Virus record (IMG/VR): IMGVR_UViG_3300047501_000022
Coordinates: 1-41,381 of that record
DNA length: 41,381 nucleotides
Direction: 5' to 3' (one strand)
Source: a virus
Taxonomy: Duplodnaviria > Caudoviricetes
Shown piece after piece: positions 1 to 41,381 of this stretch. The notes under the pieces are model-generated. The model did no database searches. It was not told the origin of the DNA and was given only the letters and a program-made list of their open reading frames with translations. Position numbers and translations under genes: made by a program. Position 1 is the stretch's first letter. The number at the start of each line of letters is the position of its first letter.

Positions 1-231
1 AGCCATCTGCGGAGAGGCAAAGAAATACAGGCTGCCGTTCGGTTTCAATATGCGCTCGAACTGTTCACACAGAAGCCCAACCCACTCCAGGAACTTGGCT
101 GGCGTGTCCCACTGGTTATCCCATGCCTCGCCTTTCACCTTGTAATAAGGTGGGTCGGTAATGATCGCGTCCACGCTGTTCGCGTCCATTCCGCGCATCA
201 CGTCTATGCAATCTGCATTGTGCAAAATCAT
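1..231 (-). CDS. DNA N6-adenine/N4-cytosine methyltransferase, N-terminal part (runs off the window edge)
   Basis: Not in ORF track; manual translation MILHNADCIDVMRGMDANSVDAIITDPPYYKVKGEAWDNQW...FERILKPNGSLYFF has the DPPY catalytic motif and the RILKPNGS motif of beta-class MTases; AGGA upstream of ATG. Confidence 0.92.
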   Translation of the reverse strand, partial: MILHNADCIDVMRGMDANSVDAIITDPPYYKVKGEAWDNQWDTPAKFLEWVGLLCEQFERILKPNGSLYFFASPQMA

Positions 232-250
232 CGTTATCCTTTGTCAAAAC

Positions 251-318
251 CCCTAACACGTCGCTCAACACGGACGCAGGCGAAGAAGCCGCCTGCGCCG
301 GTTAGCTTTTCGTTAGGG
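251..318 (+). other. attC: Integron attC recombination site (68 bp)
   Basis: CCCTAAC-ACGTC-GCTCAACACGGACGCAGGCG-AAGAAGC-CGCCTGCGCCGGTTAGC-TTTTC-GTTAGGG: complementary R boxes, unpaired central spacers, L boxes and three unpaired bases (C,A,A on plus = G,T,T on the bottom strand). Confidence 0.85.
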
Positions 319-732
319 CCTCAGAATCAACAAGACGCATGGGTGCCAGTCAGATGGCTTTGCCGGATTTGGTTCCCCATCTTCCATCGATAGCCATTGC
401 GGTTTACCCACGTACCGTATTTCGGCTCCAAAATCTTCTGCCATACTGATCGCCCGCATATTGTATATCGGAAGAATCAGAACCGACAGATTCCCGTTTT
501 CTCGTTCAGCTACTGCTTTGTGAAGCCATGCTACCGGGCCAATCTTGCGTTTTCCTGGCACTCGTGCCTCTCCGGTGAAGGGTGGATTCACCCAGTTGCG
601 CTTGCCCCACGGAGCCACAAGGCCGTCAAATCCCTCCGGTCGTGGATGTGGACACGGATCGAAGTCGAAATTAAACTCGTCATTCAGTGTCTTCATCATG
701 TCCGGAGGTGTTACCCAATAATGCTTTTCCAT
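313..732 (-). CDS. Phage Dam-like DNA N6-adenine methyltransferase
   Basis: W-x-TP at the N-terminus, FDFDPC SAM-binding-like motif and WVNPPF catalytic motif. Confidence 0.8.
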
Positions 733-766
733 GCTCGCCTCTACCCTTGAATAGGTTGCGATAGCG

Positions 767-925
767 TTAACCTACGCTCATTTCCATGAACGCAGCATTT
801 ACAGATCTCAAAGCAAGGGCCATAAGATCAAGGCTCATGCGATCTTCTTCTGCAAGTATTTCCTTGATCCTTTCCCTGGCTTCTCTGCGAAGTTCTTGCC
901 AATATTTATTGCTTCCCTTGTCCAT
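767..925 (-). CDS. Small hypothetical protein (52 aa, [22 protein letters not shown]...)
   Basis: Manual translation; fills the gap between the ATPase and the MTase; GAGGG upstream. Confidence 0.6.
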
Positions 926-937
926 GTCAGTTCCCTC

Positions 938-1903
938 TTATGGGAGAATTGTTTCGGCCTTTTTAAATTCTTCCTTGAGTTTGCTAACATCTGAAGTTGT
1001 CATGAGCCTTTTGTTAGCAGGAGTAGCAACCTTCTTGTCCGTATCGTACAGTTGCTGCTTTGTAGTGCACTGCATGTATTGCCCCAGGATGCTCTTGAAG
1101 ATTTTTTCAGAAGCATCCTGCTTTACAATATCCGATTCTGTCAGGCTTTCCGCATCTCTCGATGCCGTTTCATCTTCTCCTTGGATTTGAGCTTGGTCTT
1201 TTCCCAAAAGAGATAGCAAGGGAGCGATTGTATTATCAAAATCCGGCAAGACTATAACCTTGCCTGCCAGTACCCCAGTGCGATCCTTTTCGACAAAAAG
1301 ACTTGCTACCTGATCCTTGAGAGGGTTCATCCTTAAAAGGATGTGGGGTTCATATGGAGTCTCCCCCTCTGCCTTCATTTTGTATCCGACCTTTTTCATC
1401 TCGCCAGTTTCCTCATCGGTCTCAAAGTCTATGCCCTGGCGACCCAAGATGAATACGTGTAAGGGAGCATTGAGGAGATAGTTTAGCAGATCCTTGTATG
1501 GTTTTTTGATTTGACCCCATGCCTGGATAGGGATAGTCCCTGCCCTGGTGAATTTCCCGGCATAGGCCGCCCTGGCAGCTTCCCATAGATGAGTGATGCT
1601 GTCTATTATCACAATATCATGTTCTGCCGACGACAATCCCTTGACTTCGGCAGCAATCTCAGTGATGGATCGTGTGTATATGGCATCGAAATCAAAGGCT
1701 TTTGTGTGATATTTTCTTCCAATCACATCTTGAGCGTAGAAGTCAGTACCGTGCTCGGTATCGATATATGCTATTCTTTTGCCATTAATTTTTGCCAGCC
1801 CCTCTGCAAACAGAAGCGCAGTGAATGTCTTTCCCGACCCTGGCGGCCCGTAAATCCCCATTTTAAGAAAAGCCTGTTGGGGTTTTGCTTTTTTAAATGC
1901 CAT
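938..1903 (-). CDS. AAA_24-type P-loop ATPase, Sak4-like single-strand annealing protein
   Basis: Walker A GPPGSGKT, YIDTE, Walker B IIDSITHLW, EKDRT motif; phage early-region context. Confidence 0.82.
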   Translation of the reverse strand: MAFKKAKPQQAFLKMGIYGPPGSGKTFTALLFAEGLAKINGKRIAYIDTEHGTDFYAQDVIGRKYHTKAFDFDAIYTRSITEIAAEVKGLSSAEHDIVIIDSITHLWEAARAAYAGKFTRAGTIPIQAWGQIKKPYKDLLNYLLNAPLHVFILGRQGIDFETDEETGEMKKVGYKMKAEGETPYEPHILLRMNPLKDQVASLFVEKDRTGVLAGKVIVLPDFDNTIAPLLSLLGKDQAQIQGEDETASRDAESLTESDIVKQDASEKIFKSILGQYMQCTTKQQLYDTDKKVATPANKRLMTTSDVSKLKEEFKKAETILP

Positions 1904-2081
1904 TGCTATCCTCCCTCTGTAGTGACGATTCCTCTGTAAAGTTCTTTATCTCGAACCTGAAGGCATATGCGTCATATACATAAACCCACTCCTTCCCCTC
2001 TGGAAGTGGGAATATGGTTTGAAGTCGTTCTGATAGGATTTTGTATACCTCCTCTTTCTCGAACGTCACACTTGCTTTCAT
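1893..2081 (-). CDS. Hypothetical protein
   Basis: 62-aa ORF overlapping both neighbours; AAGGTG upstream. Confidence 0.65.
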   Translation of the reverse strand: MKASVTFEKEEVYKILSERLQTIFPLPEGKEWVYVYDAYAFRFEIKNFTEESSLQREDSNGI

Positions 2082-2296
2082 TCCACACCTTCTGCTTTGC
2101 TGGTACCGTTTGCCTCACTCCCGCAGCCTGTCTCAGCTAAGATGGCCTCGGACTCCTTTTCGAGGGTGTCTGCGAGAGACCTTAGAACTTCAGCCCTTCT
2201 TCTTAATAGTTTAGCTGCCTCCTCTCGTCCTTCCCGTTCTTTGATTTGCTGAATCTCCTTGTCGGTCTTACGACCGCCCTTCCTTTTTTCAATCAT
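2078..2296 (-). CDS. Hypothetical protein, first gene of the leftward early operon
   Basis: Strong AAGGAGGTG RBS; basic helical protein. Confidence 0.7.
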   Translation of the reverse strand: MIEKRKGGRKTDKEIQQIKEREGREEAAKLLRRRAEVLRSLADTLEKESEAILAETGCGSEANGTSKAEGVE

Positions 2297-2318
2297 TTCG
2301 GCACCTCCTTTTTCTATA

Positions 2319-2434
2319 TTTTAATTCATGTTTACATTAATGTAAAATGAAAACTTTAAATAACATAATTACTTTTGCTTATACATGTTGACAAAAAATA
2401 GAATGCTATGAGATAATGTAAGCATGAATAAAAA
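2319..2434. promoter_or_regulatory. Divergent control region with operator-like inverted repeats
   Basis: AT-rich; perfect palindrome TTTACATTAATGTAAA (2331-2346); ATTCATGTTTACATTA (2324-2339) inverted with one mismatch at 2414-2429; TTGACA (2388-2393)-18 bp-GATAAT (2412-2417) on plus. Confidence 0.65.
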
Positions 2435-2603
2435 AGGTCGCCCAAGAATGCCGGAAGATCAACGAAGGATAAAGGTAGTAAATGTCAGATTGACTGCTTT
2501 GGAATATGAGAACCTTGAGCGGAACTCCATAATTTGGAATACTTCCATAAGTGGAGTGTTGCGACAGTACATCCAACGGGAAATCAACTCGTCCGGTCCT
2601 TGA
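2424..2603 (+). CDS. Ribbon-helix-helix-like DNA-binding protein (59 aa)
   Basis: Not in ORF track; MNKKGRPRMPEDQRRIKVVNVRLTALEYENLERNSIIWNTSISGVLRQYIQRE: GRP arm, alternating beta strand, two helices. Confidence 0.7.
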   Translation: MNKKGRPRMPEDQRRIKVVNVRLTALEYENLERNSIIWNTSISGVLRQYIQREINSSGP

Positions 2604-2688
2604 CCGGCATATCGCTTACCAGGGAAGCGTAAGTGCCCTGGAGTCACTTTTACAGTGGCATCGCATTGTTCTCTCAGTAACGCACTAA

Positions 2689-2725
2689 CCCTCCGTGCTT
2701 GTGATGGGGCACGGAGGGAACTTTT
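2689..2725 (+). terminator. Putative intrinsic terminator/hairpin
   Basis: CCCTCCGTGC-10 nt-GCACGGAGGG followed by AACTTTT. Confidence 0.5.
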
Positions 2726-2770
2726 ATGGAACGGAAAAAATATGATGAGTTGCCATGGAGGATCTGAAAT

Positions 2771-3013
2771 ATGAGTTGGGGTGAAAGAAGTTGCACTTAT
2801 CTTTTCGATCTCAAAAAGCCATGCAAACCGACTTTGTTCTGTTGCAATGCAAACTGCCATTTCTATGAATGGGACAACACAACCGTTCCAGACTCAAAAG
2901 TGATAGTGTCCTATCCTGCCGTGACTTCCCATCGTAAATGCGGAAAGTGCGGGGAAGAGATGAGACACCACGGATGGAACCACGCCACAGGTGAGGCAAT
3001 ATGCCTTTCATAA
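2771..3013 (+). CDS. Cys-rich hypothetical protein, probable zinc binding
   Basis: GGAGG RBS; CCNANC and CGKC motifs. Confidence 0.55.
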   Translation: MSWGERSCTYLFDLKKPCKPTLFCCNANCHFYEWDNTTVPDSKVIVSYPAVTSHRKCGKCGEEMRHHGWNHATGEAICLS

Positions 3014-3034
3014 AAATGGGAGGGGGGTAAATTT

Positions 3035-3244
3035 ATGAGCATGAAAAAAATATATTCATGTGACATTTGCAGGAACACGGCAGAAGATCCATCTGATTTG
3101 TTTGGGTTATATTTCAAAGATCAAACACGCTTTACATTGGGCGCATATGGATGTACCGATGGAACGCATATTTGCTATGACTGTGCAAGACAACTTGCGG
3201 AACTTTTAAGCAACTCTGAAATAAGGGGGATATTAAACATCTAA
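3035..3244 (+). CDS. Zinc-finger-like hypothetical protein
   Basis: YSCDIC...HICYDC; GGAGGGG RBS. Confidence 0.65.
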   Translation: MSMKKIYSCDICRNTAEDPSDLFGLYFKDQTRFTLGAYGCTDGTHICYDCARQLAELLSNSEIRGILNI

Positions 3245-3254
3245 GGAGGAAAAA

Positions 3255-3443
3255 ATGAAAGCTCCCTTGGTAGCAATCGTGGCTCTGTCTGTCTTCGTTT
3301 TACTGGTGTGCTTCGGATGTGTGACAAACAGCATAATACCCAAACAAGATATTGCGGAAATACAAGCCGTATCTAAAGCAGGCAACAGTGATTCTTATGG
3401 TTGCTTCACGGGAGTTATCCGTGGATCTTCTCGGGCGTGGTAG
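3255..3443 (+). CDS. Putative small lipoprotein/membrane protein
   Basis: AAGGAGG RBS; MK + hydrophobic stretch ending CFGC. Confidence 0.6.
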   Translation: MKAPLVAIVALSVFVLLVCFGCVTNSIIPKQDIAEIQAVSKAGNSDSYGCFTGVIRGSSRAW

Positions 3444-3487
3444 GCGGGGAGACAAAATGGAGCGTCTAATGAAGTTTCTTTGAATGC

Positions 3488-3618
3488 AAAAAAAGGAGTA
3501 TGATTGCAGATACTTAGACGGTTAAAACCGTCTCTTACGGAGGGCTTTCGCCTCCAGCCCTGTTTAGATTCCATCAGGCCGCCAGGGTCGCCGGACTGCC
3601 TCTGCAATTCATCCTCTC
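3488..3618 (-). ncRNA. Candidate structured small RNA (~130 nt, multi-way junction)
   Basis: TATAAT 7 nt upstream; 5' and 3' ends pair (GAGGAUGAAUUGCAGA / UCUGCAAUCAUACUC); internal stems CCCUG/CAGGG, GGAGGC-GAAA-GCCCUCC, AGACGGU-UUUA-ACCGUCU; ends in U7. Confidence 0.6.
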
Positions 3619-3624
3619 AATTGT

Positions 3625-3656
3625 ATTATACGATATTTCGAGTGGTTTGTATCGCC
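3625..3656 (-). promoter_or_regulatory. Promoter GGCGATACAAACC-N13-TATAAT, copy 1
   Basis: 13-bp motif identical to 6319-6331; GATACA lies 17 bp from a perfect TATAAT. Confidence 0.65.
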
Positions 3657-3699
3657 TGAATAGACTTATAAGTAAATTTAATACTCAAGGAGGGTTGAA

Positions 3700-3999
3700 G
3701 TGAAAAATATAAACAAACTTGACTTGGAGTTGGGGATTGCAATGGTCTATGCAATTGCAGTCGGCATTTTTGTACTAGTAGCGTTGACATCCTGCGCTAC
3801 GGTATCCACAGATGTCATAGCCGTAGATGGGACTATATGCAAAGCCCAGGCAAGTTCTCTTTTTCTAGGTGTTAGCAATGTCAAGATGAAAGGATGCGGG
3901 GCAGCTGTAAGTGCCGAAAAGACTGAGGTTGATAGTGATACGCTAGGTGCTATATTGAAGGCTATCGGCTCGACATTGTCAAAATCCAAGGAGGAGTAG
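3700..3999 (+). CDS. Putative lipoprotein
   Basis: AAGGAGGG RBS; hydrophobic segment ending in lipobox LTSC; two further Cys. Confidence 0.75.
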   Translation: MKNINKLDLELGIAMVYAIAVGIFVLVALTSCATVSTDVIAVDGTICKAQASSLFLGVSNVKMKGCGAAVSAEKTEVDSDTLGAILKAIGSTLSKSKEE

Positions 4000-4060
4000 A
4001 CATTTGCTTATTCCATATGCTATTATTTCTTAATCTGTCTCATCCACCTCCTTTCGTGCT

Positions 4061-4099
4061 GGGCAGAGACGCCCTCCAACGTCTCTGCCCTTTTATTTT
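4061..4099 (+). terminator. Intrinsic terminator between convergent units
   Basis: GGGCAGAGACG-8 nt-CGTCTCTGCCC then TTTTATTTT. Confidence 0.8.
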
Positions 4100-4187
4100 A
4101 GAACGTAGCTACTATTGTGGCTATAAACACACCCACGAAACTTGACACACCAGCCATGAAAACAATAAAGTCTATTGTGTCTGCCAT
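4098..4187 (-). CDS. 29-aa hydrophobic peptide MADTIDFIVFMAGVSSFVGVFIATIVATF
   Basis: Manual translation; AAGGAG upstream; single TM-length hydrophobic stretch. Confidence 0.45.
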   Translation of the reverse strand: MADTIDFIVFMAGVSSFVGVFIATIVATF

Positions 4188-4229
4188 GATGCCTTCTCCT
4201 TATACTTTATTCATTCTCATACCATTGCT

Positions 4230-4273
4230 TGTCTTCTCTGTCGCTAATCGATCCTGGGGCATCCTCGTGAGGC
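4230..4273. repeat. Dispersed 44-bp element, copy 1 (copy 2 at 21479-21522)
   Basis: 37/44 identical, same orientation, shared core TAATCGATCCTGGG. Confidence 0.8.
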
Positions 4274-4392
4274 AAGTTGCCCATATATGGAGGATACAAG
4301 ATCAGATTCAGCAGTTGACGGCAGTAAAGCATACAGACTAAGTACCACAGATTCATCCCCGGATGCCCTCCTTATCCATCGGCGTTGCGATG

Positions 4393-4539
4393 CTATCCCG
4401 CCTCAACCTCATAAAGATAACCATGATAGGGGGTAGAATTGCAGGAGTCAAGCAAGTCAAGTGCATCAGACAACTTCATATTTGATGCTAACTCTTCTAC
4501 TTCCCCTACTTGGTCAGTCGCAATTAATCTGTAGGTCAT
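4393..4539 (-). CDS. Small hypothetical protein (likely start MTYRLIATD)
   Basis: AAGGAGGAG RBS before ATG at 4539. Confidence 0.6.
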   Translation of the reverse strand: MTYRLIATDQVGEVEELASNMKLSDALDLLDSCNSTPYHGYLYEVEAG

Positions 4540-4729
4540 TTTCTGCTCCTCCTTATATACAAACAATAATAATAATAGCAATCAATATTAGCATACACCA
4601 TATGATTGCATTTTTTTCATATCCAATCCTTTCCCCCATCCAATTGGATATAGCCCCTCCGACAGCTCCACAAAAAATAAAAAGGAAAACCAGAACCAAA
4701 TCTTTCATCATCTCCTCCTTCCTCCATAG

Positions 4730-4960
4730 TTAAAGGACGCATACAGTAGCCGTCATAGCCTCAGTATCGAACTCTACGGCCAGGTATTCTTCGTATTCAA
4801 ACCATTTTCCCATCTTCTTGATCTCTTTCTCGGTTCTCAGTTCAATCAGGCTTTCTTCTTCGTCCTCCGGCAATCCCATTGCCTTAACTTCTTGCGTTAC
4901 CGCTTCCTGCACTGTGTCGTACATCGTGTCAGGGTCTTTCATCGTTATTTTTATTTTCAT
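4730..4960 (-). CDS. Acidic hypothetical protein (likely start MKIKITMKDPD)
   Basis: AAGGAGGAG RBS before ATG at 4960. Confidence 0.7.
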   Translation of the reverse strand: MKIKITMKDPDTMYDTVQEAVTQEVKAMGLPEDEEESLIELRTEKEIKKMGKWFEYEEYLAVEFDTEAMTATVCVL

Positions 4961-4974
4961 CGTCTCCTCCTTCC

Positions 4975-5238
4975 TCAATCCAATCCGTCACGGCAAGCGC
5001 CGAAGACGTCTGTCCTCCGGTCAGTCTTCCATCCGGAAGTGTAGTTTGGCTCTTTTGCTATCTTTTCTTTCCAGTAGCAAAACGGGCAGATCCTTTTCCC
5101 GTCCTCGGTGGTAACGACCTTGTGATACTTCCCCGTGATTACCCGAGGCCTGTAAAACTTGCCACACTCACTGCATGTGTTGTTATCCTTCCAAGATTGG
5201 AATGCCTCTGCGAATGATTTCTCCCCTTCTTCTGTCAT
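4975..5238 (-). CDS. Zinc-binding hypothetical protein (likely start MTEEGEK)
   Basis: AAGGAGGAG RBS; CSEC...CPFC. Confidence 0.65.
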   Translation of the reverse strand: MTEEGEKSFAEAFQSWKDNNTCSECGKFYRPRVITGKYHKVVTTEDGKRICPFCYWKEKIAKEPNYTSGWKTDRRTDVFGACRDGLD

Positions 5239-5239
5239 T

Positions 5240-5401
5240 TTACTCCTCCTTTTCCCTGTTTTGGTCAAACCATAACCGTAATGCATCTCTCACGATACTA
5301 GCCATGCTGACACGGTGGACGTACGACTCAACCCTCAACTCATCGTGCATATCAGGCGGTATGCGGACCACAAATGACACAACTTCCTGTCCCAGTTTCA
5401 T
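5240..5401 (-). CDS. Arc-like ribbon-helix-helix DNA-binding protein (53 aa)
   Basis: Not in ORF track; MKLGQEVVSFVVRIPPDMHDELRVESYVHRVSMASIVRDALRLWF fits the Arc/CopG pattern. Confidence 0.75.
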   Translation of the reverse strand: MKLGQEVVSFVVRIPPDMHDELRVESYVHRVSMASIVRDALRLWFDQNREKEE

Positions 5402-5667
5402 CTCCCTATCTCCTCCTTTTGTTTTTTGTTTGATTCCCTCACTTTGCGCTCCGCGGCTTTACTCCGTTTGATCCACAGATCACAGGTCCACGTGCCTATT
5501 ACGGCACGTTGCGATTTAGGAAGGTAGTCCCACGCGGTGCAGTACCCTTGCTTCCGGGTTGCGCTGTCTGCTGGCGAGTAGGATATGCATTTGGCGCAGC
5601 ATCGTGCCTCTCTGTACCTATTGTTAAATCTCATTGTGCGGCTAAATTCCGTTAGTACCTGTGCCAT
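5398..5667 (-). CDS. Cys-rich hypothetical protein
   Basis: GAGGAGGT RBS; CxxC...C...C pattern. Confidence 0.65.
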   Translation of the reverse strand: MAQVLTEFSRTMRFNNRYREARCCAKCISYSPADSATRKQGYCTAWDYLPKSQRAVIGTWTCDLWIKRSKAAERKVRESNKKQKEEIGR

Positions 5668-5679
5668 TGTACACCTCCT

Positions 5680-5859
5680 CTAGTTGATATAGTGCTGTAT
5701 TTCAGCATAAACAATGCTTATACCTGTTGCATTGTTTTCGATTACATAGCAGTTCGGATTGTTACCGCTATCTGCAATGATTCCGGCAGCTTCTTGCAAG
5801 GTTTCTACCTGTTGCCTCGTTTGCTGTATACAGCCCTTATAAACTACATCGTACCTCAT
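5680..5859 (-). CDS. Small hypothetical protein (59 aa, MRYDVVYKG...)
   Basis: Manual translation; fills the operon gap. Confidence 0.55.
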   Translation of the reverse strand: MRYDVVYKGCIQQTRQQVETLQEAAGIIADSGNNPNCYVIENNATGISIVYAEIQHYIN

Positions 5860-5867
5860 CTCTCTAC

Positions 5868-6041
5868 CTACTCCTCTTCTTCACAAAGAAAATTCCCTTG
5901 CATGTCGTAAATCTTGGCATTGTCGGTGTGATCCATGCAATCGCCGAACACCTTGATTGCATAGTCAAGGGCTTCTTTCTGGTTTTTGCAACCTTCAATT
6001 GTCCTGCTTGTGTTGCCACATATTGCCTTATATTTTGTCAT
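5868..6041 (-). CDS. Small hypothetical protein (57 aa, MTKYKAICG...)
   Basis: Manual translation; AAGGAGGGG RBS. Confidence 0.6.
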   Translation of the reverse strand: MTKYKAICGNTSRTIEGCKNQKEALDYAIKVFGDCMDHTDNAKIYDMQGNFLCEEEE

Positions 6042-6044
6042 TTC

Positions 6045-6260
6045 CTACCCCTCCTTGACTGTCATATTGCCCTTATGGATGCTAAGCAATACGTGTGAAA
6101 GTATGTAAGTATAATCCTTATCTTGGAAGTTCAGGATTATTTTGTCGTTTCCCTGGATAATCTCCTTTACTTTTACTTCCTTCCCCCCGCCTACGAGGGT
6201 TTTCCCCACTTCCAAGCCACTCTCTCTCATTACCCTGTCTCCATCGATTCCCGTTGCCAT
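6045..6260 (-). CDS. Hypothetical protein (likely start MATGIDG)
   Basis: AAGGAGGAG RBS before ATG at 6260. Confidence 0.65.
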   Translation of the reverse strand: MATGIDGDRVMRESGLEVGKTLVGGGKEVKVKEIIQGNDKIILNFQDKDYTYILSHVLLSIHKGNMTVKEG

Positions 6261-6296
6261 CTCACTCCTCCTTTTGTTGTTTTTTGATTCCATGAT

Positions 6297-6331
6297 ATTA
6301 TAATACTACATTTTTTAGGGTTTGTATCGCC
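6297..6331 (-). promoter_or_regulatory. Promoter GGCGATACAAACC-N13-TATTAT(AAT), copy 2
   Basis: Same motif and spacing as 3625-3656; heads the leftward small-gene operon. Confidence 0.65.
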
Positions 6332-6493
6332 GAAATACGAGTATAAAAAAAAATAATACTGGGTACAGTTGAATCCCAAGGATTGCTTATACGGGGGCCT
6401 ATATTTAATTTTCTTATTTTCATATTCTAGCGATAAATCGTGATTAAACTAGATTATAATCAAATCAAACAAGATGAAGGGAGGATCTGGAAA

Positions 6494-6871
6494 ATGAAAA
6501 AGAATCTGATTATAGTAGTAATGGCAGTAATGCTTTGCTTTGTCAACACTGCAAGTTCGGAGGATTTCGGCATTGGCCCTTTTGACGAAATCCAGGCAAT
6601 AGCAATGAGCTCGGGATATCCGACGGAAGGTTACTATGCCTACAAGACCAAGACGCATCTTCTTGCCGTAAGTGAGGATGGGCATATCACGATTGCAAAA
6701 CTAACAAAAAAGGGAGATTGGGATTTCAGTGTCAATTACAGTAAAACAGGCAGGGACTATTACCTTGCAAAATTTGCCGACGGGAAGCCAAAGATTATGC
6801 TTTTGGAATGGGATACAGCATGGAAGTTGGCTTATGAACAACTCGGTGCCATGAAAAGCGCAAGGAGGTAG
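6494..6871 (+). CDS. Secreted hypothetical protein (likely start MKKNLII)
   Basis: GGGAGG RBS; signal-peptide-like MKKNLIIVVMAVMLCFVNTASS. Confidence 0.7.
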   Translation: MKKNLIIVVMAVMLCFVNTASSEDFGIGPFDEIQAIAMSSGYPTEGYYAYKTKTHLLAVSEDGHITIAKLTKKGDWDFSVNYSKTGRDYYLAKFADGKPKIMLLEWDTAWKLAYEQLGAMKSARR

Positions 6872-6917
6872 AGATGAAAAAGTTTATCGTCAAGGCTCAT
6901 TCGATTCACTGGATCGA

Positions 6918-7304
6918 ATGAGGAGAGATATGGAAAAAAAAGAAAAGATATCTGAAATTAAACCGGCGCCCACCGGGGTCGGCATGAATCCACTTATTAT
7001 TCTCTATGATGCCGTTAATTTTATTTCCGTACAATACTCTGACAACATAAAGGCTACATTAGCTACTAGAAGCGAAGGGGCTGGCGAAGCTATTGCTAAC
7101 TTTTTAAGATACCATTTCAAGGAATTTGATGAATGTCATTTCGCAGGACTCATCATCATGGGAAGGTTCCTAAAAACGAGGAAGATAGACTATCGTATTG
7201 CTCCAACGGGAGGAATGAAATGGTGGCAGTGTTTGATGACGCATTGCATGTTGAAAATGACAACCTGGATAGTCAATTATCAATGTGAACACAAAAGTGG
7301 GTAA
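6918..7304 (+). CDS. Hypothetical protein
   Basis: 128-aa ORF; second Met follows GAGGAG. Confidence 0.6.
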   Translation: MRRDMEKKEKISEIKPAPTGVGMNPLIILYDAVNFISVQYSDNIKATLATRSEGAGEAIANFLRYHFKEFDECHFAGLIIMGRFLKTRKIDYRIAPTGGMKWWQCLMTHCMLKMTTWIVNYQCEHKSG

Positions 7305-7440
7305 TATAATAATGGCCATAATTATTATGATGGCAATATCCGGCTGCAAAACCTGTGCGCATTATGGCAATTGTCATGAGCCGTCATTGCGGCAGCATCA
7401 CTATGATTATTGTCCATACGAACACTCACTTCACATATAA
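7285..7440 (+). CDS. Putative small Cys/His-rich lipoprotein (51 aa)
   Basis: Manual translation MNTKVGNIIMAIIIMMAISGCKTCAHYGNCHE...; lipobox ISGC; weak RBS. Confidence 0.45.
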   Translation: MNTKVGNIIMAIIIMMAISGCKTCAHYGNCHEPSLRQHHYDYCPYEHSLHI

Positions 7441-7478
7441 CACTATCAGGCACACTGCGTGAAAGGAGGCAACATTTT

Positions 7479-7691
7479 ATGTCATTGTCTTATAAAGATA
7501 GGACATCTCCATTACACAAATACGTTGAGTTCATGACCAGGGCGATAGGGGTTCCGTCGTCTTGCATCGAAAAGGTGAAGTGCGTCGATTGCGGGAAGGA
7601 AGGAATAGCCGCTCAATTCGGATGGGCCCTAAACATTAAAACGGGAGAGAGTTCCGGGCCGCATTGCGGCTGCATTAACAATAACACATAA
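7479..7691 (+). CDS. Zinc-binding hypothetical protein (likely start MSLSYKD)
   Basis: AAGGAGG RBS; CVDC...HCGC. Confidence 0.6.
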   Translation: MSLSYKDRTSPLHKYVEFMTRAIGVPSSCIEKVKCVDCGKEGIAAQFGWALNIKTGESSGPHCGCINNNT

Positions 7692-8342
7692 TCAATCCAG
7701 CAGATACACGACCGAGGTCTGCGCATTGACACTGTCGGCCTTGTGTTGCAAAAGCAGCGAATTATTGAACCTCAAGGGAAAAGGTGAAGGTTTTACCTTG
7801 AGAGATGTACTTCCCACTACCATCCCCAATATTACTCGAGTATAAAAAGAAGTTAAAGTAGAATATCCAGTATCACAAAAAACCACACCGTCTACAGTTG
7901 CCTTCAACTGCACTGTCGGGGTAACAGAAACAGCATTGGTCATAAATCCCAATAACCAACCTGCTCCAGATATATCCAATATATCTATCAGATTCCCTGA
8001 CGCATTCGTATAATTGACAATATGCCTCAATCCCCCCTGCTTGTCCGCTGTATAATAGATACTACTATACTCTTCACTTTTCAGGAAATTGCCCGGAGGA
8101 GGGCTTAGATTGGGATTTAAGGTCACAGCTATTGCCCCCGATACCTGATTCTTGATACACGGCAATGGGTATACATTATCAAGCAATGCACTCCTCGCGG
8201 GAGTCAACGTAGCATTTGATACCGCAGTAGCCGAAAGAGCCTTGTTTGATAAAATATCATCAAGATAATCTATATTCCCTGTCGCTGTCAATGACAAACG
8301 ACTTAGCAACAAGGTTGCTTTACTTAATATCCCCGCTATCAT
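7692..8342 (-). CDS. Tail-associated/receptor-binding protein, paralog 2
   Basis: Last gene of the tail module; beta-rich C-terminal domain similar to 8359..9015. Confidence 0.65.
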   Translation of the reverse strand: MIAGILSKATLLLSRLSLTATGNIDYLDDILSNKALSATAVSNATLTPARSALLDNVYPLPCIKNQVSGAIAVTLNPNLSPPPGNFLKSEEYSSIYYTADKQGGLRHIVNYTNASGNLIDILDISGAGWLLGFMTNAVSVTPTVQLKATVDGVVFCDTGYSTLTSFYTRVILGMVVGSTSLKVKPSPFPLRFNNSLLLQHKADSVNAQTSVVYLLD

Positions 8343-8358
8343 TTTTTCTTTTTCCCTT

Positions 8359-9015
8359 CTAGTCTATCAAATATACCACAGAAGTTTTTATGTTTGTACT
8401 GCTTGCCCTGTGTTGTACTATCAAATTGCTTTCAAACCTTACTGGTATTCTTGACAGGCAGGGGTATACATATGAACCTGCCCCATGAAGACCACCATAT
8501 AGTACCCTGAAATAATTTTGGGTCAATATGGATAGTGTACTATCTGCAATTAATACTCCATCTATTGTGAGTGTTATTTGGCAAGATAAAGGTTCAACTA
8601 AATAATTAGTCATTATACATGCCAGCAGATATCCCGATCCTGTTACATTGAGAGCGGTTACGAGTACATCTGACGAATCGGTGAAGAGAGGGAGCACCCT
8701 AAATCCAAATTGATAATCGTTGGTCAGCAACGGGGATTCTGATGCAAAACTGCTGGATATATTCCCTGTAGGAGCATATCCAGCCGCAATATCACGAGAA
8801 GCGATTTCTAATGCCTGGATCTTAGGAAAGACAGGTCTCAATAGACGATCCATTTTGGCTATTCTTCCGGTAGTCATATTCGCTGAAGAAACTGCTGTCG
8901 ATGCCAGTGCTAATAATGATACAGTAGCATCACAATTGGCTTCCAGTTTTGTTGCCCTGGCCGCAGTCAATCGTGTCGTTGCTATCCCTATCTTGCTGAG
9001 GATTGCCCCTAACAT
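8359..9015 (-). CDS. Tail-associated/receptor-binding protein, paralog 1
   Basis: Shared motifs with 7692..8342 (ILSK, GxGxLL, TxDGV, PxRF, QHxA, TSVVYLxD). Confidence 0.65.
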   Translation of the reverse strand: MLGAILSKIGIATTRLTAARATKLEANCDATVSLLALASTAVSSANMTTGRIAKMDRLLRPVFPKIQALEIASRDIAAGYAPTGNISSSFASESPLLTNDYQFGFRVLPLFTDSSDVLVTALNVTGSGYLLACIMTNYLVEPLSCQITLTIDGVLIADSTLSILTQNYFRVLYGGLHGAGSYVYPCLSRIPVRFESNLIVQHRASSTNIKTSVVYLID

Positions 9016-9374
9016 TATACGGCCTCCTGGGTAATATCGGATTGCGTGAGGTTATCTCCGGTATAGGAGTGCACAACCTTCATGTAATAACCGGACAGAT
9101 CAGTGAAGTAATATTTTTCTTCTGTCAGTTTCCCTACGGCATAGGTAAATGTAGCATATCCGATTTGTGATCCTACCGGTTTCTGATAGACGATCCCTGT
9201 AAGATTCCCATCACCATCATAAGAATATATCAAGCGCAGTCCTGCAAGAGGGATGAGCGCAGCATTGCTGAGCATGATCCTCCGAAGCCACAGGAAATTG
9301 CTCTTGATATTGTCAAAGGCATCCTGCGATAGATCAGTAAGATAATCAGGGCTTACTACTGTATAGTCGGGCAT
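9015..9374 (-). CDS. Minor tail protein with YD-like strands
   Basis: YSYDGDGNLT, FTYAVGKLT, HSYTGDNLT; position after the central fibre. Confidence 0.55.
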   Translation of the reverse strand: MPDYTVVSPDYLTDLSQDAFDNIKSNFLWLRRIMLSNAALIPLAGLRLIYSYDGDGNLTGIVYQKPVGSQIGYATFTYAVGKLTEEKYYFTDLSGYYMKVVHSYTGDNLTQSDITQEAV

Positions 9375-9384
9375 TGTTGCCTCC

Positions 9385-9807
9385 TTATCCCAGGATTGTT
9401 GCTTTCCGTTCTTCCGTTATGACGTTCTTAGAAACAAGAACATCCATCAAATTAATCAGATATGGATCTCCAATATCGATCTTGTCTGACACATTAAACA
9501 ATACTTTCTGAATGAGATCCACAACGTTGTCTGTTTCTGCCTTGGTTTCCATTGCAACCATCTCTGCGAGAGTAAACCGTTTTATGAAATCATACTTTGA
9601 AATTATCTTTTCTTTTTCTATGTATGGGATAAAATTGACGCCATTCCAGACCAGCACATCGATGAAGGCAACTGCCTGATCAGGAGTGAGCCCCGGATTG
9701 TTCACCAGTATCAGGTTTGTCGGAACAGTGTACATTTTGGTTTTCTGTATTCGTATGCCCCTGACTATCCCAACGTCATCAACCACTGCATAGTAAACGA
9801 GTGTCAT
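9385..9807 (-). CDS. Tail fibre assembly/accessory protein
   Basis: ISKYDFIKRFTxxE...VITEERKATILG helical motif recurrent next to phage fibre genes. Confidence 0.6.
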   Translation of the reverse strand: MTLVYYAVVDDVGIVRGIRIQKTKMYTVPTNLILVNNPGLTPDQAVAFIDVLVWNGVNFIPYIEKEKIISKYDFIKRFTLAEMVAMETKAETDNVVDLIQKVLFNVSDKIDIGDPYLINLMDVLVSKNVITEERKATILG

Positions 9808-9819
9808 TTACCCCTCCTT

Positions 9820-12800
9820 TTAGGTTGGTATCCATACTTCATTATAGCCCGTCACTGCCCAGTCGATATAGGCCGGTAATTCTACTGCATATGCATTGCC
9901 GTTTGTGTCATAGGTATGCAAAATAAACCCCTCAGAATCAATATCGGACGCAACGCATATGACCGGCTGCAATACATTAACTGGAGTCAATTTGATTTCT
10001 TTCACATTTTCAATTGCATACTGAAATTGCAACTCTATGTATCCGGTTATCGAAGTATTCGCATGGCCTATGTTTTTCAGTATGTCATAGTATACATTGC
10101 ACATCAGTTCGAATAAAGTAACACGTGAACCTATCCCCCCATGAAAGATAAACCTGGCGCGGATGTATCTTGTTTGCCCTCCTCCACATTCGCAGCCGAC
10201 ATTTTCAGTCCATGTTGCGTGATCCGGAGATGTCTGGATGAAAAAAGAGACGTAAGACCCTGTATCTGCAAAGTGATACTTGGGCACCAAGCTGATACGA
10301 GCCACGTCATGAAGACCCCCGAGGTCAATGTAATCAGTAATGACCTCAACCTCTTCATCAAAATTCGGCAAGCTCAGATAGTCGTACAGTTCCGAGAGCC
10401 CTCCATCCAGGTAAGTACCAAATCGTTCATCCAGTGCATCGTAAGCTGTTGTCGGAGCAACAGAGATGAAAGGCATATTTCTTTCCCCATATGTGATATT
10501 CAGGAGATCACAAAATGAAAGCCCGGAAAGAACAAGGGTCGGATCTGGATTACCCTCACTGTCCTTGACTGAATACGGATTTGCGATATCCAGGGTATGA
10601 GATGTTTTATGCCCTACGTATGGAGATTCGGTCACGTTGAGTGCAACTGAGATAGCCGTAGATGTATAATTTCCGGCCTTATCGTATGCCTTCAGAAAGT
10701 ATGAGGTCCGCCTGGTTGATACCATCGTGTCTGTGAACTGGAGCGAATTGCCCGTGTAGATCGTCAACTGTGCAGTATCATAAGTGTCCCCATCCATCCC
10801 CTTTTTCAACACGAAGCCGGCAAAATCCCTATCGATAACCGGCACTGAACCATCCGTCATCCCCCATCGGACAATAACAGAAGATTCGCCTTTTTGCGCA
10901 TACAAGGTCGCTCCTGTTTTCCATACTGGGGGAATCCCCTTCCCCTCAGGAGTTAACTCTACTACGGTGCCGACAGAAGGGACATTGAAAGACGATATTG
11001 TGATGACCTTGAATTTATAAAGTTGCTGTGCAATGATGTTTGATATTTTCCAACTCTGATAGATCGTCTCACCGTCGAGCACGAAATCATCTATGCTCTT
11101 ATATTCGTACCCGACTGTCCATTGCTTAACAGTCAACAGTGAGGTGTCTCCTGTTACCAGCACCCAATAAGTAGCCCATGTACCACCTGTGATGGGTCTA
11201 TTCCCGGCTGCCCCGACATGAGGGGCAATGCACATGTAGACAAGCAAATCAGTGCCCCAGACGAGATCGGCAGTGGCCTTATAGATTTCATATTTTTTGA
11301 TATACGCATATGTGTTGGCATCCCATGACAGAAGCGCAATGCTCATTATGGTTGCATCCTGATAGAGTTTGAGGTCTTCTACCACCGCCAACCCTGTCAC
11401 GTCAGATGGTATTCCCGTCGGATCTGGGAGGTCGGTATCCGAGTAGTTATCGTAAACTTCTATGTCTTCCGAGAACATGTCGGTATCGTATTCTTTCGCA
11501 TTCACGATCACAGTTCCGTTTTCTTGTGGTTCGAGTCCTGACACGGTGAACAGTTTCTCGCTGAATCCATACCAAGGGTGAGTTGTCTTGAGGAGGTCAT
11601 TTATTTGAACCCCCTTGGAATTATAAACAGTGAACGTGATCATGAGATCGTACAACCTGGAATTTAGCAAAAAGATAGCCAGTCGTTTTGCCTGGGAATA
11701 GGATTGACAGCCGGTGCAATCCATCGATGCTTCATGCACCTCGTTGCTGCCCAGGGCAGGGTCTTCTATGTCCTCTTCGATCGCCTCGAAGGTATTGCTG
11801 TCTGTCCAGGAGAATCTTACTCTATTGATCAAGTCCTGAGATTGTGCAGGATTGATACTGAGGTCCCACATATCATCCTGGGTGAATATCGTAGCCGCAG
11901 CTGGGTCTATTTCGTGCGCATAGTCCAATCTGATCGAACTCCCATCTTCCACTAGTCGGGCATTCATGTGCCCGCACATTATAGCAATCGCATCTGCAAA
12001 GGAGGTAGCTTCCCCAAAAGAATAATTGAAGGAATGCCTTTTTTCAGCCACATAATAACTGATCCCGGTTTGCCATGTATTGCTGTTCGGGGTAACAATT
12101 TCAGTCCAATATTTATTTTTCCCCGGCGACGACAGATAATAAAGCGGATTGCTGGCAGTGGTCGAGAAATGAGAATACTTGCACTGGAAATATTTCCATC
12201 CACCACCATATGCAACCCTTACCACGTCGCTGGCAGCATAGATATTGTAATCGCAATAATCAGCCACATCAGCGAATGATTGCGCGTTGAGATAAGCAAG
12301 GGGGACCCCTCCGTTGATAAGCGCATCATAAAGAATGACTGCGGGATTGGTTGAGTAAGCCACTGTGGATGTAATGGGATACGTTACTTTCTTTCCTTTG
12401 ATTTTTGCATAAACCGATGGTAATTCAGTCATGCTAGATATTGTGGGAAACTTGATATACAGATAAGCAAGCCCAAGCAAAGGGTATGTCCAATCGGCAT
12501 CCACCAGGTTCAACCCACATACTGCCTGAGCCTGAGTACCGTAGAATTTTTCTATCGTGTAGGGGAAGTACGGTTCAAGATATGACCTATCATCTACCGT
12601 GATATCTTCAAAACTTTCTATCTCACCCTCGCACAGCAGATAGATTACATGCAAGGTGTATGCTCCGCCTATCTGGATGATTTTGACATATATCATCTGC
12701 CCGGGGATTTTCTGAAGTCCATAAACAATCGGAACTACCCCACCAGCCGGGCTCACATTGAAGTCATGAGTTCCGATGGCTCCACCATGATAAGGGTATG

Positions 12801-12918
12801 GCGCAAGTGGCTTTGGAGGGTGAGGTTTCCCCATATCCCATCCAGGCTGGGGATTGCCATATGGATACCATAGGATTGTTCCGCCGGTGAACCACGGGCT
12901 TATAAACGAATAATCCAC
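9820..12918 (-). CDS. Central tail fibre/tip attachment protein (lambda J-like)
   Basis: VPIVYG, LCEGEIE, GLAYLYIK, IKGKKV, STNPA motifs; FN3-like repeats; 1032 aa. Confidence 0.88.
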   Translation of the reverse strand: MDYSFISPWFTGGTILWYPYGNPQPGWDMGKPHPPKPLAPYPYHGGAIGTHDFNVSPAGGVVPIVYGLQKIPGQMIYVKIIQIGGAYTLHVIYLLCEGEIESFEDITVDDRSYLEPYFPYTIEKFYGTQAQAVCGLNLVDADWTYPLLGLAYLYIKFPTISSMTELPSVYAKIKGKKVTYPITSTVAYSTNPAVILYDALINGGVPLAYLNAQSFADVADYCDYNIYAASDVVRVAYGGGWKYFQCKYSHFSTTASNPLYYLSSPGKNKYWTEIVTPNSNTWQTGISYYVAEKRHSFNYSFGEATSFADAIAIMCGHMNARLVEDGSSIRLDYAHEIDPAAATIFTQDDMWDLSINPAQSQDLINRVRFSWTDSNTFEAIEEDIEDPALGSNEVHEASMDCTGCQSYSQAKRLAIFLLNSRLYDLMITFTVYNSKGVQINDLLKTTHPWYGFSEKLFTVSGLEPQENGTVIVNAKEYDTDMFSEDIEVYDNYSDTDLPDPTGIPSDVTGLAVVEDLKLYQDATIMSIALLSWDANTYAYIKKYEIYKATADLVWGTDLLVYMCIAPHVGAAGNRPITGGTWATYWVLVTGDTSLLTVKQWTVGYEYKSIDDFVLDGETIYQSWKISNIIAQQLYKFKVITISSFNVPSVGTVVELTPEGKGIPPVWKTGATLYAQKGESSVIVRWGMTDGSVPVIDRDFAGFVLKKGMDGDTYDTAQLTIYTGNSLQFTDTMVSTRRTSYFLKAYDKAGNYTSTAISVALNVTESPYVGHKTSHTLDIANPYSVKDSEGNPDPTLVLSGLSFCDLLNITYGERNMPFISVAPTTAYDALDERFGTYLDGGLSELYDYLSLPNFDEEVEVITDYIDLGGLHDVARISLVPKYHFADTGSYVSFFIQTSPDHATWTENVGCECGGGQTRYIRARFIFHGGIGSRVTLFELMCNVYYDILKNIGHANTSITGYIELQFQYAIENVKEIKLTPVNVLQPVICVASDIDSEGFILHTYDTNGNAYAVELPAYIDWAVTGYNEVWIPT

Positions 12919-13499
12919 TATGCAGTTACCTCTTGCACTATGAATGATGTAGAGTAATATCCGTCCATTATCACAGACCTTCCGAGCATATCATTTCCGA
13001 AAATGCATAGGGGATAATATCTCCGCCCCTTATAACTGGCCGTTATCGCCGTACCATTACCAGGTATATGACCTGCCTTGAATATCACCTGATCCTGTAC
13101 ATCAACCCCGGTACCGACACTGATATCATAGTAAGAACTATCCTGCAACGCCCCGGCAACGTATATCAGCCAAGCAGAAGTCGATTTCGCACCGAGGGTG
13201 AAAGTTGCGAGCGCTCCCGTCCCTGTGCCGATAGCAACACCTACATATGGATAACTATCGAAAGAGAAGAAACTGAACGGTGCCCACATGCCACGACAAG
13301 CCAGGAATAAATCGAAAATCAACTTGATCTCTGCGGCCTGTTCCCTGATGTCATACTTCAAAGAAAATTGCATTAATGGAAGCGTTCTTTTGCTTCTTCT
13401 CTGAGTTAAATTGCCGTCTGTGATGCCCAAGGTTTCCGTGATGAATGCGGGAGTCTCAACGTATTCAAAGTTCGGTGGGATATCCGGGAAAAGTGACAT
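12918..13499 (-). CDS. Distal tail protein (DUF2460-like)
   Basis: QRRSKR, LFLACRGxxxPFxF, IGTGTG...F.L, PGNGTAITASY. Confidence 0.72.
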   Translation of the reverse strand: MSLFPDIPPNFEYVETPAFITETLGITDGNLTQRRSKRTLPLMQFSLKYDIREQAAEIKLIFDLFLACRGMWAPFSFFSFDSYPYVGVAIGTGTGALATFTLGAKSTSAWLIYVAGALQDSSYYDISVGTGVDVQDQVIFKAGHIPGNGTAITASYKGRRYYPLCIFGNDMLGRSVIMDGYYSTSFIVQEVTA

Positions 13500-13517
13500 T
13501 TAGTTCTTACCCTCCTC

Positions 13518-14051
13518 TCATTTGATTCTGAAGATTGTATAGCCTGCCAGGACAACCCCCTTCTGAGGTAGAAAGGGGAACGTGCTCCTGTTGATCTGAG
13601 TGGCCTGGAATCTCTTTGTATTGGGATTGAAATGAGGGGAAACAAGAACTTCGCATGTTTCCCTGTTGAGTGAGGGCCTACCTTCAATCTTTCCCCAGAA
13701 CATCAGTTCCTTGCCGATGAAGACATTGACGGCATCAAACCATGCCTCGTAGTACAAAAAGTGCTTATCACGCCAGGTATTGTTGAGCACGATGGATGCC
13801 ATCACCGATGCAACGTTAGGGTATGCAGGAAGATTCCCAAAGGATACTCTCAACGTATCAAGTTGCCCGCCCTCTAGGATGCCCCCACCAGCGATCTTAA
13901 ATGGAAAGGGTTCGTAAGTATCCGTACCGATAGTTATAGCCCTATCATCGTTTGTATATTTGTACACTCCAGTATTGATATCAATGATCTGCGCTACAGT
14001 AGCATAGGCAGATGCCTTCGCTGCTTTGAGTTCATCGGAGAGCGATTTCAT
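13518..14051 (-). CDS. Baseplate hub/minor tail protein (lambda L-like N-terminal domain)
   Basis: KYTNDDRAIT...TYEPFPF; directly after the tape measure. Confidence 0.65.
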   Translation of the reverse strand: MKSLSDELKAAKASAYATVAQIIDINTGVYKYTNDDRAITIGTDTYEPFPFKIAGGGILEGGQLDTLRVSFGNLPAYPNVASVMASIVLNNTWRDKHFLYYEAWFDAVNVFIGKELMFWGKIEGRPSLNRETCEVLVSPHFNPNTKRFQATQINRSTFPFLPQKGVVLAGYTIFRIK

Positions 14052-17000
14052 CGGATCGTACCCGCACGCCTGAGCTTGTTGATCGCCAGGTTCGCCCCGA
14101 CATTGGCTGAAACTTTGATGAGTGGAGCTATGTCACCGCTCACGTTAATTATTATCGGCTGACCGCTGCCACCATTCGCAGCCACATTGGCAGCGATGAT
14201 AGATAATGCCTTGTTCCCTTCGGCTGTTATCACTGCTTCCCCTCGATGAAGCACGCTGCGGTATCCACTGTAAGGGACGTAATCTAATCCTGATTGATGC
14301 GCAGGCGCATTGGCAGCCGCAGCTAATGCATTTGCTGCCGATGCCGCAGCACTGCTGAGTTTAGAAATGGATGCGCTTGCATTTTCAGTTGCTATAGTGT
14401 AAGTAGCTATCTTTTCCGATGCTGCCAATATCTCTTGACCAAACACAGAAAGATCCATGCCCTGGAGGGATTTGCCCAAATCCTCTATCGCTATCTTGAG
14501 ATCATTCATTATGTTTTTTATCAAATCCTGGATAGCGGCATTGGTCTCCTCTGATATTTTTTTCATGTCAGCCATCAGTGTTGTCATGAATTCATCAAGC
14601 TTGGTAAGGTCCTTGTCTATGCCTTTACGATATCTCTCTCCTCCCTCGCTTCCCAAAAGATTCTTCGCTTGATCGATCAATGTGTTCATCAAAGTCTCGA
14701 TCTGGTCGGCGAATTTCACCATGCCCTCTACATTGCCGGCTGTCTTTGCTTTATTGTATTCCTCTTGGGCAGTCGCTAACTCTCTTTTTGTCTTATCATA
14801 TTCGGATTTGTAGTATCCGGTCTTCTCTGCCTCTGACATCCCGGATACTTTGATGTCCTCCCTGAATCCCGTGATTGTCTGATGGATATTGAGGGCGCCT
14901 TCTGCCAATGAGTATATCGATTTAGCAAGCCCGTCTAAGGCATTGGTTGCTGCTTCGATATCGCCCGCTCTCAATGCTGTGTCTAACTTTTTCATATTAT
15001 CTACATATGCATCAAAAATCGGAGTCTTTGATTGCTTATACAATGCATCTATGCTTTCATCAAGATTCTTGAATGTTTTGCCGCTAAATATCGAGATGGA
15101 AGCCAATGCAGTTGTTACCCTATTTACTTCGACATAGAAAGCATCTATCCTCGCCCCCAAAATATCGAACGCATCTGCTGCTTTTGAAATGTCTCCAGTC
15201 GCTACTGCTGCATTGTAGTCATTGATCAGATCAAGAATGCTCTTTCTTGATAATGCTTCTTCTTCTGTAAGCTCCTGCCCTTCTTTTATCTCTTTTTTGA
15301 TACCTTCGGAAAGTTCTTTCATAGAACCAAATCCTGTTTTGAGCAGTTCAAGCGAATCCCTTATCGCATCTTTGGCATCTTCAAAGCCTTTTTCAAGATC
15401 GTTTATCATTTCGAAATTTTTGCTCCGAACTATTTCGACCGTATACAGCAATATTTTGTTTATTGCCTCGTACCCGCCCTCACCTTGTTTGATGAATTTG
15501 TTGAATATCCCCATAGTCATGTCCGTGGCATAGGTATTGAGCCAATCAGTTATTCTTGCCTGGATCTCTTCTTTCGTCATTTCAGTAACTTTCGATACCG
15601 TGAACTGAAATCCACGATTAAATTGATCTGTGGCTATCCCAAGCTTTGTCATGTTTTCTTTCAGATATTCTCGTTCTTCCTTGAAGGCTGTAACCGTAGC
15701 CTTGGCCAATTCGGACATATCTCCAAGCGATTCCGTAGACATAGTAAATCCAAGCTTATCAGCCGTTGGTTTTTGATATGCTTGCCAACCCCCCTCTTCG
15801 CCCAAGTGCCCTTTCTCTAAATAGTCTCCGGAATATGCCAGCGAAATCTTGCCAGGAACATGCTTTTCACCTCCTGACAGCAAACCACCGACAAGACCAA
15901 TAATCCCACCCACAATCGCACCCACAACTGTTCCAATACCAGGTATGATAGAACCTATCATCGCACCAGTTGAAGCACCTTGCATCACACCTGTCAATGC
16001 TGCTTGGCCTTTACTAACACCTCTTTCTTTGTTGGTCGCAAAAGTATATGCCATTTGTGCTATACCCATAGCACCACCAACTGCTCCACCCCAATTAACC
16101 CCTGAGCCACCAGCACTGCCTATTTTACCAATATCAACCATGCCACCGCCATATCCTATGCTTCCCGAACTTATACCAGCACCACCGGTACCACCGGTAT
16201 ACCCGCCCCCAGATACCCCGGCCTGTGCATTGATTGGATTATTCTCGATATTGGTTTTGCTTGTCAGCCAATTCTTGATCATGCTCACGAGCATCTCAGC
16301 CCATATTCTATTGAGAGACCTTGAGAAGTCTTCAAAAAAATCAGCAAAGGATTCTAGTTCCCCGCTCAACGCATCCTCGAATAACTCAGAGAATGAATCC
16401 TCCATGAGGTCCAACACGTCTTCAGTGCTCCTGTACCAATTTTCAGTTTCGTTTCCTGCTTCTGTCAGCCAATCAGCCCATGCTCTTTCCATTGCAGCAG
16501 TCATGCCGCCAAATTCACGACCCAATTTCATGAAGTATTCTTTATTCAACCTCAAATTCTCATTCAAGGAGTCATTTTCTATCTTCATTCTGTTTTGAGC
16601 GTATTTCAGGTAAATCATCGTCGCCTGATTTGCAAGTTCCTGCTGCTTTATCAAATTCCCTTCTGCAGCCTTTGCTTGGACAAGCAATAAATCATAATAT
16701 GCTTCTAACTCTGCATCGATGGCAGATATTCTTGCTTGTTTTTCTGCTTCGATAAGCTCTACGAGTTCGGCAAAAAAAGACTCATAAGATATTCTTCCCT
16801 GTTCATATAGCGTTATCGTTGCCTCTCTCTCTTGATCTATCGCAGCCAGTCTGCTTTCTAATCCGATGGAAGCTATCTGCTTTTCATATTCATACAATAC
16901 CTCAGCTTCGTCCACTATGCGTTCTCTATTGTCGATGATCTGTTTTTTGGTAAGACTGTCTGATTCTATCATCGCCTTGTCAACAAGCTTTTTCTGCTCA

Positions 17001-18505
17001 AGTTCATTCTGTGCAAGTTCAGCTATCCCCTTCTCATGTGCTGCCCTTATCGCCGCTTCTTCTGCCAGTGCATTTAACTTCATATTCTTAATATCGGTAA
17101 TCTCCTGCAACGCCTTAGCTGTTATGCTAACCCGCTCCTGCTCTTTGGCTTCTATGGCATATTGAGTTGTCGCGTCTAGTAGGTCTTTCCTGATTTCATA
17201 ATATTTCTCTTCCGGGATATCCCCACTTACATACATCATCTCTGTTTTTTTGGTGAGGACTTCCATGTCATGCAACAACGATTCCGTTGCAGTTTTGCTT
17301 AACTCCATGCGTGCTCTTTCGTATTGCTCATTGGATCTCTTAATCTGCTGAAAGGTCGTGTCTACCCCCTCTGTGCCCGATGCACCCGCTGTTTTTTCTT
17401 TTGCTCTCTCTCTCGCGCCGGATAGAGATGGAGATTTTATATCCAACCATCCTCTGGATGCAGCCTCGGCTTCTAACTTTGCCGATGTTATGTCTTGATA
17501 TCGCTTCCTTGTTGCCTCTAAATTAGCAGCGTCCTTAACATCCAATTTCACCCCTGGCGCGGACATTGCCGCGATTTTCTTTTCCATGTCTGCCAATTGA
17601 GAAGTCATGGAGGGCCCTATTAGACCGACGACTCTAAGCAATGATTGTATGGCAGGTATCAGCAATTCAAGTATCGCATTTTTGATTTTAACGATAGTTA
17701 AATGAATATCGTCGAATGCTTCATCAAGCTTACGAGCTTCTTCTATCTGTTTTTTTGTTGCCTCGGAGCCTCCAAGCATGGCTTCTTTTAGCCCATCCAT
17801 TCCCCCGCTTGCTTTTACCAGATTCCGGTATAGGGGAACCAACTCATCGGAAGATCTTCCGAATATTTCGCGCATTATCGCTGTCTTTTCCGCGCTTGCA
17901 GGGATCTTATCCATATAAGCCAATATTTCAATAATCGTTTTGTTCATATCATCCCCTGCTTTTTTTGTGTCGATTCCCATTTGGATCATTAAGTCGCCCA
18001 CAACTTTCGCATCTTCTCCCCCTCCCATCAGCTTGGAAGAGAAAATTTGCAATGCATTCCCTACCGTTTCAAAAGTAGTGCCTCCTATTTCGGCAGCCGT
18101 CTTCATTTTGTATAGCATCGTGGTAGTCACACCTGTTGATGCAGACATGTTATCCAAATGTTCTACAAAATCTGCTCTTTCTTTTGCCATATCAAATGCT
18201 TGCTTTGCCAACCAGAGACCGGCTGTAAGTGAAGCAGCAGCAATACCGAATTTAACAAGGCTCCCCCTGGCGGTGGCCATATTTATAATTACGTCTATCA
18301 TGGCTGAATTTAATCCGCCTATTGTTGATCGAGCATTGCCGAGATTAGATATTACATCTTTCATCGATGCGCCAAGCTGTCCAGTAGCAGTAGTAGCTTT
18401 CTTTGTATTCTTTTGTAGACCATCAAGAGATGTTTCGACTTCCTTGACGCCTGAAACAGCAACCTTTCCGTCTGCTGAAATCGTTATTTTAATCTCATTT
18501 GCCAT
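14048..18505 (-). CDS. Tail tape measure protein
   Basis: 1485 aa; MANEIKITISADG start; helical; Gly-rich hydrophobic segment; C-terminal HQSGLDYVP...LHRGEAVI. Confidence 0.93.
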   Translation of the reverse strand: MANEIKITISADGKVAVSGVKEVETSLDGLQKNTKKATTATGQLGASMKDVISNLGNARSTIGGLNSAMIDVIINMATARGSLVKFGIAAASLTAGLWLAKQAFDMAKERADFVEHLDNMSASTGVTTTMLYKMKTAAEIGGTTFETVGNALQIFSSKLMGGGEDAKVVGDLMIQMGIDTKKAGDDMNKTIIEILAYMDKIPASAEKTAIMREIFGRSSDELVPLYRNLVKASGGMDGLKEAMLGGSEATKKQIEEARKLDEAFDDIHLTIVKIKNAILELLIPAIQSLLRVVGLIGPSMTSQLADMEKKIAAMSAPGVKLDVKDAANLEATRKRYQDITSAKLEAEAASRGWLDIKSPSLSGARERAKEKTAGASGTEGVDTTFQQIKRSNEQYERARMELSKTATESLLHDMEVLTKKTEMMYVSGDIPEEKYYEIRKDLLDATTQYAIEAKEQERVSITAKALQEITDIKNMKLNALAEEAAIRAAHEKGIAELAQNELEQKKLVDKAMIESDSLTKKQIIDNRERIVDEAEVLYEYEKQIASIGLESRLAAIDQEREATITLYEQGRISYESFFAELVELIEAEKQARISAIDAELEAYYDLLLVQAKAAEGNLIKQQELANQATMIYLKYAQNRMKIENDSLNENLRLNKEYFMKLGREFGGMTAAMERAWADWLTEAGNETENWYRSTEDVLDLMEDSFSELFEDALSGELESFADFFEDFSRSLNRIWAEMLVSMIKNWLTSKTNIENNPINAQAGVSGGGYTGGTGGAGISSGSIGYGGGMVDIGKIGSAGGSGVNWGGAVGGAMGIAQMAYTFATNKERGVSKGQAALTGVMQGASTGAMIGSIIPGIGTVVGAIVGGIIGLVGGLLSGGEKHVPGKISLAYSGDYLEKGHLGEEGGWQAYQKPTADKLGFTMSTESLGDMSELAKATVTAFKEEREYLKENMTKLGIATDQFNRGFQFTVSKVTEMTKEEIQARITDWLNTYATDMTMGIFNKFIKQGEGGYEAINKILLYTVEIVRSKNFEMINDLEKGFEDAKDAIRDSLELLKTGFGSMKELSEGIKKEIKEGQELTEEEALSRKSILDLINDYNAAVATGDISKAADAFDILGARIDAFYVEVNRVTTALASISIFSGKTFKNLDESIDALYKQSKTPIFDAYVDNMKKLDTALRAGDIEAATNALDGLAKSIYSLAEGALNIHQTITGFREDIKVSGMSEAEKTGYYKSEYDKTKRELATAQEEYNKAKTAGNVEGMVKFADQIETLMNTLIDQAKNLLGSEGGERYRKGIDKDLTKLDEFMTTLMADMKKISEETNAAIQDLIKNIMNDLKIAIEDLGKSLQGMDLSVFGQEILAASEKIATYTIATENASASISKLSSAAASAANALAAAANAPAHQSGLDYVPYSGYRSVLHRGEAVITAEGNKALSIIAANVAANGGSGQPIIINVSGDIAPLIKVSANVGANLAINKLRRAGTIR

Positions 18506-18515
18506 ATTGCCTTTC

Positions 18516-18851
18516 TCAGGTCTTTCCTTTTGTGTCGTTTATTCTGTTGATGTATGCACATTCATAGATCTGCAAATATCTGATGAACTCATCATCCACA
18601 TCAATACCGTAATTTCTTGCTATTGCAAAAACCACATTCCAATCAAGTGCATAAGCTCCACCGAAGCCGACACGCAATTGAGAAGAACATAACTGGAATA
18701 GATCAAGATAATCCTGGAAATCTGTGGGGATAGTGATATGGTTTTCACAATCCTCACAGATTATCTCTTTGTCTGATTTCTCGGCTGCCCTTTGACAACT
18801 CTCACAATAATCACGTCCTCCTGGCTTATGCAGCCATTGGACTATCCGGTA
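18516..18851 (-). CDS. Tail assembly chaperone frameshift extension (lambda T-like, DUF1799-like)
   Basis: Open -1 frame of 111 codons with no ATG: YRIVQWLHKPGGRDYCESC...CEDC...SSQLRVGFGGAYALDW. Confidence 0.8.
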   Translation of the reverse strand, partial: YRIVQWLHKPGGRDYCESCQRAAEKSDKEIICEDCENHITIPTDFQDYLDLFQLCSSQLRVGFGGAYALDWNVVFAIARNYGIDVDDEFIRYLQIYECAYINRINDTKGKT

Positions 18852-19231
18852 AAATTTTCTGCTTTTACCTCGTCTTCGATTTCTAGTGACTTACTGCATT
18901 CCCACAGGAAAGTATTGAGTTCCAAGTTCTGGAATATCACGTGCTTATTCTCTTCCGTGATTGCCAGCAATTCGCCTACTTCATCCCCCACACCTTCCCA
19001 AGCTTCGAGGATGTGTTCTTGAATGAGTGTCTCAAATAATTCCTCATTCACGTCTTCGACCCTCGTCGTCTTGCCTGCCTTGAATTCCGTCCTTATTTTA
19101 GAAGCCCTTTTTCTCAGTGTCTTGAGAATTGAGGACGTTACGATCCTGATCTTGAACCTGGCCCCGGAATTGCCGTATTCGAACCAACGGCCTTCATCCT
19201 CGATGTCCGCATTCTTCTTGATTTTGAGCAC
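18842..19231 (-). CDS. Tail assembly chaperone (lambda G-like), GTG start
   Basis: GGAGG RBS before GTG at 19231; EGRWF and ILEAWEGV motifs; between tube and tape measure genes. Confidence 0.82.
   Translation of the reverse strand: MLKIKKNADIEDEGRWFEYGNSGARFKIRIVTSSILKTLRKRASKIRTEFKAGKTTRVEDVNEELFETLIQEHILEAWEGVGDEVGELLAITEENKHVIFQNLELNTFLWECSKSLEIEDEVKAENFTG
18851..18857 (-). other. -1 programmed ribosomal frameshift heptamer A AAT TTT
   Basis: X XXY YYZ correctly phased, two codons before the TAG. Confidence 0.8.
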
Positions 19232-19256
19232 AAAACCTCCTTGATTTATTCCTGCG

Positions 19257-20435
19257 TTATAGCGTTGCCGATTGATTTTTGAGTTCCATCCATATCGCTG
19301 ATGCTGCTGCATCATTGTTGTAGTATGCTTCGAACGGCAACTTGACCATGATGCCCTGTGGCCCCGGCACCTCGGGGGAGTTCGGAGCATAAACGAGTTC
19401 AGGTATGTAGATCTTCAATTGTTCGTTTCCGGCCGTGCCTGCTCCAGTTCCGAGTTTGTAATATATCTCCAGACTAGACTCAGTATATCTGGATGCCTTG
19501 TGGTACACATCCATGCTCTCGAAAAGAGCATTCAGAGTCCCGGATACCCTTATCGACCCGGCAGGTATTGACCTTCTGCGACCGCCGCCTCCGATAACAT
19601 AGTTCCCACCGTCAAGGTTGTTCTCAATCGACAAAGCGTCGATTGACGAAACGATAGCGATAGTGCTACCACCCTCTTTGATGTATGAGATTGAGAATCC
19701 ATCAAATGGGGTATGTCCAGGATCGGTTACTGAAGCATCAAGCGGAGTTGTCCCGATAGTCCCGTCCGCTACTGCTGCCGCTGGCACTCCATCATCTGCC
19801 AGCACTTCGTCGTTCTGGAAATCTCCACTATGATTGAACAATACAAGCTTGCCTGTCGTCCCGTCATCCTTTTGCCCGATTATCAACGCGGTATGAGTAG
19901 ATGTCGCGCCCGTGAGTGTTGCACCAACAGTGAAGGCCGCCGACTGTGTTTTGAAATTCAAGCCTTCGCATTCGCACATCCCCATCAAGTCAATGGTCAT
20001 GTCCTGCATACCGTCTGGCTTTACGTTAATCGACAGTTTATTGATCTTCATGCCCATAAAGATCAGATACTTGGCAATATCAGTATAGCCAATCTCAAAC
20101 ATGAACGATGGCAGGGTTGCAGCGACTTTGATAGTGTGAGTATAGGGTGATCCTCCCCCTGCCGGGGTGTTAGCACCCAGTGCCCCCTTGAAAATGGTAC
20201 CCATCTGGGGGGATAACTCTGTGGGGATACTGGCTGATACCTCTACCGCTCCTCTCACTGCTTTTCGTGGGTTTCTGTCCGTTGACAGCACTTTTGAAGT
20301 AATCAATGCTCGTGACTGCTTTGGACTGCCGGATATGAACGGCAATTTTTTCATATCAACAGATGCTGGTACAGTCCCATAAGTCGTTTCCTCTTGATAC
20401 GCCAATACTGCACTAGTTCCTTGAGCTTGCGCCAT
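19257..20435 (-). CDS. Major tail tube protein with an inserted domain
   Basis: EETTYGTVP, LPSFMFE, IENNLD, VSGTL motifs. Confidence 0.88.
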   Translation of the reverse strand: MAQAQGTSAVLAYQEETTYGTVPASVDMKKLPFISGSPKQSRALITSKVLSTDRNPRKAVRGAVEVSASIPTELSPQMGTIFKGALGANTPAGGGSPYTHTIKVAATLPSFMFEIGYTDIAKYLIFMGMKINKLSINVKPDGMQDMTIDLMGMCECEGLNFKTQSAAFTVGATLTGATSTHTALIIGQKDDGTTGKLVLFNHSGDFQNDEVLADDGVPAAAVADGTIGTTPLDASVTDPGHTPFDGFSISYIKEGGSTIAIVSSIDALSIENNLDGGNYVIGGGGRRRSIPAGSIRVSGTLNALFESMDVYHKASRYTESSLEIYYKLGTGAGTAGNEQLKIYIPELVYAPNSPEVPGPQGIMVKLPFEAYYNNDAAASAIWMELKNQSATL

Positions 20436-20456
20436 TGTTTTATTCCTCCTCTTGAA

Positions 20457-20918
20457 TTATATTCGTTCTACAACCGCCAAAAACATCTCTGCATAATGAC
20501 AGAGTACATCACCAAACATTCTGGCATCGATCATTTCATGCTGAATGAATTGATGATATATACATGCACCGTTCAAAGTCATATCTGCTCTGAATGCAGC
20601 CGATATAGCTTCCAACAATGCAGTGAATGTCTTTTCCGTCGCTGCTGAATCTTGTATGCTCATATATCCCGTTATGCGATAGTTATGAGTGATCTGATTC
20701 GCATTATTATTTATTCCAAGTATTATTTTCTCTTCTGCTGCCGACTTCCTGCCTATTTCCCAACCCCTGACCTGCGGGATTCCCCCGATGGTTGTCTTAA
20801 AAAAAGAAATGAATTTACTCCAATCTACCGCCCATCTTTCGTAATCGTGCACCATGCCGATGTCTGGTATGGCATAAAGGATATTGTAGATCCCGACCCT
20901 GATCGCCACTTCACTCAT
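20457..20918 (-). CDS. Tail terminator/completion protein
   Basis: Position before the tube gene; VHDYERW, FRADMTLNG, GDVLCHYAE. Confidence 0.65.
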   Translation of the reverse strand: MSEVAIRVGIYNILYAIPDIGMVHDYERWAVDWSKFISFFKTTIGGIPQVRGWEIGRKSAAEEKIILGINNNANQITHNYRITGYMSIQDSAATEKTFTALLEAISAAFRADMTLNGACIYHQFIQHEMIDARMFGDVLCHYAEMFLAVVERI

Positions 20919-21463
20919 TTGTTAAGCCTCCCTACTATCGTGCCTTCAATTTTCGCCCTTATCCTATCCATGACGGGCATGCTAACTTCCAGCCCCTTCT
21001 TGAACATCCATGCTCCCTCGAAGCCCTTCTGTCCTATTTTTCGCCTTATAACAAATTCCAAACTTTTCGCCATAGCGGCAGGGGAAAGCTTCTTTCTGGA
21101 TTTGATGTGCTGTGTCTTTCCCCACATGTTCATCTTGACCTGTATCCATCTGAGCAGTGATCCTTCCGGCGGCCATTTCTTTCCAGGCGCCCTGCCTTTC
21201 TCAATTACTTCAGCGTATTTGTTCGATGATGCAACCTGTCCCATTACAAGCGGGGTGCCCCTACCTATTACCTCCCCCTGAATGCTCCCCAGCAATCCCT
21301 TGCCTTGTGCTCCATATACTCCTCGAGGGGTAAGCCGTTTGACATTCTTCAGCAGCAACTCCATACTCTCGGTTATGATAGATGTCAAGGCATCATTGAT
21401 GATCTCACTGCCTTTGCCTGAAAGCAAACTCCCTTTTGTGCTTATCGTGACCTTATATTCCAT
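20915..21463 (-). CDS. HK97 gp10-like neck/tail completion protein
   Basis: TPRG...GLLGSI, YAEVIEKGRAPG, PP, IRRKIGQKG. Confidence 0.75.
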   Translation of the reverse strand: MEYKVTISTKGSLLSGKGSEIINDALTSIITESMELLLKNVKRLTPRGVYGAQGKGLLGSIQGEVIGRGTPLVMGQVASSNKYAEVIEKGRAPGKKWPPEGSLLRWIQVKMNMWGKTQHIKSRKKLSPAAMAKSLEFVIRRKIGQKGFEGAWMFKKGLEVSMPVMDRIRAKIEGTIVGRLNK

Positions 21464-21478
21464 GCCCTACCCTTACTA

Positions 21479-21522
21479 TGTCTTCCCTGTCATTAATCGA
21501 TCCTGGGCCATCCTTGTAAGCC
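21479..21522. repeat. Dispersed 44-bp element, copy 2
   Basis: Intergenic; 37/44 identical to 4230-4273. Confidence 0.8.
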
Positions 21523-21525
21523 ATA

Positions 21526-22209
21526 TTACCTGTTTTCCCTCCACCACCGAGGGTGTGTCAGCCTTGCCCCACCTCCTGGGTATTTGAGATCCATATCACT
21601 CGTAACTATCGCCGCGAGGGTGGATGCATCGTCTTTTATGCCCATGTGTTCCTTATAAAGATCCCTGAATCTTTTCGCGCGATACCCGAAATCGGAAGCC
21701 TTGCTCCTGTAATTCACGGCATCGGCAGAAATCGTAGAGTCTCCTGTCTGTGCGAACGCATTGGCAAGTTGTTCCAGACAGCATGATGCGGCCAAATTGC
21801 ATAGTGCATCTGCATCGTTATCGAGTATGGTCAAGTCGGTACGTGGAATCGTAAACGAAATGAGGAAAGTTTCCGTAATAGCTGGAGAATAATAAAGCAA
21901 CCTTACTTTTTTGACTGTCGTCGTTTGATATATCAGATATTCATCATCATCAAGATAATCAGTCGGCACATTGTCGACGGGATATTCAATCAATAGGATT
22001 CTGGAGAATCCATCTATCCATCCCTCCGGCAAAGTATAATCATGAGTAGCATTGCCGGTTGTGCTGGCCACCTTACAATCAGGCCTATGCCGAGAATATG
22101 CCTGGATGGCGGCATTAAGGCTGATCTCTATATCATCATCCGTTATTTTACCGGAATCATCCTTGATCTTTGATACAATCAAATTCTTAAGAGTAATCCA
22201 ATTACTCAT
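21526..22209 (-). CDS. Head-tail adaptor protein (likely start MSNWITL)
   Basis: Position; helix-beta-helix layout; GGGGG upstream of ATG at 22209. Confidence 0.62.
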   Translation of the reverse strand: MSNWITLKNLIVSKIKDDSGKITDDDIEISLNAAIQAYSRHRPDCKVASTTGNATHDYTLPEGWIDGFSRILLIEYPVDNVPTDYLDDDEYLIYQTTTVKKVRLLYYSPAITETFLISFTIPRTDLTILDNDADALCNLAASCCLEQLANAFAQTGDSTISADAVNYRSKASDFGYRAKRFRDLYKEHMGIKDDASTLAAIVTSDMDLKYPGGGARLTHPRWWRENR

Positions 22210-22633
22210 CGAATACCCCCTTTTCCATCGCATATGCAAGTTCCTGCGCCCTGAGTCCGACCTGTGCCGCCCATTGGCTGTGACGCATTTCTTTCGCAGC
22301 CTCGATGTAGTCTCCGGTTTCGATAGCCTTGATCATTTTTTTGAATTTCTTCAGTCTGGTTATCCCGAGGTTGAAACACATCTCGATTAAGACTTCCATT
22401 CTTATGTTATCATACAAAGACAGAATATAAGCACAAGGGACCTCACGAATGAGTTCGGCATGACACCGTTCAATGTCGTTCTCAAGCATGATCATAGCCT
22501 CTTCTTCAGATATTCCGTTATCTTCTATGTTTCGCCCAACCCCTATAGTGAGCTTGCCGGAGCTGCATAGATAAGGGAAAAGTTCCATGCTTTCGTGTTT
22601 GATTATCCTTTTTGCTAAAGATTCTGTGCTCAT
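22202..22633 (-). CDS. T4-type lysozyme (GH24)
   Basis: IKHES...PYLCSSGKLTIGVGRN, MCFNLG, SQWAAQVGLRA. Confidence 0.9.
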   Translation of the reverse strand: MSTESLAKRIIKHESMELFPYLCSSGKLTIGVGRNIEDNGISEEEAMIMLENDIERCHAELIREVPCAYILSLYDNIRMEVLIEMCFNLGITRLKKFKKMIKAIETGDYIEAAKEMRHSQWAAQVGLRAQELAYAMEKGVFDE

Positions 22634-23010
22634 ATAACCTTACATTCTACCCAATCTTCAAACTTCTGCCCTGTCGTAGTTACGACTTTTATCTTGATGA
22701 TATACATCGTATCGGCAGTCCCGGCTTTAATCCGATACAGCGCCTTAGTCGTTCCAACGTCCACATTAGTTATCATGGCTGTAGAAGCGTCCACTCCGCT
22801 ACTCTTCACGTAACACTTTACAGTAGTGCTTGCCAATGTCTCCCCGGCTTGCAACCAATTAGCAAAATCATGATATCTGTGAAACTCCTCATATTCGGTT
22901 TTCGTGAATATTCCGGAGGCCTGTACTTGTACGGTCAATGCCAACAAAATGAATACTGTCTGGCAGATTGTGCATATGATTTTCGTTGCGCGAGTTATGC
23001 GTTTCTTCAT
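22630..23010 (-). CDS. Fibre adaptor-like beta protein with signal peptide
   Basis: Leader ending VQVQA; mature part FTK...DFANWL..GETLAS...GTA...Y...VVTTTG resembles phage fibre-tail adaptor proteins. Confidence 0.65.
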   Translation of the reverse strand: MKKRITRATKIICTICQTVFILLALTVQVQASGIFTKTEYEEFHRYHDFANWLQAGETLASTTVKCYVKSSGVDASTAMITNVDVGTTKALYRIKAGTADTMYIIKIKVVTTTGQKFEDWVECKVI

Positions 23011-25802
23011 ATTGCCCTCACTTCATGCCCAAAACTTCTACTTCCAGTTTCATTCCCAAAGGTTCTGCTTCCGACTGAATCACCATTGCCCTCTTCCCAG
23101 GGCGATGCTCCTTGAATAATTGCTGCTGTCTGAAAGGCAATCTCTGCATTCTTATATCCTGTGCCTGTTACCTCCGATACATACGTCATAACAGACGACC
23201 CGGATAAGGTCAAAGCGCTGTAACCTGAGATTATTGAAGCATGAGCCATGCCGGATGCCGCGGTTAATATCAAGGCATCTGTAGAAGTCTTGTGATTCGT
23301 TGATGCCATGTCGGAAGTCCCGGTTAAGATCATGACGTCTGTTGATGCCTTGAAGGTTGTTGATGCTATGCCGGAGGCCCCGGATAATGCCAGAGTATCT
23401 GTCGATGCCTTGTAAGATGATAATGCTATGTCTGCAGTTCCTGTTGTTGTCAAAGTGCTGTAAGCCGAGATCAACGACGTATGGGTTATCGATGAGATGA
23501 CAGTTATGGTTAAAGCATCAGGTGCCGAAGGGACCGTGGTGGCTGAGAAAACAATATCAGATGTACCTGCCAATGTTTCAATATCAGAAGATGATTTATG
23601 ATTGATTGATGCTATCGCTGATGTGCCAGATAATGCCAGAGTATCGGAAGATGCTTTGTATTTGGTTGATGTTATATCGGAAGTCCCTGCCATCGTTAGG
23701 GCACTGTAAGCCAAAATTATCGATGCCTGAGTTATTGATGAAGCCCCTGACAATGACAAAGAACTATAGATAGAGGCCAGAGATGTATGAGTTATCTCTG
23801 AGGTTCCGGTAAGAGTTAACGCCCCTTCAAGGGCACCTGGTATTTCTCCAATTACAGCCATTCCCGATGTTCCGGAAAGAGCGAGGGTATCATAACTGCC
23901 CTTCGTGACAGCCTGGGTTATTCCTGAAGTCCCGGGTAATGTTAACGCATCTGTTGAGCTTTTGTAGTTTGTTAATGCTATGGTTGATGTGCCCGCCAAG
24001 GTCAGAGTGCCTATTGATGCTTTGTAGTTTGTTGAGGTCATCCCCGAGGTGCCAGCCAATGCTAAGGCATCTGCCGACGTTTTATATTTCGTCGATGTCA
24101 TCCCCGAGGTGCCTGCCATAGACAACGTATCCGAAGATGCTTTGTAGTTTGTTGAGGTCATCCCTGAGGTACCAGCCAATGTCAACGCACTATAATTCAG
24201 AACTATCGATGCCTGGGTTATTGTTGATGTGCTTGCCAATGTCAATGTATTCGAAGATGCTTTGTAATCCGTTGAGGTCATCGCTGATGTGCCAGATAAT
24301 GCCAAAGTGTCTGTCGATGCCTTGTAATTCGTTGCTGTCATCCCGGAGGTGCCTGACAAAGTCAGAGCACTATAAGCTTTGATTATGGATGCATGTGTTA
24401 TTGCTGATGTGCCTGCTAAGGTCAAAGTACGACGATAATTTATGGCAGATACAGTAAAAGTGGGAGTTGCCACAATCTGAGCAGCAAGAGTTACAGCCGA
24501 TGCTGGTATTGTAGCCGTGATCGTTTCTGTGGCTTCTATGTCATATCCGGTAAAGGCCGGCAGCGTGATCGTTACAACAGTATCGCTTGTTCTTGCAACC
24601 GCAGTATAAGTTAACCCCGCTTTCACTACGGCGTCCCATCCGGCAGCTTCAGCCTGCGCAGAGTCAATTCCTGCAATGAGAGCAGTTGTGATAGCGTTAT
24701 CAGCTCCTACCGTTGCTACCCACGTGTCTCCCGTGAGGGTGAGAATGATGGTTTTGCCGCCTGCCACAATGTTTGCTTCGATGGTTGATGATGTTATGGT
24801 CCCGGTAAGCGCTGCGGTTCCTGCTGTTGATATATACTCATCCGCCCCGATGTCCCAAGTGCTTGTTCTGGCGACACCATCTATGTCGTCCGAATACAAT
24901 CCAGACCCTGGATTGTCCATCCCATAATCCATAGCCCCCGCATCACTACTTTGTAGATGGAAGTCCTCCGTCCCAGCGTCGGTGTTGACAAAGGAGAAGG
25001 TTTGAGAAACCCTGTCTCCCGTACTGCCTCCAGTAACAGTGTAATTTAAAGTGGAACCATTTGTAGCATTATAGCCTGAACCCGAAGCATAAGTGCCTAC
25101 TTCAAAATTGGCATTGCATTCATATAAAATATTATTTATTGCCTGAGATCCGCTTGAAATACGCACCGCTGAAACAGCCTGTTTCGCTATCGTATTATTA
25201 AAAATAAATACATTACTAACATCCCCGCTAAAATAAATACCTCTCGAATTTCCGTAAAATATATTATTCCAGATATAAATATAGCTAATTGTTCCTGATG
25301 AATATACAGATTCACTGCCAGAATTATCTATAGTTTTTATTATATTTTTACTTAAAAACACATATGATACTCCTGTGTATATTGTGACAATATCTGCTCC
25401 TCCAGTGCCTCGAATTTGCAACCCTTCTTGGTGATAATTGCTCTCTTTTATTGTTATAGCCGCTCCGCTTGCTATCTCAAGTCTATACTTCCCCGCATTC
25501 CACTTCCCATCGTGCATAGCCGTCGCATCAGTATAGACATTGATATAGTAAGCGGCTGATGTCGTCCAGCCGTCTATAGTTACTGCTGTTGTATCAGCGC
25601 TTGACCACGTGCCCGTAATCTTTGCATTCTCAATAGCGGAAAGCGTTCCTCCATCCTGTCCGTCCTCCCAGGATGCAAGAGTTGTGTAATTGCCTCCGGA
25701 AGGTGCAATGGTGCATTCGGTTCCACCGCAGTTAGCAGCAGCGAAGACCTGAGAAGGCAGGAAGGCGAGCAATAGAAATAGAAAGAATATAAGTTTCTTC
25801 AT
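23007..25802 (-). CDS. Secreted fibre/adhesin-like protein: beta-helix head and 21 x 20-aa repeat stalk (likely start MKKLIFF)
   Basis: Signal peptide ending QVFA; IWNNIFY/IFNNTI beta-helix repeats; DFHL...DIDG.AR...DIGADEY. Confidence 0.8.
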   Translation of the reverse strand: MKKLIFFLFLLLAFLPSQVFAAANCGGTECTIAPSGGNYTTLASWEDGQDGGTLSAIENAKITGTWSSADTTAVTIDGWTTSAAYYINVYTDATAMHDGKWNAGKYRLEIASGAAITIKESNYHQEGLQIRGTGGADIVTIYTGVSYVFLSKNIIKTIDNSGSESVYSSGTISYIYIWNNIFYGNSRGIYFSGDVSNVFIFNNTIAKQAVSAVRISSGSQAINNILYECNANFEVGTYASGSGYNATNGSTLNYTVTGGSTGDRVSQTFSFVNTDAGTEDFHLQSSDAGAMDYGMDNPGSGLYSDDIDGVARTSTWDIGADEYISTAGTAALTGTITSSTIEANIVAGGKTIILTLTGDTWVATVGADNAITTALIAGIDSAQAEAAGWDAVVKAGLTYTAVARTSDTVVTITLPAFTGYDIEATETITATIPASAVTLAAQIVATPTFTVSAINYRRTLTLAGTSAITHASIIKAYSALTLSGTSGMTATNYKASTDTLALSGTSAMTSTDYKASSNTLTLASTSTITQASIVLNYSALTLAGTSGMTSTNYKASSDTLSMAGTSGMTSTKYKTSADALALAGTSGMTSTNYKASIGTLTLAGTSTIALTNYKSSTDALTLPGTSGITQAVTKGSYDTLALSGTSGMAVIGEIPGALEGALTLTGTSEITHTSLASIYSSLSLSGASSITQASIILAYSALTMAGTSDITSTKYKASSDTLALSGTSAIASINHKSSSDIETLAGTSDIVFSATTVPSAPDALTITVISSITHTSLISAYSTLTTTGTADIALSSYKASTDTLALSGASGIASTTFKASTDVMILTGTSDMASTNHKTSTDALILTAASGMAHASIISGYSALTLSGSSVMTYVSEVTGTGYKNAEIAFQTAAIIQGASPWEEGNGDSVGSRTFGNETGSRSFGHEVRAI
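23164..24435 (-). repeat. Coding tandem repeat, ~60-bp period, 21 units (consensus xDTLTLxGTSxxTxTxYKAS)
   Basis: Counted from the translation. Confidence 0.88.
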
Positions 25803-25919
25803 CCTACTCGATTCCCTCAATTTCAATCGGATCATAGACATTATCAAGATCTATCTCTTCAATCCATTCTGTGATTTTTCCAGTAGAATAAATCACTTCT
25901 ATATGTTTAATGCACATTT

Positions 25920-26444
25920 TCATTCTAAGTTTGCAGTCTCATCAAGGTTGGTATACTGATTTCTGATGTATGTCTTGATCTGATTCCATGTATAATCATA
26001 GCTCCCCGTATAAGCAGCAGCAGCCTTGATGATAAGTTGATGATTATTAAGGAACTTATCCTTTGCTCCCTGTGGAAGGTCTGCCCATCTCAATTTCCAC
26101 AGACGAGGCATTTTGATAGGGAATCTTCCGTTAACATCAGGATTATCCCAGTCGTAATAAATTTGCAGATACTTTTCCATCTTTGAGCATGATATGAGAG
26201 GAACCTTGATGTAGACATAATTCGGCCATGTCTCCTGATCTCCCCATACATGGCCGTCAGGCTGGCAGACGATAGGGAATCCCCTCTTTCCAACACCCCG
26301 TACATTCTCGATAGGATCAGTGTGGGTCTTATCCACAGCCCTTAGCAGGAGTTCTCCTGCATCGCAAATCGAGAACATCAGGAGCGTCACTATCAAAATG
26401 ACGCCCCTCAATGTCAGACAGAATGTCAGCATTCGATTCTTCAT
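25920..26444 (-). CDS. Hypothetical protein with signal peptide
   Basis: MKNR + hydrophobic region ending ICDA; mature part ELLLRA...KRGFPIV..PDGHVWG. Confidence 0.7.
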   Translation of the reverse strand: MKNRMLTFCLTLRGVILIVTLLMFSICDAGELLLRAVDKTHTDPIENVRGVGKRGFPIVCQPDGHVWGDQETWPNYVYIKVPLISCSKMEKYLQIYYDWDNPDVNGRFPIKMPRLWKLRWADLPQGAKDKFLNNHQLIIKAAAAYTGSYDYTWNQIKTYIRNQYTNLDETANLE

Positions 26445-26800
26445 GGGGTTATGATGATAATTACATTGCTCGGCGCGACTGGGATGGTCGCCTTCATGCC
26501 GCTCACTTCGTTGCTGTAAGCACTTTCGTTATTGTCAGTATCATAGGCAGTCACAACGAAATAATACATTGTCTCACTCAACAGACCTGTGACTGTGTAG
26601 GCAGTGACATTGCCTACATCAGTTGGAGGCCCATATATCCCAGTTGCAACTCCCCTATATAGCCGATACCCTGCCAGATCCGTAAGCGGACTGCCATCTG
26701 TGTTGGTGGTGGGTGCATCCCAGGTCAGTGTGAAATTGGCTGCCCCCGCAGAAGCAGCCAATGCAAGAATGATCAGTATCGCCAATATCGTATGTTTCAT
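26441..26800 (-). CDS. Secreted fibronectin type III domain protein
   Basis: Signal peptide ending SAGA; TLTWDAP...DLAGYRLY...YYFVVTAYD...ES..SNE. Confidence 0.88.
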   Translation of the reverse strand: MKHTILAILIILALAASAGAANFTLTWDAPTTNTDGSPLTDLAGYRLYRGVATGIYGPPTDVGNVTAYTVTGLLSETMYYFVVTAYDTDNNESAYSNEVSGMKATIPVAPSNVIIIITP

Positions 26801-26811
26801 ATCATGCCTCT

Positions 26812-27489
26812 CTATGATATGCTTGCCGTAATTGTTACGTAGAGCACATCGTTATCCACGAGGGCACGGTCACCGCCGGTGAATGCACCTGCACCATAGA
26901 GCACGGTATTGGTAGTTGCAGCATGTGACACACAGTTAGTGCTACCGCCACACAGGAACGTGCCGGATATGGTTACAGTGCCGGATATGGTAAACGTCGC
27001 CTTGCTGGCAGAATTATCAACTGATCCCGCAGCTATAGTCCCGGTAGTATAGGCAGGCCGTCCGGCAGCATACTCGTCATAGGTAGTATCCTCGACCCAT
27101 CCCGCATGAGATGCCATTGTGTCGCCAGCAGCGAACCCGGTTTCGCTTGGCCCAGTAACGAGTCCTACTGCTGTGGCACTCACACCAGCCGTGCATGCTC
27201 CTGCCTTGAGCGAGCAGTTAAGGTACGCATTTTTACCTTCGGTTGTAACCAGATTCGGGTACTTCTCTTCCCACAAGAGTTTCCCGTCTCTGTATGCTTC
27301 GACGTGATAATAATGCTCGACCTGTGCTCCATAATTTGCAGACGCCTGAGCAACGAGGCCAGAGTACATATTTGCCGCACTCTTTGCAACGTAATCTCCA
27401 GAGTAAACTATCGATGTTACGCTGAGCAATATTGCCATCGCCATCAATAGACCCAGGAATACATTTGTGATTTTGCTGCCCTTCTTCAT
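26812..27489 (-). CDS. Virion fibre/collar-like beta protein with signal peptide
   Basis: Leader ending IVYS; WEEKYPNLVTTEG...AAGDTMASHAGW.E...DNSASKATF recurrent phage structural motif; two close Cys pairs. Confidence 0.7.
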   Translation of the reverse strand: MKKGSKITNVFLGLLMAMAILLSVTSIVYSGDYVAKSAANMYSGLVAQASANYGAQVEHYYHVEAYRDGKLLWEEKYPNLVTTEGKNAYLNCSLKAGACTAGVSATAVGLVTGPSETGFAAGDTMASHAGWVEDTTYDEYAAGRPAYTTGTIAAGSVDNSASKATFTISGTVTISGTFLCGGSTNCVSHAATTNTVLYGAGAFTGGDRALVDNDVLYVTITASIS

Positions 27490-27529
27490 GCTGTTCTCCT
27501 TTTCCGTATACGGTTTATTTATTTTATTG

Positions 27530-29698
27530 CTAAAATAGCAATAATACTCCGCCCTTCTTTATGTCTGAAATAAGACTTATCGCAGATACTCCCGAGAAAG
27601 GCACTGCGCCAAATCCCCCTGTTTGTGAAACAAAGTTTATAGACGATGATGCAGGGAATGCTCCTGCATCGAATCCCCCTGGAGTTGAACTTGCATTGAG
27701 AGAAGACAATCCGGAGAAGGATGTAGCAGTAAAATTCCCCACCGATGAAATAAAGCCCATAGAAGGTGCAGCGGGGAATCCCACTTCATTCGATGAATAT
27801 GACTGGAATAATGCCAATGCTTCCGATGTTGTCATGGAAGTATTATATATTCTTACATCATCTATTTTCCCGGCGAATGCCCTGGTAGTAGTAAGCCTAT
27901 TGCCGACCAGCAATGCTGTAGCTTCAGGTTTCAGAGTCCCGGTTAATGAGGGTTGTGCAGTATATGTTACTTCATATCCATCTTTATACAGATGCATCTT
28001 ACGATCTCCTGTGTTATCGTAAGCAGCTATCACATGCGTCCATGTATTTAGCGGCAGCACTCCGGCGATAGAATAGGTCCGAAATTCTGCAGTCGTACTC
28101 TTTATCCGACACTCAAAGGTTCCATTGCCTGGATCTATAGAGATAACGCACCTAAAATAATCGCTATCCGCACTCTCCCGTGACCATATCCTGCCGAAAT
28201 TTCCCTCTCCGTATCCGGTCGGATACACCCATGCCGAATAGGTGAATTGAGCTAAGTTATTGAATGCAGAGTTGCTGGCTGTGACATAATCATCAGCTCC
28301 ATCGAATTGTATTGCATTGGCATCTCTCCCTGTTGTCCACGTTGGGCCATTAGTTAGAGTTGCGTCAGCTCCGGTAGCAGAAGAATCGTTTGCATTAGTA
28401 CCGCTACTCTCATCGTACTTCCACCAACCGACCAGGCTTGCCGGAGGCCCTACATACTCATATGCTCCAATGTCATATCCAGTTCCCTGTGGCCTTGCAG
28501 TCCCATCAATATCAGTAGTTACCTCAGTAAGAGTGGCACCAGTGCCTATTGCAGAAGACGAGGATAAAAGATAGAAGTCAGTAGGTGCGTTTACAAAACT
28601 AGGATCTGTAGTAAGGTTGTGGTCTTGTGTGGACGTCCCAAAACTATTACCGTCCGTATTAAGATAAAGAATATTATTCCTGGACAACACCGGATTCGTC
28701 CACCAGTTTGAAACATAAATGCCATAATCATCATTGCTGTAAACAGTATTATTGTAAACCTTGGCCCCATTAGCCTCAACTCTAATGCCACTTTGAAGAT
28801 TATCATAAACAATATTGTTCCTGATTATTGTGGACTGGTCGTCGCTGCCCAAAACCGCAATAATACCACACCCAAAAGTTTGCCCATCCTCATCATACGG
28901 AGGGATGTAGCCAGCCCCGTAATCATTGTGCCCGTTGTTGTAGATTACATTTTTCTCAATGATATAGTATCCAGGCTGATCAGCTTCTTCATTGTACACA
29001 TGAATACCATGTCCATATGAATGGACAACTGTATTCCCGCTAACGGTATAATGCTGTCCCTGGAGATACATGCCGTATCCTCGATGACTAAGACCAACAT
29101 CATATATTAGGTTGCCATGTATCTGGATATATTCAGCATTGTGAGTTGTTAAAAACCCTCCTCCGCCAGTATGATAAATTGTGTTATGGTCGATGTGGAC
29201 ATAGTTTGATGTCCCTTCGATCTTGAAACCTGAATTACTGAGTGTTTGACTATATTGAGCAAATAAAGCGCTGTCTATTTTGGGATCTGAGCTGGTTAGA
29301 ATAAACCCATCAATTACGATGTATGTGCAATCAGTGACAGTCCAATCATTGGTTCCATTGGCATAGGCATTCGAGTAACCATCAATTGTTACTGTTTCCC
29401 CTGGGTATGGGGTAAATGTTATCCATGCATCCGCTGCCCCATTCTTTCCATTTATCCAGACATTGCCATATGTGCCAGATCTCACATAAACCACATCTCC
29501 TGCAACCACTACATTAGCTGCATTTTGTATGGTACTGTAGACCTTAGCGCTGCCGCCGGTACATGCCTGAGTTGCAGGCACGTAAGTAGTTAGGCCATTC
29601 GTGCAATCACTGTCAACATACAAATCTGCGGCTTCAGCAGAAAGCAGCGGAAGAAGGATAAAAAGCAATAGACATGCTATTAACAGTATCTTACGCAA
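27530..29698 (-). CDS. Secreted protein with a right-handed beta-helix and a LamG-like domain (likely TTG start MRKILLIA)
   Basis: GGGAG RBS before TTG at 29698; signal peptide ending AEA; TIQNAA..GDVVYVRSGTY; LVGWWKYDE...FDGADDYV...WTHV...GKIDDVRIYN. Confidence 0.85.
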   Translation of the reverse strand: MRKILLIACLLLFILLPLLSAEAADLYVDSDCTNGLTTYVPATQACTGGSAKVYSTIQNAANVVVAGDVVYVRSGTYGNVWINGKNGAADAWITFTPYPGETVTIDGYSNAYANGTNDWTVTDCTYIVIDGFILTSSDPKIDSALFAQYSQTLSNSGFKIEGTSNYVHIDHNTIYHTGGGGFLTTHNAEYIQIHGNLIYDVGLSHRGYGMYLQGQHYTVSGNTVVHSYGHGIHVYNEEADQPGYYIIEKNVIYNNGHNDYGAGYIPPYDEDGQTFGCGIIAVLGSDDQSTIIRNNIVYDNLQSGIRVEANGAKVYNNTVYSNDDYGIYVSNWWTNPVLSRNNILYLNTDGNSFGTSTQDHNLTTDPSFVNAPTDFYLLSSSSAIGTGATLTEVTTDIDGTARPQGTGYDIGAYEYVGPPASLVGWWKYDESSGTNANDSSATGADATLTNGPTWTTGRDANAIQFDGADDYVTASNSAFNNLAQFTYSAWVYPTGYGEGNFGRIWSRESADSDYFRCVISIDPGNGTFECRIKSTTAEFRTYSIAGVLPLNTWTHVIAAYDNTGDRKMHLYKDGYEVTYTAQPSLTGTLKPEATALLVGNRLTTTRAFAGKIDDVRIYNTSMTTSEALALFQSYSSNEVGFPAAPSMGFISSVGNFTATSFSGLSSLNASSTPGGFDAGAFPASSSINFVSQTGGFGAVPFSGVSAISLISDIKKGGVLLLF

Positions 29699-29745
29699 GC
29701 ACCAACTCCCTATCCCAGTATTTGTGCTTGAATATATGAATATAA

Positions 29746-30168
29746 TTACAATCCATTGGCAGCTCCGACCAGATCCCATTTGTTGGCAGTTGAATTATAA
29801 ATAAAGCCTATATATATCGTTTTGCTGATCACTGTAGTCGCAGGAAGTGCGATGTCAGTCCCATAACGATAAATCGCATTCCAGGACAGTGCCCTTGCAG
29901 TAGCATTGTCTTTTATCTTTATCAATAATTTTTGCCCATTGATAGGAGACCCGACAGGTGCCCCGAATGTGGCTGCTTCTGCTAATGCAGTGATCTCGTA
30001 AATGTCTGTTGCCGCTATGTTCGGGGTGGGAGTAGCACTACTGACAATAGATTCCACTCTTGTTGTTCCGCTTTTTGATGCATCCACGATCTGCCATGCG
30101 GATATGTTTGTGGTTGGAAGGATCAACAGGCTGATTGCCAAGAGATATTTTATCAGTTTATTTTTCAT
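29746..30168 (-). CDS. Fibre C-terminal-like domain protein with signal peptide
   Basis: Leader ending NISA; GQKLLIKIKDNATARALSWNAIY...GFIYNSTANKWDLV resembles phage fibre tip domains. Confidence 0.68.
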   Translation of the reverse strand: MKNKLIKYLLAISLLILPTTNISAWQIVDASKSGTTRVESIVSSATPTPNIAATDIYEITALAEAATFGAPVGSPINGQKLLIKIKDNATARALSWNAIYRYGTDIALPATTVISKTIYIGFIYNSTANKWDLVGAANGL

Positions 30169-30172
30169 TGGC

Positions 30173-30700
30173 TTACCTTACTCCCATGCATGTCATAGTT
30201 ACGGAGATGGAAGGAACCCCGCCAGGGGTAAGCGTAATGAGATTCCCCCGGATCTGATTGACTGGCATGTGCGATACGCTGAACATTGCTTGCGTTGCCG
30301 TCAATTCATCGGCAGTAAATGCATGTTCTGTCATCGTAGAAAACGTGGTGCCCGTTAGATTTCCTTCCAATCTGACCGTCACTGCGCTTGGCTCTCCTGC
30401 AATGTCAACTTGACAAGTGAAATAATTATATTCTTCCCAAAAACCATCTCCTCCAAGTTCATGCGATGTGCCTGCCCCTGTGGCGTAAACTGCATTAAGC
30501 AGTACAATGGGATTGCCGGCGAAGGCAGTCGAGGCCAGTAAAAGCACTGCCATGAACAATACTGTCTGACAGACTGTCTGACAGAATGTTACGACAAGAC
30601 ATCTGCCTTTTTTCTGTGATGTTTTGGCTGCTTTTTTGCCTATCTTTATTGGTTGCCCTTTGCTTTGACCTTCTACCCAGGTTGATTTCTTATTTGACAT
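30173..30700 (-). CDS. Jelly-roll-like decoration protein with a long signal peptide
   Basis: Long basic n-region, hydrophobic region ending TAFA; VTVRLEGNLTGTTF. Confidence 0.65.
   Translation of the reverse strand: MSNKKSTWVEGQSKGQPIKIGKKAAKTSQKKGRCLVVTFCQTVCQTVLFMAVLLLASTAFAGNPIVLLNAVYATGAGTSHELGGDGFWEEYNYFTCQVDIAGEPSAVTVRLEGNLTGTTFSTMTEHAFTADELTATQAMFSVSHMPVNQIRGNLITLTPGGVPSISVTMTCMGVR
30562..30584. repeat. Tandem palindromic motif CTGTCTGACAG x2 (12-bp period)
   Basis: Exact copies at 30562 and 30574; also at 37768 and 39748. Confidence 0.85.
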
Positions 30701-30714
30701 ATTTTCACCTAAGT

Positions 30715-30888
30715 TTACTGAATCGGCTTACCGTCTTTGCTAAGATACTGCATCAGAGACGTATAGTAGTGGTTGACTATAGCGGCTCCCATAGGCTTGA
30801 GAGTAGGCCTTAGGATGTTAAGCAGGGTTCCCGTTAAGCTTACTGATGGTTGTGGAACCGGCTTGATATCGACTATCCCTTTTTCCAT
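30715..30888 (-). CDS. Small hypothetical protein (likely start MEKGIVD)
   Basis: GGAGGT RBS; no signal peptide. Confidence 0.55.
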   Translation of the reverse strand: MEKGIVDIKPVPQPSVSLTGTLLNILRPTLKPMGAAIVNHYYTSLMQYLSKDGKPIQ

Positions 30889-30989
30889 TTTGCTTACCTC
30901 CATCTTAGTGTATTTGTTCTTTAGAAAATATATGATCATTCCGCAGTCAAATCGCCTTCCTTTTCTGGCTTTTTGGGTTAAGATTTCAA

Positions 30990-31019
30990 GAAGGCCCGGG
31001 CGTTTCTTTCCGAGCCTCC
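30990..31019 (-). terminator. Hairpin after the capsid/decoration genes
   Basis: GGAGGCTCGG-10 nt-CCGGGCCTTC; weak U tract. Confidence 0.4.
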
Positions 31020-31038
31020 ATTGAAAAGTTAACTCGTA

Positions 31039-32043
31039 CTATGAAGCCTGAGTCGTGGTTATGCCATCCTGTACATTGCACAATCCTGATACATACCAGG
31101 AGGTACCATCAGTGATTATTTCAATGTAATCGCCCTTGATGGCCTTAGCATCTACAAAGGTAATTGTGTCGGATGATGCGGTAGTTGCAACGCTACCTGC
31201 TGCATCTTCTGCACTTGCAATCTGCCCATAGATGATATTGGCTGATGCGTTAGTTACGACAGTATAGCTCGCAGCAGCCGGGGCAGCCGATACAACGATT
31301 TTAAAGTAACATCCGGCCAATGAGGTTACGGCAGGGAGTGTTGTGACATACTCAGTCGCAGAGTTCAGGAAGATGGTCTTCCCGCAATCTGCCGATGTGA
31401 GTGTGTCGGTCCCCGTAGTTACCTCAACTTCCCTGAGACTGCCTGTGCCTTTTTTGAGTACAACTGTGCCTGTCGCATCGGGCAAGGTTATGGTAGCATC
31501 TGCTGTAGGATCTCCGGCAGTGATGGTTGTTTCAAAATCATTGGCAGTTGTCCCTTCCAGGACTATCGGGGTATCCCCAGTAAGCACTCCGAGGGTAGTC
31601 AGTGATGCGGTGCTGTAATATGCGGTGGGGTTGATGTAATACTCGGTTGTACTAATCGCATACCCTACCTGCTGGGACCACGCAGGGGAGCTCTGAGTGA
31701 CTGCCCCTGCTGTCTCTGACAAGTAGCATGCTGTGCCTTCAGATAGGGTTGTCCATCCCGAGACAATACCCATCGTTACGATTTCTACGTTTCCTGTAAT
31801 TACACATGATTTGCCAGCAATGCCGAGAGCTGGCCTCAATGTCCCCACATCGGCATCGGCAGGATAAGCCAGTCCGTCGGCATCGGCTATCGCTACAAGC
31901 TGACCCACTGTGATAGTGGTTCCGCAGGTAGCGCCGAACCTTGACCATTGATTCTTGATCGTATATACCGCATCTGCTGTGGCGGTGAAACAGACAAGAC
32001 AAGCAAGCGCTATCAATAGCGCTATGATCCTTTTATTTTTCAT
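31039..32043 (-). CDS. Capsid cement/decoration-fibre protein with signal peptide
   Basis: Directly after the major capsid gene; leader ending TADA; TITVGQLVAI...AYPADA...ALGIA...YLSETAG cement-like domain; DATITLPDATGT; TLTSADCGKTIFLN...TLPA. Confidence 0.78.
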   Translation of the reverse strand: MKNKRIIALLIALACLVCFTATADAVYTIKNQWSRFGATCGTTITVGQLVAIADADGLAYPADADVGTLRPALGIAGKSCVITGNVEIVTMGIVSGWTTLSEGTACYLSETAGAVTQSSPAWSQQVGYAISTTEYYINPTAYYSTASLTTLGVLTGDTPIVLEGTTANDFETTITAGDPTADATITLPDATGTVVLKKGTGSLREVEVTTGTDTLTSADCGKTIFLNSATEYVTTLPAVTSLAGCYFKIVVSAAPAAASYTVVTNASANIIYGQIASAEDAAGSVATTASSDTITFVDAKAIKGDYIEIITDGTSWYVSGLCNVQDGITTTQAS

Positions 32044-32088
32044 TTTGCATATCTCCTTTTCCCTGTATTCAGGTTTGTAACTTTGTCG

Positions 32089-34455
32089 TTATGCACAGAC
32101 CGATTTGTCGAAGCCTCTGTAATCGGCTATTTCAAACTCGAACTCGTGGCGGCTCTTGTACTGAATCTTGTCTGCCACGAACATTTGACCGACGAGGGGA
32201 TTGTCCGCAACGAAGAACTCGGGTTCCCTCTGTCCATTGATGTATGCAGCCTCCAGCAGTTCTACATCATTCCCGTTCGCTATAAGGCCCCAGTCGTTAA
32301 CATCGGTGAAAAGTGGGTTTGTGATAATCCGTTCGTGATTCGCACCGAACCTGCCTGCATGTGGGTTCGGGGCTGCTGCGCCAGGCCAAGGACTGTTCAA
32401 TGTCTCGGCTATTTCCTTGACTTCGCGTGGAACCCATAGATAAAGAGGAATTAATGCGAGCCCTTCAGCAGAATCCTGCTCTGTCTGTGCATACATGGCC
32501 TTCAGTCTATTCGTAAGGGTTGTTACCCCTGTCGTATCGGCAGTAAGTGCAACCGCTCCGAGGTTACCATGTGCTGCATCGAACAAGGCTACCGAGTCGC
32601 CCTTGAATGTAGCATTGTTGATGACTTTATTCCATGCTCTGCGGGCATGAGTGCGCCTGTGCGCTCTCCCCATCTTTGCTACCAACTGCGATACGGTTTT
32701 AAGGTCGTCATTGAGTAGCACCCTGCGGGTAACTGTGAGCAACCAACCTTTCTGATTCACCGCATAAGTGGCCTCGATGTCTGTCGGCATGGTGATTTCC
32801 TTGTAATCGCCCGTTTCAGGGTTCACATCAGGAACGTCACCGAAGTAACCGACCTGGATGATTTCCAGAGTTTTGAAGTTTTCAGCACTGCGATAGAATG
32901 AGATCAATGCCTCTTCTTGATAATTCACTCTGGCATATTCCTTCAGTAGCCTGCGATACATTGAGTTCCCGAGCACAAAACTGAATGAACTCGTGCTGTA
33001 CGCCGCCGGGAGTCTCATCATGTTCATGAACTTTTCTCCAAGCGCCATGCCTTCCCGGGACGGAAGACCTCTAAGCTCAGGATCACCGGTGAGTCTTACG
33101 TATGCTCCCCTGAGAGATGTGAATGCCGGTACATCCTTGAATTTTGGATCTACGTCGCCGCCTAAAAGCTTATCAAGTGCTGCCTGAAGTTTTTCAGCCT
33201 CTCCTTCAAGGACGTCGGTGCGTAGAGCACCTACTCCGGTCGGGATACCGCTTGATGTGAGTTTGTCGACCATTTCCTTCTCTTCTTTGATCGATGCAGT
33301 AAGGGCAACCGGCTCGAATACCTTGCCCTCGTACTGCCTCCTCACTCTTGCCTTAACGATTTCCGGCAGCCCTGAATGTTCCAGGCTCTCGATCAGCGTT
33401 GAAGTACATGCCAGCAACTTTTGAGTATCTTCAAACTTCTTCGTTGCTTCTGCAACCAACTCTTTTGCATGCTTTGTGGCGTTGTCAGTCAAGGAAGCAG
33501 TCAGCTTATCAAGGTATTCCTTTACTTCGTCTTTCTTGTCGCCAGGCATTGCAACTGCCGAGGCAAGAAGACTCTGCATCTCTTCTTCTGTGGCCGCATC
33601 TCCCTTGGCCTCAATTGCCTCTATTTGCTCCTTGAGGTCTGGGCGCTGCAATTTAAGCGCAGCCAATAACTTTTTGATCATTTCGTTTTCCTCCGTTTTC
33701 CGGCCCGCTGCTTGAGCAGCCGCAGCCATCCTAATGAATTTCCCTCCGGCGATAGGTTCGTAAACTATATCGACGGACTTAACCTTCGCAATTTTTTGCG
33801 CTACCCTCTTGCCCCCTTGCATAGCCACTATCCCCATTGTGTCATGTGAAAGGCCAAGAATATCGTTTGTACTGTGCTCTCCTATCATGCCTTGTTCATG
33901 AGCATCTACAAGAGCATCCCTCAACCATTTATTTCCTGAAGCCTTCAGGATTATTAATTTCCCGCCGAGTCCCATCGGATTTGTATGTACATTCTTGACG
34001 CGACCCACGAGATCACGAACTGAATTTCCAAAAGGATGCTTGCCGGAACTATGCTGCCCTTCCGAGAGAGCGAACACCGGGGCATTTTCATATAGAGAAG
34101 CGGCGGCGTGCAATACTGACAATGGGTATATGGCCCCTCCCTGCTTGTCTTCCCCTGCATTGATTATCTGAACTTCCCATCTCCATCCGTAATCAGCATT
34201 TGTATTGTCAACCGAAGCAGCGACAATTCTGCCTGGAAAATTATAAACTTCCGCTGAAGCAGCTTTGAGATGCCATTCGCCATTATTGTCCTGTTCGTAC
34301 TTCGTTTTTATGGCTGAAATTGCAGTTGCAGCAGCCTTCCCTTCATCGTTGTATTGTTCAAAAGCTGAATTCCAGGCTGCCTGATATATTTGTTGGGCAT
34401 GCTTCGGCATCTTTTTAACCCAATCAGGCAAACTGTCAAGCGTTGGATATGGCAT
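32089..34455 (-). CDS. Fused ChaB domain-prohead protease-scaffold-major capsid protein
   Basis: N-terminal MPY...LP...PKHAQQIY..AWNSA (ChaB); H...GLS...SVDIV.EP..GG (herpes/HK97-type protease); helical scaffold; Mu gpT/HK97-like capsid (LLNDDL, ALFDAAHGNL, DYRG). Confidence 0.88.
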   Translation of the reverse strand: MPYPTLDSLPDWVKKMPKHAQQIYQAAWNSAFEQYNDEGKAAATAISAIKTKYEQDNNGEWHLKAASAEVYNFPGRIVAASVDNTNADYGWRWEVQIINAGEDKQGGAIYPLSVLHAAASLYENAPVFALSEGQHSSGKHPFGNSVRDLVGRVKNVHTNPMGLGGKLIILKASGNKWLRDALVDAHEQGMIGEHSTNDILGLSHDTMGIVAMQGGKRVAQKIAKVKSVDIVYEPIAGGKFIRMAAAAQAAGRKTEENEMIKKLLAALKLQRPDLKEQIEAIEAKGDAATEEEMQSLLASAVAMPGDKKDEVKEYLDKLTASLTDNATKHAKELVAEATKKFEDTQKLLACTSTLIESLEHSGLPEIVKARVRRQYEGKVFEPVALTASIKEEKEMVDKLTSSGIPTGVGALRTDVLEGEAEKLQAALDKLLGGDVDPKFKDVPAFTSLRGAYVRLTGDPELRGLPSREGMALGEKFMNMMRLPAAYSTSSFSFVLGNSMYRRLLKEYARVNYQEEALISFYRSAENFKTLEIIQVGYFGDVPDVNPETGDYKEITMPTDIEATYAVNQKGWLLTVTRRVLLNDDLKTVSQLVAKMGRAHRRTHARRAWNKVINNATFKGDSVALFDAAHGNLGAVALTADTTGVTTLTNRLKAMYAQTEQDSAEGLALIPLYLWVPREVKEIAETLNSPWPGAAAPNPHAGRFGANHERIITNPLFTDVNDWGLIANGNDVELLEAAYINGQREPEFFVADNPLVGQMFVADKIQYKSRHEFEFEIADYRGFDKSVCA

Positions 34456-34458
34456 ATC

Positions 34459-34935
34459 CTATTGTCCTTTCATTTGAGATATGGAAATCATTAACGACTC
34501 GTAGATATCTGAGGGAGTGTCCCATTCAGGCTTTCTCCGTATCAGCGGGCGGGAGATATACTCAAACCCCTCTGCTGTAAGTCTACTGCAGAAATAAAAA
34601 CTCTTATTCTGAACCCTGACTCGCAATACGAAGCTCAGCAGTCCGATTGCATCATAGGATGTACCCACCTTGCTCAACATGAACTTATGCAAATTCAAAG
34701 ACTCCTCATAGGTAAGAGGATCTCTCAAAATGCCAACCTCATGATAATCATCATTCCCCTTCAGGTATAATTCCTTGATATTTCCTACTCTGACTTTCGG
34801 CCATGTAGCCTCAACAAAATCTCCTTCACTATTTATCACAACAGCTACGTGAGACCACTTAGATATCGTCCACCACTGTATGAGACGACTTATTGCAGAC
34901 CTTCCCGACGTAAATATTATGTCTCCGCACTTCAT
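34459..34935 (-). CDS. Permuted papain-like NlpC/P60 amidase (YiiX/YebB family; start MKCGD)
   Basis: GDIIF, WSHVAVV, YD, YFCSRL with His before Cys; ATGA overlap with the upstream gene. Confidence 0.85.
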   Translation of the reverse strand: MKCGDIIFTSGRSAISRLIQWWTISKWSHVAVVINSEGDFVEATWPKVRVGNIKELYLKGNDDYHEVGILRDPLTYEESLNLHKFMLSKVGTSYDAIGLLSFVLRVRVQNKSFYFCSRLTAEGFEYISRPLIRRKPEWDTPSDIYESLMISISQMKGQ

Positions 34936-35333
34936 GTTTTGCTCACTTTGTATTTCTTCCCGTCTTTGGTGACAATCACAAAATGGTCCCCATGATCGGC
35001 ACAAGCCAATATATCTTCTGTAGTGAGTTCGCGCGTGCCTGCAGTGTACTTTCTCCTCATAATCCCAGGAATGCTGCTGTCTTCATACATCACAAGTGTA
35101 GAATAATGATAAGACAGGTTCTTTATCAAGTGGGCCACTTCGCTGAACTTTCCTACCGCAGCTTGAGTTCCATCGGATACGCTGATCTCGGCCTGGTCGG
35201 CCTGGTCGGCCTGGTCGGAATGTGCCTGTTCCGCGATTGAGTTATGCTTTTCTTTTAGCTGGTCAACAAGGGGAGCGCTGGGGACTATAATTCTTTTCTT
35301 CCTTCCTCTTTTGCCCGGTGCCATGTTCTTCAA
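34932..35333 (-). CDS. Hypothetical protein
   Basis: Overlaps both neighbours; C-terminal VIVTKDGKKY; 9-bp tandem repeat 35188-35218 (DQA x3). Confidence 0.65.
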   Translation of the reverse strand: MKNMAPGKRGRKKRIIVPSAPLVDQLKEKHNSIAEQAHSDQADQADQAEISVSDGTQAAVGKFSEVAHLIKNLSYHYSTLVMYEDSSIPGIMRRKYTAGTRELTTEDILACADHGDHFVIVTKDGKKYKVSKT

Positions 35334-35602
35334 CTCAAGACCTCCTGAAATAATATCTGGATAATTCTGTCTGCATGTTTCCCCACCGCGTCCATGTGCT
35401 TTTTATCAAGATCCACATAAGCGATCTCCGATAATGCTTTCCATTCTTCTACTGTTTTCTTGGACAATGTAATGCTTCCGTTTTTATTGACTTCTGCCCG
35501 GCTTAGGAATGTTTTCATCCACTCACACCATTCATTGTGCGCATTCTCAGCTAGTCTTTCTTTTACCATTGGTTTATCGTTCTCCTTTAGCATCATTTCC
35601 AC
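35330..35602 (-). CDS. Hypothetical phage protein
   Basis: ERLAENAHNEWCEWM...YVDL motif; coupled to neighbours. Confidence 0.65.
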   Translation of the reverse strand: MEMMLKENDKPMVKERLAENAHNEWCEWMKTFLSRAEVNKNGSITLSKKTVEEWKALSEIAYVDLDKKHMDAVGKHADRIIQILFQEVLS

Positions 35603-36396
35603 TCTTCATGATACGGAATGCTATCGCACCCGCAATTTATGACATTTTCCAGGTCTGCCCCGGGTGCCCTGGGGAACATCATCTTGACCCCTCCGATATC
35701 AAACGGCTGATCTACTGGAACATGCTGACCATCAGCAGCAAGATGTGACGGTCGAGGAAGCTTAGGATGCCCTGCATGCCACCATTGCTTCTCAAGCCCC
35801 GGCACATTTTTGGCAGATTGTTCCATCCTCAGTTGAGTGGCCTGACTGAAGATCCGGCCTCCCTCTGTCTTCACGATAACTTCGGCACGTGCAGCAATCG
35901 ACGAGAAGATTGATGGACTTGTGAGGTTTTTTCCGATAGCATTCGCTACTTCCTGCGGAGTCTTGCCCCCCATTACGCCAAGATTGAGTTCTGATCTTAT
36001 TTTTAGCCATGCATCATCAGTCAACCCGTCAAGCCGATGGAAAGCGAAATCCTTGAGAACATCAAGTGCATCGCTTGATAGATACCATCCCGTGCGTATT
36101 CCTTCAATGGCAAGGGGCTTGTCGACAAGTTCCTGCCCCCTTTTCCATGTCTCGGACAGCAGGCCGGTCGCCTCTGCTTTTACCTTTGCATTGAAATTTG
36201 AGATCTGCCATTCAATCGAATCAAGATATTTTTTGAGGTGATAGGAATCCCATGAATCTATAGCAGCCTGTCCGATTTCATAAAGCACTTGTCTTTGTAA
36301 TTCTCTGAGCATCCCGAGCATGGATTGCGTTGATGTTTTTATTGCCAAGTCCTTTTCTTTTATGATTCTCTTAAGTTGTGGCGTTACTTTCAGCAT
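35593..36396 (-). CDS. Head morphogenesis/minor head protein (Mu gpF, SPP1 gp7 family)
   Basis: RAEVIVKTE, KQW, RPSH...DGQ, F..GG...FP, INCGC. Confidence 0.88.
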   Translation of the reverse strand: MLKVTPQLKRIIKEKDLAIKTSTQSMLGMLRELQRQVLYEIGQAAIDSWDSYHLKKYLDSIEWQISNFNAKVKAEATGLLSETWKRGQELVDKPLAIEGIRTGWYLSSDALDVLKDFAFHRLDGLTDDAWLKIRSELNLGVMGGKTPQEVANAIGKNLTSPSIFSSIAARAEVIVKTEGGRIFSQATQLRMEQSAKNVPGLEKQWWHAGHPKLPRPSHLAADGQHVPVDQPFDIGGVKMMFPRAPGADLENVINCGCDSIPYHEEWK

Positions 36397-36401
36397 TTCA
36401 G

Positions 36402-37865
36402 TTATGTATACTTACTTGCCATGTAATCTTCATACCCCTTCGCGCTTTCCTCTTTTTCAATTGCACTTAGAACATCATCGGTATCTATTTCGTAGCCAAT
36501 CATTCCCATTGCGAAGGCATATATTTTTACTGCAGTTTGCTTGTCAAGCAGTCCACGATCCATTGCCGTTATGATAGATAACGTGAGTTGTTGTATCGCT
36601 GCCGAATATTTCGATGCATCCTTGCTCGACAATTCCGGCATGTTGATTGTGTACTGGTATGCTTCTTCTTCGGACAGTTTCAGGTAATTGGCTTCCATCG
36701 CCCGACCAATCACTTGGTCAAATATTGTCTCCAAAATGTACTTGAAATATCTCTGCTTGGATGCCATCATTTTGAATGTAGGGGTGCCCATCTCTACACC
36801 AAGGGCGCGGTTTGCATCTTCCCCGCCGCCATACCAAAAAGAAGGTATTCCATGTGCTCCGAGAATGTGATTTCTCAACAGTCTAGCCCCGGTCTCGGCA
36901 TCTTGAGATTTCAAGTCAGGAGTTTTCGGTTCAAGGGTTACCTTATCATTGTGACCAAAGACACTCCCTGATTTCTTTGTGAAGTTCTTGATATGCTTGT
37001 TGATATCATTTTCATCGCCCCCTTCTACCTGCAGATCCCAAATAAACGTATTGAGTAACGGCCACCTGTCGGCATAGTCGAATAGAAACTGTTCATACGC
37101 ATCAAGCCAGTCTGACGTAACAAATATTTCGCTTTTGCCTCGTGGAGCATTGGTCACGTTGTTGATAGAGAAGAAAAAGCACTCTCCATCCAAAAAAGAA
37201 GCCCTCATGGCCTGCGCGCGTGCCGATAAAACAAACTCTGATCCCTCTGGCAATATTATTCTATATTGTCTGGCTTGCACCCCGGCTTCGCTTTTCAGGA
37301 TAAGCCCTATCTGCATCTTTACGTTCTCAGGATCGGTAATGATTTTATCAACCTGCTTGGGATCAATATAACCGAGTCTGATCTTTCCCGTTTGCTGTGC
37401 TATAAATGCCGGGAAAATGAGTTCTCCGTAGATGTGCAGTTCCCTCGCATGTTTCTCGATGTTAATATCCATGCGGTTTACGGGATCATACCAGAAGTCT
37501 TCTAATATTTTCTTTACTTCATCATTCTTCGTATCGTAAGGAACTCCATCAGCAACAATGAAATCCTTGATTATTTCTATGATCCATCGAGCGAGCGGAT
37601 TGGTTTCCCACAGCCAGTATGCAATGTCGATCATGTTCTCCTGCGGAACGTTGAGCAGGTCTCTGGTGGGAGTTGCAGTCAATTTTCTCCATCCTTCATC
37701 TTCCCTGCGATAGCCGGGCGACATAGCTGCCGTCATCGGGGCATTGTTTTTTTCTTTAGTTCCCTTGCTGTCTGACAGATCGATTGTCCCCCTAAAAACT
37801 GTATCGATGAACCTAGATATGAAGCCTTTGCGCTTCGCGCGCTTCGCGGTTGGAACTTCTTTCAT
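36402..37865 (-). CDS. Portal protein
   Basis: 487 aa after TerL; NPLA, IYGE, RGKSE, GIP..W.G...NRA. Confidence 0.88.
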   Translation of the reverse strand: MKEVPTAKRAKRKGFISRFIDTVFRGTIDLSDSKGTKEKNNAPMTAAMSPGYRREDEGWRKLTATPTRDLLNVPQENMIDIAYWLWETNPLARWIIEIIKDFIVADGVPYDTKNDEVKKILEDFWYDPVNRMDINIEKHARELHIYGELIFPAFIAQQTGKIRLGYIDPKQVDKIITDPENVKMQIGLILKSEAGVQARQYRIILPEGSEFVLSARAQAMRASFLDGECFFFSINNVTNAPRGKSEIFVTSDWLDAYEQFLFDYADRWPLLNTFIWDLQVEGGDENDINKHIKNFTKKSGSVFGHNDKVTLEPKTPDLKSQDAETGARLLRNHILGAHGIPSFWYGGGEDANRALGVEMGTPTFKMMASKQRYFKYILETIFDQVIGRAMEANYLKLSEEEAYQYTINMPELSSKDASKYSAAIQQLTLSIITAMDRGLLDKQTAVKIYAFAMGMIGYEIDTDDVLSAIEKEESAKGYEDYMASKYT

Positions 37866-39526
37866 GCTGCAACCCTCCTGCGATAGTGTCTACTCCGAAG
37901 ATCTTTGATGTCTGCATGATAATCGTTTTTGGTAGGTTCACTTGTTACAGTTACGGCTTTGACTAAGCCGCTTTCGCAAAGTGAAAGAAGCGCCTCAAGC
38001 GCATCGGGGCCATCATCGTGCCCGCCCTTGCCCTTAGGACGATAATAAATAAGCTGCCGTTTAAGTTCATACATGCCCTTCTTGAACCTGATCCAACCAT
38101 TCTTAATCCATGGCTGTAATCTAACAATTCTCAGATCCTTATCCGTATTCGGCATGTACTCGTCAATGTTGATCGTCTGCCCTCCGGAATGTGCTATTTT
38201 TTCGAATTGACGTGCGAAGAACTCTTGAAATTGTACTGCCTCTATGCGTAACTTGTCAAACGGCGTCCTCTGATGATGCAGGAGCAAATCTGTCATGATC
38301 TTGTCAGGCTGACGTTTTTCTATATCGGCAATGGTGAGATATAGGATGCTATCCTTCATCATCCCCGCTATGATAGCCGATGGGTCGCTGCGTTTGTTGC
38401 GCTTGCCGAGTGAGGGATCACATGCTCCGGCGTGTAAGGCTCCGGACAAGTCTGCATCTTCCCAATCCACAAACCATTCCTCAAGGAAAACGGCATCCTC
38501 CGGGTTGATTGGTTCATTCTGTTTCTCGCTTTCGAAATATGCAGGCCCTTCCGAAACTCTCATCTTCATGAGATAATAATAATCCTCTACTTCAGGCCAG
38601 AGCACTTTTGTGCCGGCCAGCATTGCAGTTTCATGCTGTGCAAAGAAATCATCAGCCATAGCCTCTGATTCTTTTTGACCTTGTGAAATATCCGAGAATA
38701 TCTCCTCCCACTGTTCCCACAATCTAGATATGGACTTGGCAATTATGGCTTTGAATATCCTTCCCTTCCACCCCGGCTGACGAAACAGGTTTGATAACAG
38801 GCTATCATAATGCAATATCGTCCCGATAACAATATAGACCGTATCCTTTTGTCCTATCTTCATCAGGGCCTTGAAAAACCATCGTTCGAGTTTCTTTCTC
38901 TGTTCTGCTGATTCTACGCTTTCGTCATTTTCCAAGTCATCGACAACAACCACATCCGGCCTTTTGTTGCCATGCCGCACCCCCTTGAACTTCTGCCCTG
39001 CGCCTGCCCCCCTTATTTTCGCGCCATTGCGTGTGACAATCGTATCTGATTTCCATACTGGACCTTCACCGCACATTTCAGGGAAATCCTGCTTTAGGTA
39101 TTCATTGATTTCGAGTTCTGTCTTGATGAAATTGATAAAATCCTCGGCCTGGGTGTTAGTGGCAGATATGATAAGTGCAAACTTGCGCTTCCTGTAAGCG
39201 ATGCACCAGAGAATAAATATCAGGCAGATCCAGGTTGATTTCGCATTTCCTCGAGGAGCTGCATCAACAGCCCTGTCTCCTTTTCCTTCCTTCTCTGCTG
39301 TATTTACCAAAGCTGCATATTTCTTGCACATGTATTTGTGGAAAGCAGAGCATGGTGCATATACATAGTGAGGGAAATATGTCTTGCCGAAATATTCCAG
39401 GTCCTCAGCGCCTTGCTTCTTCCTGTTTTCCCTGGGTTCTCTCCCCTCCGGTAGCGGTGTCACGGAAACCTGCAGGAGCTGTTTGAGTTCTTCAACCTGC
39501 TTCTCGTGATTTCGATTTGTCTTCAA
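37862..39526 (-). CDS. terL: Terminase large subunit
   Basis: APRGNAKST Walker A, RPDVVVVDDLE, IGTILH, CDPS nuclease motif, HDDGPDAL. Confidence 0.95.
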   Translation of the reverse strand: MKTNRNHEKQVEELKQLLQVSVTPLPEGREPRENRKKQGAEDLEYFGKTYFPHYVYAPCSAFHKYMCKKYAALVNTAEKEGKGDRAVDAAPRGNAKSTWICLIFILWCIAYRKRKFALIISATNTQAEDFINFIKTELEINEYLKQDFPEMCGEGPVWKSDTIVTRNGAKIRGAGAGQKFKGVRHGNKRPDVVVVDDLENDESVESAEQRKKLERWFFKALMKIGQKDTVYIVIGTILHYDSLLSNLFRQPGWKGRIFKAIIAKSISRLWEQWEEIFSDISQGQKESEAMADDFFAQHETAMLAGTKVLWPEVEDYYYLMKMRVSEGPAYFESEKQNEPINPEDAVFLEEWFVDWEDADLSGALHAGACDPSLGKRNKRSDPSAIIAGMMKDSILYLTIADIEKRQPDKIMTDLLLHHQRTPFDKLRIEAVQFQEFFARQFEKIAHSGGQTINIDEYMPNTDKDLRIVRLQPWIKNGWIRFKKGMYELKRQLIYYRPKGKGGHDDGPDALEALLSLCESGLVKAVTVTSEPTKNDYHADIKDLRSRHYRRRVAA

Positions 39527-39538
39527 AGCAGCGGTGCT

Positions 39539-39727
39539 CTATTTTACCGCCTGTCCTTTAATATACGATCTTGCCCCTACATAAACAGCTATGAGGCCAT
39601 CAATAACGACTATCCATATTTCAGGAAGATTCGGGTAGTGCTCCAGTACCATAGGGTAAACCGTTGTTATCAGAATCCCTACTACCACAAGCCAAAACTC
39701 AGTTGTTTTTACTGCCGGTTTAAACAT
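39539..39727 (-). CDS. Holin-like two-TM protein
   Basis: 62 aa; KTTEFW; two hydrophobic helices; basic C-terminus; adjacent to a muralytic gene. Confidence 0.65.
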   Translation of the reverse strand: MFKPAVKTTEFWLVVVGILITTVYPMVLEHYPNLPEIWIVVIDGLIAVYVGARSYIKGQAVK

Positions 39728-40097
39728 GCCATTCCCCTTTCTGTTTGCTGTCTGACAGACTTTCTGACAGATAGTACCCTTCCCATTGCGCCATTACCCC
39801 TGCAATGGCGTATACTGAACATGCACACAAAGTTGTTGTGTCGAATACCCCAAGCTGACCGGCCACAAATGTGATGTACTTCTCGGTGTCATTTTCATGT
39901 GGATGGGCAAGCTTCTCGATGAATCCTCTAACAGTGAGCCCTCTTTTCTGGGCAAGTTTAATCTGCCGGTGAGCCGCAATCCATCCGTCCTGGGCGGTGT
40001 AGAATATGGCAAACTCATCAGCATCCTTGCCCATTGCGTTCCTCTGTTTCCTGAACTTGAGATTCACCGGATTATGGTTCCTCTGTGCTCTGGTCAT
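39720..40097 (-). CDS. Lysozyme-fold muralytic protein (RNNNPGNL-type)
   Basis: RNHNPVNLK...FAIF....G....ENDT..Y...WEG. Confidence 0.7.
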   Translation of the reverse strand: MTRAQRNHNPVNLKFRKQRNAMGKDADEFAIFYTAQDGWIAAHRQIKLAQKRGLTVRGFIEKLAHPHENDTEKYITFVAGQLGVFDTTTLCACSVYAIAGVMAQWEGYYLSESLSDSKQKGEWHV

Positions 40098-40111
40098 CCT
40101 TACTCCCTCCC

Positions 40112-40477
40112 TTATTTATAGAACATGGCAGCTATGGCTATGCCACATGCTATTAATGATATCACATACCCTACTATCACCGCTGACTGGTCAGCCTTTC
40201 CTTTAATCGTGGCCAGATATTCTCGAATGTTTCGTAAATCGCCCTCGATTTTGTCAAACTTCAAATCGACCGCCACACGTGTCGCTGAGCTTTCCGATTG
40301 GTTCTTAAGATATTTCAACAATTCATTGCTGGCTTCCAATCTTTGATCAAGGTTCAATTTGGCTAATTCAATCGACCTTTCAATGTTCTTCGTTTTCTCC
40401 ATCATCAGTTCCATCAGGTACTCCTTGAGCGGGACTGTCAGCCTTGAGAATACTTTAGAGATTTCTTCTGTCATCAT
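40112..40477 (-). CDS. Coiled-coil protein with a C-terminal TM helix
   Basis: Helical body; C-terminal AVIVGYVISLIACGIAIAAMF. Confidence 0.65.
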   Translation of the reverse strand: MMTEEISKVFSRLTVPLKEYLMELMMEKTKNIERSIELAKLNLDQRLEASNELLKYLKNQSESSATRVAVDLKFDKIEGDLRNIREYLATIKGKADQSAVIVGYVISLIACGIAIAAMFYK

Positions 40478-40992
40478 TTGGCCATGTTTGGCTTGTATTC
40501 AATTTCATACTTGCTCCGGGCGTGAACCATGAAGTCATCAAAGACGTTCTCTATTACGGGTACCGCCTTCGGTTCATTGCTTTTGAGATAAAGTATCAGA
40601 TCACGCATGAAATTGTAGAACGCATTCATGGTATCCTCATTGGTATACTCTTTCCATTTACACCGGCATTTGAGGTAAAAAAGGATTGCTATGGTATCGC
40701 CTTTCTCCATCTTCTCAAATAGGGCATTTGTGGCCACAGCAGCGCCTTTGGCGGCTCCTTTTTTAATCGCCTCTTCTATCTCCGGGAAGGTAATTTTCTT
40801 ATCTGAAAACACCGAGGGGGAAACTCCTATGCAGCGGGCTATGTCTTCCTGATAGAGTCCCCGTGCAGAAAGGGCCTCTATTTTATTGATAATTTCAGGT
40901 GTTGGAACCCAGTAAGCCCTTGTCCGTCCTTCAGGCTTAGGAGTGTTTGTTCTTGATTTTCTTTTTTCTGGTATTATCCGTAAAGTCTTCAT
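40474..40992 (-). CDS. terS: Terminase small subunit-like HTH protein
   Basis: IEALSARGL..EDIA..IGVS HTH; EAIKKG; ALFEK..GDT.AILFYLK.R..W. Confidence 0.75.
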   Translation of the reverse strand: MKTLRIIPEKRKSRTNTPKPEGRTRAYWVPTPEIINKIEALSARGLYQEDIARCIGVSPSVFSDKKITFPEIEEAIKKGAAKGAAVATNALFEKMEKGDTIAILFYLKCRCKWKEYTNEDTMNAFYNFMRDLILYLKSNEPKAVPVIENVFDDFMVHARSKYEIEYKPNMAK

Positions 40993-40998
40993 AATATA

Positions 40999-41018
40999 CT
41001 GTATCCAGCTGTATCCAG
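40999..41018. repeat. Direct repeat CTGTATCCAG x2 just upstream of terS
   Basis: Exact 10-bp tandem in a 32-bp intergenic gap. Confidence 0.7.
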
Positions 41019-41024
41019 TTTATC

Positions 41025-41174
41025 TTACTTGATTTTTGCCGAGTTTGCTATGGTCCGCTTAATAAATGACTCTGAGACGTCAAAGCGCATTGCTGTCTGT
41101 GCAATAGTAAGATGATATTTTTCTTTTATCAAGCGGATCTTGTCTCTTAGGTATTGCTTATCGGAATCGTCCAT
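41025..41174 (-). CDS. Small HTH protein (49 aa; alternative GTG start at 41192)
   Basis: Not in ORF track; MDDSDKQYLRDKIRLIKEKYHLTIAQTAMRFDVSESFIKRTI. Confidence 0.68.
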   Translation of the reverse strand: MDDSDKQYLRDKIRLIKEKYHLTIAQTAMRFDVSESFIKRTIANSAKIK

Positions 41175-41211
41175 GCGTGCAGTGCTTCTCACTCATTCAC
41201 CTTTGAATCAG

Positions 41212-41240
41212 AGATTACCACGAAATCAAGGATTTGTCAA
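41212..41240 (-). promoter_or_regulatory. Sigma70-like promoter heading the HTH-terS operon
   Basis: TTGACA-17 bp-TAATCT with TG extended -10. Confidence 0.6.
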
Positions 41241-41380
41241 CGTTGGACTGCATCAAAATCTATTAGCGTGTCAGCCACTAACTTTATGTAGCCAATCATG
41301 TCGTACCAGCTATCATGATAATCAGAATCTCCGTTGAGTATCCGCCCAACCTTGTGCGCCACCATCTCCAGTGCCTCTTT
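41237..41380 (-). CDS. DUF6378-like protein, C-terminal part (starts outside the window)
   Basis: KEALEMVAHKVGRILNGDSDYHDSWYDMIGYIKLV. Confidence 0.75.
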   Translation of the reverse strand, partial: KEALEMVAHKVGRILNGDSDYHDSWYDMIGYIKLVADTLIDFDAVQR

Positions 41381-41381
41381 C

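Follow-up and report, generated by a model that had tools for sequence, protein, structure and literature searches.

Signal-peptide-like leaders on virion-type proteins of an uncultured tailed phage suggest an exported capsid decoration

Why should a tailed phage make virion-type proteins with signal peptides? The assembly of tailed phages is generally assumed to take place entirely in the cytoplasm, and annotation pipelines count the presence of a signal peptide against a role in the virion. The question is raised by a block of nine leader-bearing genes in the window analysed here, a whole virus record of 41,381 bp whose sequence is present in freshwater sediment metagenomes, with no RNA data set listed among them, and represents an uncultured phage. 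Contigs of a second study (run X3) are identical to it at every base over 22259-24359, 25539-26641 and 27370-31790; since they contain no differing base, the block is not an assembly artefact. On the minus strand the order is terminase, portal, Mu-F, C92 peptidase, a fusion of major capsid protein (MCP) and protease, the leader block, lysozyme, neck, tube, tape measure and hub/J; judged from this gene order and the family matches, the phage is long-tailed. No terminal repeat was found in the window. Relatives of the MCP in genomes (eight loci) are located in prophages of Deltaproteobacteria, Syntrophobacterales, Thermodesulfobacteriota, Nitrospirae and Desulfobulbus elongatus DSM 2908, plus one Opitutaceae bin.

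The genes of the block (Table 1) are tightly packed, four of their junctions being ATGA overlaps, and 31039 starts 45 nt past the MCP stop codon, an adjacency conserved in relatives. Scans of the block for promoters and terminators returned chance-level matches (28 versus 28.2 and 10 versus 10.0, respectively), which, together with the packing and the overlaps, indicates that the block belongs to the late operon. Just before the MCP gene lies a permuted papain-like C92 peptidase gene (34459-34935) without a homologue in the other MCP loci examined; furthermore, lysozyme-type genes occur twice in the window, at 22202-22633, where the gene is coupled to the end of the block, and at 39720-40097, next to holin-like genes.

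Table 1. Features of the leader block and its edges, with Wzy_C-like genes of relatives in the last line; genes of the window are named by their left-hand coordinate, and "exported" means predicted to be exported.
Gene	Coordinates	Strand	Description	Basis
32089	32089..34455	-	MCP fused to ChaB and a protease/scaffold region; leaderless; upstream edge of block	Pfam PF25209, PF06150; phrog_29592/4523/133
31039	31039..32043	-	exported cement-spike: 25-aa leader (31969-32043), beta-tulip domain (mature 1-121), T-rich stalk, C-terminal knob (mature 176-301)	AF2 and fold matches
30715	30715..30888	-	tiny leaderless ORF, 57 aa	no family match (Pfam, PHROGs)
30173	30173..30700	-	exported small beta-sandwich, 61-aa leader (30518-30700)	lead only: XepA/DUF6385-like jelly roll
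29746	29746..30168	-	exported stand-alone fibre-tip-type domain, 24-aa leader (30097-30168)	phrog_3030 C-terminal part, E 3e-15
27530	27530..29698	-	exported adhesin-like protein, beta-helix, choice-of-anchor Q and LamG; TTG start, ~23-aa leader	Pfam PF13229, PF13385; NF041518
26812	26812..27489	-	exported chain-fibre 'bead' (GP4 gp80 / A1002 gp41 family), 30-aa leader (27400-27489), 4 Cys	PDB 26LA/44NX, E 5.5e-5
26441	26441..26800	-	exported single FN3 domain, 20-aa leader	Pfam PF00041
25920	25920..26444	-	exported partner of 23007, 29-aa leader	no family match; Atlas lead < 0.9
25804	25804..25923	-	tiny leaderless ORF, 39 aa, ATGA-coupled to 25920	
23007	23007..25802	-	exported rope-like protein: 21-aa leader, N-terminal domain, ~21 tandem 20-aa repeats LTLxGTS (~23154-24425)	
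22630	22630..23010	-	exported fibre adaptor (GP4 gp77 family), 31-aa leader (22918-23010)	Pfam PF23148, E 1.3e-8
22202	22202..22633	-	leaderless phage lysozyme, ATGA-coupled to 22630	Pfam PF00959
21526	21526..22209	-	putative head-tail adaptor, leaderless; taken as downstream edge of slot	position and conservation after slot in relatives
Wzy_C-like, after short cement	L064:11639, L071:11530, L086:11550, L099:11700, L103:11556, L105:3438, L106:3270, L107:11564, L140:5566, L147:11597, L189:7336, L194:1191, L196:5065		candidate ligase genes of relatives	

The nine leader-bearing ORFs listed in the original prediction were all recovered on the minus strand, and each leader has the anatomy of a signal peptide, that is, a net-basic n-region (+1 to +9), a core of ten uncharged hydrophobic residues (mean Kyte-Doolittle 2.67-3.68) and a small-residue boundary; the residues at -3/-1 are, from 31039 through 22630, A/A, A/A, I/A, A/A, V/S, A/A, C/A, V/A and V/A. 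The first 15 mature residues carry charges of -3 to +2. Two starts that had been corrected appear reasonable, as AGGGAG lies upstream of TTG 29698 (27530) and GAGG/AGG upstream of ATG 25802 (23007); the only usable downstream start that would remove a core is ATG 27369 of 26812, which has no Shine-Dalgarno sequence. Neither a lipobox Cys nor a twin-arginine motif is found in the nine leaders, which are therefore of neither the SPII nor the Tat type, and the mature parts contain neither a lipobox nor a membrane anchor; the Cys in the leader of 31039 is not conserved among its homologues. Leaders across the window and the relatives were called with our own heuristic, which relies on a basic n-region, a hydrophobic core and small -3/-1 residues and whose false-call rate is taken as 12/537 from downstream genes of relatives. 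It calls eight of the nine leaders of the block and misses 30173 only since the 61-aa leader of that protein, with its 33-aa basic n-region, falls outside the scanned window. Among the 26 other genes of at least 90 aa it calls none, in agreement with the claim that no core head or tail protein carries a leader, and within the block only the two tiny ORFs lack one. We conclude with high confidence that the host Sec system probably exports the nine proteins and that signal peptidase I probably trims them. A stretch of 20 nt is common to the leader sequences of 22630 (22952-22971) and 30173 (30558-30589), with 90% identity, and is tandemly duplicated in the latter, which possibly reflects copying of leader DNA.

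That the mature parts are like virion families, as had also been claimed, holds for four of the nine (31039, 29746, 26812 and 22630); for 30173 there is a lead, for 25920 and 23007 synteny only, and 26441 and 27530 show no such likeness. The AF2 model of mature 31039 has a pLDDT of 84, and its beta-tulip domain superimposes on the cements of HFTV1 (8QSY) and Adjutor (8SAJ) with a VIA Z of 12.5 and an rmsd of 2.9-3.0 over 114-118 aligned residues; the fold matches to virion cements cover the mature N-terminus. A domain of 31039 matches the cyanophage neck fibre 8KEG by sequence, and its knob resembles the Pa223 spike 9NY6 and T4-like gp10 (Z 11.3-11.8) as well as CBA120 TSP4 (Z 10-12 for the knob matches overall). 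29746 matches tail fibre/minor tail genes of cultured phages, and some homologues of 26812 carry PF23140. The repeats of 23007 would suit the rope of a GP4-type chain fibre; its direct search returned only a near-copy and a comparison with PDB sequences no match, while direct searches with 25920 and 22630 returned no relatives and only the query itself, respectively. In the ESM Atlas 30173 scores 0.95 to viral clusters (108-121 aa) and 0.92 to XepA/DUF6385 clusters, though with an AF2 model of pLDDT 51 only; in view of this low confidence its Foldseek matches, none of which reached E<=0.001, were set aside. It was also considered as a member of a Bbp16-like family found in the slot of relatives, but the family profile does not match it (score 0.1). 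The predicted FN3, LamG and beta-helix domains are indeed present in 26441 and 27530, and these two look like generic secreted domains.

If the leaders were later additions to virion proteins, leaderless homologues should begin where the leaders end, and in families other than those of 30173, 26441 and 27530, which the comparison covers, their starts do coincide with the predicted cut (L075, L138, P0295/P0316/P0287, 8JOU_D, L060, L147). The cement of L075 is leaderless, has a strong Shine-Dalgarno sequence and begins right at the mature motif, as does that of L138; in the cultured phage RcKemmy, too, this slot is occupied by a PF09956 cement that lacks a leader. When 22630 is aligned with the solved GP4 adaptor 8JOU_D, its mature residue 2 falls on residue 3 of the latter. 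In L060, proteins homologous to 25920 and 23007 are encoded in the same order and without leaders, the former beginning at the predicted cut and the latter 33% identical to the N-terminal domain of 23007; L147 has leaderless members of the 26812 and 22630 families, and L111 is a further locus with leaderless homologues of block proteins. The families differ in how common leaders are. Among the matches listed for 31039 there are 120 homologues, 50 of which span the cement domain; 48 of these have a hydrophobic leader and two are N-truncated. Among those listed for 26812, 113 of 120 homologues are without a hydrophobic leader. In the best 150 of 12,886 matches to the cement profile, a leader precedes the domain in 69, the protein starts at or inside the domain in 17 (several with Met no more than two residues from the cut, some being fragments), another extension is present in 14, and the domain is internal in 50. 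In a quick tree of the gp80 family the protein of this phage sits on a long branch, and the tree does not resolve the point of leader origin.

To what extent the leaders are a trait of the lineage was assessed in relatives sampled by their MCP and hence without regard to leaders (177 loci, of which dereplication at 93% left 114), which are Desulfobacterota/Nitrospirota-type prophages. For 97 of the 114, gene calling placed a gene no more than 250 nt from the MCP stop codon; these first genes comprise 40 beta-tulip cements, 43 members of an 'NPSxxSxGY' family, nine adaptors (one of them flagged) and five others. The 'NPSxxSxGY' proteins (~150 aa, beginning xNPSxxSxGY) are unrelated to the beta-tulip cements, and nothing clear emerged for them from a PDB profile search, PHROGs or profile comparison. 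Leaders are present in 81 of the 83 cement-slot genes, i.e., in 40/40 beta-tulip cements and 41/43 members of the other family. The two families interchange ~25 times on a FastTree MCP tree; that they swap and yet both carry export leaders suggests that selection acts on export at the slot and not on a particular protein. Across 39 cements, identity is 16% over the final 22 positions of the leader and 51% over the 60 mature residues that follow; Ala prevails at -1 and -3. Searched against 401 genomes of the phylum of genome G001, the cement profile gave one match, which was left out of the analysis. In the 75 loci that contain the whole slot from MCP to neck, 91 of 122 genes have a leader (the ligase family described below left out), compared with 12 of 537 neck and tail genes downstream; with both cement families removed the slot still gives 28 of 57. 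The slot is mosaic, holding 0-10 genes and being empty in 11 of the 75; the phage studied here has the largest kit among them, and the prophage of D. elongatus DSM 2908 (L091), a named culturable lysogen, carries a minimal one-gene version, in which the gene following MCP bears a leader and encodes 159 aa. Of the complete nine-part exported kit originally envisaged, the export signals, the virion-type mature domains and the gain of leaders on leaderless families therefore stand, though not as a fixed nine-part system: the conserved core, as read from these loci, is one exported cement-slot protein, and the rest is mosaic. We propose that this protein was the ancestral exported part and that further genes of the lineage gained leaders one by one.

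The reading that we favour, and consider probable, is that the proteins are exported by Sec, accumulate in the periplasm and bind to finished heads at lysis. The nine late-operon products would leave the cytoplasm via Sec, their leaders being cut by signal peptidase I, and holin-endolysin lysis would mix periplasm and cytoplasm before head binding. Trimers of 31039 would then sit on the three-fold axes of the capsid as a cement with an outward knob, dimers of 26812 would be threaded on the 20-aa repeats of 23007 to give a GP4-type chain fibre anchored by 22630, and 29746, 27530, 26441, 25920 and 30173 might serve as accessory tips or adhesins. Export would keep the decoration off assembling heads and open it to periplasmic modification, namely, in some relatives, glycans added by a Wzy_C ligase of the phage and, in some members, disulfides. 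Late head binding appears feasible, since a picomolar affinity for finished capsids has been reported for the decoration protein pb10 of T5 in vitro (PMC10766600). Against this, a multi-part fibre would be harder to assemble once lysis has diluted its components, 26441 and 27530 may simply be secreted proteins carried along as passengers, and two of the 83 relatives have a leaderless cement, which, like the empty slots, implies that neither export nor the kit is essential. A bolder version, which we put forward only tentatively, is a two-compartment virion, in which heads and tails would be cytoplasmic and the whole outer coat of cement, spikes, chain fibre and adhesins periplasmic, in some phages with host lipid-linked glycans, transferred by a phage-encoded O-oligosaccharyltransferase to short cements, replacing the knob; the coat would snap on at lysis and could decorate heads of other phages or satellites in trans.

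What export might be good for was sought in disulfides and glycans. Periplasmic folding, the reason originally given, turned out to be weak, because 104 of 129 exported cement domains have at most one Cys and neither DsbB nor VKOR was found in five host genomes of relatives, which may be incomplete; oxidative folding is thereby weakened as the main driver. A thioredoxin-fold DsbA-like match above the cut-off is present in four of the five. Paired Cys do occur: C15/C55 are found together in seven and singly in one of 292 cement domains, C13/C34 together in eight, and C195/C220 mostly co-occur, all in rows that are related and not independent; 26812 and 23007 have closely spaced Cys pairs missing from their leaderless relatives. 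Disulfides thus look like a consequence of export rather than its cause.

N-glycosylation was rejected as a driver, with 23 N-x-S/T sites observed versus 29.7 expected in the nine mature proteins. In 13 of the 114 relatives a multi-pass gene directly follows a short (150-166 aa) exported cement, and all 13 such genes are at that spot; of 14 such proteins scanned, 11 were above the Wzy_C cut-off, two were below it and one, a fragment at a contig end, gave no match. Behind beta-tulip cements a Wzy_C-type gene is present in 6/7 short versus 0/21 long ones (p 2e-5, cases not phylogenetically independent). Wzy_C enzymes include pilin oligosaccharyltransferases acting in the periplasm (PMC9829042). 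Glycan transfer to the short cements by this ligase is thus possible in the 13 relatives, though it could be an LPS ligase instead. The phage of the window has a long, knobbed cement, and Pfam detects no Wzy_C ligase in the window; glycosylation is therefore not claimed for it. The short beta-tulip cements finish with a tail rich in S/G/A whose last residue is aromatic, similar to the N-terminal motif of the 'NPSxxSxGY' family.

The same leaders would, of course, suit proteins acting in or on the host envelope, be it as a periplasmic or released appendage, a decoy or an adhesin made from virion parts, late in infection or during lysogeny. FN3, beta-helix/LamG and choice-of-anchor Q domains are typical of cell-surface proteins, leader-bearing homologues of 26441 occur outside the slot, too (L090, L078), and a ligase modifying LPS would fit equally well. 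Such a role is nevertheless unlikely, as the exported gene fills the cement slot in nearly all relatives with leaderless copies of the same family replacing it there, as 31039 retains the full cement fold and is coupled into the late operon, and as the window encodes no outer-membrane anchor or secretion pore.

Export could be dispensed with altogether if the leaders were uncleaved or late-cleaved membrane tethers, by which proteins on the cytoplasmic face anchor heads at the inner membrane until a phage protease, e.g., the C92 peptidase (34459), frees them. All parts would then stay in one compartment, and a permuted papain-like gene does adjoin the MCP gene, but the charge distribution around the cores follows the positive-inside rule, AxA is conserved at the boundary, Cys are paired and the peptidase gene is peculiar to this phage among the loci examined, which makes this explanation very unlikely. 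Little probability is also given to a mixed situation, in which the cement-slot protein would be the sole exported component of the virion and the other eight would be passengers or would have gained leaders recently and in part neutrally, with no common assembly. The mosaic slot, the leaderless homologues of 25920, 23007, 26812 and 22630 in L060, L147 and L111 and the stretch shared by the leaders of 22630 and 30173, which hints at copying, speak for it; all three chain-fibre partners bear leaders together in this phage, however, and 26812 and 23007 have gained close Cys pairs while their frames stayed intact. Export with binding at lysis remains our preferred explanation. If true, a lineage-wide exported capsid cement would break the cytoplasm-only rule and add an assembly step after lysis; it would explain how virion surfaces could acquire periplasmic modifications such as glycans and disulfides, and it would serve as a natural model for displaying secreted proteins on capsids.

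The survey yielded further observations. Tail-region proteins with convincing leaders are encoded at L127:7346, L208:19303 and 20378, and L162:6862, so that export may extend to tail parts; at L108:11072-11845 a signal-peptide-like segment is in frame with the head-tail adaptor, the cement being apparently deleted. The decoration slot of L083 (12799-13464) encodes an exported protein with paired CXXCH motifs like those of multiheme cytochromes, and the slots of L064 (14607-18117) and L114 (12017-14702) contain an Mtd-like fibre gene followed by reverse-transcriptase-like (recognized by eye) and Avd-like genes, probably a diversity-generating retroelement. TPR-repeat fragments flank the MCP/cement genes of L060 (7309-7842, 11408-11707), one of which presumably begins like the tail of a TMTC-type glycosyltransferase. 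Eight small integrated elements were inspected of ~17 similar ones (L149:9818-11011, L155, L161, L169, L170, L173, L186 and L211); they carry an ORF of 370-445 aa that is 70-81% identical to the HK97 part only of the MCP, without protease/scaffold; in most cases a short tape-measure-like gene (560-890 aa) comes next, along with HTH genes. The elements are candidate satellites that may borrow heads and tails of these phages.

How, then, does the block compare with what is known? The fold of mature 31039 (1-121) is shared by the beta-tulip cements, such as lambda gpD, TW1 Dec, HFTV1 8QSY, Adjutor 8SAJ, the base of phi29 gp8.5 and PF09956. These other cements are, as far as is known, leaderless and cytoplasmic; unlike them, slot cements of the 31039 type keep a leader of the cleavable type (25 aa in 31039; 40/40 slot homologues). 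In RcKemmy the cement gene directly follows an MCP-protease fusion, as 31039 does, but its product is leaderless. The trimeric capsid spike gp52 of Pseudomonas phage Pa223 (9NY6) matches mature 176-299 of 31039 with its C-terminal knob (Z 11.3); it attaches via residues 2-41 and a triple beta-helix, has no beta-tulip and is modelled from residue 2, so it has no leader, whereas 31039 has both (bioRxiv 10.1101/2025.06.11.659172). For the chain fibres of the podophages GP4 (gp80 dimers, rope and gp77; 8JOU) and A1002 (gp40/gp41 on gp39), 26812 matches a 171-aa chain in 26LA/44NX and 22630 the GP4 adaptor 8JOU_D. In A1002, gp80-type bead dimers are strung on a rope protein, and the words 'periplasm' and 'disulfide' are absent from the paper on it; the 30 N-terminal residues missing from A1002 gp41 were considered as a signal peptide, but residues 19-33 align with mature 26812 (PMC13730344). 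The differences are that the phage described here is long-tailed, that the genes lie in a head slot, that all three partners have leaders and that 23007 adds an N-terminal globular head. No earlier description of Sec-exported virion proteins in a tailed phage was found in the main texts of PMC and bioRxiv; passages of PMC3556154, PMC9144972 and bioRxiv 10.64898/2026.04.10.717836 deal with lipoprotein tools, Rz1 and autoproteolysis, not with virion-protein export. BPP-1 cement Bbp16 (3J4U_H) is matched by a leader-bearing slot family of relatives (E 0.0019), whose profile does not match 30173, and the pilin O-oligosaccharyltransferases (TfpO/PilO, PglS, TfpM; Wzy_C) have a possible counterpart in the Wzy_C protein encoded after the exported cement of relatives, though not in this window. 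Filamentous phages make their coat proteins pVIII and pIII with signal peptides, hold them in the inner membrane and assemble them during extrusion. Those are inner-membrane proteins, whereas here soluble domains of a lytic tailed phage would be exported; the component parts are of known kinds, and it is the predicted two-compartment route that is new.
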